Origin: Oscillospiraceae bacterium
GTDB lineage: Bacteria; Bacillota; Clostridia; Oscillospirales; QAMX01
DNA length: 64,000 nucleotides
NCBI GenBank assembly: GCA_015068345.1
Contig: SVKS01000002.1
Location: forward strand, 5,569 to 69,568
Direction: 5' to 3'
In this document: positions 1 to 64,000 of the stretch, one piece after another
Layout: every line of letters starts with the position of its first letter
How positions within the stretch are numbered: position 1 is the first letter of the stretch
Program-made: the position numbers and the translations under genes
The notes under the pieces: generated by a model
Databases searched by the model: none
Seen by the model: only the letters and a program-made list of their open reading frames with translations
What the model was told of the DNA's origin: nothing

Positions 1-1
1 G

Positions 2-1723
2 ACAGTATTTGAAAAATATCAGCAGTGGTTGAATTATGCCGGTCTGGATGAAGCCTCCCGTGCCGAGCTTTTGGCCATGGAAGGTGACGAAAAGGCCATC
101 AAGGATGCCTTTTACGCCCCCCTTTCCTTTGGCACCGCCGGTCTGCGGGGTATCATGGGTGCCGGTCTCAACCGCATGAATATCTACACCGTGGCATGGG
201 CCACCAAGGGTTTGGCCCTCTACATTGCCGAAAACGGCAAGGAAGCCTGCGAAAAGGGCTGTGCCATCGCCTACGACAGCCGCAACAATTCCCCCCTGTT
301 TGCCCGCATTTCTGCCGAAGTGCTGGCCGCCGAGGGCATCAAGGTCTATCTTTTCGATGAACTGCGTCCCACTCCGGAGCTTTCCTTCGCCATCCGCCGC
401 AACGGCTACTTCGCCGGCATCAACATCACCGCCAGCCACAATCCCAAGGAATACAACGGCTACAAGGTCTATGGTGCCGATGGTGCTCAGTTGTCTCCCG
501 CCGCTGCCAGCAAGGTTTCGGCTTATATCGACTCCCTGGATATCTTCAATGATGTCAAGCGGGCAAATTATGACGAAGCAATTGCTTCTGGCATGATCAC
601 CATTCTGGACAAGGGAGAGGACGAATACTTCCTCAACCAGATTCTTTCCTGTGCCATCAATCCCGACGCGGTGAAAAAAGCCGCCGACGATTTCAAGGTC
701 ATCTACACTCCGCTCCACGGTTCGGGCTACCGGCTGGTTCCCGAAGTGCTCCGCCGGATGGGCCTCAAGCATATCCTCTGCGTGGAAGAGCAGATGGTCA
801 TCGATGGCAATTTCCCCACCGTGGCCAGCCCCAATCCCGAAAACCGGGAAGGCTTCACCATCGCCATCGAAATGGCCAAGCAGAATGACGTGGACCTGAT
901 CATCGGCACTGACCCGGATGCCGACCGGGCAGGCACCGCCGTGCGCAACCGGGAAGGGGAGTACGTCACCCTCACCGGCAACCAGATGGGTGTTCTTCTT
1001 CTGGAATACATCATCCATTGCCGCAAGGAGCTTGGCACCCTGGCCCCCAAGGCTCTGGCCATCACCTCCAACGTTTCCACTCGCATGACCGAAGCGGTTG
1101 CTAAGGAAAACGGCGTGGTTATGGACTATTGCTTCACCGGCTTCCGGTTCATTGCCGATCGCATGAACCGTTACATTGCCGACGGTTACCAGTTCCTTCT
1201 GGGCTTTGAGGAATCCTACGGTTACCTCATGGGAGACTATGCCCGTGACAAGGATGCCGTGGGCGCCGCCGCTATGATTGCCGAAATGGCCGCCTATTAT
1301 CACCTCCAGGGCAAAACCCTCTACGACGTGATGATGGAATGCTACGAAAAATACGGCTACTATTCCGAACTCACCATGAACCTGGTCATGCCCGGTCTGG
1401 ATGGTCTGGAAAAGATGCAGAAGCTCATGAAAATGCTTCACGAGGATCCTCCCAAGTCCTTTGCGGGCTTTGGCGTGGTTTCGGTTGCCAACCACCTTAC
1501 CGGCAAAAAGAAGACCGGCGACCTGGTGGAAGACCTGCCTGAGCATTTGATTGGCTCTAACGTTATCGCTTTCACCCTGGATAACGGGGCTGAGCTCATC
1601 ATCCGTCCCTCCGGCACCGAACCCAAGATCAAGGTTTATATCATGGTCAAGGTGGATTCCATGGAAAAGGCCGAGGAAATCAAAGCCTCCCTTTCCTCCG
1701 CCGTCAAGGCTCTTGCCGAATAA
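2..1723 (+). CDS. Phosphoglucomutase/phosphomannomutase family protein (alpha-D-phosphohexomutase); 5' end probably outside window
   Basis: ORF 29..1723. The frame stays open to the window edge (..FEKYQQW precedes the TTG at 29). Phosphoserine loop TASHNPKEYNGYK, metal loop GTDPDADR, GFEESYG motif. Confidence 0.9.
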   Translation, partial: TVFEKYQQWLNYAGLDEASRAELLAMEGDEKAIKDAFYAPLSFGTAGLRGIMGAGLNRMNIYTVAWATKGLALYIAENGKEACEKGCAIAYDSRNNSPLFARISAEVLAAEGIKVYLFDELRPTPELSFAIRRNGYFAGINITASHNPKEYNGYKVYGADGAQLSPAAASKVSAYIDSLDIFNDVKRANYDEAIASGMITILDKGEDEYFLNQILSCAINPDAVKKAADDFKVIYTPLHGSGYRLVPEVLRRMGLKHILCVEEQMVIDGNFPTVASPNPENREGFTIAIEMAKQNDVDLIIGTDPDADRAGTAVRNREGEYVTLTGNQMGVLLLEYIIHCRKELGTLAPKALAITSNVSTRMTEAVAKENGVVMDYCFTGFRFIADRMNRYIADGYQFLLGFEESYGYLMGDYARDKDAVGAAAMIAEMAAYYHLQGKTLYDVMMECYEKYGYYSELTMNLVMPGLDGLEKMQKLMKMLHEDPPKSFAGFGVVSVANHLTGKKKTGDLVEDLPEHLIGSNVIAFTLDNGAELIIRPSGTEPKIKVYIMVKVDSMEKAEEIKASLSSAVKALAE

Positions 1724-1736
1724 GCAACGCAATTAC

Positions 1737-1770
1737 AAAGCGCACAACCGACCGGTTGTGCGCTTTTTTG
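1737..1770. terminator. Intrinsic terminator hairpin between convergent genes
   Basis: AAAGCGCACAACCG / CGGTTGTGCGCTTT inverted repeat followed by TTTTTT on the plus strand. Confidence 0.7.
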
Positions 1771-1771
1771 A

Positions 1772-4099
1772 TTAGCTCTGTTCTGCCAAATAAATGGAAA
1801 TACGGTTTTGTACGTAATCTGCGGCTTGTGCGGCTGTAATCTCTCCGGCAAAATAGCGGCCCGCTTCTTCCAGCAGAACTCTGGTTACATCATTTTTTAC
1901 GTAGGCAAAACACCCTGCATTCTCCAGAAGGTCCCAGGTTGCCTTTTCCAGGGCGGGTTCATTGGGATCCACCCATACCTGCTCTCCCTCTTCGGGTTCG
2001 TAGGGTTTCAGCCGGTTGGCAGTTTCCTCGGTCTTGATGGAAAACAAGCCGCTCTCGTCCCGGAGATAGATCCGGTTTTCCTCATAAAAATAGTGCATCA
2101 AAAACTCTGCCTGGGCTTCCTTCACGTCCTTCTTGTCCACCACTGCCAGGTATTCGCTTCCCCACACCATGGTTCCCTTGTCGGCGGCGGAAGGAACCGA
2201 GCAATAGACCTTGGGGTTTTCCTCGTCGATCAGCCCCCAAACATCCTTATAGGCCGTGATTTGCGTATAATTCAGGTAGGGCGAAGCATCCCCGGTATCC
2301 AGCTCGGCCTGATCCTTGGCCCCCAGAGCGCAAAGTTCCAGGATGGCTGCAAAACTGCCGTCATCAAAATGGCAGGTTTTCTTTTCAAAATCCACCCATT
2401 CATCCAGATAGCGAGTCAGCAAAAGCTCCCCATGTTCCCCTCGGGTACTGTATTTCATATTCACCTGGGGGTGTGCCACCGCGGCCTTGGCGAACCCTTC
2501 CAGGGAATCCAAGGGAATCCCCGAATCCGCCGGGATCATCCAGCCGTAAAGGAAGAAGACCCGGGGCAGGTCATAAATATGTCCCTCGTAGCGGGATGCC
2601 TCCACCACTCCGGAAAGCAGCTTGTCCCCCTCGAAAAGACCAGGGCAAATCTCCTCCATAGGGGTCAAATATCCCCGGTTTGCGTAATTGCGTAGCAACA
2701 TTTTGTCGGTGGATACCACAAAGTCCACCTCTCCTGAAAGCATCGCCAGATTCAGATTGGTAATGTCATTGTAGGTTTTCAGTTCCACCACGGCGTTTTT
2801 CCCTGCCCGGTTAAAGGCTTCCACGCGTTGCCCAAAGCTGGGCTCCAGCCAGCTTTCGACGGTGCCGATCACAAGCTTTTGGATGGTGGAAACAAATTCC
2901 TCCTCCGACGGAGTCAGACGCACCAGCCGGTAATCCACCACCATCAGAAAGCTTCCGTCCGAAAGGGGACGAATGCGGCGAACGGTACTGGATTCGTTAT
3001 AGCCGCACATTTCAATATTGGTCAAACGGTCACAGCTCTTTCCATCGGTGCGATAAAGCTCGGTTCCTGCCATAAAGAAAGCCGCTTTCCCATCGGTAGC
3101 ACACATACCGGTGGGGGCAACCTCCAGCTCAATGGCATTTTCCAGGGTGATTTCGGTGGTGGTTTGGTCAATGGGCACCAGTATCCCCACCGGTGTGGGT
3201 CTCTCCCCAATAGCATTTCCCTTCTTGTTATAATGCATGATAACATACATCTGCCCGTCGATTTCGCAAACCCCATGGATTTCACTCACCGGCACATCCC
3301 TTTTTGGCTGGGGCGGGTCGATTTTCCGGTCGTTAATAAAGAGATAATTATCCGCATACCCCGTCACCTTGGTCACCGAATATACCACGCCATCCTTCAC
3401 CCAATACTGCAGGTCCCGCAGGCCTACCGGGTTGTTTTTACCGGGACTGGTTGCGGCATCCCCTATTTTGGTGGTAATGGTGGTCTCTTCTTCCACGATA
3501 TCGGTCTGTTGTATGCCGTCGATTTCCTTCAATTTGACAAAAGTTTGCTCATAATCGTGTTCAAAATAAGCAAACAATCTATTTTCGTCCTTCCACATTT
3601 CGTAGGTGCTTCCTTGTAGTTCCAACCACTCGGCATAGGGGTTTTCCCATTGCACCACCGATGCCCGAAAGTTGTAATTGGCATCCCCGAAGGAGTCGAA
3701 CAGTCTGGCATATTCCACTCCGGTGGCCTCCCGTTCCCCGGTTTCGGCCGAAAAGTCGGCGTTATAATGGTAATATGCGCTATGAATGATAGAGGTGTAG
3801 GGCTCCCGGTAGCAGGCGTGATCTACCACATCCAGCTCGCGCCCATCCTCCATTTGCATGGTTTTCATGTCCACGATCTCCGGCGTACCAACCAGCACCT
3901 TGAAGCCACCGTTGCCGTCCTCGTCGGCGTCCATAACGTATTGGTCATCGGTCAGATCCAGGCCGACCCGTTCCGCCTTGAAATTCAGAATTGCCGGTGA
4001 GGATTCAGCCGTCTCCCCGTCGGAGCAGGAAGCAAGGATAGATCCAGCCAAAAGCAAGACCATACATGCTGCGGCAATAGGCTTTCGTAGCTTTTTCAT
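1772..4099 (-). CDS. Large lipoprotein: N-terminal uncharacterised (possibly beta-propeller-like) region plus C-terminal solute-binding-protein-like region; paralog of 28481..29935 and 29952..31913
   Basis: ORF 1772..4117. ATG at 4099 is preferred (AAAGGAAAAG RBS upstream). Signal peptide with lipobox ILAS|C. The C-terminal half aligns by eye with the other two lipoproteins (LSGEVDFV.., ..YVQNRISIYLAEQS). Confidence 0.75.
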   Translation of the reverse strand: MKKLRKPIAAACMVLLLAGSILASCSDGETAESSPAILNFKAERVGLDLTDDQYVMDADEDGNGGFKVLVGTPEIVDMKTMQMEDGRELDVVDHACYREPYTSIIHSAYYHYNADFSAETGEREATGVEYARLFDSFGDANYNFRASVVQWENPYAEWLELQGSTYEMWKDENRLFAYFEHDYEQTFVKLKEIDGIQQTDIVEEETTITTKIGDAATSPGKNNPVGLRDLQYWVKDGVVYSVTKVTGYADNYLFINDRKIDPPQPKRDVPVSEIHGVCEIDGQMYVIMHYNKKGNAIGERPTPVGILVPIDQTTTEITLENAIELEVAPTGMCATDGKAAFFMAGTELYRTDGKSCDRLTNIEMCGYNESSTVRRIRPLSDGSFLMVVDYRLVRLTPSEEEFVSTIQKLVIGTVESWLEPSFGQRVEAFNRAGKNAVVELKTYNDITNLNLAMLSGEVDFVVSTDKMLLRNYANRGYLTPMEEICPGLFEGDKLLSGVVEASRYEGHIYDLPRVFFLYGWMIPADSGIPLDSLEGFAKAAVAHPQVNMKYSTRGEHGELLLTRYLDEWVDFEKKTCHFDDGSFAAILELCALGAKDQAELDTGDASPYLNYTQITAYKDVWGLIDEENPKVYCSVPSAADKGTMVWGSEYLAVVDKKDVKEAQAEFLMHYFYEENRIYLRDESGLFSIKTEETANRLKPYEPEEGEQVWVDPNEPALEKATWDLLENAGCFAYVKNDVTRVLLEEAGRYFAGEITAAQAADYVQNRISIYLAEQS

Positions 4100-4196
4100 G
4101 GCAACTTTTCCTTTCATTTTTTGTATTTTTTCTCAATGTCATGATAGCACATCGTAATTATATTGTAAATACCTTTTTCTGAATTTGTTTTATTCC

Positions 4197-4233
4197 CGAA
4201 AAAACCTCCTCACGAAGATTCGTGAGGAGGTTT
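4197..4233 (-). terminator. Intrinsic terminator of prmA
   Basis: AACCTCCTCACGAA / TTCGTGAGGAGGTT stem, followed on the minus strand by a T-run (plus-strand A-run 4199..4204). Confidence 0.75.
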
Positions 4234-4239
4234 CACTCT

Positions 4240-5199
4240 TTACTTTTCCACGACCACGCTGGCCCAATCGTCCTTGTCCCGGACTTTGACAACCTTGAAG
4301 CCCTGGGCTTCGGCACCGGTGGTGATTTCATCCAGCCGTTCCAGGATAATGCCCGAAAGCACCGCTCTGCAGCCCGGTTTCAAAACCTTGTGCATAAAGA
4401 GCATAATGGCTAAGAGCACGTCGGCCACGATGTTGGCGGCCACCACGTCATAGCCTTCCCCAATGGTTTCGATCAATTCGGTATCGCTCGTTACGTCGCC
4501 CACGTAGGTTTTGGCGGAAAGGTTCACCCGGCTGATATTTTCGTTTGCAATCCGCACGGCATTTTCGTCAATGTCCACCGCCGTCAGGTCCCGGGCACCC
4601 AAAAGGCCCGCCGCCATGGTCAGGATGCCGCTTCCGCATCCAAGATCCAGGAATCGGCAGTCTCCGGTGACGAGTTCTTCCAGGGCTTCGATGCAAAGCT
4701 GGGTGGTGGCGTGTCCGCCGGTGCCAAAAGAGGAGGCAGGGTCGATTTCCAGCACGGTTCTTCCCTGGGTGTCCTCCAGCTCTTCCCAGCTGGGTTTGAT
4801 GATGAATTTGTCCCCCACGGTGAAGGGTTTGAAATACTGTTTCCAGTTGTTTTCCCAATCCTCTTCCCGCACAGTGCCAACTTCCAGCTCCAGGCTTCCA
4901 AACAGGCCCTCTTCATCCCGTTCCTTGATCTCGGCAAGTACCCGCTTGACTTCCTCCAGCTGTTCGGCTCCCTGGGCGTTATTGGCCAGGTAGAGCTTCA
5001 CGGCACATTCCATGGTGGCCATGGCCTCCATCAGGTCCTCGTCCACATAGTCCCAGCGGGGGGTATTGCTGGCCAGAAAATCTTCAAAATCCGAAGCATC
5101 CTCAATGACAAAATTGGAAAGCCCTGCAATGGCCAGAGCCCCGGTGACAATATCGATGCCTTCGGTGGTGGTGCTGATTTTTATTTCTCGAAATTCCAT
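4240..5199 (-). CDS. prmA: Ribosomal protein L11 methyltransferase
   Basis: ORF 4240..5265. Start moved to ATG 5199 (MEFREIKI..), preceded by GGAGAAGG. Motifs GTGGHATTQLC and SAM-binding LDLGCGSGIL. Confidence 0.9.
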   Translation of the reverse strand: MEFREIKISTTTEGIDIVTGALAIAGLSNFVIEDASDFEDFLASNTPRWDYVDEDLMEAMATMECAVKLYLANNAQGAEQLEEVKRVLAEIKERDEEGLFGSLELEVGTVREEDWENNWKQYFKPFTVGDKFIIKPSWEELEDTQGRTVLEIDPASSFGTGGHATTQLCIEALEELVTGDCRFLDLGCGSGILTMAAGLLGARDLTAVDIDENAVRIANENISRVNLSAKTYVGDVTSDTELIETIGEGYDVVAANIVADVLLAIMLFMHKVLKPGCRAVLSGIILERLDEITTGAEAQGFKVVKVRDKDDWASVVVEK

Positions 5200-5321
5200 T
5201 GATCCTTCTCCATTCCTTGGTTGTGCTTCTATTGTAACCCGGATTCCATCGTAATGCAAGGGCAAATCTGCATTTTCCTGAAAAGTTGTCCATTTCTTTT
5301 GAAATATTCCCGAAATAGCAC

Positions 5322-5350
5322 TTGCAAATTCGGTTTTTTTATGCTATCAT
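5322..5350 (+). promoter_or_regulatory. Putative sigma-A promoter of secG
   Basis: TTGCAA (5322..5327), 17-nt spacer, TATCAT (5345..5350). Confidence 0.4.
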
Positions 5351-5392
5351 AAGTAGTACAGTTTTTAGAGAAGATTGGCTTGGAGGCTTATT

Positions 5393-5626
5393 ATGGAAAC
5401 TTTAAAACTCATCCTGGTTATCATCCAGTTTATCATGTCCCTTGCTTTGGTCGCGGTCGTCCTCTTCCAGAGCGGCAGATCCAACTCCCTGGGCAGCATT
5501 GCCGGCGTCGCCGACAGCTTCCTTTCCCGCAGCAAGGCCACCACTCTGGACGGCAAACTTTCCAAGGCTACCGCCATTGGTACCGCCGTTTACATGGTTC
5601 TTACCCTGGTGATCTCCCTGATCTGA
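5393..5626 (+). CDS. secG: Preprotein translocase subunit SecG
   Basis: ORF 5375..5626. ATG at 5393 follows GGAGG (5382..5386). About 77 aa with two TM helices and a Gly/Ser-rich loop (LFQSGRSNSLGSIAG), typical of SecG. Confidence 0.85.
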   Translation: METLKLILVIIQFIMSLALVAVVLFQSGRSNSLGSIAGVADSFLSRSKATTLDGKLSKATAIGTAVYMVLTLVISLI

Positions 5627-5649
5627 GAATAGGTAAATAAAAAGGTACA

Positions 5650-5685
5650 AAAGGCGGAGAAAAATTCTCCGCCTTCTTGTTTTGT
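5650..5685 (+). terminator. Intrinsic terminator after secG
   Basis: AAGGCGGAGAA / TTCTCCGCCTT stem followed by a T-rich tract. Confidence 0.7.
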
Positions 5686-5687
5686 TG

Positions 5688-5716
5688 TTGATGGCGAAGC
5701 ATTTTTGTGGTATAAT
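5688..5716 (+). promoter_or_regulatory. Putative extended -10 promoter of gdpP-rplI-dnaB
   Basis: TTGATG (5688..5693), 17-nt spacer ending in TGg, TATAAT (5711..5716). Confidence 0.45.
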
Positions 5717-5799
5717 AGGCTCAAAGTGGTGTATTGTACCCGTTTTGTATCCGGGTCTTTTCCGGGCATTCCGGCGCCATTCATTCTGGGGGAACGATT

Positions 5800-7791
5800 A
5801 TGGATAAAAAGCTCCTTCGCACCTTTGAACCTGTCATTCTTTTATATTTCGTGGTGATGGCAATCTTTGCCTTCATCACCTTTTCGGTTAATTTCTGGCT
5901 GGGTATTGCCGAAGTTGCTTTTACGTTGCTATCCGCCGGCCTCTATCCTGTGGTAATCTCCCGGCGAAAAAAACGCCTGATGAAACTTCTGGAATCCTCC
6001 CTCCTCAGTGCCGATACCCTTTCCAGCAAGAGCATGTTCTCCTTCCCCCTTCCCATGACGGTGGTTCGTTCCCAATCCGGGGAAATCATTTGGTGCAACG
6101 ACAGCTTCAAGGAACTCAATCCCGACCTGCAGGAACTTTTTGACGTTAAATTAACCGACATCATTCCCGGGTTTGAGCTTCGCTGGCTCACCGCCGGAGC
6201 TACCATCTGCCCCTACGACATCGACTACGCCGGCAAAGTATACACCATTTACGGCTCGATTTTTGATGCCGGTGATGCCTCCTCCGACGAGGATGACATG
6301 GTCATTCTCTATTGGCAGGACAAAACCGACCTTCTTACCCTTCAGCGCAGTATCGAGGACAAAAACGTCATTTGTGCCGAAATCGTATTTGACAACTACG
6401 ACGAGGTTATGAATAACCTCTCTGACTCCCGCCGCAGTGAAATCCAGGCGGCGGTGGAAAAAGAACTCTATACCTGGGCCCATCCGGCTGGGGGCGTTCT
6501 CCGGAAGGTAGACCGGGATCGGTTCATCTTTATTTTCGAAGAGAAGCATTTCCGCCATTTTCTGGAAGAAAAATTTTCTATTCGGAAGCAGTTGGCTCAG
6601 AATCCGGTTTTGGCCGATTCCGCCACCACCCTCAGCATTGGTATCGGTCGGGATGGTGACACCCTGCGGGATTCCATGCACAACGCCCGCCTGGCGCTGG
6701 ATATGGCTCTTTCCCGGGGCGGTGACCAGGTGGTGGTTCGTTCCCGACTGAGCTTCGATTTCTATGGCGGCCGGGGCAGCGAATACGAAAAGCGAACCAA
6801 GGTCAAATCCCGCATTATGGCCAACGTTCTGGGCGGTCTCATCCGGGACGCAGGTAGTCTTTACATTATGGGCCACGGCTTTGCCGATAACGACAGTCTG
6901 GGTGCTGCAGTGGGTCTGGTTTGCGCCGGCCGTAAATTCGGCAAAAAGACCTCTATTATCATTGATACCGAAAAAAATAACACCGGTCCTATGCTTGCCA
7001 TGCTTGCTAAGCAGGAGGAATATAAGTCGGTCTTCATCTCCCCGGAGGAAGCCATGGTGGACGCCACCGCCGATTCCCTTTTGATTGTGGTGGATACCAA
7101 CCGGCCCCAGTACGTGGAATCCCCCACGGTTTTGGAATCCTTCAACCGGGTTGCGGTTATCGACCATCATCGCCGTGCCGCCGATTATATCGAGGATGCG
7201 GCAGTCAATATCCATGAACCCTCTGCTTCCTCCACCTGCGAAATCGTGGTGGAACTGCTCCAATATCTGGTCAATCCCAACGAAATCCTCAAGTGCGAGG
7301 CGGTGTGTCTCCTGGCGGGCATTTCGCTGGACACCAAAACCTTCACCCTGAAAACCGGTGTCCGCACCTTCGATGCCGCCTCCTTCCTGCGGCGCATCGG
7401 TGCCGATATGCTGGAAGTCAAGCACCTGTTCCAAAACGACTTCGATAACTACCTTAAGCGAAGCGAACTGATTCGACACACCATTTTCTACGAGCAAATG
7501 CACGCCATCGTCAAAAGCCCCGAATCGGTGGACAGCGTGATTGCGGCCCAGGCCGCCGACGAGCTTCTTTCGGTGGTGGGAGTCCGCGCTTCCTTCGTAC
7601 TCTTCCCCGCCGGCAATCAGATCAGAATTTCTGCCCGGAGCCTTGGGGAAATCAACGTACAACTCATTCTCGAACGACTTGGCGGCGGTGGTCACCTGAC
7701 CGCAGCCGGTTGCCAAATCAATGGGGTCACATTGGATAAAGCCTATGCCATGCTGACCGAAGCCATTGACAACTATACTTCACAAATGTAA
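5800..7791 (+). CDS. gdpP: Cyclic-di-AMP phosphodiesterase GdpP (membrane-anchored PAS/degenerate GGDEF/DHH-DHHA1 protein)
   Basis: ORF 5734..7791. ATG at 5800 (MDKKLL..). Two N-terminal TM helices, DHH motif (VIDHHRR), DHHA1 GGGGH motif. Conserved gdpP-rplI-dnaB synteny as in B. subtilis yybT-rplI-dnaC. Confidence 0.85.
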   Translation: MDKKLLRTFEPVILLYFVVMAIFAFITFSVNFWLGIAEVAFTLLSAGLYPVVISRRKKRLMKLLESSLLSADTLSSKSMFSFPLPMTVVRSQSGEIIWCNDSFKELNPDLQELFDVKLTDIIPGFELRWLTAGATICPYDIDYAGKVYTIYGSIFDAGDASSDEDDMVILYWQDKTDLLTLQRSIEDKNVICAEIVFDNYDEVMNNLSDSRRSEIQAAVEKELYTWAHPAGGVLRKVDRDRFIFIFEEKHFRHFLEEKFSIRKQLAQNPVLADSATTLSIGIGRDGDTLRDSMHNARLALDMALSRGGDQVVVRSRLSFDFYGGRGSEYEKRTKVKSRIMANVLGGLIRDAGSLYIMGHGFADNDSLGAAVGLVCAGRKFGKKTSIIIDTEKNNTGPMLAMLAKQEEYKSVFISPEEAMVDATADSLLIVVDTNRPQYVESPTVLESFNRVAVIDHHRRAADYIEDAAVNIHEPSASSTCEIVVELLQYLVNPNEILKCEAVCLLAGISLDTKTFTLKTGVRTFDAASFLRRIGADMLEVKHLFQNDFDNYLKRSELIRHTIFYEQMHAIVKSPESVDSVIAAQAADELLSVVGVRASFVLFPAGNQIRISARSLGEINVQLILERLGGGGHLTAAGCQINGVTLDKAYAMLTEAIDNYTSQM

Positions 7792-7812
7792 CGAAAAGGA
7801 TGGTATTTGAAT

Positions 7813-8259
7813 ATGCAGGTTATTTTGAAAGCTGACGTTCGCGGCCAGGGCAAAAAAGGCCAACTGGTCAACGTTTCCGACGGGTTCGCCCGTAACTTCC
7901 TCTTCCCCAAGGGTCTTGCGGTGGAAGCCAATGCCGCCAACCTGAATGAAATTAAGCAGAAGGCTTCTTCGGATGCCCACAAGCTTCAGCAGAACCGGGA
8001 ACGCGCCCGGGAAGTAAAGGAACAGCTGAAGGAAGCCACCGTCAAGGTTGTCGCCAAGGGCGGCAGCAACGGCAAGCTCTTCGGTTCGGTTACCACCAAG
8101 GAAATTGCTGAGGCTTTGAAAGCCCAGTTCAAGGTGGACGTGGATCGCCGTATGATCGTACTGGAAGAACCTCTGAAACAGTTTGGCACCTACGAAGTCA
8201 AGGTCAAGCTGTTTGAAGACGTCAGCGCTACCATGAAGGTGGAACTGATCCAGGCATAA
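7813..8259 (+). CDS. rplI: 50S ribosomal protein L9
   Basis: ORF 7807..8259. ATG at 7813 (MQVILKADVRGQGKKGQLVNVSDGFARNFLFPKGLA), the canonical L9 N-terminus. Confidence 0.95.
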   Translation: MQVILKADVRGQGKKGQLVNVSDGFARNFLFPKGLAVEANAANLNEIKQKASSDAHKLQQNRERAREVKEQLKEATVKVVAKGGSNGKLFGSVTTKEIAEALKAQFKVDVDRRMIVLEEPLKQFGTYEVKVKLFEDVSATMKVELIQA

Positions 8260-8282
8260 AATAAACCGGAAGGAAACCAGGG

Positions 8283-9641
8283 ATGGAAAGTGAACTGATT
8301 GGTCGAAAGGTACCCTACAGTGTTGTCGCCGAACAGTCGGTGCTGGGTGCCATGCTCATCGACCCCATAAAATGCGTACCGGAGATTGTCAGTCTCCTGA
8401 AGGCAGAGGATTTCTATGTCCCGGAAAATCGCACGATTTTCGAGACTCTCTTTGGCATGTTCAATTTCAATCTTCCCATCGACTCGGTCACCCTGACCAA
8501 TGAACTGCAACGCAACGGTTCCTTTGATGAAATGGGAGGGCAATCCTATCTGGCCCAGATTCTTTCCACAACACCCACCTCGGCAAACTTTCGGGAATAC
8601 GCCAAGATCGTCAAGGAAAAGTCGATCCTGCGCCGTCTGGCGGAGGTCACCGGGGATATTTATAACAAGGTCATGGCCGGTGAAAGCGATGTGGAATCTC
8701 TGATTGAATCGGCAGAGCAGGGAATCTACTCCCTGCGCTACAATTCTGCCGGGGATGGGCTGGTGCACATCCGCTCGGTTATTCAGAGCACCTATGCCCA
8801 CTTTGAACTGGTGGAAAAGAACGGGGGTAAGCTCCCCGGTCTTTCCAGCGGCTTCGAATCGCTGGACCGGGTTCTCACCGGTCTCAACAACTCCGATATG
8901 CTTATCGTCGCCGCCCGACCGGGTGTCGGTAAAACCTCCTTCGTTCTCAACCTGGCCCTCAATGCCTCCCGCAATGCTCCCAATAAAAAGGTTGCCATCT
9001 TCAGTCTGGAAATGGGCCGGGAACAGCTGGCTATGCGTCTGCTTTCCAGCCAGGCTTTGGTAGAATTCAAGAAACTCCGCACCTGTTCCCTGGAACCGGA
9101 AGAATGGGAGCGGGTTGCCCAATCCACCCAATTGATTTCGGGCACTCAGATCTATATTGACGACACCCCCGATACCACCCCCGGTGAGATCAAGGCCAAA
9201 TGCCGCCGCCTGGGTGACGGATTGGGTATGATCATCATTGACTACCTGCAGCTTCTCAAATCCGGCAAGGGTTTGGATAACCGGGTGCAGGAGGTTGCTG
9301 AAATCTCCCGTGCCCTTAAGATCATGGCCAAGGAGCTCAACGTACCGGTGCTTTGCTGCGCTCAGCTTTCCCGTTCGGTGGAAAGCCGCGACGACAAGCG
9401 TCCCCGTCTTTCCGACCTGCGTGACTCCGGCTCCATTGAGCAGGACGCCGACATCATCATGTTCCTTTCCCACCCGGACGAAAAGGAACCCAACTACGAA
9501 AACACCGTGGATTGCCACATTGCCAAAAACCGTCACGGCGAAACCCAAAAGGTATCCTTCCACTGGATCGGTAAATACTATCGCTTCATGAGCGAGGAAT
9601 CCCGCTTTGACAGTGCCCTTCCTCCGGGCGCCGGGGAATAA
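8283..9641 (+). CDS. dnaB: Replicative DNA helicase (DnaB family; DnaC in B. subtilis nomenclature)
   Basis: 452 aa. N-terminal PYSVVAEQSVLGAML, Walker A ARPGVGKTSF, IIDYLQL, SGSIEQDADI motifs. Synteny after rplI. Confidence 0.95.
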   Translation: MESELIGRKVPYSVVAEQSVLGAMLIDPIKCVPEIVSLLKAEDFYVPENRTIFETLFGMFNFNLPIDSVTLTNELQRNGSFDEMGGQSYLAQILSTTPTSANFREYAKIVKEKSILRRLAEVTGDIYNKVMAGESDVESLIESAEQGIYSLRYNSAGDGLVHIRSVIQSTYAHFELVEKNGGKLPGLSSGFESLDRVLTGLNNSDMLIVAARPGVGKTSFVLNLALNASRNAPNKKVAIFSLEMGREQLAMRLLSSQALVEFKKLRTCSLEPEEWERVAQSTQLISGTQIYIDDTPDTTPGEIKAKCRRLGDGLGMIIIDYLQLLKSGKGLDNRVQEVAEISRALKIMAKELNVPVLCCAQLSRSVESRDDKRPRLSDLRDSGSIEQDADIIMFLSHPDEKEPNYENTVDCHIAKNRHGETQKVSFHWIGKYYRFMSEESRFDSALPPGAGE

Positions 9642-9644
9642 GCT

Positions 9645-11000
9645 ATGCTTGCTCCTGCCGCCCAGTTTTTGGAAGCGCTGCCGCTTCCCGCCAATGCCCG
9701 TATTTTGGTGGGATTATCCGGTGGTGCCGACTCCTGCGCCTTGCTTCACTTTTTATCCGTTTTTTTCGGTCCAGACCGCCTGGTCGCCCTCCACGTAAAC
9801 CACGGCATCCGTGGAGAGGAAGCCCTACGGGATGAGGTCTTTGCAAAGAGCTTTGCCGAATCGCTGAACGTTTCCTTTTTTTGTCATCGGTCAGACGTTC
9901 CTTCTCTTGTAAACGCCACCGGTGACTCTCCGGAGGATGCCGCAAGAAAGGTTCGTTACAGGGCTCTTGAAGAGGTTGCCACAGCTCATAACTGTACCCA
10001 TGTAGCCCTGGCCCACCACGGGGATGATTTTGTCGAGACCTTCTTTCTCAATTTGGCCCGTGGCAGTGGCTCCCGTGGACTTTCCTCCATTCCCGCCATT
10101 CGTCCCCTGGGGAATGTGACCGTCATTCGCCCCTTTCTTGGGGTCAGCCGGAAGGAAATTGAGGAATACTGCACCTGTCATCATCTGGAATATGTCACCG
10201 ACAGCACCAACCTGTCGGATGATTATGCCCGGAACAAGCTTCGGCACCATGTGTTGCCTGTCATGCATGAGATCAGCCCCGCCTTCTCAAAAAAACTCCG
10301 GGAAGCCGCTGATTCTCTTTCGGAGGATGACCGTTACCTCACAAGCCTTGCCAAAAGGGAGTATTCTTCCCGTCTGGAGGGGGACACTCTTCTGGCGGCC
10401 GATCTTTTTTCGCTTCCGCCCCCTATTTCTTCCCGGATTTTGAAACTCTATCTTACCGATATGGGGCTTCCCTTCAACCGGGCTATCTATGTCTCTGTCA
10501 AAACCCTATTCGATCCGGGACACAGCCCTTCCGGTACTGTCACCCTTCCCGGTGGTCGTATCCTCACCCGTCGGTATGATCATCTGTTCCCCGGACAGGA
10601 GGCACTTCCCCCCCTTTCCCCGTTGGAGATCTCCCTGGAAAAGGATGGCACCCATCACCTAACCCCTGATCTTTCTCTCGTTGTCACCCATCGCCCCTTC
10701 CCGGGGCCCGCATTCTGTTCCCCAAGCACCATCTACATCCGTCCCCAAACCGGCACGGTCTTGGTTCGTCCCCGGCAAAGCGGTGACGAATGGATGGGTC
10801 CCAATGGTAAAAAGTCGTTAAAACGACTTTTTATAGATCGCAAAATCCCAAAAGCCGAAAGAGAGCGCATTCCGGTTTTGGAAACCGGAGGGAGGGTCAT
10901 ATGCGTCTATCTTCTCGGTCCATCCTTCCCTGAACGGGTGGATAACATTGGCCAGCCGGCCATCTGTCTTGATTTTGTAAAAACAATGGAGGATATCTGA
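9645..11000 (+). CDS. tilS: tRNA(Ile)-lysidine synthase
   Basis: PP-loop SGGADS near the N-terminus. tilS-hpt-ftsH synteny. Confidence 0.9.
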   Translation: MLAPAAQFLEALPLPANARILVGLSGGADSCALLHFLSVFFGPDRLVALHVNHGIRGEEALRDEVFAKSFAESLNVSFFCHRSDVPSLVNATGDSPEDAARKVRYRALEEVATAHNCTHVALAHHGDDFVETFFLNLARGSGSRGLSSIPAIRPLGNVTVIRPFLGVSRKEIEEYCTCHHLEYVTDSTNLSDDYARNKLRHHVLPVMHEISPAFSKKLREAADSLSEDDRYLTSLAKREYSSRLEGDTLLAADLFSLPPPISSRILKLYLTDMGLPFNRAIYVSVKTLFDPGHSPSGTVTLPGGRILTRRYDHLFPGQEALPPLSPLEISLEKDGTHHLTPDLSLVVTHRPFPGPAFCSPSTIYIRPQTGTVLVRPRQSGDEWMGPNGKKSLKRLFIDRKIPKAERERIPVLETGGRVICVYLLGPSFPERVDNIGQPAICLDFVKTMEDI

Positions 11001-11555
11001 ATGGAACATAAGATGCATCCCGATTGCCTGGAAATGGTCTACACCCAGGAACAACTTGCCGAACGCGTTGCCGAATTGGGCAAACAGCTCACCGCCGACT
11101 ACCGCGGCAAGGATCTGCTCGTCATTGGCCTTCTCAAGGGCTCCCTCATCTTCATGAGCGACCTGATCCGCGCCATGGACGTGGATATGGCCATCGACTT
11201 CATGGTGGTTTCTTCCTACGGCGATTCCACCACCAGCTCCGGCAATATCAAAATCAACCTGGATATCAAGCGTGACCTGAAGGGCAAGCACGTTCTCCTG
11301 GTGGAAGACATTTTGGATACCGGCACAACCCTCAGCTTCATCCGGGATCTGATCCGTCTGCGCCAGCCCGAATCGGTCAAGATCTGTACCCTTCTGGACA
11401 AAGACAAGGTCGTTGCCCGCAAGGTAGATATTCAGGCCGACTACGTTGGCTTCCCTGTGGATGACCGATTCATCATCGGTTACGGCTTGGACTATGCCCA
11501 AAAATACCGCAACCTGCCCTACATAGCGGTGCTCAAACCCGAAGCATACGCATAA
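11001..11555 (+). CDS. hpt: Hypoxanthine phosphoribosyltransferase
   Basis: 184 aa. PRPP-binding VLLVEDILDTGTTL motif. Start overlaps the tilS stop (TGAATG). Confidence 0.95.
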   Translation: MEHKMHPDCLEMVYTQEQLAERVAELGKQLTADYRGKDLLVIGLLKGSLIFMSDLIRAMDVDMAIDFMVVSSYGDSTTSSGNIKINLDIKRDLKGKHVLLVEDILDTGTTLSFIRDLIRLRQPESVKICTLLDKDKVVARKVDIQADYVGFPVDDRFIIGYGLDYAQKYRNLPYIAVLKPEAYA

Positions 11556-11582
11556 TGTCCCAACTATGAAAGGTGTGATACT

Positions 11583-13457
11583 TTGAAAAACAACCATAAA
11601 GGGTTACTCTTCTACATCGTTATCTTTGTTGCCCTGGTCGTAGTGCTCACCATGCTCTACGATTCGCAAATTCCCACCGCCGATGCCCTGACCTATAAGA
11701 AGGTCATGGAAGACTTCCGGGAAAATCGGGTGGATTCCTTCCTTTTGGATGATACCACTCTGAAATATACCGTGGTAGGCGAAGAAAAGATCCGAAACTA
11801 TGAAGTCGCCTATCCCTCCATGTTCTATACCGAATTCATGGAAATCCAGAAGGGTTTCGAGGAAGACGGTATAGAATCGGCCATTGTCGATTACGACTAT
11901 CGTCCCGCCGCCGACAACTGGTGGCTCTCCCTGATTCCCTACGCCATTATGATCATCCTGTTTGTGGTCATGTTCTTCTTCCTGATGAATCAATCGGGCG
12001 GCGGTTCCAAGACCATGAACTTTGGTAAAGCCAAAGCCAAGGTTGGCGTTGACATGAAGAGTAAGATCACCTTCAAGGACGTGGCCGGTGCGGACGAGGA
12101 GAAGGAAGAACTTTCCGAAATCGTCGACTTTCTCCGCTCCCCCAAAAAGTACGCTGACATCGGTGCCCGTGTTCCCAAGGGTGTGTTGCTGGTGGGTCCT
12201 CCGGGTACCGGTAAGACCTACATGGCAAAGGCGGTTGCCGGTGAAGCCGGCGTTCCCTTCCTGAGCATTTCGGGTTCCGACTTTGTGGAAATGTTCGTTG
12301 GTGTGGGTGCCAGCCGTGTACGTGACCTGTTTGACCAGGCCAAACGCAACGCCCCCGCCATCATCTTCATCGACGAAATCGACGCCGTGGGCCGCCAGAG
12401 AGGTGCCGGCCTGGGCGGCGGTCACGACGAACGTGAACAAACCCTGAACCAGCTCCTGGTGGAAATGGATGGCTTTGCCCAGAACGAGGGCGTCATCATC
12501 ATTGCCGCCACCAACCGTCCCGACATTCTCGACTCGGCGCTTCTGCGTCCGGGCCGTTTCGACCGCCAGATTTACATCGGCCTGCCGGATATCAAGGCCC
12601 GCGAAGAAATTCTGAAGGTCCATTCGGTCAAAAAGCCCCTGGCTCCTGAGGTCCAGCTGGAAGTGCTTGCCAAATCTACCGGCGGTTTCTCCCCGGCGGA
12701 CCTGGAAAACCTCCTGAACGAGGGTGCCCTGCTGGCGGCCCGCCGTCAAAGCAAGGTCATCACCATGGAAGACCTGTCAGAAGCTATGATCAAGGTCATT
12801 GCCGGCCCCGAAAAGAAGAGCCGCGTGATCTCCGACCGGGAAAAGAAGATCACCGCCTACCACGAGGCGGGTCACGCCGTGGCTTCCCACTTTTTAGAAA
12901 CCCACGACCCGGTTCACCAGATCTCCATCATCCAGCGCGGTCGGGCGGGTGGTTACACCCTGTCCCTTCCCACCGAGGATAAGCATTATTCCACCAAAAA
13001 GGAAATGCTGGACGAAATCGTATCCCTCCTGGGCGGCCGTGTGGCCGAAGCCCTGGTTCTGGGGGACATTTCCACCGGTGCCTCCAATGACATTTCCCGG
13101 GCCACCGATATTGCCCGCAAGATGATCACCAAGTACGGTATGAGCGAAAAGCTGGGACCCATTGTGTACGGTTCGGAGCATGACTCGGTCTTCCTGGGCC
13201 GTGACTTCACTAGCACCCCCAACTACTCGGATGCCGTTGCCGCCGAAATCGACCAGGAAATTCGTGCCGTCATCGACGAAGCCTACGCCCACTGCGAAGC
13301 CATCCTGAAGGAACACAGCGACAAATTGGAGGCCGTTTCCCTCTTCCTTCTGGAACACGAGAAGATGGAAGCCGACGAATTCCTGCGGGTTATGAATGGG
13401 GAAGAAGCCTCTCCCGTAGAATCCCCCGCCGACCCCGAAGCTCCTACGGAAGAATAA
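11583..13457 (+). CDS. ftsH: ATP-dependent zinc metalloprotease FtsH
   Basis: TTG start after AAAGGTG. Two TM segments, AAA+ Walker A GPPGTGKT, Walker B IIFIDEID, second region of homology, Zn site HEAGHA. Confidence 0.95.
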
Positions 13458-13473
13458 TATCAAATATATCAAT

Positions 13474-13520
13474 AAAACGGACATTTCCAATTTTGGTGAA
13501 TGTCCGTTTTATCGTTTTTC
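13474..13520 (+). terminator. Intrinsic terminator after ftsH
   Basis: AAAACGGACATT / AATGTCCGTTTT stem followed by a T-rich stretch. Confidence 0.7.
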
Positions 13521-13540
13521 GCCATTGCTCTTGATTGGGA

Positions 13541-13575
13541 CAAAAAAACGCCATGCACAGTCGTGCATGGCGTTG
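13541..13575 (-). terminator. Intrinsic terminator after rpsR
   Basis: AACGCCATGCAC / GTGCATGGCGTT stem. T-run on the minus strand (plus-strand AAAAAAA 13542..13548). Confidence 0.75.
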
Positions 13576-13584
13576 AACCCTTTT

Positions 13585-13824
13585 TTATTCCGGTACGTAC
13601 TGGAGGAGGGCGATCTGACGGGCGCGCTTGATGGCCTCGGTCAGCTGACGCTGATGCTTGGCGCAGGTGCCGGTCATACGACGGGGCAGGATCTTGCCTC
13701 TTTCAGAAGTGAATCTGCGAAGCTTGGCAGCATCCTTGAAATCAATGTAGGTAGCCTTTTCAGCGCAGAACTGGCAAACCTTCTTGCGCTTACGGGGAGC
13801 TGTATTTCTGGGAGCTTTCTCCAT
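13585..13824 (-). CDS. rpsR: 30S ribosomal protein S18
   Basis: 79 aa; ..[53 protein letters not shown]. Confidence 0.95.
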
Positions 13825-13860
13825 GATGGTTCTTCCTTTCTGTCAAATTAACCGGCCGAT

Positions 13861-14328
13861 TTAGAACGGCAGCTCATCGTCATCGCTGTATGCGTCGTAA
13901 GCGGAGGTCGCAGGCTTGGGCTGCTCCATACGGGGCGGCTCACTGGCAGCGGGCGCGCTGCGAGTATAGCTCTGGGACTGATACGACGATTCATATCCGG
14001 CATTGTCCTTCTTGCTGTCGGCAAAGAAGACTTCGTCCGCCACCACTTCGTAGGTGGTGCGGTTGTTACCCTGGTTATCCTGCCATTTACGGGACTGCAG
14101 ACGACCGCTGACGGCAATCATCTGGCCCTTGCGGAAATAACGGGTGACGAACTCAGCAGTGCTTCTCCAGGCAACGATGTCGAAGAAGTCGGCCTGCTTT
14201 TCCTCTCCGGCTCTTGCATAGCCGCGATCTACGGCAATGGAGAAAGAGGTAACGGAGATGTTGGTCTGCGTGTGCTTTAACTCGGGGTCTCTGGTGAGTC
14301 TACCCATCAAAATAACTTTGTTGAGCAT
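13861..14328 (-). CDS. ssb: Single-stranded DNA-binding protein
   Basis: MLNKVILMGRLTRDPEL OB-fold N-terminus and acidic C-terminal tip DDDELPF. rpsF-ssb-rpsR synteny. Confidence 0.95.
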   Translation of the reverse strand: MLNKVILMGRLTRDPELKHTQTNISVTSFSIAVDRGYARAGEEKQADFFDIVAWRSTAEFVTRYFRKGQMIAVSGRLQSRKWQDNQGNNRTTYEVVADEVFFADSKKDNAGYESSYQSQSYTRSAPAASEPPRMEQPKPATSAYDAYSDDDELPF

Positions 14329-14349
14329 TCTACTTTCTCTCTTTCCGAA

Positions 14350-14643
14350 TTACTTTTCGTCGCGATTCACGATGATGCCACGCACAACGCTGTCGGTAAT
14401 GTTGTAAACACGATCCAGCTCAGCGGGGAAATCATGCGGAGCTTCAAAGGTCATGAGTACGTAGTAACCTTCATTCATGTGGTTGATCTCGTAGGCGAGA
14501 CGGCGCTTACCCCACTCGTCAATACCGGTGAGAACACCATTAGCCTCCACCAAAGCCTTGAACTTTTCGACGGTAGCGGCGATCGCTTCTTCGTCCAGGT
14601 TAGCGTTGATGATGTACAGGGATTCGTACTTGCTGTTAGCCAT
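14350..14643 (-). CDS. rpsF: 30S ribosomal protein S6
   Basis: ORF 14350..14652. ATG at 14643 (MANSKYESLYI..) sits 6 nt after GGAGGTG. Confidence 0.95.
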   Translation of the reverse strand: MANSKYESLYIINANLDEEAIAATVEKFKALVEANGVLTGIDEWGKRRLAYEINHMNEGYYVLMTFEAPHDFPAELDRVYNITDSVVRGIIVNRDEK

Positions 14644-14744
14644 GTATTGCACCTCCTTCTGGTCAATAGCCTTTGCACTGTTTTAGTGCTACAAAGGCAA
14701 GGATTTTGATTGATTGGCCCGTGGCTACGAACCAACAATTTACT

Positions 14745-14772
14745 ATTATACACCAAATTTTAAATTTGTCAA
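14745..14772 (-). promoter_or_regulatory. Putative sigma-A promoter of rpsF-ssb-rpsR
   Basis: Minus strand TTGACA (14772..14767), 16-nt spacer, TATAAT (14750..14745). This leaves a leader of about 95 nt. Confidence 0.5.
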
Positions 14773-14920
14773 CCAGTATTCCTTATTTTTCTTTTCATTC
14801 CTTCACTTTTTTGCACTTTCACCCAATTCTTCCACATTTTTTCCTCCTGCATCTTGCAAATTGCTTCGGTTTTTGATACCATAAGAGCATACAGAATCCG
14901 GAAAGGAATTGATTTTGATT

Positions 14921-15748
14921 ATGAAAGCATCCCTTTGGCCCACCGGCTGCTCCCTCAGTTTTGATGCAGGCCGTATCCCCGACGAAAAACGTCTTTCGGA
15001 AGCCCTTCTGAAGGACTACGTTCAAAACGGTGTCACCTACATGGAGGTTTCCCTTACCGAAGAAACCATTGCCAAAACATACTTCATGAAAAATCCCGAG
15101 CTTTATGGGGAATATTGTATTCGTGCCGGTGCAACCCCCTGGTCTTTCCATCTGCCCTTCTCCCAGGAGCTGGACATTTCCCGCACCGACTATAAGGCCA
15201 AGGAAACCGTAGAACTCCAGAAGAAATACATTCTCCTTGCTGCCCGGGCGGGCATCAAGGTCATCGTCATTCATCCCTCCTCCGAGCCCATCGGTGACGC
15301 TTACCGCCATGAACGGATGAAAAATTCCCGCAGCGCTCTCCGGGAACTGGCAGACTATGCCGAATCCTACGGAACCCACCTGGCTGTGGAAAATCTGCCC
15401 CGTACCTGTCTGGGCCGCAGCAGTGATGATATGCTGGAGCTTTTGGAAAAGAATCCCAAGCTTTCGGTTTGCTTTGATACCAACCACCTTCTTGGAGAAC
15501 CCACCGCCAATGCCGACTTTGTCCGGGCCATCGGCAACCGCATCGTTACCCTGCACGTTTCGGACTACGACTTCGTGGACGAACGCCATCTTCTTCCCCT
15601 GAAGGGCGAAAACCGCTGGAAGGACATTCTCACCGCCCTGGAAGAGGTGGGCTATTGCGGTCCCTTCCTCTACGAAGTCAGCGGCAAGGACGAAACCCTC
15701 ACCCACGCCTCCTTCCGCGAAAATCACATGGCTCTGGCCGCTCTGTAA
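14921..15748 (+). CDS. Sugar phosphate isomerase/epimerase (xylose isomerase-like TIM barrel)
   Basis: ORF 14909..15748. ATG at 14921. Pattern VIVIHP.., LAVENLP.., CFDTNHL.., LHVSDYD is typical of AP-endonuclease-2/xylose-isomerase-like barrels. Confidence 0.7.
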   Translation: MKASLWPTGCSLSFDAGRIPDEKRLSEALLKDYVQNGVTYMEVSLTEETIAKTYFMKNPELYGEYCIRAGATPWSFHLPFSQELDISRTDYKAKETVELQKKYILLAARAGIKVIVIHPSSEPIGDAYRHERMKNSRSALRELADYAESYGTHLAVENLPRTCLGRSSDDMLELLEKNPKLSVCFDTNHLLGEPTANADFVRAIGNRIVTLHVSDYDFVDERHLLPLKGENRWKDILTALEEVGYCGPFLYEVSGKDETLTHASFRENHMALAAL

Positions 15749-15775
15749 ATTTTTCCTTTTGAAAGGAGTCAAAAT

Positions 15776-16771
15776 ATGTTAGTAAACGGAACCAAATGGC
15801 TTGATACCGATGGCAATCCCATCCACGCCCACGGCGGCCACATGCTGCAGTATGATGGCTACTGGTATTGGTACGGCGAGGATCGCCGGGACAATATCTA
15901 CGTCAGCGTCTATCGCTCCAAGGACCTGACCAACTGGGAATTCCGCAACCACGTTCTCACCACAGAATCCAAAACCGAACCCATCCGGGTCCGCACCGAC
16001 CTGAAACTCAAGAACGAGGACGAGGAAACCCCGGTGGCTGCCGGTGCCGACAATGCCGATTCCACCAAACGCAGACGCTACAAGATCAATCTGGAACGTC
16101 CTAAGGTACTCTACAACAAGAAGCTCAACAAGTTTGTCATGTGGGCCCACTACGAAAACGGCCGCAACTACCTCTGCGCCGGTTGTGCCATCGCCACCTG
16201 CGACACCCCCGATGGGGATTTCGTCTACCACGGCAGCTTCAATCCCTTCGGCTACATGTCCAGAGACTGTACCCTCTATCAGGATGATGATGGCACCGCT
16301 TACTTCCTCTCCGCCTCCCGTGACAACGCCGATATGCACGTCTACCGCCTCACCGAGGATTACCTCAACGTAGAAGAACTGGTTGCCAAGCTGTGGCAGG
16401 GCGAATACCGGGAAGCTCCCGCCGTTATGCGCCGGGAAGATGGTAAATACTTCATTTACTCCTCCTTCTGCACCGGTTGGGCTCCCAACCAGGGCAAGTA
16501 CGCCTGGTCGAATGGTATCAATTCCCGCTTCACCATGCTGGAAGACTTCGGTGACGATACCACCTTCCACTCCCAGCCCGCCTTCATCCTGCCCCTGGAT
16601 ACCGAGAAGGGCAAGCAGTATATCTACGTGGGCGACCGCTGGAGCGGACGGGAATACTTCTCCTCCTCCTACATTTTCCTGCTTATCAAGTTCGACGAAA
16701 AGGGCATGCCCTACATTACCTGGAACGAAAACTTTGAGCTGGATCCCGTCAAGGGCTACACCGAACTCTAA
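15776..16771 (+). CDS. Glycoside hydrolase, GH43-like five-bladed propeller (family assignment tentative)
   Basis: 331 aa. N-terminal W.D.DGNPIHAHGG...YYWYGED pattern and repeated DG.YF/YL blades, recalled from GH43-type enzymes. No signal peptide. Confidence 0.55.
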   Translation: MLVNGTKWLDTDGNPIHAHGGHMLQYDGYWYWYGEDRRDNIYVSVYRSKDLTNWEFRNHVLTTESKTEPIRVRTDLKLKNEDEETPVAAGADNADSTKRRRYKINLERPKVLYNKKLNKFVMWAHYENGRNYLCAGCAIATCDTPDGDFVYHGSFNPFGYMSRDCTLYQDDDGTAYFLSASRDNADMHVYRLTEDYLNVEELVAKLWQGEYREAPAVMRREDGKYFIYSSFCTGWAPNQGKYAWSNGINSRFTMLEDFGDDTTFHSQPAFILPLDTEKGKQYIYVGDRWSGREYFSSSYIFLLIKFDEKGMPYITWNENFELDPVKGYTEL

Positions 16772-16777
16772 GGCATC

Positions 16778-17206
16778 ATGAAAATCCTGGTCAGCCGCTG
16801 TCTGCTTGGTTACCCATGCCGATATGACGGAGCATCCAAACCCAATCCCGCCATTCTGGCCCTTTCGGAAAAACACACCCTGATCCCTGTTTGCCCCGAA
16901 TGCGATGGGGGACTTCCTACTCCTCGTGTTCCCGCCGAACGGTGCGGGGAGCGGGTCACAAACCAAAATGGGGTGGACGTTACCCGGGAATACACCCTGG
17001 GAGCCAAGAACGCTCTGGAAACCGCCCGCCGGGAAGGGGTGGCGCTTGCCATTTTGAAAGCCAGGAGCCCCTCCTGCGGTCACGGGGAGATCTACGACGG
17101 AAGCTTTTCCCATACCCTCATCCCCGGGGATGGGGTCACCGCCGAATTGCTTCTCAAGAGCGGCATCCCGGTCTACACTGAGGAAACTCTGCCCGAAACC
17201 CTTTAG
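16778..17206 (+). CDS. DUF523 family protein (TudS-like 2-thiouracil desulfurase family)
   Basis: 142 aa. ILVSRCLLGYPCRYDG, CPE..GGLPTPR and SPSCG Cys motifs are characteristic of DUF523. Confidence 0.7.
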   Translation: MKILVSRCLLGYPCRYDGASKPNPAILALSEKHTLIPVCPECDGGLPTPRVPAERCGERVTNQNGVDVTREYTLGAKNALETARREGVALAILKARSPSCGHGEIYDGSFSHTLIPGDGVTAELLLKSGIPVYTEETLPETL

Positions 17207-17210
17207 CCAT

Positions 17211-17254
17211 AAAAGCTCCCTTGTCACTAAGGGAGCTTTTATTCTTGCTTTTTT
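17211..17254 (+). terminator. Intrinsic terminator after DUF523 gene
   Basis: AAAAGCTCCCTT / AAGGGAGCTTTT stem, then a T-rich tract. Confidence 0.7.
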
Positions 17255-17339
17255 CCTTCCGCTGTGCTATACTGAACCTGTGAATGGGGAGGGCACCCAT
17301 AACAAAAAACGGCTTCACGCATGATATACGACAAGGGGG

Positions 17340-17903
17340 ATGACACCCATCGAAAAAAACATCATTGTTGTAGACGAAAATGGAAATCAACTGGAAGCGA
17401 CCTACCCAAAACGGGCAAAAGGTCTTGTCAAATGCGGTCGGGCACGCTTCATCAACGAAACCACCATTTGTCTTACGTGTCCGCCGCCGCCAAAAACGGA
17501 GGAACACACCATGTCAGAACATATTATTGAACCCACCCTGCAATCTGAAACCCTCGAACTCACCGACGAGTACATCCTTTCCCAGATCGAGCGGATCGCC
17601 GCCGACCGGGCTTACCTGGAGGAAGCTCTTGTTTCCCTGAATGCCATTCAAACCGGCGGCCCCGGAGATGTAGGCGCCGCGGGTAAGGCAGAAGGCATCA
17701 GCCGGGTAGTGAAGGCCCATCAGGAAACCAATCGGCGCCTGCTGGACTTTTACGAATCTCTCTGGCGGGATCGGCATCCCCGCCCCGCCACCGAACGGGA
17801 AAAGCTTCTTGCTACTCTGGTGGAACAGCTTTCCAACCCCGCCGTTTCGGACTGCACCAAGGATTCCATTATGGATCTGCTGGCCGACGCATTGAAAGGC
17901 TAA
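17340..17903 (+). CDS. Hypothetical protein; N-terminal ~45 aa resembles an RRXRR/PLMP-type domain, then a Pro-rich linker and a helical C-terminal region
   Basis: AAGGGGG RBS. IIVVDENGNQLEATYPKRAKGLVKCGRARFINETTICL resembles the V.D..G.PLMP..P.RAR.LL..G.A......I.L pattern found N-terminal to HNH/IscB proteins. No nuclease motif follows. Confidence 0.5.
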   Translation: MTPIEKNIIVVDENGNQLEATYPKRAKGLVKCGRARFINETTICLTCPPPPKTEEHTMSEHIIEPTLQSETLELTDEYILSQIERIAADRAYLEEALVSLNAIQTGGPGDVGAAGKAEGISRVVKAHQETNRRLLDFYESLWRDRHPRPATEREKLLATLVEQLSNPAVSDCTKDSIMDLLADALKG

Positions 17904-17969
17904 ATACCAAAACCGGTGCAGCCATCTGCTGCACCGGTTTCTAATTCTTCTTCGATAGGAGATTTCTTT

Positions 17970-18434
17970 ATGGTTTTGCTTCCCTTTACCTCTGAAGAAC
18001 AAAATAAACTGCTTACCGCCCTCATTGCTCTTTCCCGGGCCACCGAGGGAAACGAGCATCTCCTGACCGAATCCACCGACCGGGCTTTAGCAGAAGGGGT
18101 ACTTGCCCTGGCAGAAGGAGACCCCCTTTTCACTATTCAACAGGTGGAGGCCGAACGGGCCCGGATCGTGCCCGACTGCTTCCGTTGTGCCGCCCCCTGT
18201 GAAAAAAACATCCCCTACGACGTGCAAAATCTCCTTACCAACCCGGATGGGGTTCTGGGAAAAAAAGCAGAACTTCTTTTGGCTCTTCAAACCCTTTTCA
18301 AAACCAAGCCGAAAGCCACCCTTGCAGGGGAATACCGCTTTCTTTTCTGCCAGGCCCTGTTCTCCCTTGGCCGGGATGATTGGGAGGAAGCCTTCTACCA
18401 GGCCATCCTTTCGGACGTGAATGCCGCTCTATGA
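17970..18434 (+). CDS. Hypothetical protein with C-x2-C-x3-C motif
   Basis: ORF 17916..18434. ATG at 17970 follows TAGGAG. Helical, with a PDCFRCAAPCEKN cysteine cluster. No family recognised. Confidence 0.5.
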   Translation: MVLLPFTSEEQNKLLTALIALSRATEGNEHLLTESTDRALAEGVLALAEGDPLFTIQQVEAERARIVPDCFRCAAPCEKNIPYDVQNLLTNPDGVLGKKAELLLALQTLFKTKPKATLAGEYRFLFCQALFSLGRDDWEEAFYQAILSDVNAAL

Positions 18435-18470
18435 AAAAATCCGATGTGAAGTTCTCACATCGGATTTTTG
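18434..18470. terminator. Bidirectional terminator between convergent genes
   Basis: AAAAATCCGATGTGA / TCACATCGGATTTTT, a perfect stem flanked by A-run and T-run. Confidence 0.8.
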
Positions 18471-18477
18471 ATTTATT

Positions 18478-19896
18478 TTATTCGGCCATGGCTTCCTGTT
18501 GCTTCACGTCCCGCTTGATGATTGCCTTTTCCTTCCATTTACCGGCCTTGTACCAGATACCGGAGATCACAGCGCCCATCACCCAGCTGCAAAGCAGGGA
18601 TACGAACAGGGAAATGGGGTTACCGTTGGGATATTCGGCAGACTTGGTCATTTCCGCAAGCAGGTATGCCAGCGGAGTGCGGATGACAACGGTGGTCAGG
18701 AAGGAGATCCACATGGCGGGCATGGTGTCGCCGGCACCACGCATGATACCTACGAACACCTGGTAAAGGCCCATTGCAATGTAGCCTGCCGCCAGGATGC
18801 GGATTTGGGTGGTGCCCAAGTCAATGATGGTGGGGTTGGTGGTGAAAAGCTGGAGCATATAAGGGCTCAGGAACAGGAGAATCAGTACCAGGGTTACCGA
18901 AGCAATCATGGTGATCTTCATGCAAGCCCGGCTTCCCTTTTTCACCCGGTCAAAGTCCCCGGCACCCACGTTTTGCCCCACGTAAGTGGAAATGGCCATA
19001 CCAAACGTGAAGTTGGGGAGCATAGCAAAGCCGTCGATACGCATGACCGCGGTGGTGGTGGTTACAATGATGTAGCCCATGCTGTTGGTCAGCGACTGGA
19101 CAAATACCATAGCCAGCGACATGATAGCCTGGCTGATACCGGCAGGAAGCCCCAGCTTCATAACGCCCAAGGCATACTTTTTGGTGGGCTTGAAGGCGGA
19201 AGCAGAAAGCATCAGCTCTTGACGCATCCTTACAAGCTTCCAAATCAGAATTATCGCCGAAATCGCCTGGGAAATAATGGTCGCCCACGCGGCACCTGCA
19301 ACACCCATGTCAAGACCGGCCACAAACCACAGGTCCAGCACGGTATTCATGCCAGCGGTCAGAAGCAGGATCAAAAGAGGGAACACCGAAATACCAAGAC
19401 CACGCAAAATACCCGACACGATGTTATAAAGGGCGGAACCCAGAGCACCAATCATGCTGATGTTCAGGTAATCCAGGGCCATATCAAAGGTTTCCACCGG
19501 GGTATTGGTCATTTCCAGGAAGGTTTTGGAGAAGCTGAGCCCCACCGCCATGATGCCAAGGGTGGCAATCACGATCAAGGTAATGGAGTTGCCAATGGTT
19601 TTGGATAGGTCTTCCTTGGCCTTGGCCCCAAAGTATTGTGCTACCATGATTCCCGATCCGGTGGCAATGGCCATGAAGAGCACCAGAAGCAGGTTGATGA
19701 TGGGCAGGGTGGTTCCGATGGCCGACAGAGCGGCATCACCTACGTATTGCCCTACGATCACCGAGTCCACGGTGCTGTAAAGCTGTTGGGCCAAGTTACC
19801 GATCAGAAGGGGTATGGAGAAGAGCAGAAGACCCTTGGTGGGACTGCCCTTGGTCATATCCTGGGGCTTAAACAATTCTTTGAACTTTTCAAACAT
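18478..19896 (-). CDS. MATE family efflux transporter
   Basis: ORF 18478..19977. ATG at 19896 (MFEKFKELF..). About 12 TM segments. N-terminal LLLFSIPLLIGNLAQQLYSTVDSVIVGQYVG is typical of MATE/NorM proteins. Confidence 0.85.
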   Translation of the reverse strand: MFEKFKELFKPQDMTKGSPTKGLLLFSIPLLIGNLAQQLYSTVDSVIVGQYVGDAALSAIGTTLPIINLLLVLFMAIATGSGIMVAQYFGAKAKEDLSKTIGNSITLIVIATLGIMAVGLSFSKTFLEMTNTPVETFDMALDYLNISMIGALGSALYNIVSGILRGLGISVFPLLILLLTAGMNTVLDLWFVAGLDMGVAGAAWATIISQAISAIILIWKLVRMRQELMLSASAFKPTKKYALGVMKLGLPAGISQAIMSLAMVFVQSLTNSMGYIIVTTTTAVMRIDGFAMLPNFTFGMAISTYVGQNVGAGDFDRVKKGSRACMKITMIASVTLVLILLFLSPYMLQLFTTNPTIIDLGTTQIRILAAGYIAMGLYQVFVGIMRGAGDTMPAMWISFLTTVVIRTPLAYLLAEMTKSAEYPNGNPISLFVSLLCSWVMGAVISGIWYKAGKWKEKAIIKRDVKQQEAMAE

Positions 19897-20134
19897 CTTA
19901 CGTATCCTCTTTTGGCTTTTTATACTATCCCTCTTATTATAAAGAAAACTCCCTTTCATTGCAATAGGTAAAGCCATGGTTTTTTTCTGTTTTTACCAAA
20001 CGTTTTCTGTTTGTTATCACCGACAATTTCGGTGTCCTGCAAAAAAGAATATTGCCATTCGGGTCATTTCAGTGTATAATGTAGTGTGGTTTATTCCAGG
20101 CGGTTCCACCGGGGACCGGGAAAGGAAGTCGGAT

Positions 20135-20761
20135 ATGCCCATCGTGGAAAAGTTGCTCCCCGTCCGGGGAGGGAAACGAATCTGCGTGATTCTTTCCGAC
20201 GGGCAAAGTCTGTTTTTGAACCGGGAACAGGTTTCGGAATTGGGACTCGATAAGGGTGCGGAGGTTTCTCCTCTTTTGCTACCCAAGTTCAGCCTATACC
20301 ATACTCCCGAACGGGCCCGGGATTACGCCGCAAAGGTTGCTATGCGCCCCATTTTTGTGGGTGAAATGCAAAAAAAACTTCTGGATAAGGGGTTCTCCCC
20401 GGAAGTCACCCAGGATACCCTGGACTGGCTCACCCGCATTGGGGTTTTGAATGACCGGGAGGTTATCAGGATCCATCTTCGGGAAGCCACTCGGAAGGGT
20501 CAGGGGAAACGGGCCATTCTCTACGACCTGCTTCGCCGAGGGGTAGACCGGGATCTTTGCGAAGAAGCCCTTGCCGATTTGGAAATCGGGGATGTTCCCC
20601 TGCGGCTCCTTCAAAAAAAATGCAAGGGGCTTTCTGATCGGGAAACCCTGCAAAAAGGAAGTACCTACCTGCGTGCCCGTGGTTTTGACGGGGACGAGGT
20701 TCAACACATCATCAATCAATACCTCTCTTCGCTGGAGAGAGAAACAGAAAACGAGGAATGA
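20135..20761 (+). CDS. recX: Recombination regulator RecX
   Basis: ORF 19976..20761. ATG at 20135 (MPIVEKL..). Repeated three-helix modules (..EMQKKLLDKGFSPEVTQDTLDWLTRIGVLNDREV..). Confidence 0.7.
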   Translation: MPIVEKLLPVRGGKRICVILSDGQSLFLNREQVSELGLDKGAEVSPLLLPKFSLYHTPERARDYAAKVAMRPIFVGEMQKKLLDKGFSPEVTQDTLDWLTRIGVLNDREVIRIHLREATRKGQGKRAILYDLLRRGVDRDLCEEALADLEIGDVPLRLLQKKCKGLSDRETLQKGSTYLRARGFDGDEVQHIINQYLSSLERETENEE

Positions 20762-22101
20762 TAACTATGTCCCATACATTTACCGTGGTCACCATGGGGT
20801 GTCCCAAAAACACCGTTATGAGTGAGCAGATGATCTATCGCATGGAACAGGCAGGCTACACCGCCGTACCGGGTTACATGGACGCCGAGATCATCATTTT
20901 GAACACCTGTGGCTTCATTGACAGTGCCAAAGCCGAAGCGGTGGAAAATATTCTGGAGCTTCTGCGTTTCAAGGAAGACGGCACCCTGAAAAAGCTCATT
21001 GTGGTGGGCTGCCTTGCCGAACTGGTGCGGGAAGAAATCACTGAGGAATTTCCCGACGTGGACGGACTTGCCGGCTGCGGCAGCTACGACAACATCGTGG
21101 AGGTGGTGGAAAGTGCCCTGCGGGACGAGCATCCCGCCGTCTTCGGGGATATCAACGCCCCGGTCACCGAATGTGGCCGCACCCGCCTGACCGCCTGGTA
21201 CTCCGCCTACGTGCGCATTGCCGAAGGTTGCAACAATCGTTGCTCTTACTGCATCATTCCCTCCCTGAAGGGGAATTTCCGCAGCCGGGAAGAGGATGCC
21301 ATCGTGGCCGAATGTGAAGAATTGGCCGCCGATGGAGTGAAGGAGCTCAACATCATTGCCCAGGATATCACCCGTTATGGGGAGGACCTGGAGGGTAAGT
21401 CGCTTGTAACCCTGCTTCGCCGTCTCTGTCGCATTGACGGCATCGAATGGATTCGTCTCCATTATCTCTATCCTGCCGGCATCACCGATGAACTCATCGA
21501 CCTGATTGCCGAAGAGGATAAGATCTGCAACTATCTGGATATCCCCATGCAGCACTGCAACGATCAGATTCTCAAGGCCATGAACCGCCGTGGTACCAAG
21601 GCCGACCTTCTGGCTCTGGTGAAAAAGCTCCGGGAAAAGATCCCAGGCGTGATCCTGCGTACCTCCCTGATCGTTGGTCTTCCCGGTGAAACCGAAGAGA
21701 TTTTTGAAGAGCTTTGCGATTTCTGCAAAGAGGTCAAATTCGAACGGGTTGGCGTCTTCTCCTTCTCTCCCCAGGAAGGCACGGTTGCCGCTTCCCTTCC
21801 CAACCAGGTGGACGAAGAAACCGCCGAACACCGCAAGGAGCTCCTCTATGACTTGACCGACCGCATCATGACCCAATATTACGAGTCGCTGGTTGGCAAA
21901 ACCGTCAAGGTCCTTTGTGAAGGCTTTGACCGTATCGCCGAAATCAGCTTTGGCCGCAGCTATGCCGACTCCCCCGAAATCGACGGCAAGATCTTCTTCA
22001 AAGCCAAGCCCCGTCCGGAAGACGGCGAATTTATTGACATCATCATCGAGGAAAACTACGAGGGTGAGCTTTTCGGCTCCCCCGCATCCAAGGAGGAATA
22101 A
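20758..22101 (+). CDS. rimO: Ribosomal protein S12 methylthiotransferase RimO (radical SAM MTTase)
   Basis: N-terminal GCPKN motif, radical-SAM CNNRCSYC, C-terminal TRAM region. ATG 20758 overlaps the recX stop; ATG 20767 is an alternative start. rimO-pgsA synteny. Confidence 0.85.
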   Translation: MITMSHTFTVVTMGCPKNTVMSEQMIYRMEQAGYTAVPGYMDAEIIILNTCGFIDSAKAEAVENILELLRFKEDGTLKKLIVVGCLAELVREEITEEFPDVDGLAGCGSYDNIVEVVESALRDEHPAVFGDINAPVTECGRTRLTAWYSAYVRIAEGCNNRCSYCIIPSLKGNFRSREEDAIVAECEELAADGVKELNIIAQDITRYGEDLEGKSLVTLLRRLCRIDGIEWIRLHYLYPAGITDELIDLIAEEDKICNYLDIPMQHCNDQILKAMNRRGTKADLLALVKKLREKIPGVILRTSLIVGLPGETEEIFEELCDFCKEVKFERVGVFSFSPQEGTVAASLPNQVDEETAEHRKELLYDLTDRIMTQYYESLVGKTVKVLCEGFDRIAEISFGRSYADSPEIDGKIFFKAKPRPEDGEFIDIIIEENYEGELFGSPASKEE

Positions 22102-22106
22102 GCAAA

Positions 22107-22649
22107 ATGACAACCGCCAATAAGATCACCATGGTCCGGGTGGCCATGATTCCGGTATTTTTGGTTCTCTGCCTGTGGCCCTTCTCCCATCATTACCTGG
22201 CTTCGGTGATCGTTTTCGCCATTGCCAGCATCACCGACTTTATCGATGGCTATATTGCCCGTAAGTACAATCAAGTCACCACCTTTGGCAAATTCGTGGA
22301 TCCCCTTGCGGACAAACTTCTGGTAATTTCCGCCCTTTTGGTTTTCACCCAGGTGGGTTTCATGCATTCGGTCTGCACCTTCATCATCATCGGCCGTGAA
22401 CTGATCATCACCTCTCTGCGCATTCTTGCCATGGGTGAGGGGGTTGTCATGGCTGCCGGTTTCTCCGGAAAGGTCAAAACCTTCTCCCAGATGGTTCTGA
22501 TTATCCTCAGTTTCCTTGTGGCCGACTTCTTCCCTGCAAACGCCAATCTTGTGGTCAATGCCTTCTCCTATATTATGGCCGCCATTACCCTGTGGTCGGG
22601 CATTGACTATCTGTGGCGTCACCGCGCTCTGATCATGAAGACCAAGTAA
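22107..22649 (+). CDS. pgsA: CDP-diacylglycerol--glycerol-3-phosphate 3-phosphatidyltransferase
   Basis: 180 aa. CDP-alcohol phosphotransferase motif DFIDGYIARK...GKFVDPLADK. Confidence 0.9.
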   Translation: MTTANKITMVRVAMIPVFLVLCLWPFSHHYLASVIVFAIASITDFIDGYIARKYNQVTTFGKFVDPLADKLLVISALLVFTQVGFMHSVCTFIIIGRELIITSLRILAMGEGVVMAAGFSGKVKTFSQMVLIILSFLVADFFPANANLVVNAFSYIMAAITLWSGIDYLWRHRALIMKTK

Positions 22650-22653
22650 GACC

Positions 22654-23240
22654 ATGCAGTTTATTCTTGCTTCTACCTCCCCTCGCCGCCGGGAACTTTT
22701 GGAAATGCTGGGAGTTGGTCCCCTGCTGGTCCGTCCGGTGTGGTGGAGGAAAATTATCCCGATCTGACCCCGGAGGAATTGGTTGTCCGCCTTGCCCAAA
22801 ACAAGGGGGAGGCCATTCTGCCCGCAGCCGGGGAGGAAGATATCGTCATCTCCGCCGACACCATTGTCGTTTTGAATGGAGAAATTCTGGGTAAACCCAA
22901 AGACGAGGAGGATGCTTTTCGTATGCTTTCCTCCCTTTCGGGTAATACCCATCTGGTCCACACCGGTATTGCCTTGCTGTCCCATGAAAAAGTCGAAACA
23001 GCGGTGGTTTCCTCTCGTGTCACCTTTCGGGAGCTGACCTCCCAGGAGATTTGGGATTATATCCATTCGGGGGAACCCATGGACAAAGCCGGAGCATACG
23101 GCATCCAGGGTTTGGGTTCTCTGTTCGTATCTCATCTGGACGGTGACTTTTTCGCCGTCATGGGGTTCCCTGTTTGCCGTTTTGCCGAACTGATGTCATC
23201 CTTCGGCGTTGAAATTTTATCCTTACGGAGGCAATTTTGA
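22654..23240 (+). pseudogene. maf: Maf-like nucleotide pyrophosphatase, interrupted by an apparent 1-nt frameshift near 22738..22742
   Basis: ATG 22654 encodes MQFILASTSPRRRELLEMLGV.. (conserved Maf N-terminus) but this frame stops at 22767. The rest of Maf (VEENYPDLTPEELV...AYGIQG..) reads from 22740 in another frame. Confidence 0.8.
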
Positions 23241-24076
23241 GATCGTTTTTTCGTAACCGACTGGTCATTACGGTGCTCATTGTAATCGGCATCGTGGTCC
23301 TTTTTTCTGTCATATCGGCTTACTCACCGGGGACTGCTACCCCGGTTGCAAACGTTGCCTCTGCCATTACTTCCCCCTTTGAAAAGGCCTTCAGCTGGTG
23401 TGCCGAGGGAATTGGCAAGCTCTTTTCCTACATTACGGAATTTGATTCTCTGAAACTGGAAAACGAAGCGCTGAAGGAAGAATTGTTGGAAAAGGAAGAT
23501 CTGATCCGCAAAGCAGAAAAATACAAAGAAGAAAACGAAAAGCTTCGGGATCTTCTCAATATTACCCGTGACAACGAGCAGTTTACCCTGGAAATGTGCG
23601 ATGTCATTTCCCGCCCGGACGGAGACTTTTCCTATACCTTCACCATCGATAAGGGCTCCAACGTGGGCATTGAGGTGGGGGATACCGTTATCGTCAGCGA
23701 AGGCTACGTGGGTTACGTCTGCGAAGTGGGTCTTAACTGGTGCAACGTCCTTTCGGTGATTGACAGCGGCCTTTCGGTTGGCGGGCAAAACGTCCGTACC
23801 AAGGAAAGTATGATGTGTGAAGGGGATTATGCTCTCATGCGGGAAGGAAAGCTGAAACTTTCCTACGTTCCGCTTGATTCTTCCCTTTACGTTGGAGATG
23901 AAATTTGCACCTCCGGTTTGGGTGGCAATGTCCCCCATGGCATCATGGTGGGGGAAGTGGCTGCTGTTTCCATTGCTCCCGGCGGCGGCAGTATGCAGGC
24001 CGAGATTGCCCCCTACGTGGACGTCAATGAACTGACCCTGGTATTTGTCATCACCGACTTTGTAAAGGAAGGCTGA
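23237..24076 (+). CDS. mreC: Rod shape-determining protein MreC
   Basis: TTG start after GGAGG. N-terminal TM, coiled coil (LKLENEALKEELLEKEDL) and beta-rich C-terminal domain. mreC-mreD-PBP2 order. Confidence 0.85.
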   Translation: MRSFFRNRLVITVLIVIGIVVLFSVISAYSPGTATPVANVASAITSPFEKAFSWCAEGIGKLFSYITEFDSLKLENEALKEELLEKEDLIRKAEKYKEENEKLRDLLNITRDNEQFTLEMCDVISRPDGDFSYTFTIDKGSNVGIEVGDTVIVSEGYVGYVCEVGLNWCNVLSVIDSGLSVGGQNVRTKESMMCEGDYALMREGKLKLSYVPLDSSLYVGDEICTSGLGGNVPHGIMVGEVAAVSIAPGGGSMQAEIAPYVDVNELTLVFVITDFVKEG

Positions 24077-24077
24077 T

Positions 24078-24584
24078 ATGGGTGACATTCGACGTATTCT
24101 GTACAAAATAGTTGCCCTGGGTCTTTTGATTGCCGTAACCTTTGCCTTTTGGGGGGTGGCGGCAGAATCTCTGCGGCTCTGGGGTTATCGGGTCAACGTA
24201 ATGCCCTTTTTGGTGGCTGCCGGCAGCATCTTTTTCCGCAAGGAGTGGGGTGCGGGGCTTGGCTGTTTCATTGGTATCCTGTGTGATACCGCAAATGGAA
24301 AAACCGCCGGTTACTACACCGTTATGTATATGATCCTGGCCATTCTGGTGGGTCTGATTGCCGAACGTTATTATCGCACCCGTTTTGTTCCGGTTTTGCT
24401 TTCCGGTTATGGCATTTATCTTGTTTCCTGCCTGGTTCGTTTACTTTTGGATCTGGTGATTCCCGGCCAGGAGGAATTTTCCCTGTTTTTCACCTATTTT
24501 GTCCCTGCCGGGCTTTATTCCGCCCTTTGGTTTTTGCCGTTATTCCCTGTCATCAATTATATTTACCATAGAGCAGAGGATTAA
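24078..24584 (+). CDS. mreD: Rod shape-determining protein MreD
   Basis: 168-aa polytopic membrane protein immediately after mreC. Confidence 0.75.
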   Translation: MGDIRRILYKIVALGLLIAVTFAFWGVAAESLRLWGYRVNVMPFLVAAGSIFFRKEWGAGLGCFIGILCDTANGKTAGYYTVMYMILAILVGLIAERYYRTRFVPVLLSGYGIYLVSCLVRLLLDLVIPGQEEFSLFFTYFVPAGLYSALWFLPLFPVINYIYHRAED

Positions 24585-24602
24585 CACAGAAAGGAATCCG
24601 AT

Positions 24603-26678
24603 TTGAAACCTACTACCGTATTAAACCGCTACCGGGTCTTGATTCTGATTTCCCTCGTACTGGTGATTCTGTTAACCATCGTCATGTACAACATGCAGGT
24701 GGATGCCGCCAAGGCTCGGGAGGATGACTCCATCACCAAGGTGGTCACCTCCACCTACTCCACGACCCTTCACGCCACCCGTGGGAATCTTCTGGACCGC
24801 TATGGGAATCCACTTGTTGCCAATGAACAGGTCTTTTCTCTTCAATTCAACCGCAGCAACTGGAAGACCGCCAATCAAAGCGAGGTTATTCTTTCTCTTT
24901 TGAATCTGATTAAATCCAAGGGAACTACCTATCAGGATTCCCTTCCTATTTCCAATGCGCCTTTTTCCTATACCATCAGCGCCGGTGCCGACGTTGCCAT
25001 TCGTAAGGATTTTGACAAATACATGGAAAAGAATGATTGGGATCCCAATTTGAAGGCTTCCGAAGTAGTGACTTTGATGAGCGAAAAGTACCATCTGGCA
25101 GATGACTATTCCAATGCGGAACGACGTGCCATACTGGGATTGCTTTACGACATGGAAGTAGCTGAATTTTCGGTTTACAACCCCTTCCTTTTCCTGGAAG
25201 ACGTGGATATGGAAATCATTACCGCCATTCGGGAACGCAGTTTTTACTATTCCGGGGTGGAAATCATCACCCAATCCAGCCGTGTTTACAAAACCGATGT
25301 GGGTGCCCATATTTTAGGCCGGGTAGGTAAAATCTACAAGGAAGAATATGAGGAGCTTGCCTCCCAAAATTACAGTATGAATGCCATCGTTGGCAAAGAC
25401 GGTGCCGAAAAAGCCTTTGAAAGCTATCTCCGAGGCATCAATGGCTCACTAAAGACAAAGATCGACGCCTTTAACAATACCGTGGAGGTCGTTTCCGAAA
25501 CCCAGCCCAAAGCGGGTTACAACGTTCTCCTAACCATTGATGAACGCATTCAGGCCGCCACAGAAGAAGCTCTTGCCCGTCGTATTGAGGAGATTAAGGT
25601 CCTTTCGGAAGATAATCCCGAGGATTATCCTGAGGATATCGGCGGCGGTGCCGCCGTCATGATGAAGGTAGATTCCGCCGAAGTCCTTGCTATGGCAAGC
25701 TATCCCGACTATAATCTGGCATCCTTCTCAGAAGATTATGACGAACTTTTGGAAAACAAACTGACCCCCATGGTCAACCGGGTCATTGGTGGTACCTATC
25801 CCATCGGTTCGGTATTTAAAATGGTCACCGCAGTGGCCGCTCTGGAAGAGGGAGTTATCACCCCTGATACCATCATCAAGGACGAGGGTATTTATACCAA
25901 ATACCGCACCTTCCAGCCTCAGTGCTGGATTTATCGTCAGAACTATCACGCAACCCACGGCAATTTGAACGTTTCCATGGCTCTTCGTGACTCCTGCAAC
26001 TATTTCTTCTACCAGGTAGCCGATGACATGGGAATTGAAACCCTGGATAAATGGGCTCAAGCCTTCGGTCTTGGCAAAAAAACCGGAATTGAACTTTCCG
26101 GCGAGGTTTCCGGTCAGCGCTCCAATGTGGAAACCAAGGCCAAATCCTCCTCCATCGTATGGGGGCCCGGTGACACCCTGACCACCGCCATTGGTCAGTC
26201 TTATTCCCTTTTTACCCCCTTGCAGGTTTGTGCCTATCTTTCGGCTGTCTGCAACGGTGGTTACTACTACCAGCCCCACATTTTGAAGGAAGTCACCACC
26301 TATGACTATTCCTCGGTTGTGGTTTCGGTGCAGCCTACTCTGGTTAATACCATTTCCATGTCAAATTCCACCTATAAGGCGGTTATGGACGGCATGCTGG
26401 ACGCCGCCGAAAACGGCACTGCCGCCAAGGTCTTTGAGAATTACCCTATCCGCGTCGGTGGTAAAACCGGTTCTTCCCAGGTTGCTTCCGGCACCTCCAA
26501 CGGCGTTTTCGCCGCTTTTGCCCCCTTCGACGATCCCGAAATCGCGGTATTCATCATTGTAGAACACGGCGGTTCGGGCAGTAACATTGGTATCATCGCC
26601 CGGGATATGTTCGATGCGTATTTTAACCTTTCCACCAACCTTGCGGAGGTGAAGGGCGTCAACACCCTGGTAAACTGA
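24603..26678 (+). CDS. mrdA: Penicillin-binding protein 2 (class B transpeptidase)
   Basis: TTG start. N-terminal TM. SxxK (GSVFKM), SxN (DSCN), KTG (GKTGSS) active-site motifs. Confidence 0.9.
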   Translation: MKPTTVLNRYRVLILISLVLVILLTIVMYNMQVDAAKAREDDSITKVVTSTYSTTLHATRGNLLDRYGNPLVANEQVFSLQFNRSNWKTANQSEVILSLLNLIKSKGTTYQDSLPISNAPFSYTISAGADVAIRKDFDKYMEKNDWDPNLKASEVVTLMSEKYHLADDYSNAERRAILGLLYDMEVAEFSVYNPFLFLEDVDMEIITAIRERSFYYSGVEIITQSSRVYKTDVGAHILGRVGKIYKEEYEELASQNYSMNAIVGKDGAEKAFESYLRGINGSLKTKIDAFNNTVEVVSETQPKAGYNVLLTIDERIQAATEEALARRIEEIKVLSEDNPEDYPEDIGGGAAVMMKVDSAEVLAMASYPDYNLASFSEDYDELLENKLTPMVNRVIGGTYPIGSVFKMVTAVAALEEGVITPDTIIKDEGIYTKYRTFQPQCWIYRQNYHATHGNLNVSMALRDSCNYFFYQVADDMGIETLDKWAQAFGLGKKTGIELSGEVSGQRSNVETKAKSSSIVWGPGDTLTTAIGQSYSLFTPLQVCAYLSAVCNGGYYYQPHILKEVTTYDYSSVVVSVQPTLVNTISMSNSTYKAVMDGMLDAAENGTAAKVFENYPIRVGGKTGSSQVASGTSNGVFAAFAPFDDPEIAVFIIVEHGGSGSNIGIIARDMFDAYFNLSTNLAEVKGVNTLVN

Positions 26679-26692
26679 GAAAGGAAGGTCCC

Positions 26693-27592
26693 ATGCCCAG
26701 CTTTTCCAGCGAAGTAAAAGACGAACTTTGTCGTCATCCTATCAAACGTAGCTGTTGTGCCATCGCAGAATGCTATGGTATTCTCCTTTTCTGCCATACC
26801 TTCTCCAAAAGCGAGATTCGTATCGTTTCCTCCCATCGTGGTTTTGCTGAACGGACGGTAGCCCTTTTCACCCGTGCCTTCCGGGTTACCCCCACCATCA
26901 CCGGGGGAGAAAAGGGCGGCCGCAGCACCATCCTGATCACCAACAAGGCCGACATTGCCAAAATCATGGAAAAGTGCGGCTATGATACCACCGGTTTTGT
27001 TTCTCTCCACCTGAACGCCTGGATATTTGAAAAGGATTGCTGTCTTTCCTCCTTCCTGCGGGGTATTTTTCTTTCGGGCGGCAGTCTGGTGGCTCCCGAA
27101 AAGAAGTGCCGGTTGGAGCTGACCTCCACCCATATTGCCCTTTCCCGGGAGATTTCGGCACTTCTTGTAGATCAGAATTTCCGCAGTGGTTTCTCCATCC
27201 GTCAAAACAGTGTAGTTGTTTACATCAAAACCGGGGAGAATATTGAGGATTATCTGACCCTGTGCGGTGCTCCTCTTTCTGCCATGAAATTGATGCAGGA
27301 AAAGATGCTCAAATCCATCCGCAACAACATCAATCGCCAAAACAACTTTGCCGACGCCAACATGGATAAATCCATCAATGCCTCGGTGGATCAGCGAGTG
27401 GCCATCAAAAAGCTGGAAACCTCCGGTTTGCTTTCCACCCTGGAAAAGGGCCTTCAGGAGGTGGCACTTCTCCGTACCGAAAATCCGGAAGCCTCCCTGA
27501 CTGAACTTGCCACCATGGCTGGGGTCAGCCGTTCCTGTGTTTATCACCGGCTTCGAAAGCTTTGTGCCCTGGCTTCATCTGTGAGATCATAG
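26693..27592 (+). CDS. whiA: DNA-binding protein WhiA
   Basis: MPSFSSEVKDEL N-terminus, degenerate LAGLIDADG-like repeats, C-terminal HTH (LTELATMAGVSRSCVYHRLRKL). Confidence 0.9.
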   Translation: MPSFSSEVKDELCRHPIKRSCCAIAECYGILLFCHTFSKSEIRIVSSHRGFAERTVALFTRAFRVTPTITGGEKGGRSTILITNKADIAKIMEKCGYDTTGFVSLHLNAWIFEKDCCLSSFLRGIFLSGGSLVAPEKKCRLELTSTHIALSREISALLVDQNFRSGFSIRQNSVVVYIKTGENIEDYLTLCGAPLSAMKLMQEKMLKSIRNNINRQNNFADANMDKSINASVDQRVAIKKLETSGLLSTLEKGLQEVALLRTENPEASLTELATMAGVSRSCVYHRLRKLCALASSVRS

Positions 27593-27671
27593 CATTCCAT
27601 CCAAATTGGGCTCTCAAACAGAATTTGAATCTATATTTCCATACAAACCTTTGAATTTTCCAAAAGAGGGG

Positions 27672-27700
27672 TTGACAAAAGTTTGGTATTATGGTATTAT
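27672..27700 (+). promoter_or_regulatory. Putative promoter of the tRNA operon
   Basis: TTGACA (27672..27677), 17-nt spacer, TATTAT (27695..27700), about 50 nt upstream of the first tRNA. Confidence 0.55.
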
Positions 27701-27751
27701 ATTTAAGCAGCTTTGAGAGCCCTCCCTGTGGCGGAAGCAATTACGACTCGC

Positions 27752-27825
27752 GCGGGTGTAGTTCAATGGTAGAACATCAGCCTTCCAAGCTGATTGCGTG
27801 GGTTCGATTCCCATCACCCGCTCCA
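27752..27825 (+). tRNA. tRNA-Gly (anticodon UCC)
   Basis: Acceptor GCGGGTG/CACCCGC, D-loop AGTTCAATGGTAG, anticodon loop CTTCCAA, T-loop GGTTCGATTCC, encoded CCA. Confidence 0.9.
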
Positions 27826-27831
27826 TGATAC

Positions 27832-27908
<77 letters not shown>

Positions 27909-27914
27909 CTATAT

Positions 27915-27992
27915 GGCGGATATAGCTCAGTTGGTTAGAGCACTGGATTGTGGTTCCAGGTGTCGTCGGTTCGAGTCCGATTATCCGTCCCA
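27915..27992 (+). tRNA. tRNA-His (anticodon GUG) with G-1
   Basis: Extra 5' G (27915) able to pair with C73. Anticodon loop TTGTGGT, T-loop GGTTCGAGTCC, encoded CCA. Confidence 0.9.
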
Positions 27993-28001
27993 CCAAACGT
28001 G

Positions 28002-28030
28002 CAAACGGGTCGATTTTATCGACCCGTTTG
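28002..28030. other. Perfect 12-13-bp hairpin between tRNA-His and tRNA-Gln (no U-tract)
   Basis: CAAACGGGTCGA(T) TTT (A)TCGACCCGTTTG. Not followed by a T-run on either strand. Confidence 0.6.
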
Positions 28031-28045
28031 CCAAAAACATCACAT

Positions 28046-28122
28046 TGGGATGTAGCCAAGTCGGTAAGGCAACGGACTTTGACTCCGTCATTGCGCAGGT
28101 TCGAGTCCTGCCATCCCAGCCA
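28046..28122 (+). tRNA. tRNA-Gln (anticodon UUG)
   Basis: U1:A72 acceptor TGGGATG/CATCCCA, anticodon loop CTTTGAC, T-loop GGTTCGAGTCC, encoded CCA. Confidence 0.9.
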
Positions 28123-28135
28123 CTTAACTTAATAT

Positions 28136-28211
28136 GATCCATTAGCTCAGCCGGCAGAGCACCTGCCTTTTAAGCAGGGTGTCCCGCGTTCGAATCGCGG
28201 ATGGATCACCA
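28136..28211 (+). tRNA. tRNA-Lys (anticodon UUU)
   Basis: GATCCATTAGCTCAGCCGGCAGAGC.., anticodon loop CTTTTAA, T-loop CGTTCGAATCG, encoded CCA. Confidence 0.9.
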
Positions 28212-28247
28212 AAATCCCGAACCGTTGGTTCGGGATTTTTTTCTTTT
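28212..28247 (+). terminator. Intrinsic terminator of the tRNA operon
   Basis: AAATCCCGAAC / GTTCGGGATTT stem followed by TTTTTTCTTTTT. Confidence 0.85.
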
Positions 28248-28480
28248 TCTTTCAAATTATATGCGACCTTTTGTCCATTGGAAGCGACTTATATAGTAGA
28301 TGGGATTGGTTCCATTTGACGTTACTATGCCATCTTGATGCCGTTTTGATGCCAATCTGGTATTTCTTTCTAAAAACCGCCTATCAAGTTTATGTAATCG
28401 GCAAATGGATTCTTTGTTCCCATTCTGCTACAATAAAGATAACAAAAAACGCTATGAAGTTTTCACGAAAGGAGTCCTCC

Positions 28481-29935
28481 ATGAAACGTAACCGTCCCTG
28501 CGTTCTTTTTTCTTTATCCATCCTTCTTCTCTTCCTCATTGCGGGGCTTTTGGCAGGATGCCATGACAGTGAATCAAATACCCTTTCCTTTACTGAGTCG
28601 GACCCTCTCACCCAGACCGAACCCCTTCCTGAAGAGAGTCAGCTTCCAACCGAAGCAACCCTCACTCCCGTTCCGGGGCATATTGTGATAGGAAAGATTT
28701 CCCTTCAAGCCGGTGGTAAAAATACCGAGATGAAATTTTTCAGCAGCTACGCAAGCTCCAGCGGCGCTACCATAGAATTCAAGGAGTATAACAGCGATAA
28801 AGCCCTGATGGAGGCCATCCGGGCAGGAGAAATCGATCTGATTGTGGATAACAACCTGATTGCGCACCTACTGGCTTATGACGATCAGCTTTTTAACCTG
28901 GATCCCTACGTGGAGGATACTCTATCCTCCGGAGAGTACTATGTCAATATTCTGGAAGCCGGACGAATCCACGGAAAACTGCAGATTCTGGTTCCCGGAT
29001 TTGGTATTGACTCGGTTGTACAGGTTCCCGCCGGATTGGTCGAAACGTTTGGAGAAGCAAAAAACCTCACCGATCTTCTGGACCTCTATAACAAGCTGGA
29101 ACAAGAATATCGTGGTGTCCGCCTTGGGCTCGGCGGAAATGGAATTGAACCTCTTCTGGGTGCATCGCTGAACCTGGAAAATATGCAATTTGATACCTCC
29201 CCATACTGGGACAATCTTATTTCCCTGCTTTCTGCCATCCACCAGGATTCTCCGAAGGGGAATGTAGATTACACCCCCTTATTCACCTTTTATAACAGCG
29301 GAACTTTTGAAGACCCCATGGCGCATTATGAAGAATTTACATTGGATGGTTCCCCCTATAGCCAATACGGCGCCAACGCCGCCTATATTCCATTTTCCTT
29401 CCGGGAAGGGGAGGGATATGCCATTGATGGCAGCTCCTATTGTGTACCCAAAAATTCTCCAAACCCAGAAGCGGCGCTCCATTTTATCAACTGGCTTCTG
29501 ACCGAAGACGGACAAAGCCAGATTGAATATTACCGCCTTGGATGCCCCCTGCTAAAATCAATGATACCAAAGTGGTATGCCTCCTGGCGTTCCTATCCGG
29601 AATATCACTATACCCTGGAGGAACAGATTGCCATTGGAGAGGCTTATGCCGCCCGGGCCGATCATTTGAGTATCTGTGACGGAATCTTGAGCCACACCAC
29701 CGATATGCTGATAAGCGACCGCTGTTGGGACCAGGAAGAACGGGATCATATCATTGCTATGTATTCTTCCCATGCAGAACCATGGGCCGTCATGTTTGAT
29801 TACTTGCAGTCTGAAGAGGCTCCGGCGGAAAAAATGCCATGGTTTTATGAAGATGGCACCTTCACCGATTGGCCGGAATACGTCAAGGGCTACGTGACAG
29901 CCTATCTGGCCGACCTGGGCTACGAACTACACTAA
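28481..29935 (+). CDS. Lipoprotein, extracellular solute-binding-protein-like (no adjacent permease genes)
   Basis: ORF 28271..29935. ATG 28481 follows AAAGGAG. Signal peptide with lipobox LLAG|C. Aligns by eye with the C-terminal halves of 1772..4099 and 29952..31913 (..GEIDLIVDNNL.., ..EAGRIHGKLQILVP..). Confidence 0.75.
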   Translation: MKRNRPCVLFSLSILLLFLIAGLLAGCHDSESNTLSFTESDPLTQTEPLPEESQLPTEATLTPVPGHIVIGKISLQAGGKNTEMKFFSSYASSSGATIEFKEYNSDKALMEAIRAGEIDLIVDNNLIAHLLAYDDQLFNLDPYVEDTLSSGEYYVNILEAGRIHGKLQILVPGFGIDSVVQVPAGLVETFGEAKNLTDLLDLYNKLEQEYRGVRLGLGGNGIEPLLGASLNLENMQFDTSPYWDNLISLLSAIHQDSPKGNVDYTPLFTFYNSGTFEDPMAHYEEFTLDGSPYSQYGANAAYIPFSFREGEGYAIDGSSYCVPKNSPNPEAALHFINWLLTEDGQSQIEYYRLGCPLLKSMIPKWYASWRSYPEYHYTLEEQIAIGEAYAARADHLSICDGILSHTTDMLISDRCWDQEERDHIIAMYSSHAEPWAVMFDYLQSEEAPAEKMPWFYEDGTFTDWPEYVKGYVTAYLADLGYELH

Positions 29936-29951
29936 CGGAAAGGATGGGACC

Positions 29952-31913
29952 ATGAAACGAAGAAACCACTTGACAGCCTTCCTTTTGCTTCTTTGCCTAT
30001 CTGTTTCGCTATTTTCCGGGTGTGGAAACTCGAAAAACAGCGTGGTAGGCTTTGAGGATTCCATCATTTTGAAGACCGATAAAGCCACCCAGGCGCCCCA
30101 CGTCAGCAAAGTGGTTTTGGAATGGGAAAATATCCATGCTCTTCTTTTGGAAGAGGACGGCATATATCTTTACAGCGGAAAGAAAAAGACCCTGTTAGAC
30201 GAAAATTATCAGCCCACTCAATTGGAAACGGCGGAGGGTATCCCCGATGCCCGCTACGGAGACTATTCCATCCGGGATAATCTCCTTTACCGGGGGGATG
30301 AGGTCATGAAGCATCCTCTGGACCAGGACGATAACCTCCTGGGTTTTTGGGTACTGGATGGCATCACCTATCTGCTCGCCAATCGGGTACTTTATGACAG
30401 CCAGGTAGTGGACGTTGCCATCTCCAGCGAATATCTGCTTTATCCCCTATCGGACCAGGTGGGGACCGGCACCATTCTGGAGGGTATCACCGGTGGGTTA
30501 TGGTCACCGGTCACCGATGGCATAAATAATTACTGGGTCAGCGGTACTAACCTTTACCGCACCGATGGATTTACGGTAGAAGACCTGGGAAATCTTTCCC
30601 TCATGGGAATCAATTACCAAACGGTTTTTGAAATGCAACCGGTTGCCGATGGGGTACTCATCGCCTCCAACGGTATGCTCTTTCACCTGACCCCAGACTC
30701 CAACGAGGCGACCCTCGAACAGCCTCAAGGCCAGGGTAACATCATCATCGGCACGGCCGGATATTCTTCTCCCCATTTGACCGAGCTTGTGGCCAAATAC
30801 AACCGAACCTCAGAATATAAGGTAGAAATCAAAGAATACCTGGATCGACCTCAGTTAAACCTGGCTATCCTCTCCGGAGAGGTGGATATGGTTGGCAGTG
30901 ACGACGCGGCTCTGCTCATGAACTATGCCAAGCGAGGCGTCCTGGAACCACTGGAAAACGTGATTGGGGAGCTGTTATCCTCCGGTGAATTGGCGGAACC
31001 TGTGCTGGAAGCCAGCCGCATCCAGGGAAAGATTTATATGATTCCCGACCTATACCAAATTTACGGTATGGTCATGCCCAAGGGGGCTTTGGAGGAAGCC
31101 GGCGGCAAAATCAACAACATGGTACACCTTACGGAAGTCCTGGATGGCCTGGAGGTTCAAAATTTCTATAAGGGAGAGACCAAGGATATCACATTAGGAT
31201 GGTACCTTTTCCATGGGGTCTCTTCCTGGGTGGATGACGAAACCAATACCTGTAATTTTCAGGATGAAAACTTCATTGCCATGCTGGAGCTTTGCAATAA
31301 GGCCGCCAAGGATCAATCTGAAGCAATGGCCAACAAGAAGGATGATGGAAAAAGACCGCTATTTGACGTGTTCCTTCAGGTCATCTGTGTGGAAGACGCC
31401 AATCTCCGGCTTCGGTATGAAATCAAGGGGGCAGAGAAGCCCTTCACCCGATATGGCATGGAGGGCGCCCTTTTTGCAAGCCCCACTGCCAATGGTGCCG
31501 GTTTGACCATCAATCCCGACCACGTCTACGGTGTTTTAACCCAAAGCGAAAAGAAAGGAAGCTGCGCTGATTTTCTGAATTGGCTTTTGTCCACCAGCAC
31601 CCAGGAAATTGCCGCAGACCAGGGATATTGGGGACTACCCATGCGTAGTTCCGTATTGGAAGCATGGGTAGAAAAAGCAGCCCGTCATACGGCTGCAAAC
31701 AGCATGTTCTCCTACGAGGAAACCTACGACATGTACGACAACATCTTTGACATGGTGGCTTCTGTGGACCATTACGGTGGTTCTTGTCACAAGGAGATCA
31801 AGGATATTATCCATGAAGAAGCTCTTCGTTATTTCAAAGGGGACATTTCCGCCGAAAAGGTTGCGGAATATGTCCAAAGCCGCGCATCCCTCTACCTTGC
31901 TGAGCAGGGATGA
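29952..31913 (+). CDS. Lipoprotein: N-terminal uncharacterised domain plus solute-binding-protein-like domain (paralog of 1772..4099)
   Basis: Lipobox LFSG|C. NLYRTDGFTVEDLGN.. matches ELYRTDGKSCDRLTN.. in the 1772 gene. LSGEVDMVGSDD.., EASRIQGKIYMIP.., C-terminus AEYVQSRASLYLAEQG vs ADYVQNRISIYLAEQS. Confidence 0.75.
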   Translation: MKRRNHLTAFLLLLCLSVSLFSGCGNSKNSVVGFEDSIILKTDKATQAPHVSKVVLEWENIHALLLEEDGIYLYSGKKKTLLDENYQPTQLETAEGIPDARYGDYSIRDNLLYRGDEVMKHPLDQDDNLLGFWVLDGITYLLANRVLYDSQVVDVAISSEYLLYPLSDQVGTGTILEGITGGLWSPVTDGINNYWVSGTNLYRTDGFTVEDLGNLSLMGINYQTVFEMQPVADGVLIASNGMLFHLTPDSNEATLEQPQGQGNIIIGTAGYSSPHLTELVAKYNRTSEYKVEIKEYLDRPQLNLAILSGEVDMVGSDDAALLMNYAKRGVLEPLENVIGELLSSGELAEPVLEASRIQGKIYMIPDLYQIYGMVMPKGALEEAGGKINNMVHLTEVLDGLEVQNFYKGETKDITLGWYLFHGVSSWVDDETNTCNFQDENFIAMLELCNKAAKDQSEAMANKKDDGKRPLFDVFLQVICVEDANLRLRYEIKGAEKPFTRYGMEGALFASPTANGAGLTINPDHVYGVLTQSEKKGSCADFLNWLLSTSTQEIAADQGYWGLPMRSSVLEAWVEKAARHTAANSMFSYEETYDMYDNIFDMVASVDHYGGSCHKEIKDIIHEEALRYFKGDISAEKVAEYVQSRASLYLAEQG

Positions 31914-31924
31914 TATATAGAAAA

Positions 31925-31968
31925 CACCTGTCTGCGTTTTTACCCTCACGCAGACAGGCGTTTTTCTT
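31925..31968. terminator. Terminator between convergent genes
   Basis: CCTGTCTGCG / CGCAGACAGG stem followed by CGTTTTTCTTTT. Confidence 0.7.
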
Positions 31969-31977
31969 TTATCTGTT

Positions 31978-32970
31978 TTACTCGATATACAAATTCTCCT
32001 GGGTGTCTATCGTTGTTCCGGGATAGTAATAAGCCAATATTTCTCCTGCGGTTTTTCCCTCTTCTGCCATGCATTTGGCCCCATATTGACTCATACCTAC
32101 CCCATGTCCGTAGCCGTGTGTAATCAGGTGGAGTGTCTCGCCTTCCCATTCCAGAGTAATATTGGTGGACCGCAGAGAAAATAAATTTCGGAATTCCCGT
32201 CCGGACAATTTCTCCCCCCACAATTTCAGCTTCATCCATCCACCCGACCCGCTCTTCTCCAATTCTGTCACCCATTTGTCCGGCGTTTCTGGCATTGCGG
32301 CATTCGGATATGCTTCAAGGATGACCGATTTTGCTTCCTCAAGAGTCAAGGTAGTCACCGATTCATATCCGTCGGAAGATTTGTCCCATTCACTTTCCAC
32401 CGGAATCAAATAAGGAATTCCATTTCCTCCCCATACGTCGGTCGCCGATTCGGTTTTTCCGGAGGAAATGGCATGAAACAGGGCAGAGATCGGTCGTCCT
32501 TCATAGGTCAGAAAGACGTTTTGAGTATCGGTCACTGCTTTCACCATTTTGGCATGTTTTTCCTCATACTTGTCCCCCCATTTTTCCTTTTGTTCCTCCT
32601 CTGTAGCAAAGGCCTGACAATGGGCATAATCGGCGCAAATATCGGCATCTTTGTGACTTGCCTGCTCGGGATACCGATCCCGCAACTCCATTTTGTAAAG
32701 CAGATTACTCCTTGCGGCAATGGCCTGAGCTTTTAAGGCTTCCTCCGGATAGCTGGCAGGCATTTCGGCGGAGAGGGTTCCAACCAGATAATCCTGCATG
32801 GTCATGGTCTTTATCTCATCGGAAAACAACACCTCAATCATATCCTCATCTCTCGGAATCGCTGCTTTTTCTTCTCCTTCTTTCTTTGGATCCTCCACCA
32901 CAGAAAGGACCCAAACCGGGATCAGAAAACATAAAACACAAAGCAAAAGGGAAATAATCGGCTTTTTCAT
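31978..32970 (-). CDS. spoIID: Stage II sporulation protein D (SpoIID/LytB family lytic transglycosylase)
   Basis: N-terminal TM anchor. EALKAQAIAARS, HAISSGKTE, and GHGVGMSQYGA motifs are characteristic of SpoIID. Confidence 0.85.
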   Translation of the reverse strand: MKKPIISLLLCVLCFLIPVWVLSVVEDPKKEGEEKAAIPRDEDMIEVLFSDEIKTMTMQDYLVGTLSAEMPASYPEEALKAQAIAARSNLLYKMELRDRYPEQASHKDADICADYAHCQAFATEEEQKEKWGDKYEEKHAKMVKAVTDTQNVFLTYEGRPISALFHAISSGKTESATDVWGGNGIPYLIPVESEWDKSSDGYESVTTLTLEEAKSVILEAYPNAAMPETPDKWVTELEKSGSGGWMKLKLWGEKLSGREFRNLFSLRSTNITLEWEGETLHLITHGYGHGVGMSQYGAKCMAEEGKTAGEILAYYYPGTTIDTQENLYIE

Positions 32971-33029
32971 TGGTCATTCTCCATTATGCAAGTTCGTTTT
33001 TGTAGTCCTGCATTTTACAGGTTGCCACA

Positions 33030-33058
33030 TTGACAAACAGCTTAGAATCTGCTATACT
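33030..33058 (+). promoter_or_regulatory. Putative promoter of citrate synthase gene
   Basis: TTGACA (33030..33035), 17-nt spacer, TATACT (33053..33058). Confidence 0.5.
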
Positions 33059-33101
33059 GTGAAGGCAATTTGATTTTTTGATTCAAAAAAGAGGTGTCCC
33101 T

Positions 33102-34460
33102 ATGCCCAACAGTAAATTCCGTGAATATATTGATACCGTATGCGCTTCCCTGCCGGAATATTCCGCCATTGACTCCTCCGATTATATCCGTTACGGCGTG
33201 AAAAGAGGACTTCGTAACGCCGACGGAACCGGTGTTATGGCCGGTGTCACAAAAATCGGCGACGTACATGGCTACGAAATGGTGGATGGCGTACGTGTCC
33301 CTGCAAAGGGCCGCCTTTTCTACCGTGGGTACGATGTGGAACATCTCATCGACGGTTTTTCCAAGGATGGTCGGTATGGTTTTGAGGAGACTGCCTATCT
33401 GCTTCTCTTCGGTAAGCTCCCTTCCAAGGACGATCTGGAACAATTCCTTTTGCTTCTGAATGATTCCCGGGAGCTTCCCCGTTATTTTACTGAGGATATG
33501 ATCATCAAGGCTCCTTCCAGAGATATCATGAACAAGCTGGCCCGTTCGGTTTTGGCCATGTATTCCTACGACGATACTCCCGACGATCTTTCCCCTTCCA
33601 ATATTGTGCGCCAATCCCTGGAACTGATTGCCCGCTTCCCCATCATCGTTGCCCATGCCTACCAGGTGAAGCGTCACGAGTATGATAACAAGAGTATGCA
33701 CATCCATAACCCCAAAACCACCCTGAATTCCGCCCAGAATCTTCTGCGCCTCCTGCGCAGTGATAAAGCCTTTACCGAAGAAGAAGCTCACCTGGTGGAT
33801 ATTTGTCTGGTTCTCCACGCCGAGCACGGCGGCGGTAACAACTCTGCCTTTGCCTGCCGTACCCTCTCCAGTGCCGGTACCGATACCTATTCCGCCATTT
33901 CTGCGGCGGTTGGTTCCCTGAAGGGCTTCCGCCACGGCGGTGCCAACCTGAAGGTTTTGGACATGGTAGACCGTTACAAAGCTTCGGTAGATAATCCTTA
34001 CGACGAAAGTGCCCTGAAGGATTATTTGGTGAAGGTCCTTCGCAAGGAAGCCGGTGACGGAAGTGGATTGATTTATGGTATGGGTCATGCCATCTACACC
34101 CTTTCCGATCCCCGCGCTCAAATTCTGCGTAAAAACGCCGAAGCTCTGGCGGAAAAGAAGGGGCTTTGGGATGAATTCAATATTTACCGCAATATTGAGC
34201 GATTGACTCCTGAAATATTCGCCGAAATTAAAGGGGACACCAAGCCCATCTGTGCCAATGTGGACCTGTATTCCGGCTTTGTCTATCAAATGCTTGGCAT
34301 TCCTTCGGAAGTTTATACCCCGATTTTTGCCATCTCCCGTATTGTTGGCTGGTCCGCCCACCGCATCGAAGAGGTTTTGACCCAAAATCGTATTATCCGT
34401 CCCGCCTATAAGTCGTTGTTTAACGAATATGAATACATTCCTCTGGAAGAAAGAGTGTAA
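33102..34460 (+). CDS. Citrate synthase
   Basis: ORF 33078..34460. ATG 33102 follows AAGAGGTG. Catalytic-site motifs LVLHAEHGGGNNS, GMGHAIYT, and VGWSAH. Confidence 0.9.
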   Translation: MPNSKFREYIDTVCASLPEYSAIDSSDYIRYGVKRGLRNADGTGVMAGVTKIGDVHGYEMVDGVRVPAKGRLFYRGYDVEHLIDGFSKDGRYGFEETAYLLLFGKLPSKDDLEQFLLLLNDSRELPRYFTEDMIIKAPSRDIMNKLARSVLAMYSYDDTPDDLSPSNIVRQSLELIARFPIIVAHAYQVKRHEYDNKSMHIHNPKTTLNSAQNLLRLLRSDKAFTEEEAHLVDICLVLHAEHGGGNNSAFACRTLSSAGTDTYSAISAAVGSLKGFRHGGANLKVLDMVDRYKASVDNPYDESALKDYLVKVLRKEAGDGSGLIYGMGHAIYTLSDPRAQILRKNAEALAEKKGLWDEFNIYRNIERLTPEIFAEIKGDTKPICANVDLYSGFVYQMLGIPSEVYTPIFAISRIVGWSAHRIEEVLTQNRIIRPAYKSLFNEYEYIPLEERV

Positions 34461-34468
34461 AAACCACT

Positions 34469-35101
34469 ATGAGTCGTAAAGATTTTGCTGTTTCTGTTTT
34501 GGATGCGTTGGAAACAGCTTACCCGGATGCCGTGTGCTCCCTTGTTGCCAAGGAGCCATGGCAACTCCTGTGCGCCGTTCGTCTTTCCGCCCAATGCACC
34601 GATGCCAGGGTCAATATTGTCACAAAGGAGCTTTTTGAAGCCTTTCCTACCCTGGATTCCTTGGCAAATGCCCCCATTGAGAAGGTAGAAGATATTGTCC
34701 GCCCCTGTGGGCTGTTCAAGGTCAAGGCTCAAAACCTGAAGGATTGTTGTCAGATGATTCGGGACAGATTTAACGGTGTAGTTCCCGACAATATGGAGGA
34801 TCTTCTTACCCTCCCCGGTGTAGGTCGAAAAACCGCCAACCTGATTCTTGGTGACGTGTATGGTAAACCTGCTGTGGTTTGTGATACACATTGTATCCGT
34901 ATCTGCAACCGTCTCGGTTTCATTAAGACTACCGATCCCTACAAAGCAGAGCTTGGTCTGAAAGAAATTCTTCCTCCCGATCGCTCCAACGATTTTTGTC
35001 ATCGCTTGGTTTTGTTTGGCCGGGAATACTGTACTGCCCGCAATCCTAAGTGTAATTCTTGTCCTTTGGCAACCCTTTGTACCTATCATATGGACTATTG
35101 A
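34469..35101 (+). CDS. nth: Endonuclease III (DNA-(apurinic or apyrimidinic site) lyase)
   Basis: HhH-GPD motif LPGVGRKTANLILG. C-terminal 4Fe-4S cluster loop C-x6-C-x2-C-x5-C (CTARNPKCNSCPLATLC). Confidence 0.9.
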   Translation: MSRKDFAVSVLDALETAYPDAVCSLVAKEPWQLLCAVRLSAQCTDARVNIVTKELFEAFPTLDSLANAPIEKVEDIVRPCGLFKVKAQNLKDCCQMIRDRFNGVVPDNMEDLLTLPGVGRKTANLILGDVYGKPAVVCDTHCIRICNRLGFIKTTDPYKAELGLKEILPPDRSNDFCHRLVLFGREYCTARNPKCNSCPLATLCTYHMDY

Positions 35102-35108
35102 TTTTCAT

Positions 35109-35157
35109 AAAAAATGAAGGAAGACCGAAGAAATCTTTCGGTCTTCCTTCATTTTTA
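35109..35157. terminator. Bidirectional terminator after nth
   Basis: 16-bp perfect stem ATGAAGGAAGACCGAA / TTCGGTCTTCCTTCAT flanked by AAAAA and TTTTT. Confidence 0.85.
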
Positions 35158-35343
35158 GAATCCACAAAAACTGTGCAAAACCCTGTTGATAACCCTGTTT
35201 GTTTGTGGAAAACCCTTGTTCGCCTCCCCGTGTTTCAGGGTTTGACCCCCATAAAACACCATAGAAATGTCGAAAAAAGAGGGTTTCTCTGGAAATTCTT
35301 CAAAACTTTTCCACCTCTCCACTTATCTACAGCCTGTGGATAA
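35158..35343. promoter_or_regulatory. DnaA-box cluster outside oriC, between convergent nth and yfbR-like genes
   Basis: Boxes versus TTATCCACA/TGTGGATAA: perfect TGTGGATAA 35335..35343; 8/9 TGTTGATAA 35184..35192, TGTGGAAAA 35204..35212, TTATCTACA 35323..35331; 7/9 GAATCCACA 35158..35166, TGTGCAAAA 35172..35180, TTTTCCACC 35307..35315. Confidence 0.65.
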
Positions 35344-35348
35344 GTAAT

Positions 35349-35933
35349 TCAGGAATGGGTCAGTTCATCCAAATTCTTGCGGTAACCATCCAGGAAATAT
35401 TTCATAAAATAATTTGCCTCGTCAAAACACATATCGTATACCGCTTTTCGGGTCTGTTCCTCTGCAGATGCAAATTCTCGATTTCCGCTGGCAGTTTCCT
35501 CCATGCATTTGATATATGCAGATATTTTGTCAGCCGCTTTCACGTACCGATATTCTTCCGGAGATTCCTCTTCCATACAAACCAGGGGACGGTAAGCATC
35601 CACTAAATCATCGGGCAGCATGGCAAGCAGGTTATCCCTGCTTTCGGATTCTATTTTACCATAGCTTTCCCGCAGAGCCTCATTTTTATATTTCACCGGG
35701 GTCGGCATATCTCCGGTCATTACCTCGCTGGCATCATGATAAAGAGCTGCCATGGTGATTTTACCCACATCCAGCTTTTTCCCATATACCCGAATTCCAA
35801 TCTCTGCCAATGCATGTGCAATCACGGCTGTATCAAAGGAATGCTCACACACGTTTTCACTTACGTTGGACCGCATCAAACTCCAACGACGGATATGACG
35901 CAATCTTCCTATCATGGCAAAAAAACCGTACAT
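35349..35933 (-). CDS. yfbR: 5'-deoxynucleotidase, YfbR-like HD-domain hydrolase
   Basis: Collinear with recalled E. coli YfbR: RWSLMR..ENVCEHS, ALYHDASEVMTGDMPTPVKY, KAADKISAYIKC. Confidence 0.85.
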   Translation of the reverse strand: MYGFFAMIGRLRHIRRWSLMRSNVSENVCEHSFDTAVIAHALAEIGIRVYGKKLDVGKITMAALYHDASEVMTGDMPTPVKYKNEALRESYGKIESESRDNLLAMLPDDLVDAYRPLVCMEEESPEEYRYVKAADKISAYIKCMEETASGNREFASAEEQTRKAVYDMCFDEANYFMKYFLDGYRKNLDELTHS

Positions 35934-35935
35934 GA

Positions 35936-37183
35936 TTACCTCCCAAGCATCCGATTGTAAGTTTCTTCCTTTTCGATCCGGCCTACTGCCGAGAAGGAAA
36001 GCACTTCCGACTTGAAAATATCACAGGCCACGTTTTGAATGTCCTCCCGGGTTAGGCATTCGTAGGCATCCACAATTTCCTGATAATCGGGAATCCGGCC
36101 AAAAATCAATTCGTTCCGGGCCATCATGGAAGCTCGGCTTCCGGTGGATTCCAACCCCAGCAGGATATTGGTCTTGATTTTTTCCTTTGCCCGGAAAAGC
36201 TCATCCTCACGAACCCCATCCTGTTTGATTTTTTCAATTTCTTCCAGCATAGCTGCAATGGCTTTTTCCTCGGTTTCCTTGCCTGTTGCGGTATACATAC
36301 CAAACAAGCCCTCTGCCAGGGAGCTGGCAGAGTAAGAGTACACCGAATAACAAAGGCCTTCTTTATCCCGCATCCGTTGGAACAGACGGGAGGATGCACC
36401 GCCACCCAGAATGGTAGAAAGCACCGCCGCAGCGTATTTTCTATCATCCTTTACCGAATAGGCAGGGTATAGGAAACCCAGGTGGTTTTGCTCATACTTT
36501 TTCTTTTTTAGGTAGGTGGTTGGGACGTAGATTCCCGGTTCCACCACCTCCCGCTTGCCGGCGGGCAATGTGGAAAGCAGGTCGCAAAGAATCTGCAGGT
36601 TTTTTTCATCAAAGTTTCCGGAAATAGCGGCAACCACGTTTTCTCCGCTATAATGCTTATGTAAATAGCCCAGCATTTCTTCCCTGCCGATCCCTACCAG
36701 GGACTTTTTGGTTCCCAGGATGGGCATTCCAAGGGCAGATTTGGGATATACAGCTTCGTTGAGCTTTTCAATAGCCAGATCCTCCGGGTCATCCTCGTAC
36801 ATACCAATTTCTTCCAAAATGACGCCACGTTCACTTTGCACGTCACCCTCTGCCATCAGAGGTTCCATCACCATTTCAGTGATGAGTCCTGCGGCTTCCA
36901 GCATTTTGCTGTCCAGGGCTTTTACGTAAAAGGCGGTCAGTTCCTTGGTGGTATAGGCGTTGGATTGTCCTCCCAATGCATCAAACGCTTCCGAAAGGGC
37001 GGCACAGCTGTGGTGCTTTGTCCCTTTGAAGAGCATGTGTTCAATAAAATGGGAAATACCCGATTCCTTCTTGCTTTCAAATCGGCTCCCGGTTCCAACC
37101 CAAATACCAAAGGTCATGCTTCGGATAAAGTCGGTCTTTTCATAGACCAACCGGACCCCATTGGGCAGTGTAATTTTTTCCAT
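35936..37183 (-). CDS. M16 family zinc peptidase (insulinase-like)
   Basis: ORF 35936..37312. ATG at 37183 (MEKITLPNGVRLVYEK). Inverted zinc motif HFIEHMLFKGT (HxxEH). Confidence 0.85.
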   Translation of the reverse strand: MEKITLPNGVRLVYEKTDFIRSMTFGIWVGTGSRFESKKESGISHFIEHMLFKGTKHHSCAALSEAFDALGGQSNAYTTKELTAFYVKALDSKMLEAAGLITEMVMEPLMAEGDVQSERGVILEEIGMYEDDPEDLAIEKLNEAVYPKSALGMPILGTKKSLVGIGREEMLGYLHKHYSGENVVAAISGNFDEKNLQILCDLLSTLPAGKREVVEPGIYVPTTYLKKKKYEQNHLGFLYPAYSVKDDRKYAAAVLSTILGGGASSRLFQRMRDKEGLCYSVYSYSASSLAEGLFGMYTATGKETEEKAIAAMLEEIEKIKQDGVREDELFRAKEKIKTNILLGLESTGSRASMMARNELIFGRIPDYQEIVDAYECLTREDIQNVACDIFKSEVLSFSAVGRIEKEETYNRMLGR

Positions 37184-37262
37184 AGTTGTATCCTTTCTTC
37201 CTCCGAAAAAGGGAAGATGATCAAAAAGGCGTGCGAAGAAGATCTTGCACGCCTTTTTCCGT

Positions 37263-37715
37263 TTATGCTTTTGTAGAATACTCTTTACTCTTTTGCACCG
37301 CCATTTCATCACAGCGGTTGTTCATGGGATTGTCTGCATGTCCCTTAACCCAGGAAAAGGTCACGTGATGGGTATCACACAGGGACAGAAGTTTTTCCCA
37401 AAGCTCCGGATTTTTGGCACGATCGGACTTGTTTCGCATCCAGTTGTTTTTCTGCCACTTTTTTGCCCATCCAAGTTTCATAGCATCCACCACGTACTTG
37501 GAATCGGTGTAAAGGGTCACTTCACAGGGCATTTTCAAAAGGGACAGAGCTTCGATTACGCCCATCAGTTCCATCCGATTGTTGGTGGTATTGGCATCTC
37601 CGCCTGCGATTTCAAGCTTTTTTCCGCTCTCCACGTCGATCAGAATGGCACCGTAGCCACCCGGTCCCGGATTTCCCGAACAGGCTCCATCGGTATAAAT
37701 GGTGACCTTTCTCAT
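37263..37715 (-). CDS. rnhA: Ribonuclease HI
   Basis: 150 aa. IYTDGACSGNPGPGGYG, NNRMEL, and TDSKYV motifs of the RNase H fold. Confidence 0.9.
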   Translation of the reverse strand: MRKVTIYTDGACSGNPGPGGYGAILIDVESGKKLEIAGGDANTTNNRMELMGVIEALSLLKMPCEVTLYTDSKYVVDAMKLGWAKKWQKNNWMRNKSDRAKNPELWEKLLSLCDTHHVTFSWVKGHADNPMNNRCDEMAVQKSKEYSTKA

Positions 37716-37721
37716 GCCGTC

Positions 37722-40265
37722 TTATTCCTCAACGGGAGCTTCATCCACAGGATTCTCTTCCTCAGCTTCCCGTTCGGCGGCGGCAACAGAAATGATTTTT
37801 TCATTTTCCTGGGCTCTCATCAGGATAACCCCCTGGGAGGAACGACCACAGGTACGGATATCGGCGATTTCGGTGCGGATGATGATACCCGAGCTGGAAA
37901 TAATCAGGATATCCTCTTCCTTTTCCTGGGGAATGATGACCCCTGCGATTTCACCGGTCTTTTCGGTGATGTCATGGAGGATCATACCCTTACCACCTCT
38001 TCCATGCAGGGTAAACTCTTCAATGGGAGTCTTCTTGCCGTAACCCTTTTCGGTTACCGTCAAGACCACAGACCCTTCAGGGGTGGCGGCGGCGCTGATG
38101 ATCTCGTCCCCATCCTCCAGCTTCATGCCGATGACACCAACGGCGGTTCTGCCCATGCAGCGGACGGTATCCTCGTGGAAGCGGACGGCACGGCCCTTTC
38201 TGGAGCACAGGATCACGGTATCATCACCCGAAGTGATGAAGCTGGAAACCAGCTCGTCCCCTTCGTTCAGCATCAACGCACGGATACCGGCCTTACGGGT
38301 GGTATCCAGGTCGGAAAGCTTTGTACGCTTTACCACACCCTGACGGGTTACCAGGAAGAGGTAGCGTTCGTCGTAATCCCGGATGGAAAGGCCGGCGGTA
38401 ACACGTTCGTCACCGGTCAACTGCAGATAGTTGACTATGTTGGCGCCGCGTGCGGTTCTGCCTCCTTCGGGGATCTGGTATCCCTTCAAACGGTACATCC
38501 GGCCGGTATTGGTAAAGAACAGAATATAATCGTGAGTAGAAGAAACAAAAATCTTCTCTACTACGTCTTCTTCTCTGGTGGAAAGACCGGTAATACCGCG
38601 GCCGCCACGCTTCTGCTGTTTGTAGGTGCTCACCGGCAGACGCTTGATGTAACCGAGACGGGTCATGGTGAAGACGTTGTCTTCCTCCTTGATCAGGTCT
38701 TCAATATCCAGATCGTCCTCCACTGCTTCGATAGCGGTACGGCGTTCATCGCCGTACTTATCACGAATGGCAGTCAGTTCCTTTTTGACAACAGCATAAA
38801 TGTTTTCGTCGGAGGAGAGGAGTACCTTGTATTCGGCAATTTTTGTCATCAGGTCGTTATATTCAGCCAGCAGATCTTCGGCAGCTAAATTGGTCAGCTG
38901 ACCAAGACGCATATTGACAATGGCCTGGGCCTGCACCTCGGTGAGCCCCTTTACCATATCAGGTTCATCTTCGGAATATTCACCCGTCACCTTCAGCATA
39001 TTCAGGACTTCGTATTCCTTGAATTCTTCCATCAGGCGGGCCTTGGCTTCGGCTTCGGTACGGCTGGTACGGATGATGTGAACCACCTTATCGATGTTGT
39101 CAACCGCAATTTTCAGACCTTCCCGGATGTGAGCCCGTTCCATGGCACGACGCAGGTTATAACGGGTACGACGGTAGGTTACGTCACGCTGATGATGTAC
39201 GTAATGATAAATACAATCCCGCAGGGACAGGGTCTTGGGCTGATTGTTTACCAGGGCAATCAGGTTGACCGAGAAATTGGACTGAAGCTCGGTGTAGCTA
39301 TAAAGCTGGTTCAAAATCACCTGGGGATTGGCATCCCGGCGAAGCTCCACCACAACCCGCATGCCCTGACGGTCGGATTCATCCCGCAGGTCGGTGATGC
39401 CTTCGATTTTCTTTTCCTTGTGCAGGTCAGCAATGTGCTCCACCAAGCGGGCCTTATTGACCATATAGGGAATTTCGGTAATGGCAATGCGGTAACGTCC
39501 GTTGTTGTATTCTTCGATCTCCGCCTTGGAACGGATACGGATGGTACCGCGTCCGGTGGCATAGGCAGCCCGAATACCCGAACGGCCCATGATAATGGCG
39601 CCGGTAGGGAAGTCGGGACCTTTTACAAACTGCATCAGCTCATCCATATCCGCATCGGGGTGATCGATCATGTAAAGCGAAGCATCAATGACTTCACGCA
39701 GATTGTGGGGCGGAATGTTGGTGGCCATGCCAACCGCAATCCCCATAGAACCATTGACCAACAGGTTTGGGAACCGGCTGGGGAGCACGGTGGGCTCGGT
39801 CAGGCGGTTATCGTAGTTGGGCATAAAGTCCACGGTATCTTTTTCAATATCGGTGAGCATTTCCACCGACAGCTTGGTCATTTTTGCTTCGGTATAACGC
39901 TGGGCAGCAGGGGGGTCCCCATCCACCGAACCGAAGTTGCCATGGCCATCCACCAGGGGATAGCGCATGGAAAAGTCCTGGGCCAGACGAACCAGTGCGT
40001 CGTAAACCGCCGCGTCACCGTGGGGATGATAGTTACCCATTACGTCACCAACAGTGGAGGCCGATTTCCGGTAAGCCCGCTCGGGAAGCAGGTTATTGTT
40101 GTACATGGTGAAGAGGATTCTTCTGTGAATCGGCTTCAATCCATCCCGCACGTCAGGAAGCGCACGGCTGACGATAACCGACATGGCATATTCCAGGAAG
40201 GATTTTCGAACTTCCTTTTCAATGTCTACCGGGACAATTTTCTGATTTTCAAAGATGTTGTCCAT
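37722..40265 (-). CDS. gyrA: DNA gyrase subunit A
   Basis: 847 aa. Active-site region [23 protein letters not shown], catalytic Tyr context (AQRYTEAKM), [22 protein letters not shown]. Acidic tail. Confidence 0.97.
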
Positions 40266-40281
40266 TTGTTATGATCTCCTC

Positions 40282-42240
<1,959 letters not shown>

Positions 42241-42265
42241 TCAGGCTGCCTTTCCTTGGTGTCTT

Positions 42266-42538
42266 TTAGAGAAGGGTTTGCGTGGGATTTTTGCTTCTTT
42301 TGTAAAGGGTTGAGGATGTAATCGGGGACATATACAGAATGTCCTTATCCCCTTTTTGTATCAAGATCAACGATTTAGGCAGGTCAAATACGCCTCCAAT
42401 GTTGATCAGGTTTTGCTTTTTTTCGTATTGCTCCAGAAATTCGGTACTTTCCCTGGAGGCGGTCAGGTTATCCAAATCGAAAATACCGATCAGATCCCGA
42501 TCGTCACACAGGATATGATTGCCAATATGCAGGTACAT
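42266..42538 (-). CDS. remB: DUF370 protein (RemB/YaaB-like) between recF and gyrB
   Basis: 90 aa. Same position as B. subtilis yaaB/remB. MYLHIGNHILCDDRDLIGIFDLD is a typical DUF370 start. Confidence 0.7.
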   Translation of the reverse strand: MYLHIGNHILCDDRDLIGIFDLDNLTASRESTEFLEQYEKKQNLINIGGVFDLPKSLILIQKGDKDILYMSPITSSTLYKRSKNPTQTLL

Positions 42539-43650
42539 TAAAAATCACATTCCTTTGTAATTTTGCCGTTATGGAACACAAATTGCTTTCCTTCGGTTTC
42601 TTTCGAAAGGGTAATAGGATCACAACAGGTGATAAAGATTTGTCCCCGGTGGATGTGGTTCAGAATGAAGTTTTTCCGTCCCGTGTCCAGTTCGGAAAGT
42701 ACGTCGTCCAGAAACAACACCGGTTGACATCCCGTGTCCATTTCAATCAGCTCCCGTTCGGCAAGCTTCAGGGAAAGAGCAATGCTGCGCATTTGGCCTT
42801 GGGAAGCATAATTTTTTGCCGCAAAATCATTGATGCTAATATTCAGGTCATCCTTGTGAATGCCGGAGAGGGGAGTTTCGGCTTCGAATTCGCTGTGCAT
42901 GAGTTCGGTGAGCCTTGCATAGATTTTGTCTTCATTTTCCCTGGGAGATGCTTCCGGATCTGCTTTTGAAATGGTCTTATAGTGAATAATCAGCTCTTCC
43001 CGCCCTCCGGAAAGACTTTCATGAAGCATTTTAGCCTCTTTTGTAAGAGAATCGCAAAAATTCTTTCTCATGGAAATAATTTCGGACGCAGAACGGGCCA
43101 TATCAGCATTATAAGCATCACATAACGTACGATTTTTCTCGTTATATTCCTCTTTCAAAAGAGCTCTTTTCATGCGAAGGGTACGATTGTAACGGGAAAG
43201 TGTTTCGTAGTAAAAAGGGCGAATCTGGCAAAGGGGAAGATCCAAAAGACGCCGTCTTTCGGAGGCTCCTGCTTTGATCAGGTAAAGATCGTCCGGTGTA
43301 AAAAGTACAACCGGCAGGATTCCGATCACGTCAGAGGATTTCCTTTGGGGAATGTCGTTGAGTAAAAGGTGTTTCTTTTTTCCCCGTTCCAGAGTAACTT
43401 CCAGGGTGAAATCGCGAACCCCATTGAAAAGGGTTTCGGAAATTCGAAAAAAGGGAGCATCGCGTCGGATCAAAATTTCGTCTTTTGGTGCCCGGAAGGA
43501 TTTCTGAGCAGAAAAATAAAACAAAGCTTCGATCAGATTCGTTTTCCCCTGGGCATTTTCACCGGAAATCAGGTTGACGTGGGGAGAAAAGGAACAGGAA
43601 AGAGATTCAAAGTTACGGAAATTTTCCAATTGAACCGAGTGGATCGGCAT
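42538..43650 (-). CDS. recF: DNA replication and repair protein RecF
   Basis: Walker A GENAQGKTNLIEA, signature-like ASQGQMRS, Walker B VLFLDDVLSELD. Confidence 0.95.
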   Translation of the reverse strand: MPIHSVQLENFRNFESLSCSFSPHVNLISGENAQGKTNLIEALFYFSAQKSFRAPKDEILIRRDAPFFRISETLFNGVRDFTLEVTLERGKKKHLLLNDIPQRKSSDVIGILPVVLFTPDDLYLIKAGASERRRLLDLPLCQIRPFYYETLSRYNRTLRMKRALLKEEYNEKNRTLCDAYNADMARSASEIISMRKNFCDSLTKEAKMLHESLSGGREELIIHYKTISKADPEASPRENEDKIYARLTELMHSEFEAETPLSGIHKDDLNISINDFAAKNYASQGQMRSIALSLKLAERELIEMDTGCQPVLFLDDVLSELDTGRKNFILNHIHRGQIFITCCDPITLSKETEGKQFVFHNGKITKECDF

Positions 43651-43671
43651 GGTTTAGATCCTTTCGTCGCT

Positions 43672-44784
43672 TTAGTTCTTCAAGCGGACCGGCATGATGA
43701 TCTGGATGTAGTTGTCGTTATTTTCGGGACGAACAACACAGGGCAGTACCGGGCTGGAAAGCTCCAGGGTCAGGTTATCTTCGTCAATGGCCTTGATGGC
43801 ATCCAGGAAAATACGGTTATTGAATCCGATTTCAAAATTTTCATAGCTTGTAGGAAGGTCGATCTCGTCACTTGCGGTACCCAGTGTGGAAACGCAGGAA
43901 AGGCGGGCCGTATTTCCTGAAAGTGAAAAACGAACGTGGTTGCGAAGTCTTTCATTGATAATCAACGAAACGCGTTCAGCAGCATCCGAGAGACGTTTTT
44001 GATCAAAGGGAACAATGATATGTCCTTTTTTGGGGATAAAGGAGTTATAGTCGTAATATTTGCCTTCCAAAAGACGGGAAATAACGGTGGTATTTTCCAG
44101 CTTGAAGCAAATACGCTTTTGGGAAAGGATGATTTCTACGGCGTCTTCCACGTCTTCCAGGATTTTTTCCATTTCACGGGCGGTTGGGCCAGGCAGAATG
44201 AAATCGAAATCCTTTTGATCGGCAGTCAGGTTCAAGAGCTTTTCCCGACGCATGGCCATACGATAGTTATCAATGGCAACGATATTAAGGATACCATCTT
44301 TTACGTCAAAGTATAACCCGGTCAAAATGGGTTTAATGTCGGTTTGTGCAGTAGCGAAGATGGTTTTTTCAATCATGTTCTTCAGAGTATCCTGGGGAAC
44401 AGTCAAAGAAAGCTCCTGTTCGATGGAGGGAATTTCCGGGAATTCGGCAGGGTCGATCAAAGGAATGGAAAATTCAACAGGGCCGCACTTGATATGGGTA
44501 ACCCCTTCACTTTCGGTTTCAAAGATAATGTTTTCATCGGGGAGCTTGCGGATAATGTCGGAAAAGAGACGGGCATTGACACAGGTTTTGCCTTCTTCTT
44601 CCACGTTGGCGCTGCACTTGGTAATGATACCGATTTCCAGATTGTAGGAAGTCAGGGTCAATCCTTCGAAGGTGCAATCGATCAAGATGCCTTCCAGGGC
44701 AGGAATAGCGTTTTTAGCGGATACGGCACGGGATGCAATCCCCAGGGATTCGGCTAATATGGCTTTCTGGCAGATAAATTTCAT
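43672..44784 (-). CDS. dnaN: DNA polymerase III beta sliding clamp
   Basis: ORF 43672..44811. ATG 44784 (MKFICQK..) follows AAGGAG. Three-domain clamp length (~370 aa). dnaA-dnaN-recF synteny. Confidence 0.95.
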   Translation of the reverse strand: MKFICQKAILAESLGIASRAVSAKNAIPALEGILIDCTFEGLTLTSYNLEIGIITKCSANVEEEGKTCVNARLFSDIIRKLPDENIIFETESEGVTHIKCGPVEFSIPLIDPAEFPEIPSIEQELSLTVPQDTLKNMIEKTIFATAQTDIKPILTGLYFDVKDGILNIVAIDNYRMAMRREKLLNLTADQKDFDFILPGPTAREMEKILEDVEDAVEIILSQKRICFKLENTTVISRLLEGKYYDYNSFIPKKGHIIVPFDQKRLSDAAERVSLIINERLRNHVRFSLSGNTARLSCVSTLGTASDEIDLPTSYENFEIGFNNRIFLDAIKAIDEDNLTLELSSPVLPCVVRPENNDNYIQIIMPVRLKN

Positions 44785-44799
44785 AGGCTCTCCTTGTGA

Positions 44800-45012
44800 A
44801 TATAAAGACAAATATAGTTTTTATTATTTTGTTGTTGTAGTAGAAGATGTGGATATGGTGGAAAAGCTATGGAAACAGGCTTGTCAGGCTGATTTCCAAG
44901 TTTGCATTTCTTGGGGATAAATCAAACGGGGTGGGGATAGCTTTGTGGACATCTTTGATTTACACACATCTACTTTTCCACTGTGGAAAACATCCTGTGG
45001 ATTTGTGGATTA
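44800..45012 (-). other. oriC: Chromosomal replication origin (oriC, dnaA-dnaN spacer): DnaA-box array, DnaA-trio-like triplets, AT-rich unwinding element
   Basis: Same-orientation boxes: TGTGGATAT 44848, TGGGGATAA 44912, TGGGGATAG 44932, TGTGGACAT 44944, TGTGGAAAA 44982, TGTGGATTT 44996, TGTGGATTA 45004. Triplets TTG TTG TTG TAG TAG AAG at 44829..44846. AT-rich 44800..44830 abuts the dnaN RBS. Confidence 0.8.
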
Positions 45013-46311
45013 ATTTTCCCGGGAAATGTCGAATGACAAATCCTTGATTTGTGCTTTGAATTCCGGGTCCTTTGCCATCATTTCTTCCACTTTTCGGATG
45101 GCGTTCATAACGGTGGTGTGATCTTTTCCAAATTCACGGCCGATCTCCGGAAGGGAAAGACCGATTTTTTCCCGAATCAGGTACATGGCTACCTGCCGGG
45201 GAACCAGTGCTTCCTTCCGGCGGCTGGTGGACCGGATGGTATCGGGTTCGATGCCATAGAATTTGGAAACCTCGGTTACTACCAAATTTGGGGTCATCAT
45301 GACACCGGGATCGTCCCGGAGTACGTCCTTGATGGCTTCGCTGACCATATCCAGGTCGATCACCTGGTGAAGGAGGTTTTGTTTTGCCATGAGTTTTTTG
45401 ACGGTACCCTCAATTTGACGAATGTTAGCCTTGATGGATTTTGCAATGTGTTGGCAAAGCTTTTCCGAAAGATCCAGTCCCAAAAGATCGGCTTTGTTTT
45501 TGATGATCGCCATACGGGTTTCGTAGTCGGGGTGGGCAATGTCGGCCAGAAGACCCGCTTCGAATCGGGAACGGATGCGGTTTTCCAGGGTATACATTTC
45601 CTTTGGTGGATGGTCGGCGGTGACAACAATCTGGATATTGGCCCCGTGGAGATAGTTGAAGGTGTGGAAGAATTCTTCTTCGGTCTGCTTTTTACCGGCA
45701 ATAAACTGAATATCGTCGATGAGAAGCAGATCGGCGTTGCGGTATTTTGCGCGGAACTCTTCCGTGCGTTGGGCACGCAGGGCGGAAATCAATTCGATGG
45801 TGAAGTCTTCTCCGGTGATGTAAACAATTTTCGCTCCCGGTTTGTTTTTCCGGATCACGTTTTCAATGGCCCGGAGAAGGTGGGTTTTACCAAGACCCGA
45901 ATCACCGTAGATATAGAGAGGGTTGTATTGATAGGCAGGCTTTTCGGCAACGGCCATGGCCGCAGCGTGGGCAAAACGGTTGGAAGGACCGACAACGAAA
46001 CGTTCGAAGGTGAATTCCTTGTATTCGCCGCCTTCTTCTTCCGTGTTTTCGAAAAGATCGGCTTCTTCCGGCGTCATCAGGACCACATGGACTTCGGCGG
46101 AAAACATATCGTAGAGCTTGCTTTCCATGATTTCCTTGTAGCGCTCTTCAATGTTATTTTTGGTAATTTGGGAAGGAACCGATATGTAAAGGGTGTTGTT
46201 CTGGAAGGCAATGGCACGGGCTTCGGAAAACCAAATGTTGATGGTAACCTGGGATAACTCGCTTTCCAGAAGTTTGAGGAGATTGGTAAGGATGTCCTGT
46301 ACTGTTTTCAA
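45010..46311 (-). CDS. dnaA: Chromosomal replication initiator protein DnaA
   Basis: ORF 45010..46581. Start set at TTG 46311 ((M)KTVQDILTNLL..), 7 nt after GGGGA, giving a typical length of 433 aa. Walker A GDSGLGKTHLL, LLIDDIQF, C-terminal DNA-binding DHTTVMNAIRKV. Confidence 0.93.
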   Translation of the reverse strand: MKTVQDILTNLLKLLESELSQVTINIWFSEARAIAFQNNTLYISVPSQITKNNIEERYKEIMESKLYDMFSAEVHVVLMTPEEADLFENTEEEGGEYKEFTFERFVVGPSNRFAHAAAMAVAEKPAYQYNPLYIYGDSGLGKTHLLRAIENVIRKNKPGAKIVYITGEDFTIELISALRAQRTEEFRAKYRNADLLLIDDIQFIAGKKQTEEEFFHTFNYLHGANIQIVVTADHPPKEMYTLENRIRSRFEAGLLADIAHPDYETRMAIIKNKADLLGLDLSEKLCQHIAKSIKANIRQIEGTVKKLMAKQNLLHQVIDLDMVSEAIKDVLRDDPGVMMTPNLVVTEVSKFYGIEPDTIRSTSRRKEALVPRQVAMYLIREKIGLSLPEIGREFGKDHTTVMNAIRKVEEMMAKDPEFKAQIKDLSFDISREN

Positions 46312-46399
46312 ATTTGTATTCCCCGTTTCTGAGTGGATTTTTTCCTTCGTAGGACCCAAGGATAACAGAGGGTTTCCCAAGGGGCATACCATACGATTT

Positions 46400-46428
46400 A
46401 TTGTACCACAAAATAGCGAAAATAGCAA
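46400..46428 (-). promoter_or_regulatory. Putative extended -10 promoter of dnaA
   Basis: Minus strand TTGCTA (46428..46423), 17-nt spacer ending in TGg, TACAAT (46405..46400). Confidence 0.4.
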
Positions 46429-46565
46429 GCCAAAATGACGGACAGACCACCACATTTTGTTATGAATCGGGAAAAAAATGAGCATCAAAAAAACGAGAAA
46501 AAAGGTAGCTTGAGAAAAAATCAAAAAGAATTTTTGAAAAAATACCCCAATTTCAAAAATAATCC

Positions 46566-46595
46566 TTGACAAAACGGTCATTTATGCTTTATAAT
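46566..46595 (+). promoter_or_regulatory. Putative promoter of rpmH-rnpA-yidD-yidC-jag
   Basis: TTGACA (46566..46571), 18-nt spacer, TATAAT (46590..46595). Confidence 0.6.
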
Positions 46596-46683
46596 CTCTT
46601 TTGCGTCATTGAGGGGATAACTATGCCCTTTTGAGAAGATGGGTCATGCCCCATTTTTAAAAATGCGAAAGGATGATTTCAAA

Positions 46684-46821
46684 ATGTTCAGAACATTCCA
46701 GCCCAAGAAAAAGCAGCGCAATAAGGAGTGCGGCTTCAGAAAGAGAATGCGCACCGCCAACGGCCGTAAGGTTCTCGCCCGCAGACGTGCCAAGGGCAGA
46801 TATAAGCTCAACCGCGTTTAA
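46684..46821 (+). CDS. rpmH: 50S ribosomal protein L34
   Basis: ORF 46639..46821. ATG 46684 gives [42 protein letters not shown].., the L34 signature. Confidence 0.95.
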
Positions 46822-46841
46822 TTTTCAAGTTACCTAAGCGT

Positions 46842-47180
46842 ATGAAATATACCGTACGGCTTAAAAACAGCAACGACTTTCGTAAATTGTATCGCAGAGG
46901 CAAGACCGCTGCACATCCTGTGATAGCGGTCTATTGCCGTGGAAACGGCCGCCGGGAAAATCGGGTCGGTGTTGCGGTCAGCGTAAAGCTTGGCAATGCT
47001 GTTTGGCGCAATCGGGTAAAACGGCGCCTTCGGGAGGTTTATCGCCTGCACGAGGATCGTTTTTTGCCTGGTCAGGACGTGATTTTTGTTGGCAGAAAGC
47101 GTACATATGACGCAAAGTTTTCTGAATTGGAATCTTCCATGCTGAAGATCTGCGGAAAGCTTGGTATGCTTCGCAAATGA
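46842..47180 (+). CDS. rnpA: Ribonuclease P protein component
   Basis: 112-aa basic protein. [14 protein letters not shown].. and [10 protein letters not shown] (RNR motif). Follows rpmH. Confidence 0.9.
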
Positions 47181-47422
47181 AAAGAATTCTGATCGGTTTG
47201 ATCCGTTTTTACCAAAGGTATATTTCTCCCATGAAAGGACCCTGTTGCAGGTTCATCCCGACCTGCTCGGAATATGCTGTCCTTTCGATTGAACGTTTCG
47301 GAGTTTTTCGTGGAGTGATTTTGAGTACACGCCGCATTTTGCGGTGTCATCCGCTCTGCCCGGGGGGATACGACCCGGTTCCGGAAACCTATCCCAAGTG
47401 GGGTAGAAAAAACAGCAACTAA
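47177..47422 (+). CDS. yidD: Membrane protein insertion efficiency factor YidD
   Basis: [27 protein letters not shown], the canonical YidD motif. Confidence 0.9.
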
Positions 47423-47472
47423 CAAAAGAAAGGAACGTTTTCTTTTTCCGTGGAAAAGAAAACAACTGAGAA

Positions 47473-48489
47473 ATGGACATCTTCGGCACATTGATTGCAC
47501 GTCCGTTTGGATGGGTTTTTTGGGCAATTCTGCAGGTTATCAATAACTACGGTATTGCAATCATTCTCTTTTCTCTGATCGTAAAGATCATTCTTTACCC
47601 CCTTCAGTACAAGAGCAAAAAGGGAATGCTTGCCCAACAGCGCCTCCAGTCCCAGATCAAGGACCTGGAAGCCCGCTATAAAAACGACAGAAACGCCTAT
47701 AACCAGGCCCTCCAGGAGCTTTATACCAAAAACGGAATCAGCCCGATGTCGGGATGCCTTCCCATGCTTCTGATGTTCCCAATCATGATCGGTCTTTACC
47801 GGGTGATCCGCCAGCCCATCACCTACGTGTTTGGCAAGGGCAAGGAACTGACCTCCATCATTGAAGGAATCATCGCCAATAACAGTGAAGCTGCCGCCGT
47901 ACTGCAGCCCATGTTGGAAAATCCCGCCAAGATTGTTGACGAAATTCCCATCATGCGCTATCTGACTGAGGCCGATCCTTACTTCATCGATATGACCTTC
48001 CTGGGTATGGATCTGACCGTTCAGCCCACCCTTTCCTGGAACGTACTTGTTCTTTTGCCCATTATTTCGGGTGTCACTGCCTATCTGATGAGCTATGTCA
48101 ATCAGAAGCTGCAGGAAAAGACCACCGGCGTACAGGTCCAGATGAATGGCAGCAGCAAGTCCCTTCTCTACACCATGCCTCTCCTTTCGGTGGTGATCGG
48201 TTTCACCCTTCCCGCCGGCCTGACTGTCTACTGGATTGCCAACAACATTCTGGGTATTGCCCAGGAATACGTGCTCCAGCTACAGATGCGTAAGATCATC
48301 CGGGTACAGGAAGAGAAAGAAGCAGCTGAGGAAGCGGTTACCCGTGCCCAGCGGGAAGCCGCCATGGAAAAGAACAGAGAAATCCAGAAGCAGATGAACG
48401 CATCCGGAAAGAAAAAGCAAAACAGTTCCAAAAAAACCTACAAGCTCAGCCGTCCGGCGAGAAATGCCAGCGACGACGATGATGATTGA
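47473..48489 (+). CDS. yidC: Membrane protein insertase YidC/SpoIIIJ family
   Basis: Polytopic. KIILYPL..KS.KGM..Q.LQ..I..L, MSGCLPMLLMFPI. Basic C-terminal tail. Confidence 0.9.
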   Translation: MDIFGTLIARPFGWVFWAILQVINNYGIAIILFSLIVKIILYPLQYKSKKGMLAQQRLQSQIKDLEARYKNDRNAYNQALQELYTKNGISPMSGCLPMLLMFPIMIGLYRVIRQPITYVFGKGKELTSIIEGIIANNSEAAAVLQPMLENPAKIVDEIPIMRYLTEADPYFIDMTFLGMDLTVQPTLSWNVLVLLPIISGVTAYLMSYVNQKLQEKTTGVQVQMNGSSKSLLYTMPLLSVVIGFTLPAGLTVYWIANNILGIAQEYVLQLQMRKIIRVQEEKEAAEEAVTRAQREAAMEKNREIQKQMNASGKKKQNSSKKTYKLSRPARNASDDDDD

Positions 48490-48506
48490 AAGGAAACCCA
48501 ACTGAA

Positions 48507-49166
48507 ATGAGTCAGAAATATATTGAAGTGTCCGGCAAGACCATCGAGGATGCTCTGGCAGAAGCCCTTGCAACACTGAATATGGATCGTGACAGCGTCA
48601 GCGTGGAAATCATCGAAAAGCCGAAGTCCGGCTTTTTGGGAATCGGTGCTGTTCCGGCAAAAATTCGTGTTTCGTATGAGTATTCCAAGGCGGACAAGAC
48701 TCGTGACTTCCTGGAAGAGCTGTTTAAGCTCATGAAGATGGAAGCCGCCGTGACCATCGGGGAAGAGGAAGAGGGTCGTTTGAACGTCTCCCTTTCCGGC
48801 GATGAAATGGGTCTGATGATCGGTCGCAGAGGGGAAAACCTGGATGCTCTCCAGTACATCACCAATCTTGCGGTCAACAAAAATGAAACCGACAGAGTTC
48901 GTGTCAATATCGACACCGAAAACTATCGGGAAAAGAGAGAAGAATCGCTGGAACGGCTGGCTAAGCGCGTAGCCGACAAGGTTCTGAAGTATGGCAGAAG
49001 CGTTTCCCTGGAGCCCATGCCGCCCAGTGAAAGACGCGTCGTGCATGCTTTCCTGCAGGACTACAAGGGAATCACCACCTTCTCTACCGGTAGCGAACCC
49101 CAGAGAAGAGTGATCGTTGCCCCTGCCGGTGCTCAGAATAAAAGAGAAAGAGATTCCAAAAAATAA
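48507..49166 (+). CDS. jag: RNA-binding protein Jag/KhpB (Jag-N, KH, R3H domains)
   Basis: ORF 48486..49166; ATG 48507. GRRGENLDALQYI (KH GxxG) and LEPMPPSERRVVHAFL (R3H). Confidence 0.9.
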   Translation: MSQKYIEVSGKTIEDALAEALATLNMDRDSVSVEIIEKPKSGFLGIGAVPAKIRVSYEYSKADKTRDFLEELFKLMKMEAAVTIGEEEEGRLNVSLSGDEMGLMIGRRGENLDALQYITNLAVNKNETDRVRVNIDTENYREKREESLERLAKRVADKVLKYGRSVSLEPMPPSERRVVHAFLQDYKGITTFSTGSEPQRRVIVAPAGAQNKRERDSKK

Positions 49167-49173
49167 ATCGCAT

Positions 49174-49207
49174 GGGGGAATGGGCGTAAGTCGATTCCCC
49201 TTTTTTG
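49174..49207 (+). terminator. Intrinsic terminator after jag
   Basis: GGGGAAT...ATTCCCC stem followed by TTTTTT. Confidence 0.7.
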
Positions 49208-49226
49208 ATATCAGCGGAGGAAAATC

Positions 49227-50606
49227 ATGGATCGTGATACCATTTGTGCCATTGCCTCCCCCGAAGGGAGAGGCGCTATTGGCGTAATCCGCATCAGCGG
49301 AAGAGATGCTTTTGCCTGTCTGGATCGGGTTTTTTATGCCAAAAGTGGAAAAAAAGCGGCTGAGCGGGTACCCCGGGATATGGTGATGGGTAAAATCTAT
49401 CATGGGGACCGGTTGGTGGACGAAGGTATGTGCGCCGTGTTTTTTGCTCCTGCTTCCTACACTGGGGAAAACTCCGCGGAGATATACTGTCATGGGGGCC
49501 GGGTGGTAACCCGGGAAATCCTGGCGGCCCTTTTGGAAAGCGGATGTCGGCTGGCCCGGGGAGGGGAATTTACCGAACGAGCATTCTTGAATGGTAAAAT
49601 GGATCTTGCCGCCGCCGAAGCGGTGGAGGAATTGATCGATGCGGCAAACCCGGTTTACGTCAGTACCGCCGCGGCCAATCTATCTGGCAGGTTTGGTCGG
49701 CGCATCAGGGAAATCCGGGATGAACTGATGGACGTGGCGGCCCATTATGCGGCTTGTCTCGACTATGCTGACGAAGGAGTAGAACCCCCTGATCCACAGG
49801 CTGTGGAAGAAAAGATGCTCCGGGCGGAGCGGGAGCTCCAAAAGCTTCGGGCTGGTTGTCTGGATGGAAAAATCGTTCGGGAAGGGGCACCGGTGGCCAT
49901 CGTGGGCCGTACCAACAGCGGCAAATCCACCCTGCTCAATTATATTTTAGGCTATGATCGGGCCATCGTCACCAATATTGCCGGTACCACCCGGGACATT
50001 ATCGAGGAAAGTATTTCTCTCAAAAACGGAACCCTGCGGTTTATTGATACCGCTGGTTTCCGGGAAACCGACGACCCGGTGGAGCGAATCGGCATTGAGC
50101 GAAGCCGGGAAAGTCTGGCCCGGGCAGAAATGGTACTGATGCTGTTTGACGGCAGTACTGCCCCCTCGGAAGAAGACAGAATTTCCGCACAGGCTGTGGA
50201 AAACGAATTGAAAGACCGACCCAATCTGCAGGTATTCAAGGTCATCAATAAGCAGGATAAGGGGCTTTCCTTCGGTTATGAAGCTTTTCTTCCGGAATTG
50301 GACCCTCTCTATATTTCGGCTGAGACCGGAGAGGGTGTAGATACCCTCCTGGAAAGTCTGGAAGAGAGCCTGAAAACCGGGTCGGATGAGGCCGATCTGG
50401 TGACCAATCTGCGCCACAGCGACGTGATTATCCGAGCAAGCGACGTATTAAGCGCCACCGTGGCCGATCAAAGAATGATGATGACCGACGACGTAATTTG
50501 GTCGGGGGTCATCTCGGCCTGCGAGATCCTTGGGGAAATCACAGGGGATGAAGTAAAAGAAGATATGATCCAGCGTATTTTTGCGCAGTTCTGCGTTGGA
50601 AAGTAA
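49227..50606 (+). CDS. mnmE: tRNA modification GTPase MnmE
   Basis: DTICAIASP N-terminus, G1 GRTNSGKST, G3 DTAG, NKQD, C-terminal FCVGK. Confidence 0.95.
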   Translation: MDRDTICAIASPEGRGAIGVIRISGRDAFACLDRVFYAKSGKKAAERVPRDMVMGKIYHGDRLVDEGMCAVFFAPASYTGENSAEIYCHGGRVVTREILAALLESGCRLARGGEFTERAFLNGKMDLAAAEAVEELIDAANPVYVSTAAANLSGRFGRRIREIRDELMDVAAHYAACLDYADEGVEPPDPQAVEEKMLRAERELQKLRAGCLDGKIVREGAPVAIVGRTNSGKSTLLNYILGYDRAIVTNIAGTTRDIIEESISLKNGTLRFIDTAGFRETDDPVERIGIERSRESLARAEMVLMLFDGSTAPSEEDRISAQAVENELKDRPNLQVFKVINKQDKGLSFGYEAFLPELDPLYISAETGEGVDTLLESLEESLKTGSDEADLVTNLRHSDVIIRASDVLSATVADQRMMMTDDVIWSGVISACEILGEITGDEVKEDMIQRIFAQFCVGK

Positions 50607-50634
50607 GAGAAACGATAAAAAGAAGGGCAATAGC

Positions 50635-52515
50635 ATGCAGATCACAAGATATCAGGCAGGAACATACGATGTAGCCGTCATTGGCCTGGGTCACGCCGGA
50701 ATTGAGGCGGCTCTGGCCTGTGCACGTATGGGCCTTCGAACCATTGCCTTTACCATCAATTTAGACAGTGTTGGCAATATGCCCTGCAATCCCGCCATTG
50801 GCGGTACCGCCAAGGGACACCTGGTGCGGGAGCTGGATGCCCTGGGTGGCGAAATGGGCAAAGCCGCCGATGACTGCTGCATCGAATACCGCATGCTCAA
50901 CCGGGGCAAGGGCCCTGCGGTGTATTCCCTGCGGGGACAAATCGACCGGGTAAAGTACCGGGAACGCATGAAAGCAACCCTGGAAAAAACCGAAAATTTA
51001 TATATCGTCCAGGCTGAGGTGGTGGAGCTTCTCACCGAAGACCAGAAGGTCACAGGGGTTGTGACCCGCACCGGCGCCACCTACGACGTGAAGGCGGCCA
51101 TCATTTGTACCGGTACCTACCTGGAAGGCAGTGTGATCATTGGAGAGCTTTCCTATGAAAGCGGTCCCGATGGACTTTTCCCCAGTAAGGGCCTTTCAGC
51201 CTCTCTTGCTAAAACGGGACATACTCTCAGGCGTTTCAAAACCGGTACGCCTCCCCGTGTCAACCGTTCCACGGTGGATTTCACCAATCTGGAAATCCAG
51301 ACCGGGGATGAGGATATTGAACCCTTCTCTTTTTCCACCAAGGAAAAGAAGGAAAATTTGGCGGTTTGCCACCTGACCTACACCAATCCTACCACCCATC
51401 AGATCATCCGGGATAATCTCCATCGGTCTCCCCTCTTTTCGGGCAATATCAAGGGAATCGGTCCCCGTTATTGCCCCTCCATTGAGGATAAGGTGGTGCG
51501 TTTTGCCGACAAGGACCGTCACCAGCTTTTTGTGGAACCTATGGGTTTGGATACCGATGAGCTTTACATCCAGGGCTTTTCTTCCTCCATGCCGGAGGAG
51601 GTACAGCTTCAAATGCTCCATTCGGTGGAAGGTATGGAACATGCCCACGTGCAACGCAGTGCCTACGCCATTGAATATGACTGTGTGGACCCCCGGGAGC
51701 TTTATCCCACCCTGGAAAGCAAGCTGATTTCCGGGCTTTACGGTGCCGGCCAGTTTAACGGCAGTTCAGGCTATGAAGAAGCGGCGGTACAGGGCTTTGT
51801 GGCGGGGGTCAACGCCGCAAACAAGCTTCTGGGCCGGGAACCCTTCGTCCTCATGCGGGAGGATGGGTATATCGGCACCCTTATTGACGACCTGACCGAC
51901 AAGGGAACCAATGAACCCTACCGTATGATGACCTCCCGTTCGGAATACCGTCTGATCAACCGACAGGATAATGCCGATCAGCGGCTGATGGGTATTGGCC
52001 ATGATTTGGGCCTGGTTTCGGATGAAACCTACAAGGATATGCTCCGAAAGTACGCTCTGGTGGAGGATGAAATCCTGCGCCTGGAGAAAACCGGAGCCCG
52101 CTTTGATGAAGAATTCTTCAAAGCAGTGGAAGAAAAAACCGGTGGCAACGTCCATAAGGGTGTCAAGCTTGCCGATCTTCTGCGCCGTCCCGGTGTCACC
52201 TACGACGAGCTTGCGGTGGTGGATCCCGATCGACCGACTCTTCCCCGGGACGTGACCCAGGAAGTGGAAATTGCGGTCAAATATGAGGGCTATATCAAGC
52301 GGGAACGGGAAAAGGTGGACAAGGTAAAACGCCTTGCCAAAAGGATCCTGCCCGCCGACCTGGACTATATGTCCATGGCAACCCTGCGGCTGGAAGCCCG
52401 GCAAAAGCTGGCGGCGGCCAAGCCCAACACCATCGGGGAAGCCTCCCGGATTTCGGGGGTCAGCCCGGCGGATATCAGCGTACTGCTCCTGTATACCGAG
52501 CAGGGAAAGGCATAA
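50635..52515 (+). CDS. mnmG: tRNA uridine 5-carboxymethylaminomethyl modification enzyme MnmG
   Basis: ORF 50581..52515. ATG 50635 (MQITRYQAGTYDVAVIGLGHAG, FAD dinucleotide fold). MPCNPAIGG, and GPRYCPSIEDK. Confidence 0.95.
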   Translation: MQITRYQAGTYDVAVIGLGHAGIEAALACARMGLRTIAFTINLDSVGNMPCNPAIGGTAKGHLVRELDALGGEMGKAADDCCIEYRMLNRGKGPAVYSLRGQIDRVKYRERMKATLEKTENLYIVQAEVVELLTEDQKVTGVVTRTGATYDVKAAIICTGTYLEGSVIIGELSYESGPDGLFPSKGLSASLAKTGHTLRRFKTGTPPRVNRSTVDFTNLEIQTGDEDIEPFSFSTKEKKENLAVCHLTYTNPTTHQIIRDNLHRSPLFSGNIKGIGPRYCPSIEDKVVRFADKDRHQLFVEPMGLDTDELYIQGFSSSMPEEVQLQMLHSVEGMEHAHVQRSAYAIEYDCVDPRELYPTLESKLISGLYGAGQFNGSSGYEEAAVQGFVAGVNAANKLLGREPFVLMREDGYIGTLIDDLTDKGTNEPYRMMTSRSEYRLINRQDNADQRLMGIGHDLGLVSDETYKDMLRKYALVEDEILRLEKTGARFDEEFFKAVEEKTGGNVHKGVKLADLLRRPGVTYDELAVVDPDRPTLPRDVTQEVEIAVKYEGYIKREREKVDKVKRLAKRILPADLDYMSMATLRLEARQKLAAAKPNTIGEASRISGVSPADISVLLLYTEQGKA

Positions 52516-52518
52516 GCC

Positions 52519-53223
52519 ATGATCATTGACATTCTCAATCAGGTACTCGCCGAAGCGGGGCTCCATCCCGTGGAGGGGGAAACTGCCGATAAATTCAGAA
52601 AGTTTTCCACACTCCTGTGCGAAAAAAATAAGGTCTTGAACCTGACCGCCATTGAAGAACCCGACTTCATTGCCACCCGGCACTTTGCCGACAGCATCAT
52701 GCTCTTCAAGGAGGACATTCAGGGGGGCAAGCTCATCGACGTGGGTTGCGGCGGCGGTTTCCCGGGAATCCCGGTGAAGCTCTATGCCGATATGCTGGGA
52801 ATTCCCCTGGATTGCACCCTTCTGGACTCCACGGCAAAGAAGATCGCCTTCGTCAACGAGGCGGTGGACGCCCTATCGCTTTCGGGTATCCGGGGTGTTG
52901 CCGGCCGGGCGGAGGAGGAAATCCTCAAGCTGGGTCGGGAAAGCTTCGACATCGGTACCGCCCGGGCGGTTTCGGATATGCGTATTATTTCGGAACTGGT
53001 GCTTCCCTTCCTGAAGGTGGGGGGCGTGTTCTACGCATGGAAAACCGAAAAGGCTATTCCCGAGGTGGAGGAAGCCAAAAAGACGGTGGAGATTCTGGGA
53101 GCCCGGTATGCGGGTCGGGTGGAATATTCCCCCTTCTTCCTGCAAAAGTGCGTGAAAAATGCCCATACTCCCGAAAAATACCCTCGAAAATACGCACAAA
53201 TTGTCAAGAAAAAGCTTGGTTGA
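52519..53223 (+). CDS. rsmG: 16S rRNA (guanine527-N7)-methyltransferase RsmG
   Basis: NLTAI, RHF.DS, SAM motif DVGCGGGFPGIP. mnmE-mnmG-rsmG synteny. Confidence 0.93.
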   Translation: MIIDILNQVLAEAGLHPVEGETADKFRKFSTLLCEKNKVLNLTAIEEPDFIATRHFADSIMLFKEDIQGGKLIDVGCGGGFPGIPVKLYADMLGIPLDCTLLDSTAKKIAFVNEAVDALSLSGIRGVAGRAEEEILKLGRESFDIGTARAVSDMRIISELVLPFLKVGGVFYAWKTEKAIPEVEEAKKTVEILGARYAGRVEYSPFFLQKCVKNAHTPEKYPRKYAQIVKKKLG

Positions 53224-53235
53224 AAATAATTCATA

Positions 53236-53292
53236 AAAAACGGCATTCCTTCGACCGAATCGACTTGGATTCGGCAGGAATGCCGTTTTATC
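53236..53292 (+). terminator. Intrinsic terminator after rsmG
   Basis: AAAACGGCATTCCT / AGGAATGCCGTTTT outer stem enclosing a second short hairpin. Confidence 0.7.
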
Positions 53293-53324
53293 ATATAGGG
53301 GAAGAAGAAAGGGAGTGGTATAAG

Positions 53325-54137
53325 ATGCATGAAAAACAACCAAAAATCCGTCTGATCGCCCAGGAGCGGATCTTTTCCTCCCACCATCAACCCCGGAAGC
53401 TGTTTGATGAAAATGCCCTGGATGAGCTTGCCAAAAGCATTGATGCCATGGGACTTCTCCAGCCCATTACGGTGCGGAAAATTGGCGGCAGATTTGAAAT
53501 TGTCGCCGGGGAGAGGCGCTACCGGGCCTGTCTGAGGGCAGGGCTGGAGGAAATCCCCTGCATAGTAGTGGAAGCCGATCACCGGAGGGCGGAGCTTTTG
53601 GCCCTCACCGAAAATCTCCAGCGACGGGATCTGGATTGCTTTGAGGTGGCGGCGGGACTTGGGCGCATGATCGAGGAATACAGCCTGACCCAGGAGGAAT
53701 GCGCCCGCTACCTGGGAAAAAGTCAGTCGGCCATCGCCAATAAACTGCGGCTTTTGAAGCTGGATAAAAAGATCGTGGCCGAGATTCGCCGCCATGGCCT
53801 CACCGAACGGCACGCCAGGGCCCTTCTCAAGCTTTCCACCGTGGCCGAAATGAAATACGCCATTTCCCGTATGGCCTCCGAGGGTATGAGCGTCAGCCAA
53901 GCCGAAGCCCTGGTGGAAGCCATGGGGGAAGCGATAAAACGGCAGCATGCTACGCCTGCGGAACGCCACCGGGTCTACGTGGTGAAGGATATCCGTCTCT
54001 TTTTCAACAGTGTCACCAAGGCTGTGGATACCATGCGACTTGCCGGGATCCCGGCGGAGGTGGAACGCAGTGAGGAACCGGACAATCTGGTTTTGACGGT
54101 CAGAATTCCCAAAAAGGTCCGGGGGGAGGCCATATAA
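53325..54137 (+). CDS. noc: ParB-family protein, Noc-like (nucleoid occlusion protein)
   Basis: In-frame part of ORF 52746..54137, from ATG 53325. ParB box GERRYRA, HTH QSAIANKLRLLKL, ITERHARAL. The C-terminus KDIRLFFNSV...LVLTVRIPKK parallels recalled B. subtilis Noc (RDTRIAMNTI...IQLTIRIPK). Confidence 0.7.
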   Translation: MHEKQPKIRLIAQERIFSSHHQPRKLFDENALDELAKSIDAMGLLQPITVRKIGGRFEIVAGERRYRACLRAGLEEIPCIVVEADHRRAELLALTENLQRRDLDCFEVAAGLGRMIEEYSLTQEECARYLGKSQSAIANKLRLLKLDKKIVAEIRRHGLTERHARALLKLSTVAEMKYAISRMASEGMSVSQAEALVEAMGEAIKRQHATPAERHRVYVVKDIRLFFNSVTKAVDTMRLAGIPAEVERSEEPDNLVLTVRIPKKVRGEAI

Positions 54138-54162
54138 CGGGAAAAAGCAGATCCGTTACCCA

Positions 54163-54191
54163 TTGACAAAGTGAGCTTTTTTGCATATACT
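54163..54191 (+). promoter_or_regulatory. Putative promoter of lipoprotein gene
   Basis: TTGACA (54163..54168), 17-nt spacer, TATACT (54186..54191). Confidence 0.5.
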
Positions 54192-54235
54192 TTTCAAAAA
54201 CCATCTATTGAGATGATTGCATGGAGGGTGATGGG

Positions 54236-54790
54236 ATGAAAAGGATATGGATAACGAGGCTATGCCGTGGGGGTCACCTACTCCTTCTGGTGTCTTTGTG
54301 GATATTCCTTTTTTCAGGATGCTCTGCCAAGGTGCCTCCAAAGGAATCTCTGGAAAATACCCTTCACATATATTCCCGGGTATCGGACGTGACCATCCCG
54401 GCAGATGTAGGGCTACGTCCAATGGGTAATCATCCCTTCTCAAATTGCTTTGCTGTTTCAAGCCTATATCAACTGCAAAATACCCAGGGAGTAAATTCCC
54501 TGCGTTTTCAAAAGGGTAGCCTTCGGGTGTATGATGATGCATTTTTCGAGGAAAACGATCTTTTGATCCTGATCGTTGATCATCCTGTGTATCCTGTGCA
54601 ATATCAGGTGGATGGAGTCTTGTATAACGAGAACTCCGGGAAATACGATCTGCATATTACACAGGCCTTTTATGGGGAAAGTGAGATAATATCCGAGCTT
54701 GCTCTTGCCATCGAGGTAGAAAAGGGGATGTTCCCCGAAGGGACCGCGCCCTATTTTCCGAAAATCGTTTATACCCCCTACAGAGGATAG
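54236..54790 (+). CDS. Hypothetical lipoprotein
   Basis: ORF 54221..54790. ATG 54236 follows GGAGGG. Signal peptide with lipobox LFSG|C. No family recognised. Confidence 0.6.
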   Translation: MKRIWITRLCRGGHLLLLVSLWIFLFSGCSAKVPPKESLENTLHIYSRVSDVTIPADVGLRPMGNHPFSNCFAVSSLYQLQNTQGVNSLRFQKGSLRVYDDAFFEENDLLILIVDHPVYPVQYQVDGVLYNENSGKYDLHITQAFYGESEIISELALAIEVEKGMFPEGTAPYFPKIVYTPYRG

Positions 54791-54820
54791 TGCCTGCCCC
54801 GGTCTTACACAAATATATAT

Positions 54821-54866
54821 AAAACCGGAGCGTACCACATGGCGTGGTATGCTCCGGATATTTTTA
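54821..54866. terminator. Bidirectional terminator between convergent genes
   Basis: CCGGAGCGTACCAC / GTGGTATGCTCCGG stem, A-rich upstream and ATATTTTT downstream. Confidence 0.75.
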
Positions 54867-54877
54867 CGTTTTGGGGG

Positions 54878-56110
54878 TCAGGGCTTCCAATATTCGCTGA
54901 TGCATTCCCGGGCGATCTGGACGTAACGGCGTCCCCGTTCAAAGTCCCCGAAAATGGTACCGACTTCCCGCTGGGCCATTTCAAACAGGCAACCGCTTGC
55001 CGATTCGCACACCATTTTGAAGTAGGCCCGCAGGGCTTCCTCGTCCATGGGGCCGGGGTTGGTGACGAATTCCGCCCGGGGCTTGCTGTAATAGACCACG
55101 TTGCTTCCCCGCAGATATTCCCCGATCTGGGGCTCGTTGTTGAAGGGAGATACCGAAAGCTTGCGAAGGTTTTTCCATTTGGAAAGGTAGCCTTCCCACA
55201 GGGCGTCCACCCGCTCGCAGCACCCGTAGGAGAGAAGGCCGTAGCGCTTCACCAGCCGGTCCAGATAGGGGTACACGAATTCCCCGTAGGTTTCCACCGA
55301 AACGGCGGTGGTTTCCTGGGATTCCAGGAAGCCCCAGCATTGGGTGGTCTTTTCCACCTGGTCGGTGGGAAGCTCGGAATTGAAGGCAAAGCTTTCCTGG
55401 GCAATGGGGCTGATGCCGCAGGTGGGCAGAAGCAGTCCTTCCCTTTCCAGGAAGTCGTAGTATTCCTCGTAGACCCGGGTGGCCATATCCATGACCTCGT
55501 GGAGCTCATCCGGGTAGTCGTACATGGCAAAATAGTAGTTTTCCATGCCCATCAGCCCCACCAGGGGGTTGGTGATGGCGCCGGTCAGGCTGGGCATGAC
55601 CATCCGGGTGGGCAAAATATCCCCGATCATTTCGTCGGCAAAGGCCCGGCGGCGCAGGGTCTTTTCCCGGTCGATACCAAAGCTGCCGCCGCGCAGTTTG
55701 TCGATCTCGCTTCCCAGGTCCTCCACCACCGGGTCGATGTGGAAACCGATGGAATCCTTGGCGTGGGTGACCTTGTTTTTGATGCCAAAGGGGGAGGCCC
55801 AACTGTCCCAGGTCAGGTCAAAGGTGGGGGAAATCGGGGTATCGTCATCGAAAAGCTCCCGTCCCACCAGGGTGGAAAGGAGGGTGTACTCGATTTCCCG
55901 GGCTTCCTCGCCCTCGCACTCCATGCGGGGGGAGATAACTTCATTGATAAAATTGGAAAAAAGCAGGCGCACTGTGGGGGCTTCCCGGCGGCCTTGGGCC
56001 AGGGCTTCCCATTGCTTCATGATCTCGGCGTTACGGGGAGAGGCGGCGTATTCCAGTTGTTTTGCGGCAAGACGACGCAAAATCTCCCGGTCTTTGGCGT
56101 ATGACGACAT
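54878..56110 (-). CDS. Hypothetical cytoplasmic protein (possibly URO-D/methyltransferase-like barrel; very tentative)
   Basis: ORF 54878..56431. ATG 56110 (MSSYAKDREIL..) lies 8 nt after AAAGGA. 410 aa, with no signal peptide or TM segment. Function is not recognisable from motifs. Confidence 0.45.
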   Translation of the reverse strand: MSSYAKDREILRRLAAKQLEYAASPRNAEIMKQWEALAQGRREAPTVRLLFSNFINEVISPRMECEGEEAREIEYTLLSTLVGRELFDDDTPISPTFDLTWDSWASPFGIKNKVTHAKDSIGFHIDPVVEDLGSEIDKLRGGSFGIDREKTLRRRAFADEMIGDILPTRMVMPSLTGAITNPLVGLMGMENYYFAMYDYPDELHEVMDMATRVYEEYYDFLEREGLLLPTCGISPIAQESFAFNSELPTDQVEKTTQCWGFLESQETTAVSVETYGEFVYPYLDRLVKRYGLLSYGCCERVDALWEGYLSKWKNLRKLSVSPFNNEPQIGEYLRGSNVVYYSKPRAEFVTNPGPMDEEALRAYFKMVCESASGCLFEMAQREVGTIFGDFERGRRYVQIARECISEYWKP

Positions 56111-56192
56111 AGTCTTCATCCTTTCCTGTTCCAAACGTCGATGGGACGTTGAAATATTGGTATTTTGGGTAGATAAAGAGTTTGATAAGTTA

Positions 56193-56221
56193 ATAGTATC
56201 ATGGCATGTGCCCTCTGTCAA
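56193..56221 (-). promoter_or_regulatory. Putative promoter of 54878..56110 gene
   Basis: Minus strand TTGACA (56221..56216), 17-nt spacer, TACTAT (56198..56193). Confidence 0.5.
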
Positions 56222-56293
56222 GGGGACTTTCTCTGAAATGGAAAGGAGCGAAGAGAAAAGACGGAAAAACGGGGGGTAATTGAGAAAAAACGG

Positions 56294-56322
56294 TTGACAA
56301 TTCTTCCCAAAAGTGGTACACT
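56294..56322 (+). promoter_or_regulatory. Putative promoter of ABC transporter operon
   Basis: TTGACA (56294..56299), 17-nt spacer, TACACT (56317..56322). Confidence 0.5.
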
Positions 56323-56387
56323 TTTGACCCTTGCCCTCATTTTTCGGGGGCGGGAGATCACAAACAACAAAAAGGAGGGAAGAACGC

Positions 56388-57362
56388 ATGATTGAACTCA
56401 AAGGCATTTCCAAAACTTTCAGGGTGGCCAAACGGAATTCCGGTATGACCGAGGCGGTAAAGGCACTGTTTCACCGGGAGTACACCCTGGTCCAGGCGTT
56501 GAAGGAGGTCTCCTTCAAGATCGACGAGGGGGAAATGGTGGGCTACATCGGGCCAAACGGGGCCGGCAAAAGCAGCACCGTGAAGGTGATGAGCGGGGTA
56601 CTGACTCCCGATTCGGGAAGCTGTATCATTGATGGCCGTACCCCCTGGAAGGAGCGGACGGCACACGTCCAAAACATCGGCGTGGTATTTGGCCAGCGGT
56701 CCCAGCTGTGGTGGGACGTGCCGGTGATCGACAGCTTTGACCTCATCCGGGATATCTACCGGGTGAATGGGCCAAGCTATCAGGCAACCCTGAAACGGCT
56801 CCTGGAGGAGCTGGACATCGGGGAAATTGTCAAAACTCCCGCCCGGCAGTTGTCACTGGGTCAGCGGATGCGTTGTGAAATTGCGGCTTCCCTGCTCCAT
56901 GATCCCAAAATCCTCTTTCTGGACGAGCCCACCATTGGACTGGATGCGGTGTCCAAAATCGCAGTACGTAATTTTATCAAAACCCTCAACAAAGAGAGGG
57001 GCACCACGGTGATCCTCACCACCCACGATATGTCGGATATTGAAGCCCTGACCGAGCGGATTCTGCTGATTGGCAAGGGGCAGATCCTGCTGGATGGGTC
57101 TCTGACCGAATTGAAAAACCGCCATTCCAAGCTCCGCCGCCTGACGGTGGACTATGCCGGGGAGTCTCTGCCCTCCATCCCGGGGGTAACCGTGGAGAAA
57201 AACCTTTCAGGTCACGCCACCCTGCAGGTGGATACGGGCATTCTTTCGGTGTCGGAGGTCATATCCAAGCTTTCGGAGGCGGTGGAGGTTACCGATCTCT
57301 CGGTGGAAAGCCAGCGGGTGGAGGATATGGTGGTATCCTTATACAAGGAGTTTGCCATATGA
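56388..57362 (+). CDS. ABC transporter ATP-binding protein (uncharacterised ABC-2 type system, COG4586-like)
   Basis: ORF 56331..57362. ATG 56388 follows AAAGGAGGG. Walker A GPNGAGKSS, signature LSLGQRMR, Walker B ILFLDEPT, plus a ~90-aa C-terminal extension. Confidence 0.9.
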   Translation: MIELKGISKTFRVAKRNSGMTEAVKALFHREYTLVQALKEVSFKIDEGEMVGYIGPNGAGKSSTVKVMSGVLTPDSGSCIIDGRTPWKERTAHVQNIGVVFGQRSQLWWDVPVIDSFDLIRDIYRVNGPSYQATLKRLLEELDIGEIVKTPARQLSLGQRMRCEIAASLLHDPKILFLDEPTIGLDAVSKIAVRNFIKTLNKERGTTVILTTHDMSDIEALTERILLIGKGQILLDGSLTELKNRHSKLRRLTVDYAGESLPSIPGVTVEKNLSGHATLQVDTGILSVSEVISKLSEAVEVTDLSVESQRVEDMVVSLYKEFAI

Positions 57363-58162
57363 GGAAATATCTCTCCTTTTTCCGGATCCGATTCCTTTCG
57401 GGGCTCCAATACCGGGCGGCGGCCTGGGCAGGGGTTGCCACCCAATTTGCCTGGGGCGGGATGAATATCCTCATGTACCGGGCCTTTTACCGGGCCGGGG
57501 CGGAGAATTTCCCCATGGAATTTGATTCTCTTTCCACCTATATCTGGCTCCAGCAGGCTCTTTTGGCCCTGTTTATGGCCTGGTATTTCGATAACGACAT
57601 TTTTGACAGCATTACCTCCGGCTCCATTTCCTACGAGCTTTGCCGGCCCTGTGACCTCTACACCATGTGGTTTGTCAAGAATATGGCGGTGCGGCTTTCC
57701 CGGGTGGTACTGCGGTGTTTTCCCATTTTGGCGGTGGCGGTCCTTCTGCCAAAACCCTACGGTATGACCCTACCCGGGTCGGTGACGGCGGGTCTACTTT
57801 TCCCGCTTTCGCTCATATTGGGCTTTTTGGTGCTGGTGGCCTTTTCCATGCTCATCTATATCTCGGCTTTCTACACCATCTCCCCCATCGGCATCCGGAT
57901 TTTAGCCACCTCGGTGGTGGAATTCTTCGCCGGGGCGGTGATTCCGATTCCCTTCTTCCCCACCTGGCTCCAACCTATCATGAACGCCCTCCCCTTCGCC
58001 TCCATGCAAAATACCCCCTTTCTCATTTACACCGGTCACGTGGGTGGGCAGGAGGCCATGTGGGCCATATTCCTGCAGGCGGTGTGGTTGGTAGTATTGG
58101 TTGGAATCGGCAAAATATGGATCCGCCGCGCCACCCGCCGGGTGGTTTTACAGGGAGGTTGA
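57359..58162 (+). CDS. ABC-2 family transporter permease (first of pair)
   Basis: 267 aa with about 6 TM segments. Start overlaps the ATPase stop (ATGA). Confidence 0.75.
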   Translation: MRKYLSFFRIRFLSGLQYRAAAWAGVATQFAWGGMNILMYRAFYRAGAENFPMEFDSLSTYIWLQQALLALFMAWYFDNDIFDSITSGSISYELCRPCDLYTMWFVKNMAVRLSRVVLRCFPILAVAVLLPKPYGMTLPGSVTAGLLFPLSLILGFLVLVAFSMLIYISAFYTISPIGIRILATSVVEFFAGAVIPIPFFPTWLQPIMNALPFASMQNTPFLIYTGHVGGQEAMWAIFLQAVWLVVLVGIGKIWIRRATRRVVLQGG

Positions 58163-58166
58163 TTCG

Positions 58167-58943
58167 ATGAAGCTTTATTGCAAATATATTGGTATGCTCT
58201 TTCAGTGCCGGATGCAGTATAAGACCTCCTTCTTCATGACCGCTCTGGGGCAGTTTTTGGTTTCCTTTACCACCTTCATCGGCCTGTATTTTATGTTCGA
58301 CCGGTTTGGGGCGGTGGAGGGATACACCCTGGCGGAGGTGATGATCTGCTTCTCGGTGGTTTTGACCGCCTTTTCCCTGGCGGAATGCTTCGTCCGGGGG
58401 TTTGACGTGTTCCCCCGGCTCATTCGTAGCGGAGACCTGGACCGGATCCTGGTTCGTCCCCGGAGCGTGGTGTTCCAGGTTCTCACCTCCAATATCGACT
58501 TTTCCCGGGTGGGAAGGCTCCTGCAGGCCCTTGTTATGCTGATCTATGCCATCCCCCGGTGCGGGGTGGATTGGACCCCCGACAAGATCCTGACCCTGGT
58601 TTTGATGATGCTTGGAGGGGTGTTGCTCTTTGCCGCCCTTTTCGTGCTTTATGCCGGCATCAGTTTTTTCACCATCGAGGGGTTGGAATTCATGAACATC
58701 TTCACCGATGGCAGCCGGGAATTCGGTAAATACCCCCTTTCGGTTTATGGGGAGGGTGTTTTGAAATTCATGACCTACGTGATCCCCTTCGCCCTGGTGC
58801 AGTATTACCCCTTCCTCTACCTGGTGGGAAGGAGTGACCGGGTGTGGTATATGCTTCTGCCCCTGGCGGCGGGACTCTTTCTGATTCCCTGTGCGATCTT
58901 TTTCCGGGTGGGCCTTCGCAAGTACCAATCCACAGGGTCGTAA
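58167..58943 (+). CDS. ABC-2 family transporter permease (second of pair)
   Basis: ORF 58101..58943. ATG 58167 follows AGGGAGG. About 6 TM segments. Confidence 0.75.
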   Translation: MKLYCKYIGMLFQCRMQYKTSFFMTALGQFLVSFTTFIGLYFMFDRFGAVEGYTLAEVMICFSVVLTAFSLAECFVRGFDVFPRLIRSGDLDRILVRPRSVVFQVLTSNIDFSRVGRLLQALVMLIYAIPRCGVDWTPDKILTLVLMMLGGVLLFAALFVLYAGISFFTIEGLEFMNIFTDGSREFGKYPLSVYGEGVLKFMTYVIPFALVQYYPFLYLVGRSDRVWYMLLPLAAGLFLIPCAIFFRVGLRKYQSTGS

Positions 58944-58957
58944 AGTAACAACAAAAA

Positions 58958-59001
58958 GGACTCTGCTACGGGAATTATCCCGAAAGCAGAGTCTTTTTTT
59001 G
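58958..59001. terminator. Terminator after ABC operon (also downstream of the thiT fragment)
   Basis: GGACTCTGCT / AGCAGAGTC stem followed by TTTTTTT; A-run upstream. Confidence 0.75.
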
Positions 59002-59005
59002 TTCT

Positions 59006-59176
59006 TTATTTCTTTGCCAGTCTCATCACGGCGGGGGTGATCATCAGCATCAGAACCACCGTAATGAGCAGCTCGCCGGCCATGTAGCCGCCGTTATAGA
59101 GGAAGGAATAGAGCCATACGGGGGTTCCCTCCGGTGCGTAGATGTCCCAGATCAGGATGCCGCTGGCAAAGTGGCA
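59006..59176 (-). pseudogene. thiT: Displaced 3' fragment of a thiT (ECF thiamine S-component) gene
   Basis: Encodes ..CHFASGILIWDIYAPEGTPVWLYSFLYNGGYMAGELLITVVLMLMITPAVMRLAKK*, matching the C-terminus of 61630..62193. 59046..59176 is 126/131 identical to 61670..61800. Similarity ends abruptly at 59176. Confidence 0.85.
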
Positions 59177-59529
59177 AGGTCTATAATAAAAACCAAAAAA
59201 ACAAATGAAAAATAATGTAAAAATAGGAATAGTGAACAAAAATTACGAATATTGAGAAGAAAAATATATGAATGTTGCAAATTGCAACCGAAAGAAAAAT
59301 GTGATAAAATGTGGTTGCTGGAAGTTGGCAACCATTTATGGGAAAGTGGCAATTCTAAGGAGGGAAGGAAGTAATTGCCCGATTCCTTTCATTAGCAAGT
59401 TTTTTTCTCCATCCTTATAAAGTGGTAGACAAGATTGTTAGTACTAACGCTATCTTATTTCCGAGTTGGGCTTGATAGTGAAGCTGTAGTATCATCAATA
59501 TTGATAATGCAAAAAAGTAAGGAGTACTT

Positions 59530-60165
59530 ATGGGAAATATGGCAACTAAGAAAATATCTATTTTTTGTATGATTTTCTTTATTCTTTCCTTGATTGGGAG
59601 CCCAGTAGAGGCAACTACTTATGGGGCAAGAGCATATAATAGCAATTCATCTTCTTCTGTTAATTGTGCGGGATATGCTTTTGGATATAATGCTTGGTAT
59701 GGCTTTGATATTTATACGAATTCTAATATTGCAACATGGAATGCTTGTGATTCCCCAAGCGAACTGATGTCAGCAGTAAAGCAACAGATCAATGCCTACA
59801 TAGAAGCAAGAGCAACACTAAACAATATTCTCAGTAAAAAGAGTAGCTATTCTTACACAGTTGTTACTTCCTCACAATATAAAACTGTCTTTAAGTTGGC
59901 TTATCATGATACAGATGGGACAAATGGAATAAGTATAAATGCAGACGGCACAGGTGATAAATTTGATTTCCATTGGAGATTTCTTGCGTCCGATGGCAAA
60001 TGGTGCGAAAAGGTAGGTTATTCTTCATCAAGAATTTGTCCCAATAATGGTGGTACAAATGCAAATGGGATATCTCCTTTTACACTTATTTGGTATATGG
60101 GAACTTCGTCTTCTGGTTACCAATATAATTATCAAGGATATCATTATTTAAGAAGAGATTGGTAA
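59530..60165 (+). CDS. Secreted hypothetical protein (four Cys, N/S/T/G/Y-rich)
   Basis: AAGGAG 5 nt upstream of the ATG. Signal peptide MGNMATKKISIFCMIFFILSLIGSPVEA. Cys in VNCAGYAFG, WNACDSP, GKWCEKV, and SRICPNN. Aromatic tail YQYNYQGYHYLRRDW. Confidence 0.75.
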   Translation: MGNMATKKISIFCMIFFILSLIGSPVEATTYGARAYNSNSSSSVNCAGYAFGYNAWYGFDIYTNSNIATWNACDSPSELMSAVKQQINAYIEARATLNNILSKKSSYSYTVVTSSQYKTVFKLAYHDTDGTNGISINADGTGDKFDFHWRFLASDGKWCEKVGYSSSRICPNNGGTNANGISPFTLIWYMGTSSSGYQYNYQGYHYLRRDW

Positions 60166-60229
60166 TACTTTATTATGCTCATAATGTATAATACAACAGA
60201 AATAGCATTTGGAAAGGGGCAGGGTAAAG

Positions 60230-61564
60230 ATGCTGAAAAAAGGGTATTTATGGATTTCATTCGTCTTAATCACAGGGATCTTTCTGGTCTTTGCGGGATT
60301 TACTAAGAGCAACGTCATTCGGGTAGAATCGGATGACGTGAAGCGAAAAGTGGAAAGTATTACAGATAGTGGGAGTTATTCGTCGGACGACGTTAAAAAG
60401 CTGGAAGAAAGAATTCTCAATCATAAAGCAAAGCTAAAAACAGAGGTTTGGTATGGCGAGGAACTTCTTTCGGATATCCGCTTGAATGTGAATGGAACGT
60501 ATGCAGGCGGGAATATCGGCTACTACTGGCGATTCGTAAAGAATCAAATCGGACACTATCCAACCGAAAACGTCCGAAAAATGACCGACACGAAGGGTAC
60601 ATACTATTACTTGGTTTACCAATTGAATCATGGCGGTCGGCTTTTCCTTTTCAGCCGCGATGGCTTTGGCTATGGGTTCCCTGTTTATATGGAAAAGACG
60701 CTGGCGAAAAAGGATTTTGCGTCGCTTACTGTTGGGGATGATATGGAAAAGGTGGAAAAGATTGACCCGGCGTCGAAAAAAATGCGAGAGGCTTTTGAAA
60801 CAAGCCTTGGGAAAAAGGAGCCAATGGCTTTTATCCGGGATTGCGAAACGCTTGACGCCTATTATCCCTTTACCTCGGTGCACCTCCTTACCGATGGACT
60901 TTTGCTCATTGAATACGACGTGGTGGGAGAAGCGACAGAACGGCACTATGTTGTACGGGACATTCTGTGGAATGAGGAGTTTTTGATGCCGGACTTTGCT
61001 CCGATCTATATGGCAGACTATTATGCGGAAACAGGTATCAAGGTGGAAGCAAAACGTTACCCTATGAAGATACTTGAGCAGGATTATATAGGAGGAGAAA
61101 CCCCGGTTTCCTATGGGAAGATGCCGGAAAAAGAAACCGTTGTCTTGGCAGATGAAATAGAATGGGAAATCTCAATCCGGAACGAGAAAGAAGGGAAAAC
61201 GGAGGAAAGCATTTTGAGTCGCAGGAAGGCAGAGGAGATGGAGCTAAAAACGGTGATTGCTTCAAGATATGAAAAGAACAATCCGCAAGGGTCAATACAG
61301 ACAATCTTTGCACAAGGTATCACTGTTGAGACCTTGCTTCAAAGCATAAAGAGTGAGGGGGCAAAGGGAATAACGGTTCTTGATTCGACCGGAGCGAAGC
61401 ACAATATGGATTTACAGGAGATGGAAGCAGAGGATTGGATAATTGCCTGGGTAGAAAATAAACAATATGCCATGTCAGATAGTAAGACATATGTTGCATT
61501 TGTTAGGGATGGCGGGATGCCCGATCAATATATTGCTTCGGTGGAGTCCATTATGATTCATTGA
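60230..61564 (+). CDS. Membrane-anchored hypothetical protein (single N-terminal TM, large extracytoplasmic part)
   Basis: ORF 60209..61564; ATG 60230 (MLKKGYLWISFVLITGIFLVFAGF..). 444 aa. No motif recognised. Confidence 0.7.
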   Translation: MLKKGYLWISFVLITGIFLVFAGFTKSNVIRVESDDVKRKVESITDSGSYSSDDVKKLEERILNHKAKLKTEVWYGEELLSDIRLNVNGTYAGGNIGYYWRFVKNQIGHYPTENVRKMTDTKGTYYYLVYQLNHGGRLFLFSRDGFGYGFPVYMEKTLAKKDFASLTVGDDMEKVEKIDPASKKMREAFETSLGKKEPMAFIRDCETLDAYYPFTSVHLLTDGLLLIEYDVVGEATERHYVVRDILWNEEFLMPDFAPIYMADYYAETGIKVEAKRYPMKILEQDYIGGETPVSYGKMPEKETVVLADEIEWEISIRNEKEGKTEESILSRRKAEEMELKTVIASRYEKNNPQGSIQTIFAQGITVETLLQSIKSEGAKGITVLDSTGAKHNMDLQEMEAEDWIIAWVENKQYAMSDSKTYVAFVRDGGMPDQYIASVESIMIH

Positions 61565-61589
61565 TATAACATAATGTGCGGCAAAGGCA

Positions 61590-61632
61590 AAAAATTCCCC
61601 CGGATTCCCTGGAATCCGGGGGACGCTTTTTA
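61590..61632. terminator. Bidirectional terminator between island gene and thiT
   Basis: TCCCCCGGATTCC / GGAATCCGGGGGA stem. T-run on the minus strand (AAAAAA 61589..61594 on plus) and CGCTTTTT on the plus strand. Confidence 0.75.
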
Positions 61633-62193
61633 CTTTTTGGCGATTTTCAAAACGGATGGGGCCAAAAGGAGCATCAGAACCACCGTAATGATCAGCTCGC
61701 CGGCCATGTAGCCGCCGTTATAGAGGAAGGAATAGAGCCACACGGGGGTTCCCTCCGGGGCGTACACGTCCCAGATCAGGATGCCGCTGGCAAAGTGGCA
61801 CAGGAAACGGAGAATTACCACCGCCGACCCGGCCAAGGTAGCCGACAGGGCGGGCTTGAGCTTGCCAAAGGGTTTCCGGAACAGGTCCGCAAGGCCCAAT
61901 CCGCCAAATGCCACCACGTAGTCCAGCATGATTACCAGGAAGAAGGCCCAAACGGTGTTGGTGGGGGGCGGGTAGAAGCCCAGCATCATCTGGATCAGGC
62001 TGTAGGCAACCGAGCCGATCAGACCCCATTTGGTGCCAAAGAGCAGGGCAAAGAGGATGATGGGAACCATGCTCCCCAGGGTGATGGACCCGCCGTAGCT
62101 CCAGGCAGGCAGCGGGAGCTTCAGGAAGGAGAGGACGGTGGCAAGGGCCACCAGGACGGCGCCGGTGCAAAGCGCCTTCAGGTTGGTTTTCAT
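61630..62193 (-). CDS. thiT: ECF transporter S component for thiamine (ThiT)
   Basis: 187 aa with 6 TM segments. FLCHFASGILIWDVYAPEG...YSFLYNGGY parallels the recalled L. lactis ThiT FFHFIAGIIFWSQYA...YSLAVNG. Preceded by a TPP riboswitch. Confidence 0.85.
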   Translation of the reverse strand: MKTNLKALCTGAVLVALATVLSFLKLPLPAWSYGGSITLGSMVPIILFALLFGTKWGLIGSVAYSLIQMMLGFYPPPTNTVWAFFLVIMLDYVVAFGGLGLADLFRKPFGKLKPALSATLAGSAVVILRFLCHFASGILIWDVYAPEGTPVWLYSFLYNGGYMAGELIITVVLMLLLAPSVLKIAKK

Positions 62194-62241
62194 GAAAGAA
62201 AAACCCCTTTCAAAATGAGCTTGCCGGCAATGTCCCGAAAA

Positions 62242-62280
62242 TAAAAAACCGCAGAGTCTGCAAAAAAGACTCTGCGGTAA
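62242..62280 (-). terminator. Riboswitch expression-platform terminator upstream of thiT
   Basis: Minus strand ACCGCAGAGTC TTTTTTG CAGACTCTGCGGT followed by TTTTTT, located between the aptamer and the thiT RBS. Confidence 0.8.
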
Positions 62281-62295
62281 AAAATCGGAGCGTTT

Positions 62296-62398
62296 CTGTA
62301 CCGTTTCCTACGCCGGTATTATCCGGATCAGGTCAAAGGGTTCGGGGTGGGCAAAACCCCCCATCTCAGCCAACTCTGGTCAGCACCCCTGCAGCGAA
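62296..62398 (-). promoter_or_regulatory. TPP (THI-box) riboswitch
   Basis: Minus strand reads ..GGGGTGCTGACC..GGCTGAGA....ACCCTTTGACCTGATCCGGATAATACCGGCGTAGGAAA.., matching the TPP aptamer consensus (GGGGUGC, CUGAGA, ACCUGAUCYGGAUAAURCCRGCG). Confidence 0.9.
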
Positions 62399-62434
62399 GC
62401 CATTATAACACAAAAGAAGGCGGTTGTAAATCCC

Positions 62435-63208
62435 TTAATTTGCCGAATCGTCGTAAATTCTCTGGTACATTCCCTCGGCCAACACCGACGTAAAGGTAGC
62501 CTTTTCGTAGAAGAAGGTTAAGGGGCTGGTGTAAGCGTCCAGAATGGTATTGGCGTTGAAGTAGAGGGTGATGCCACCGTCCTGCAGGAAGAAGGCCGCC
62601 ACCGAAGCATCGGTCAGCGAAAGCTTGGAGAAATAGTCCTCCCCCATGTGTAAAGCCAGGTTTTGGTCGCTTTCCAGGGAGGCGATGATCAACTGGGCGG
62701 CACCGGCCAGGTTTGGAGTACCCAAAAGATCGGCCAGGGTCAAAATGGTCTGGTCGGCAATGGAGTAAAACACCGAACGGTATTCGGTGATGGGATCCTT
62801 GCCGGGATAGCGGATCTGGTAGGTCATCAATACCGAAACGTATTTGGCGGTGGCGTGGATGGAATAATCGCCGAACAGGACTCCCTTGCTGCCGTCTTCG
62901 GGCTTGTCCACTGTGGACATGGTGTCCTTGAAATCGTTGACAATCGACTCGGTCATGGTGTCCAAGAAGAAGTCGGCCTCCTCCATGCCAAGCACCGGGG
63001 TATGAATGCCTACGGTGTAGCGGTCGCTGTTATAAAGGGTGCTTTTGGTTTCGTATCCATCGCCGCCCTTGTGGGTGGAAACGTAGGCGTAAAGGTCGGC
63101 GGTATACACCTTGTCGGAGGTATCCCCTTCTGCGATTTTCAGGCAGGAGCATAGGGAAACCATCAAGCAGAATACCAAAAACAGAGGTAAAAGACGGGAA
63201 ATTTTCAT
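62435..63208 (-). CDS. Hypothetical lipoprotein (possibly DUF3298/DUF4163-like; tentative)
   Basis: ORF 62435..63232. ATG 63208 (MKISRLLPLFLVFCLMVSLCS|C lipobox). Confidence 0.6.
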   Translation of the reverse strand: MKISRLLPLFLVFCLMVSLCSCLKIAEGDTSDKVYTADLYAYVSTHKGGDGYETKSTLYNSDRYTVGIHTPVLGMEEADFFLDTMTESIVNDFKDTMSTVDKPEDGSKGVLFGDYSIHATAKYVSVLMTYQIRYPGKDPITEYRSVFYSIADQTILTLADLLGTPNLAGAAQLIIASLESDQNLALHMGEDYFSKLSLTDASVAAFFLQDGGITLYFNANTILDAYTSPLTFFYEKATFTSVLAEGMYQRIYDDSAN

Positions 63209-63228
63209 GGGAAAACCTTCTTTCATCG

Positions 63229-64000
63229 TCATTTTAACACGACGTTTGCCTCTCCCATCAGCCGGACCAAACCGGCAAGCAGGGCATCCGACAGCTCCAC
63301 AGGGAGCTCGGCAGAGGCGTACTTTTTTTCAGCTTCGTCGTAAAAGATCACGGGTGTTGTTCCCGAAAGGTAGGAGAGAAGCGAAATGACCCGATCCAGA
63401 TTGTGCCGATTGGCTTCTCCAAACCGCAGGTAGAGCTTATGGGGCTTTTCCCGGGGGGGAGGTGTGCCGACGGGGATGTCCTGCGTCTGGGGCGGCGGGG
63501 ACGCATCGGGGGTCTGGCGGGGTGTGGCGGGCCGGGGGGCATACCGCTTTTTTTCTGCCAGAGAGGGGGGCGTGGATGCCGGGGCGATTAGGTCGGCGAT
63601 CAGCTTGGGCTTTTCGTCTTCCCGTACCGTCAGCTTACCAAGCACCGCCACCGCATTGTCTGCCCGGACGTAGATGCCGCATTCCGAAAGGGTTCTGGAG
63701 AAACAGAGAATCTCCATGCTTCCGTCCACGTCCTCCAGGGTGATATAGGCCATGGCGGAACCCGATTTGGTGGTTTTGGTTTTGACGGCACCGATAATAC
63801 CCGCAATCAGCAGGGTTTCCCCATCCTGGAAGCGTTTGGAAGTCTCATAAAGAGTATCGGATTCCTCTTCGGCAGGGGCGTACTCCTTCAGGATCTCTCC
63901 GATGGAGACGGCTCCGGCGTTTTTCAGATTCTGGGTGTATTCCTGCATGGGATGACCTGAAAGGTAGAGACCGGTGGTCTCCTTTTCCATGGAAAGCAGG
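63229..64000 (-). CDS. dnaE: DNA polymerase III alpha subunit (DnaE-type), C-terminal part; continues beyond window
   Basis: EKETTGLYLSGHPM, OB-fold segment (LLIAGIIGAVKTKTTKSGSAMAYITLEDVDGSMEI). The frame is open to the window end. Confidence 0.8.
   Translation of the reverse strand, partial: LLSMEKETTGLYLSGHPMQEYTQNLKNAGAVSIGEILKEYAPAEEESDTLYETSKRFQDGETLLIAGIIGAVKTKTTKSGSAMAYITLEDVDGSMEILCFSRTLSECGIYVRADNAVAVLGKLTVREDEKPKLIADLIAPASTPPSLAEKKRYAPRPATPRQTPDASPPPQTQDIPVGTPPPREKPHKLYLRFGEANRHNLDRVISLLSYLSGTTPVIFYDEAEKKYASAELPVELSDALLAGLVRLMGEANVVLK

Follow-up and report, generated by a model that had tools for sequence, protein, structure and literature searches.

In the window, the 64,000-nt stretch of contig SVKS01000002.1 analyzed here, the thiT locus is probably an islet left by an integrative element of the gene-end-replacing kind, which has lost its recombinase, is now decaying and most likely no longer moves. 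The insert is 2.45 kb long with 29–45% G+C, in a genome of 54–61% G+C, and is enclosed by two copies of the thiT 3′ end, referred to as copy A and copy B. The features of the locus are listed below.

58953–58999, unstranded: native bidirectional terminator hairpin between the ABC permease gene (plus strand) and the original thiT end (minus strand), recognized as an inverted repeat
59006–59176, minus strand: copy A, displaced original thiT 3′ end (last 56 codons and stop), now a pseudogene fragment, attR-like; assigned by PF09515 and the match to the empty-site allele
59144–59176, unstranded: 33-nt block identical to 61768–61800, ending at the breakpoint 59176/59177; not conserved in lineage L066
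59177–59529, plus strand: left end of the insert, an AT-rich non-coding leader (G+C 0.29)
59530–60165, plus strand: ORF1, 211 aa, with a signal-peptide-like N-terminus; no family assignment
60230–61564, plus strand: ORF2, 444 aa, a membrane helix at the N-terminus and an extracytoplasmic body; no family assignment
61596–61623, unstranded: imported bidirectional terminator separating ORF2 from the new thiT end, a 12-bp stem called on both strands
61630–61800, minus strand: copy B, the imported 3′ end by which thiT is now completed, attL-like; assigned by alignment, G+C and lineage comparison
61801–62193, minus strand: host 5′ two-thirds of thiT, collinear with empty-site relatives
62288–62400, minus strand: TPP riboswitch controlling thiT, outside the insertion (RF00059, 69.8 bits against a gathering score of 54.3)

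The direct repeat covers 172 nt (59005–59176 against 61629–61800), of which 151 are identical. Its inner part, 59046–59176 against 61670–61800, is identical at 126 of 131 positions, with mismatches at 59068, 59117, 59135, 59141 and 59143; the computed alignment reproduces the count that the first-pass annotation had made by hand. That annotation described an identity decaying toward the 3′ end of thiT. We observe instead a sharp switch at 59045/59046, beyond which the 41-nt tail (61629–61669 in copy B) retains only 25 identities. At the opposite side, the last 33 nt (59144–59176 = 61768–61800) contain no mismatch, and the similarity then breaks off at 59176/59177 and at 61800/61801, as had been noticed before, so that it is concentrated at a sharp breakpoint. 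This abrupt outer boundary is the informative feature of the repeat. The 33-nt block itself had been over-read as an identical crossover core. With 96% identity in the inner part, a run of 33 identical nucleotides alone is no evidence for such a core, and the block is statistically ordinary. The longest identical run is a different one of 48 nt (59069–59116), the block has drifted in a sister lineage (L066), and the one candidate recombinant junction has its crossover in the middle of the repeat (contig L074, described below). The block does not occur again in the window with 3 mismatches allowed; shuffled sequences give 0.

The intact gene (61630–62193, minus strand) encodes ThiT, matching PF09515 with E = 5e-36 and TIGR02357 with 116 bits against a cut-off of 108.45, while the fragment at 59006–59176 on the same strand matches PF09515 over profile positions 116–174 of 177. 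Copy B is made of two parts, a divergent tail with a G+C of 0.43 (61630–61669) and the segment shared with copy A, whose G+C is a host-like 0.60 (61670–61800). The gene now reads through host DNA from 62193 to 61801 and directly into the imported segment from 61800 to 61630, ending at the new terminator, and the transporter therefore stays intact. Meanwhile, the original end (59176 to 59006) is stranded 2.6 kb away beside the native terminator, where it decays. The native hairpin has 15-nt arms with 93% complementarity, and the same hairpin stands 3′ of the single thiT in a related species (L001). The terminator at 61596–61623 is missing from the empty site, and lineage L009 has a different hairpin at this place.

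The first pass had proposed to look for an empty site with a single thiT in relatives. We found it in four contigs of a related species (L001, L069, L070 and L071), where one thiT is followed directly by the ABC permease gene; these contigs are 87–93% identical in nucleotide sequence. No relative with two full thiT paralogs was found. The thiT end and the terminator of the empty site match copy A and not copy B, which identifies 59006–59176 as the displaced original end. In addition, copy A of lineage L067 encodes the outgroup tail LMLTPSVMKLAKK exactly. The empty-site allele and the L067 copy together bear out the polarity proposed in the first pass, with the original end displaced and thiT reconstituted. 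By this comparison, the tail of copy B and its terminator were imported with the foreign DNA.

The composition of the insert is graded, with a G+C of 0.29 at 59177–59351, 0.35 at 59352–60208 and 0.44–0.45 at 60209–61629. Both flanks have 0.54 and the 5′ part of thiT 0.61, which agrees with the earlier impression that the insert is more AT-rich than its surroundings. The first part of the leader (59177–59351, referred to as module X) is present in all occupied lineages, and the leader contains a promoter-like, TG-extended site at 59282–59310 (TTGCAA-17-TAAAAT). The small ORFs of this 353-nt leader have no Pfam match. ORF1 has no match in Pfam, PHROG, PADLOC or PDB sequences, its best NCBIfam hit of 14 bits being far under the cut-off, and its AF2 model is unusable (pLDDT 35). 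ORF2 likewise matches no Pfam, PHROG, NCBIfam or PADLOC family. It has 211 representative homologues at E ≤ 1e-3, its AF2 model reaches a pLDDT of 90, and one domain of about 145 aa resembles the PruR/sulfite-oxidase fold; a homologue (P0014) has a BlaR1 M56 N-terminus. Homologues of ORF1 (61–67% identity) adjoin homologues of ORF2 in three other contigs (L022, L062 and L063), and in other Clostridia the pair sits between PHP and Fe-ADH genes, with no thiT nearby. At 90% identity or above, ORF1 and ORF2 are found at this one chromosomal site only. The low G+C and the presence of the pair at unrelated loci indicate that the insert is foreign DNA.

The contigs of the window's own lineage (at least 99.98% identical) are all collinear with the window; the insert is present in each of those that extend across the site. 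The window, L067 and L009 lineages share the junction 59176/59177, module X and the copy-specific bases at 59141. The comparison points to one ancestral insertion event with vertical inheritance since. In lineages L009, L066 and L072, the right end of the insert is unrelated to that of the window. It carries a C-terminal fragment of a Peptidase_M10 (E = 4e-7), a different terminator and a native-like thiT end, in which the homology likewise goes no further than the stop codon. The site was used at least twice by foreign segments. Two of the lineages, L009 and L067, lack ORF1. As the ORF1–ORF2 pair is conserved elsewhere, we regard this state as a deletion, which runs between imperfect short repeats. 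A nonsense mutation interrupts copy A in L009 and L011. In L066 it has drifted since the insertion, with 3 differences between the two copies inside the 33-nt block, and it shows a conversion-like exchange with copy B. Taken as a whole, the insert is eroding by deletion, replacement and point mutation. On the other hand, positions 59118–59178 of copy A are unchanged across the window, L067 and L009 lineages, while the rest of copy A is about 9% different. We considered a constrained att core as the cause and rejected it, as the P of about 0.01–0.03 comes from two lineages and is weakened by L066, which has four changes there.

As for how the locus arose, a circular DNA would have recombined Campbell-fashion with the chromosomal thiT. 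Its cargo would have been the promoter, ORF1, ORF2, the bidirectional terminator and its own last 57 thiT codons (56 sense and the stop). A dedicated recombinase would have made the insertion, and its gene would have been lost later. Two observations suggest such an enzyme. The homology has a sudden start within the gene and reaches the stop codon, as for e14 or phage 21 in icd, and in a sister lineage the same site holds another foreign segment, whose thiT end is different. On this basis, a site-specific recombinase rather than homologous recombination of the circle probably made the insertion, and the repeats may represent its att sites. However, a stretch of 131 nt with 96% identity also suffices for RecA-type recombination, by which the same footprint would be left. 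Of the first-pass proposal that a circular element integrated site-specifically, the insertion with its own gene end stands, whereas the recombinase step is one that we infer from geometry only, since neither a cognate integrase nor an intact parent element was found.

Scans with Pfam, PHROG, NCBIfam and PADLOC gave no significant match for the insert ORFs and no recombinase among them, in agreement with the initial statement that no integrase, recombinase or transposase lies between the repeats. A Pfam scan of 38 window ORFs, within the 64 kb of the genome that the analysis covered, also returned no recombinase or transposase. The insert has no transfer genes by Pfam, PHROG and NCBIfam, and no phage structural, replication or regulatory genes by PHROG, phage records and IMG/VR. 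IMG/VR contains no match to the core, module X, the copy B tail or the junction, and no relative of the ORF1 and ORF2 alignments; the thiT alignment retrieved three contigs there, each with a full thiT and with neither a duplicate nor an adjacent integrase. The insert DNA and the ORF2 protein had no match in the phage collection (50,697 records, searched by DNA and protein) or in the plasmid collection, nor did the ORF1 protein in plasmids. Searched as protein, the 56-aa gene end matched the window's own fragment only. Traits of an insertion sequence or transposon were not seen either, as there is no transposase and no inverted repeat joining the insert ends, and the duplication consists of 172 nt of diverged gene end, unlike the brief, perfect duplication of a target site.

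For the window lineage, we found no excision product, and the 7 predicted attP-/attB-type junction proteins are absent from a collection of 15 billion proteins. A short sister-lineage contig (L074), possibly an assembly chimera, has a circle- (attP-) or tandem-type junction. Its repeat is a hybrid with a B-type left half and an A-type right half, so that the crossover falls between 59056 and 59122, in the 65-nt identical middle of the repeat and not at the boundary. This position suggests homologous rather than site-specific recombination. The islet is most likely no longer mobile today, and any present-day rearrangement would use homologous recombination between the 172-nt repeats.

These observations also bear on the strongest competing explanation, which dispenses with a dedicated recombinase and which we consider unlikely. 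A circularized foreign fragment with a thiT end would have entered by a single RecA crossover within about 130–170 nt of homology. Its source could be another strain, in which recombination between the repeats would have released it before uptake by transformation or transduction, and the locus would keep gaining and losing segments by homologous crossover. The inner repeat is a sufficient substrate. Moreover, the mosaic of copy B, with its AT-richer tail followed by 131 host-like nucleotides, is what excision by a homologous crossover inside the repeat would be expected to produce, and both the hybrid repeat of L074 and the conversion-like exchange in L066 are in line with it. This explanation nevertheless leaves two things unaccounted for, namely thiT copies that reach exactly the stop codon in two unrelated segments (the window and L009 types) and a single sharp outer boundary common to all occupied lineages. 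A copy reaching the stop codon is a hallmark of elements that integrate without killing the gene, such as e14, and the first circular donor with a thiT end would still need a source.

Somewhat less plausible, and rather improbable in our judgment, is a non-autonomous element that still functions, a true CIME or mini-island, excised and moved in trans or by accretion through an integrase from another part of the genome or from an incoming thiT-specific ICE, IME or phage. The attL-/attR-like repeats are intact in the window with 33 identical nucleotides at the boundary, the 59118–59178 stretch of copy A is preserved as described, foreign DNA was received twice, which fits the CIME accretion model (PMC5704250), and L074 has its circle- or tandem-type junction. 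Against it, the window ORFs and IMG/VR yielded no thiT-specific integrase or parent element, close copies of ORF1/ORF2 are confined to one chromosomal site, the L066 copies differ at three positions inside the supposed core, the window lineage lacks attP and attB products in the protein collection, and the crossover of L074, if that contig is sound, suggests homologous recombination. The first pass had left the choice between a non-autonomous CIME-like element and a decayed remnant. The comparative data favor the decayed remnant and not the active CIME. The insert appears to be a CIME in structure only, with att-like repeats and no recombination genes.

Fainter still is the prospect that the thiT 3′ end in this Oscillospiraceae clade is a landing pad for recombinase-less mini-elements, which may spread and turn over purely via the gene-end homology they carry, host homologous recombination and circular or tandem intermediates like L074. 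The motif GGNAAAGNGGCA occurs at the boundary (59165–59176 and 61789–61800), in the leader (59340–51) and at the ORF1 deletion junction (60209–20), and it might be a recombination signal for a trans-acting enzyme. ORF1 is bounded by GGGAAAGTGGCA and TGGAAAGGGGCA, both resembling the boundary 12-mer. An integron-like or tandem cassette containing ORF1 was rejected as the main reading, because the ORF1–ORF2 pair is conserved in the three other contigs, the window contains 10 occurrences of the boundary 12-mer when up to 2 mismatches are allowed, which is no enrichment over the 6.9 expected, and the right-end breakpoint of L009 has no such motif.

An ancestral tandem duplication of thiT, with one paralogue truncated at its 5′ end and a spacer of old native DNA, would account for two thiT-like segments in direct orientation and for nothing else here, and it is refuted by the empty sites, where relatives have one thiT and no spacer; the spacer is foreign in composition with genes at unrelated loci elsewhere, and the metagenome_contigs survey, which returned only relatives at 38–56%, comprised about 20 more distant thiT loci, 0 of them with a second copy or duplicated end. 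Least credible is an assembly or binning artefact, for although several of the short contigs end within the repeat, independent assemblies (JGI, ENA, NCBI and Logan) recover this collinear arrangement in more than 20 contigs, some longer than 300 kb, which refutes it.

Returning to the decaying islet, its geometry resembles that of e14 in icd of E. coli K-12, a proven site-specific case (PMC6379469; PMC13626634). The cryptic prophage e14, like phage 21, also carries the last ~55 codons of its target. Similarity sets in abruptly within the gene, at a short block without mismatches, and continues up to the stop codon; after integration, element DNA completes the gene, whose original end is left on the far side as a pseudogene (icdC). 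By our measurement, the e14 duplicate is 165 nt long with 153/165 identities and an 11-nt block, compared with 172 nt, 151/172 and 33 nt at thiT. The e14 element, however, spans 15.2 kb, has retained intE and xisE and can still be excised upon SOS induction, whereas the thiT insert is 2.45 kb long, has no recombinase and no phage genes, and resides in a rumen member of the Oscillospiraceae/Ruminococcaceae.

The CIMEs of Firmicutes ICEs and IMEs, for example at the fda 3′ end of Streptococcus thermophilus, likewise have att-like repeats at the 3′ end of a housekeeping gene. The thiT insert shares with them the absence of integration and transfer genes, and the sister lineages retain what is left of a second segment that brought its own gene end, which resembles accretion followed by decay (CIME definition and scenario in PMC5704250). 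It differs in that its repeats are much longer than typical att sites, their identity is not kept in all lineages, and no cognate ICE or IME with thiT specificity is known or was found among the window ORFs, IMG/VR and the phage and plasmid collections. Genomic islands at tRNA/tmRNA 3′ ends also restore the 3′ part of their target and leave a direct-repeat remnant at the distal border, but thiT is protein-coding and has no integrase beside the restored gene end. Defective, 'grounded' prophages lose their mobility genes progressively while keeping some cargo and att scars (PMC6379469). Unlike these, the thiT insert has no match in PHROG or in the phage collection.

This kind of mobile-element scar is ordinary and its mechanism is not new; the target gene appears to be. 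A full-text literature search gave no paper in which thiT serves as an integration or attachment site. The locus adds thiT, a riboswitch-controlled gene for the S component of the ECF thiamine transporter, to the protein-coding attachment genes of gene-end-replacing elements. The lineages form a natural series at one site, with empty, occupied, ORF1-deleted and right-end-replaced states, the last with a second gene end, and illustrate how integrated elements can be reduced to islets of two genes with their target gene still functional. In MAGs, the 77-aa 'ThiT' fragment and the chimeric end of thiT can mislead annotation, and they also provide a useful marker for separating the lineages of this rumen bacterium.

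In the window, thiT is followed by a second copy of its own 3' end, and AT-rich DNA lies between the two. A repeat search of the window found one long direct repeat, 59005-59176 and 61629-61800, with 88% identity over 172 nt. The copies are referred to as copy A (59006-59176) and copy B (61630-61800), the latter completing the present thiT.

Features of the thiT locus
59006-59176, minus strand: copy A, a fragment matching the C-terminal third of the PF09515 model
from 59177, 353 nt: AT-rich leader with a promoter-like site at 59282-59310
59530-60165: ORF1, 211 aa, with a signal-peptide-like N-terminus
60230-61564: ORF2, 444 aa, with an N-terminal membrane helix
61596-61623: bidirectional terminator at the right end of the insert
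61630-62193, minus strand: intact thiT (PF09515, E=5e-36; TIGR02357, 116 bits against a cut-off of 108)
62288-62400, minus strand: TPP riboswitch upstream of thiT

Position-by-position comparison over the 172 nt revealed 21 differences. The first-pass annotation had aligned the inner repeat by hand at 126/131 identities, and the computed alignment agrees, with five mismatches in 131 nt (59068, 59117, 59135, 59141 and 59143). It had also described identity as decaying toward the thiT stop codon; instead there is a sharp switch, and 16 of the 21 mismatches fall in the first 41 nt (59005-59045). The last 33 nt, proposed there as an identical crossover core, are indeed identical, and similarity ceases abruptly at 59176|59177 and 61800|61801. 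Their special status does not hold, however: the longest identical run is 48 nt (59069-59116), so the 33-nt block cannot be statistically singled out as a crossover core. The contrast in composition noted earlier is borne out, G+C being 0.29-0.45 between the copies versus 0.54 in the flanks; it is 0.61 in the 5' part of thiT.

Several smaller features accompany thiT. A strong terminator-like hairpin at 62248-62278 (minus strand), between the riboswitch aptamer and the thiT start, is presumably the expression platform, and its stem has a 14-nt exact inverted match (GCAGAGTCTTTTTT) to the terminator at 58986-58999. Long antisense ORFs occur opposite thiT (61576-62244, plus strand, 222 aa, called as a gene in contig L019) and opposite the ABC permease gene (58023-58928, minus strand, 301 aa); both are annotation artefacts.

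Relatives with an empty site and a single thiT, which the first-pass annotation had suggested looking for, do exist. Our thiT search covered one genome per GTDB species. A Clostridia MAG from buffalo caecum (L001), whose thiT protein is 94% identical, aligns collinearly with the window to the left and right of 59177-61628, which it lacks, and its only thiT is directly followed by the ABC-2 permease gene. Three further contigs of this species (L069, L070 and L071) show the same arrangement. In a three-way alignment, copy A and the hairpin at 58953-58999 match the empty-site thiT end and its terminator hairpin, whereas neither the last 40 nt of copy B nor the hairpin at 61596-61623 bears any relation to them. 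The exact thiT tail of the outgroup, LMLTPSVMKLAKK, is still encoded by copy A of the sister lineage L067. Since copy A matches the empty-site allele and the tail and terminator of copy B do not, the comparison indicates that copy A is the displaced original thiT end and that copy B arrived with its terminator in the foreign DNA, the polarity proposed at first reading.

ORF1 and ORF2 have no significant match in Pfam, PHROGs, NCBIfam or PADLOC, and the insert genes include no recombinase, transposase, phage or conjugation gene, in line with the initial reading that no such integrase, recombinase or transposase lies between the repeats. The predicted structure of ORF1 is too poor for use. The ORF2 model is confident (pLDDT 90) and contains one domain of ~145 aa with a PruR/sulfite-oxidase fold; ORF2 is accordingly read as a membrane-anchored extracytoplasmic protein. 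Its family (211 representatives at E<=1e-3) occurs in a short form (~290 aa) and a long form (~450 aa), and one member also contains a fused M56 domain of the BlaR1 type. ORF1 and long ORF2 form a conserved two-gene unit in other Clostridia (L062 and L063; also L022); PHP and Fe-ADH genes flank it there, and thiT is not in the vicinity.

The insert is present in every contig of the window lineage that spans the site. These contigs (more than 20, from JGI, ENA, NCBI and Logan; longest reported 360 kb) are all collinear with the window at >=99.98% identity, and the matching MAG carries GenBank locus tags E7428_00680-90 (proteins MBE6998684-87). Two sister lineages agree with the window in the junction (59176|59177), in the leader (59177-59351) and in ORF2 (98.5-98.9% identity). 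They also have the copy-specific base at 59141, apart from L066, in which copy A has drifted. A single ancestral insertion explains these common features.

The sister lineages differ in what remains. L067 and L068 keep the window-type right end and lack ORF1, the deletion spanning between CATTTATGGGAAAGTGGCA and CATTTGGAAAGGGGCA. The second group (L009, L010, L011, L066 and L072) has the identical ORF1 deletion, and unrelated DNA replaces ORF2 from codon 294 through the thiT end. This replacement encodes a C-terminal piece of a metalloprotease of the matrixin type (HEIGHVLGMGHD...SIMYPY; PF00413, E=4e-7). It also brings another terminator and a thiT end resembling the native one all the way to the stop codon. 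Deletion alone does not generate new sequence, so another foreign segment, bringing a thiT end of its own, must have entered the site before a deletion fused both segments. Accretion followed by decay is the pattern described for CIMEs, cis-mobilizable elements (PMC5704250), and the second segment with its fusing deletion matches it. Erosion extends to the repeat: copy A of L009 and L011 carries a nonsense codon, and the copies of L066 differ at three positions within the 33-nt block.

The right-end breakpoint of the L009 type (L009 6617/6618; window 61112-61564, ORF2 residues 295-444) falls on a boundary between ORF2 domains. Homologues that are naturally short (P0002, P0009, P0010 and P0013) stop there, and the C-terminal domain is found alone in P0018 and P0025. 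The intergenic spot separating copy A from the ABC permease gene is a hotspot for indels in its own right. An IS200/IS605-type Y1-transposase gene (155 aa, PF01797; L067 7150-7617) is inserted in L067 and L068 at window 58999/59000, in the terminator and outside the repeat. In L072, ~1 kb of DNA (600-1620, 42% G+C) with a 154-aa ORF and a 102-aa XRE-type HTH protein lies at this spot, flanked by both terminator variants. P0163, a 79-aa thiT-end fragment on a 759-nt ENA contig, has an element-side N-terminus (MLSAFGQDVN...) that diverges ~40 nt beyond the junction; it represents either a further rearrangement or a different element using the same junction.

A gene end duplicated around foreign DNA requires Campbell-type integration, in which a circle carrying the thiT end would integrate by a single crossover. 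We consider site-specific integration, with later loss of the recombinase, the best explanation and a reasonably probable one. Two unrelated segments each bring a thiT copy ending exactly at the stop codon, which argues for elements adapted to a thiT attachment site rather than for chance homology. The site-specific step is one that we infer, because neither an integrase nor an intact parent element was found in IMG/VR or in phage and plasmid collections. The same scar would result if RecA had mediated a crossover in the 131 nt that are 96% identical. Copy B is a mosaic of a divergent tail (G+C 0.43) and a host-like stretch (G+C 0.60), consistent with one or more homologous exchanges in the past. 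Neither a linear double crossover nor homology-facilitated illegitimate recombination would duplicate sequence; both would replace or remove it.

The motif GGNAAAGNGGCA stands at the end of both thiT-end copies (59165-59176, 61789-61800) and recurs in the leader (59340-59351) and at the ORF1 deletion junction (60209-60220). It is not enriched window-wide (10 found versus 6.9 expected, with <=2 mismatches), so its recurrences are probably microhomology or chance.

On present-day mobility, most of the evidence is negative. Matches to ORF1 and ORF2 at >=90% identity are confined to this locus. The predicted attB would join 59006-59176 to 61801, and the predicted attP 61629-61800 to 59177; seven predicted attP- and attB-type proteins of the window lineage are absent from a collection of 15 billion proteins. 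L074 (ENA ERZ27256764 k141_609707), a 1,367-nt contig of a sister lineage, has its junction at 1-260 and reads 16 nt of right-end terminator flank, a hybrid repeat, the leader and ORF2. The left part of the hybrid repeat carries copy-B bases at three positions and its right part copy-A bases at four, the switch falling between 59056 and 59122. Such a junction would be that of a circle after excision or of a tandem duplication; the contig could equally be a low-coverage assembly chimera. If it is not a chimera, the crossover within the 65-nt identical middle of the repeat, and not at its boundary, points to homologous recombination.

The window is an origin-proximal region with housekeeping genes including ParB and YidC (52746-54137, 47473-48489 and neighbours). 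This neighbourhood of the replication origin places the islet in a highly conserved core region. Among 38 window ORFs scanned against Pfam, none is a recombinase or transposase. Matching contigs annotate GidB and MnmG (GidA) to the left, and DNA polymerase III alpha and the S10 ribosomal operon to the right. A five-tRNA cluster lies at 27752-28211 (Gly-TCC, Arg-TCT, His-GTG, Gln-TTG, Lys-TTT), with no sign of an adjoining island in the ORFs scanned. Elsewhere, L058 (IMGVR_UViG_3300029195_000071) carries a diversity-generating retroelement (8537-10605) a few kb from a 40%-identical thiT, with a reverse transcriptase (PF00078), a bAvd accessory protein (PF22296) and a 119-nt template/variable repeat pair, 86% identical (9804-9922 / 10487-10605); it is unconnected with the thiT insertion.

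As a control, we used e14, the cryptic prophage in icd of E. coli K-12 and the classical proven case (Hill et al., 1989, as cited in PMC6379469 and PMC13626634). In our alignment, the icd end supplied by e14 is duplicated over 165 nt in the pseudogene icdC (153/165 identical); the duplication starts abruptly with an 11-nt identical block and runs through the stop codon. The thiT footprint is of the same design as that of e14 or phage 21 in icd, and the locus works like islands in tRNA genes. Unlike an autonomous element, the insert has no integrase; with att-like repeats and neither integration nor transfer genes, it would be a CIME structurally. Full-text searching of a paper library found no description of thiT as an attachment site. 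We file the thiT locus as an integrated element of the gene-end-replacing type, now decayed, in a target gene that is new for such elements. It provides a clean series of natural stages in element erosion and a caution for the annotation of MAGs.

Follow-up and report, generated by a model that had tools for sequence, protein, structure and literature searches.

Organization of the Locus

The window analyzed here is a 64,000-nt stretch of contig SVKS01000002.1 from an Oscillospiraceae bacterium. Two genes, referred to below as A and B, follow each other on its plus strand. Gene A occupies positions 59530..60165 and codes for a 211-aa protein (MBE6998685.1). The reading frame of gene B spans positions 60209–61564 and is 451 aa long if translation begins at a TTG codon, or 444 aa long if it begins at ATG 60230. 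The 444-aa start is the choice of public gene callers, and gene B is considered below as the plus-strand interval 60230..61564 (product MBE6998686.1). Both products bear the NCBI label "hypothetical protein". An AAGGAG ribosome-binding site is located 5 nt upstream of ATG 59530, and a weaker one, AGGG, is located 5 nt upstream of ATG 60230. The two genes are separated by 64 nt (60166..60229, plus strand), and no terminator-like site is found in this spacer.

The genes reside in a segment of low GC content (35–47% over positions 59250–61500, with 53–60% in the flanks) that is bordered by a 172-nt direct repeat. The two copies of the repeat, at positions 59005–59176 and 61629–61800, are 88% identical and correspond to the 3′ end of thiT. 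The right copy (61629..61800, minus strand), detected by the repeat search, is the 3′ end of an intact thiT gene (61630–62193, minus strand; match to TIGR02357 ThiT, 1.8e-33). The left copy (59005..59176, minus strand) is a displaced thiT 3′ fragment, which was found by the same search and matched to the copies in a related strain. It is enclosed by a 77-aa ORF (59006–59239) that has a Pfam match to Thia_YuaJ and is also present in public contigs. The gene coordinates and lengths and the 64-nt gap given in an initial annotation of this DNA are right by the ORF list.

Within the insert (59177–61628), the ORF list contains no integrase or transposase ORF. Gene A is preceded by an AT-rich cassette leader (59177..59529, plus strand) that was analyzed by composition, promoter scan and motif search. 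The leader contains a promoter-like site, TTGCAA-17-TAAAAT with TG (59282–59310, plus strand), which is a consensus match only, and a copy of a 13-nt motif, TGGGAAAGTGGCA, at positions 59339–59351 (plus strand; motif search). Another copy of the motif, TTGGAAAGGGGCA, lies in the A–B spacer (60209–60221) and marks the right endpoint of a gene A deletion in related strains. A general role of this motif as a recombination site of such cassettes was considered and rejected, since the motif was found only in the island of the window species. A bidirectional terminator-like hairpin with a 12-bp stem (61596..61623) separates the stop codon of B from that of thiT. The cassette would have been brought into the 3′ end of thiT in this genome by horizontal transfer. 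No match was obtained when phages were searched by tblastn with the A domain of a relative, or plasmids with the mature A of the window, and a phage or plasmid vehicle is therefore without support.

The Product of Gene A

The gene A product consists of a signal peptide (aa 1–28) and one Cys/His domain of about 175 aa. Its N-terminus, MGNMATKKISIFCMIFFILSLIGSPVEA/TTYG, contains a KK n-region, a hydrophobic core and V-E-A ahead of the likely cleavage site; judged from these letters, A likely carries a Sec signal peptide. Mature A has exactly four cysteines, C46, C73, C159 and C170 (C13 sits in the signal peptide), as well as a histidine, H148, within FDFHWRF and an aromatic tail, YQYNYQGYHYLRRDW. 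The signal peptide, the four cysteines of the mature part, the histidine and the tail had been described correctly at the outset.

A has a homolog, P0002, at 65% identity, and B has one, P0004, at 32% identity. Because of these homologs, and because families of both proteins occur in many genomes, we consider A and B to be real genes rather than chance ORFs. The word-indexed protein search yields only two relatives per protein, even with a profile, and a genome scan with the close A subfamily gave no match; an exhaustive HMMER search started from A returned 33 matches. The AlphaFold2 model of A, built from a two-sequence alignment, has a pLDDT of 35. In this model H148 and E160 are on adjacent strands, a placement that carries no weight at such a pLDDT.

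Across 47 unique A domains that are only 22–30% identical, Cys46, His148, Gly156 and Trp158 are invariant. Cys46 (codon 59665..59667, plus strand), in the motif N-C-A-G-Y-A, is preceded by an Asn that is likewise invariant in the family and is a candidate nucleophile; His148 (codon 59971..59973, plus strand), in the motif D-F-H-W, is a candidate general base. The third position of interest, Glu160 (W-C-E-K), is found 12 residues after His148 and aligns with W-A-[ED]-K of the family. In NlpC/P60 proteins a third, polar residue lies some 11–12 positions past the His, and C46, H148 and E160 of A have this order and spacing, at the motif level only. C73 is kept in less than half of the family members, and C159 and C170 are limited to the closest relatives of A. 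Since three of its four cysteines vary in the family, with C46 alone conserved, the view of A as a four-Cys, disulfide-stabilized, bacteriocin-like protein, which had been put forward as "Cys-stabilised", was rejected.

In relatives of A, the domain lies at the C-terminus of larger secreted proteins with several domains, a position usually taken by toxin or catalytic modules. In one architecture, a signal peptide is followed by DUF7948, CBM96/DNRLRE and the A domain; in another, PPC precedes the A domain. By these sequence comparisons, A presents the undescribed domain, about 175 aa long, in its minimal form. The window A has no targeting module of any kind.

The Product of Gene B

The 444-aa B protein can be divided into an N-terminal anchor or signal, a linker, a B-family domain and a C-terminal extension. 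At its N-terminus there is a single hydrophobic segment, at approximately aa 6–24 (60245–60301, plus strand), without a lipobox Cys; V-F-A/G past this segment is a possible signal peptidase I site. The membrane anchor proposed for B in the initial annotation is borne out as far as the single hydrophobic segment goes, and, as read from the sequence, this segment could equally be a signal that is cleaved. About half of the B homologs that were read have a lipobox (L-x-x-C), and the rest have an N-terminal hydrophobic helix. Because of the lipobox or helix in the homologs, the B domain is expected to face outward, on the same side as Sec-exported A; both proteins have predicted export signals.

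The external region of B had been regarded as one unit. The family alignment separates it into a conserved extracytoplasmic domain of about 220 aa (approximately aa 66–288; 60425..61093, plus strand) and a strain-specific C-terminal extension of about 155 aa (61100..61561, plus strand). The domain is characterized by the motifs YPTENVR, RLFLF, DFASL..GD..E.V..IDP, TSVHLLTDGLL.IEY and ILEQDY, and its HMM matches in other loci have E values from 1e-23 to 1e-107. All other members of the B family stop at the end of the conserved domain (about aa 288). The extension is particular to some haplotypes; in others it is absent, with about 400 nt containing a fragment of a metzincin gene in its place, and homologs of the extension were not found outside the window species. 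The AlphaFold2 model of B, also from a two-sequence alignment, has a pLDDT of 37.

In one locus, L079, the gene of a BlaI repressor adjoins that of a BlaR1-type M56 protein whose sensor, at the C-terminus, is a B-like domain. From this fusion it follows that the B-like domain may serve as an extracellular binding module.

Search for Known Families

A, B and their homologs gave no match above noise in Pfam, NCBIfam, PHROGs or PADLOC. The catalogued toxin, immunity and defence models (Tox-, Ntox- and Imm-type models of Pfam; PADLOC) did not match any of them either. Twenty-two A-family members had no Pfam match even at E≤10, models of the CHAP, C39 and LapG type included. Sequence and profile searches of the PDB returned chance matches only, with E>0.1 (phosphate-binding protein, GAPDH, MCT-1). 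By these searches, A and B belong to two families that are absent from the databases searched, and the earlier statement that neither can be assigned to a named family holds.

Several specific assignments were tried and rejected. When a 22-sequence A profile was compared by hhalign with NlpC/P60 proteins (Spr/7CFL/LytE, a template of three sequences only), a probability of 0.3% was obtained. The comparison with staphopains A/B (a small PDB-derived alignment) gave 0.6%, and that with the transglutaminase-like factor XIII core (also a small PDB-derived alignment) gave 1.3%; in both, the short active-site motifs alone were aligned. A loose resemblance of the N-C-A-G-Y cysteine and distal histidine to papain-like or NlpC/P60 nucleophile sites had been suggested initially; the two residues proved to be invariant, and membership in those families is not borne out (hhalign below 2%, no Pfam match). 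The pair was also considered as a class III bacteriocin with FemABX-type immunity and rejected, there being no M23, CHAP, amidase or FemABX matches. B has no sequence similarity to the Lif or PrsA families. No description of the A–B pair was found in literature searches on DNRLRE, CBM96, DUF7948, albusin B, immunity lipoproteins of Clostridia, or BlaR1 and immunity.

Genes A and B Form a Conserved Cassette

Linkage of the two genes was assessed in 23 A lineages, dereplicated at ≤90% identity. In every one of them a gene on the same strand is located directly downstream of A, and in 18 this gene is an HMM-confirmed B homolog. In the remaining five lineages the contigs end early, but the start of an ORF for a transmembrane protein or lipoprotein is visible. 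In the 18 lineages with a confirmed B, its start is at −253 to +44 nt relative to the end of the A ORF, and in most relatives the two ORFs abut or overlap. The cassette is found alone in unrelated core contexts, for example, before rpoB (L034) and between AMP-ligase and POR genes (L036). Habitats in which the two families occur include the gut, rumen and bioreactors. The initial annotation likened the genes to modules of two partners and named a failure to co-occur elsewhere as evidence against this; the genes clearly do co-occur, with a partner ORF in 23/23 lineages and B itself, by HMM, in 18/23, which supports a functional pair. As judged from sequence, the two genes constitute a cassette that is conserved among Clostridia of the gut and rumen.

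The converse search, seeded with B, retrieved 45 loci, of which 6 have A upstream and 39 do not. About 24 of the 39 have at least 2 kb of upstream sequence by which this can be judged, and the search is biased by the peptide patterns used, so the A-less share of B should not be read as a population estimate. Tandem B paralogs were observed at L019/L038, L050, L052, L054 and L073, and in L021 a second B comes after an orphaned fragment of A. The asymmetry, with B often found without A, is expected if B is an immunity gene. Orphan B genes could also point to a general function of B that is unrelated to A.

In two species A has been lost and B kept. In the window species, gene A (59352–60208) is deleted in L013–15 and in many MAGs, with B intact. 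The dN/dS of B is about 0.23, calculated from only 11 changed codons (5 non-synonymous and 6 synonymous changes). In a human-gut species (L068 compared with L056 and L059–L071), eight other contigs have about 635 nt in place of the body of A that L068 contains; their flanks are approximately 92–99% identical to those of L068, and their B is intact.

A Putative Secreted Effector and Its Immunity Protein

With a probability of about one half, we propose that A is a Sec-secreted thiol-hydrolase effector and B a surface-tethered immunity or inhibitor protein. The pair appears to behave in genomes like a secreted toxin and its immunity protein, and the earlier proposal of a toxin with immunity or a hydrolase with a partner is consistent with the comparative pattern, namely B genes that are orphaned or in tandem and the retention of B where two species have lost A.

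According to this proposal, A and B would be an autonomous operon for the export of an effector and of the partner that neutralizes it. B would be co-transcribed with A, as suggested by the absence of a terminator between them here and by the adjoining or overlapping ORFs of most relatives. A would leave the cell through the Sec pathway, lose its signal peptide and be released as a protein of about 180 aa made up of a single Cys/His domain. Cys46 and His148, the residues observed to be invariant, would form, probably with Glu160, the catalytic center of a thiol hydrolase (a peptidase or amidase); these Cys and His residues could alternatively bind metal or have a structural role. Since B is expected on the outer face of the membrane and relatives of A have CBM96/DNRLRE or PPC modules, A would act on a target outside the cytoplasm, the simplest candidate being the envelope of rival Gram-positive cells. 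B would be held at the membrane, either through a lipid anchor or through an N-terminal helix, and its domain of about 220 aa would bind and block A-type domains at the surface of the producer and so confer immunity. Strains that have lost A and retained B would stay protected from their A-producing kin.

A related possibility, which we regard as rather unlikely, is that the secreted A serves as a cysteine protease or hydrolase in nutrition, surface remodelling or host interaction rather than in the killing of bacteria, with B as an inhibitor for self-protection as in staphopain–staphostatin or SpeB–Spi operons, but acting outside the membrane. It differs from the effector–immunity proposal mainly in the biological target. 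The invariant Cys and His of the A family, the operon with a tightly linked partner, the fusion of A domains to CBM96 and PPC modules that are typical of degradative exoenzymes, and the gut, rumen and bioreactor habitats all agree with it. However, staphostatins and Spi, the inhibitors in systems of this kind, are cytoplasmic whereas B is exported, and A shows no profile similarity to staphopains (hhalign probability of 0.6%). Orphan and tandem B genes and a polymorphic A with a fixed B are better explained by protection from the A of other cells.

The intactness of B after deletion or replacement of A in two species also bears on a second alternative, in which A is a secreted enzyme and B a dedicated membrane-anchored foldase or maturation factor needed to activate A, as in lipase and Lif. 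A dedicated foldase should decay without its client. Further, B is often found without A, also as A-less tandem paralogs, a BlaR1-type protein uses a B-like domain as its sensor, and B is unlike the Lif and PrsA families in sequence. Such a foldase is unlikely on these grounds, even though the gene order is the one it would require (the gene of a Sec-exported enzyme and then, in the same orientation and often overlapping it, that of an extracytoplasmic protein tethered to the membrane), and the fact that A is without a downstream partner in 0/23 lineages would fit a dependence of A on B.

In a third alternative, A and B would be surface or matrix proteins without enzymatic activity, such as an adhesin or a signalling ligand with its receptor, and Cys and His would be structural or bind metal. 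This agrees with the lack of detectable homology of A to any enzyme, the absence of a fold from AlphaFold and the B-like receptor in the BlaR1-type sensor, but is improbable given that a single Asn-preceded Cys, a D-x-H-W His and an acidic residue at +12 are the usual signature of a catalytic center, that structural cysteines normally occur in conserved pairs while the other cysteines of A vary, and that the A domain takes the catalytic or toxin position in multidomain relatives.

Returning to the effector–immunity proposal, a broader form of it can be put forward tentatively, and we think it more probably wrong than right. A and B may be the founders of two undescribed families that make up a Sec-dependent antagonism system, widespread in gut and rumen Clostridia, which would need neither cell contact nor a secretion apparatus. 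A thiol hydrolase, whose fold may be new, would be the toxin, either on its own or joined to CBM96/DNRLRE or PPC modules for targeting; lipoprotein immunity domains would neutralize it at the cell surface, resistance would spread through orphan genes, and sensing through BlaR1/BlaI would have arisen at least once.

Comparison with Known Systems

Antagonism between bacteria has been mapped well in Bacteroidota of the gut (T6SS, BSAPs) and in a small number of Bacillota (LXG/T7SS, bacteriocins). It is poorly explored in the dominant anaerobic Clostridia, such as Oscillospiraceae, Christensenellaceae and Lachnospiraceae. If the proposed roles of A and B are right, a toxin family and an immunity family new to every database would be added, with a cheap mode of delivery in which Sec export alone is sufficient. 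The Cys/His domain would be a candidate new hydrolase, possibly acting on cell walls, and the presence or absence of A with B fixed would provide a marker of strain competition in rumen and human-gut metagenomes. If they are wrong, the tight linkage of A and B still marks a two-component module worth biochemistry.

In T6SS Tae/Tai pairs (Tse1–Tsi1, Tae4–Tai4), a small Cys/His amidase effector is combined with an exported, often lipidated immunity protein that neutralizes it in the compartment where the effector acts, and orphan immunity genes are common. By analogy, the cassette resembles these pairs in having a gene for a small Cys/His protein beside one for an exported partner, and in its orphan partners. 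In contrast to A, which has a Sec signal and no detectable NlpC/P60 similarity, Tae effectors are of the NlpC/P60 or CHAP type and are delivered by T6SS without a signal peptide. The hosts of A and B are monoderm Clostridia, and no secretion apparatus is encoded nearby.

The class III bacteriolysins (lysostaphin–Lif, zoocin A–Zif, enterolysin A) are heat-labile lytic proteins of Gram-positive bacteria that are often encoded on mobile DNA and vary between strains. They are Sec-secreted, as is predicted for A, and have an adjacent self-protection gene, the role proposed for B. However, they have M23, M37 or other known peptidoglycan-hydrolase domains and cytoplasmic immunity of the FemABX type, and A and B match neither.

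The staphopain–staphostatin and SpeB–Spi systems also contain a gene for a secreted cysteine protease followed by one for its specific inhibitor, and the nucleophile contexts of staphopain (W-C-A-G-Y) and A (N-C-A-G-Y) are alike at the motif level; staphostatin and Spi, on the other hand, are cytoplasmic and unrelated to B. The gene order of A and B also recalls lipase–Lif operons, in which the gene for a secreted enzyme precedes that for a partner with an N-terminal membrane anchor. Lif, however, is an all-helical steric chaperone that is not known to occur as an orphan or in arrays, whereas B is often orphaned.

In LXG and WapA polymorphic toxins (TelC–TipC; S. suis WapA), the toxin module is C-terminal and the immunity gene is directly downstream, an arrangement like that of the A domain and the B gene in the multidomain relatives of A, and outward-facing immunity proteins are known for toxins that act outside the membrane. 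A further likeness is provided by DNRLRE: this domain occurs in the N-terminal portion of WapA, a polymorphic toxin of Streptococcus suis that depends on Sec (PMC12704120), and also in the multidomain relatives of A. The A–B loci differ in the absence of LXG, Rhs, YD repeats and Esx/T7SS genes, and the window A consists of a signal peptide and the domain only.

The last comparison is with BlaR1/BlaI. An M56 domain is missing from the window B, and no BlaI is encoded close to it, unlike at L079, where the B-like domain takes the place of the penicillin-binding sensor on the M56 protein. The sensor of BlaR1 is homologous to an antibiotic-binding resistance protein. By analogy with this sensor, and from that one locus, B may be a binder of the threat, and the fusion suggests a route by which bacteria could sense protein toxins.

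Organization of the Two Genes

Gene A (59530–60165, 211 aa) and gene B (60230–61564, 444 aa from the ATG start common to public gene callers) are co-oriented, and a check of coordinates and lengths found the pair exactly as described in the initial annotation. The 64-nt spacer between them contains no terminator-like site, and a strong bidirectional hairpin is located 3′ of B (61596–61623). The window belongs to an Oscillospiraceae/Ruminococcaceae MAG of ruminal or intestinal origin, and both products are entered at NCBI as hypothetical proteins (MBE6998685.1 for A and MBE6998686.1 for B). The N-terminus of A, with KK, a hydrophobic core and V-E-A ahead of T29, is typical of a Sec signal; the mature protein carries cysteines C46, C73, C159 and C170, a histidine (H148) in the sequence FDFHWRF and an aromatic tail. 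B has one hydrophobic segment, at its N-terminus, and no lipobox. The single segment noted initially is thus present, and could be either the membrane anchor it was taken for or a cleavable signal.

Searches of Pfam, NCBIfam, PHROGs, PADLOC and PDB sequences with A, B, their homologues and the family profiles produced no match, in agreement with the earlier statement that neither protein can be assigned to a named family. AlphaFold2 run on shallow alignments yielded no usable model (pLDDT of 35 for A and 37 for B).

The A Domain and Its Candidate Catalytic Centre

Besides an identical protein, a word-indexed search with A yielded a single homologue (65%); an exhaustive HMMER search retrieved 33 proteins among 1.84 billion representatives. 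After low-complexity repeat matches were discarded, alignment of the HMMER-found members defined a domain of ca. 175 aa with the motifs Y-G-x-R-x-Y, N-C-[AM]-G-Y-A, Y-R-V-V-L-R-V-G-Y and D-[YF]-H-W-[WR]-Y-Q-T-x-x-G-x-W-A-[ED]-K, and N-P followed by W. Across 47 unique, near-full-length domains, some of them drawn from genomes and metagenomes, C46, H148, G156 and W158 occur without exception and N45 in all but one. Since C73, C159 and C170 are not conserved across the family, the initial description of A as a four-Cys stabilised protein is incidental. In contig L011, the signal peptide of the 65%-identical homologue (MRISRFARIVSAL..., positions 30–130) is in another frame than the mature part, which reflects either a 1-nt error in the assembly or a genuine frameshift (pseudogene).

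The A protein of the window has the minimal architecture of signal peptide plus domain, as do homologues P0006 and P0010. Most relatives are secreted proteins of 450–780 aa in which the A domain is the C-terminal module, preceded by DUF7948 and CBM96/DNRLRE or by a PPC domain. A DNRLRE domain is also present in the N-terminal region of the Sec-dependent WapA toxin (PMC12704120), and is thus common to WapA and the multidomain relatives of A.

The invariant Cys after Asn, the invariant His predicted to lie on a strand and, 12 positions further, an acidic residue form an arrangement that looks like a thiol-hydrolase centre. Membership in NlpC/P60, staphopain-type or transglutaminase-type families is unsupported: no Pfam match was obtained for 22 A-family members at E ≤ 10, and hhalign comparison with small alignments made from PDB sequences gave probabilities of 0.3%, 0.6% and 1.3%, respectively, with short active-site motifs alone matching up. 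The papain-like/NlpC-P60 resemblance suggested previously is accordingly confined to the motif level.

A Is Always Followed by B

Loci containing the A domain were collected by a profile scan of one genome per GTDB species and by look-ups of individual A-family proteins. The per-species scan gave 15 loci, all in MAGs of gut or rumen Clostridia (Christensenellaceae, Lachnospiraceae and “Clostridiales”). Six-frame HMM searches located a B homologue immediately 3′ of the A-domain gene and co-oriented with it, with E values of 1e-23 to 1e-107. The B frame opens at −253 to +44 nt relative to the end of the A frame, and the frequent overlap is compatible with translational coupling.

The A domains represent 23 lineages (≤90% identity), and B was confirmed by HMM in 18. 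The contigs of the other five end within 330 nt past A, and each contains the start of a transmembrane or lipoprotein ORF: by profile match this start is homologous to B in L011 and L017, it matches the N-terminus of the B protein of L030 in L025 and L027, and it is B-like by eye in L016. No lineage out of 23 was found without a downstream partner, so that the co-occurrence on which the proposed pairing depended holds elsewhere. The cassettes lie in unrelated housekeeping loci, e.g., upstream of rpoB/rpoC or between acyl-CoA ligase and POR genes, and the cassette is therefore a self-contained two-gene unit.

The B Domain

Initially, B had one distant match, the lipoprotein P0004, with 32% identity across the first 290 residues. 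The conserved B domain comprises ca. 220 aa, has Y-x-I-x-x-x-D-Y at its C-terminal end and is preceded by a lipobox or by an N-terminal helix and a low-complexity linker. Unusually, B of the window extends 155 residues past the domain end, where other haplotypes of the same species stop; P0042, from a haplotype with A deleted, retains the long tail. Within the 90% identity cluster, proteins sharing the same N-terminal 290 residues have called lengths of 309 to 483 aa, a spread much of which is due to differing called start codons (P0003, P0038–P0046).

Two loci carry the domain in other proteins. In L079 (1990–4618), a BlaI-type repressor gene (Penicillinase_R, 2e-22) is followed by a gene for a BlaR1-type M56 protein (4e-44), whose C-terminal extracellular part is a B-like domain (E = 4e-47) in place of the penicillin-binding domain of BlaR1. 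L080 (2–1687) has a single 562-aa frame, running to the contig start, in which leucine-rich repeats (LRR_4, 9e-21) are joined to a B-like domain. It follows from these fusions that the B domain is a portable extracytoplasmic binding module.

B Occurs without A

A metagenome scan seeded with B gave 45 loci, only six of which have an A-domain gene upstream; among those whose upstream sequence reaches 2 kb or more, about 24 have B by itself. Tandem B paralogues without A are present in four loci (L050, L052, L054 and L073), and two intact tandem paralogues follow a single A in L019 (8510–10137; the same as L038). In L021 (3433–5471), an A–B pair is followed by an orphan A-domain fragment (4381–4563) and by a second B whose frame is disrupted.

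Many assemblies of the window species precisely lack gene A (window positions 59352–60208), with B intact and the same upstream region. Between one haplotype with A and one without it, B differs by five non-synonymous and six synonymous codons (dN/dS of ca. 0.23, with low statistical power). A second case, independent of this deletion, was found in a human-gut species. Its locus L068 (1992–3796) encodes a 644-aa DUF7948-CBM96-A protein and B; in eight contigs with flanks ca. 92–99% identical (L056, L059, L061, L062, L065 and L069–L071), the body of A is replaced by ca. 635 nt (L059, 3303–3937) encoding an unrelated small lipoprotein-like ORF, with the promoter region and the first ca. 20 codons of A retained and B unchanged. 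Comparison thus establishes the conservation, linkage and population pattern of the pair.

A Putative Secreted Effector and Putative Immunity Protein

Judged from sequence, a secreted effector with an immunity protein would be expected to show the five features seen together here: no A without B; frequent B genes that lack A or form arrays; loss of A from loci that keep B; export of both proteins; and a C-terminal position of the A domain in secreted proteins with carbohydrate-binding modules. This pattern fits the likeness to a toxin plus immunity (or hydrolase plus partner) module that had been noted at the outset. The outward-facing, membrane-tethered partner argues for an effector acting outside the cytoplasmic membrane, as in the T6SS amidase pairs Tae/Tai and in streptococcal TelC-TipC.

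As to mechanism, for which we infer catalysis, target, binding and toxicity, we assign a probability of roughly 0.5 to the following reading. A would be a thiol hydrolase exported by Sec, with Cys46 and His148 catalytic and Glu160 probably the third residue, hydrolysing at the envelope of competing bacteria; B would be tethered at the producer’s own surface as an immunity or inhibitor protein. A secreted effector with an adjacent immunity protein is a type of system already known; the libraries and literature searched contained no description of the A and B families, of their obligate pairing, of delivery apparently by Sec alone or of the BlaR1 fusion. Comparative genomics makes the cassette a well-supported lead, and the mechanism proposed for it can be tested.

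A non-antagonistic exoenzyme protected against by B as an inhibitor would differ from an antagonistic effector mainly in its target, and we consider it unlikely. A role of B as a Lif-like foldase for A is weakened by the orphan and retained B genes, and is slightly less likely. A non-enzymatic ligand–receptor pair is improbable.

The Island and Its Surroundings

The cassette lies in an island with a GC content of 35–47%, compared to ca. 55% in the flanks, bounded by a 172-nt direct repeat of 88% identity (59005–59176 and 61629–61800) that corresponds to the 3′ end of thiT, the gene for the thiamine ECF S-component (intact copy at 61630–62193, minus strand). No recombinase is encoded within the insert. 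Both the low GC content and the duplication of the end of thiT speak for the horizontal acquisition proposed when the mini-island was first noted.

A 13-nt motif, TGGSAAAGKGGCA, from the thiT coding sequence is found in the same orientation at the module boundaries of the island: as exact copies at the repeat ends (59164–59176 and 61788–61800) and upstream of A (59339–59351), and as a copy with a single mismatch shortly before B (60209–60221). The three exact copies in the 64-kb window compare with 0.03 expected by chance. The deletion of gene A in related strains runs exactly between the copies at 59339 and 60209, and the motifs probably serve as recombination microhomologies. Being absent from the cassettes of other species and confined to the window species, the motif is not a general recombination site.

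At its right end the island is a mosaic: in the L013-type haplotype, ca. 400 nt stand in place of window positions 61114–61627. Since the B tail and the last ca. 45 nt of intact thiT are both haplotype-specific, a recombination tract (61100–61675) covers the 3′ ends of both B and thiT. In this haplotype, which lacks gene A, the ca. 400 nt after the short B carry a 58-aa ORF fragment (L013, 6677–6853; also L014 and L015) that bears a metzincin zinc-protease signature (HEIGHVLGMGHD...SIMYP). A further gene for a secreted protease may have left this remnant at the hotspot.

Contig L001, which is identical, has mnmE, mnmG, rsmG and parB a short distance upstream of the cassette, and this places the cassette close to the replication origin region; the cumulative GC skew minimum lies near 38–41 kb of the window. 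Two neighbouring genes encode proteins that have no Pfam match: a 267-aa membrane protein within an ABC-2 transporter operon (57359–58162, plus strand) and a 265-aa putative lipoprotein (257 aa as called) between thiT and dnaE (62435–63232, minus strand).
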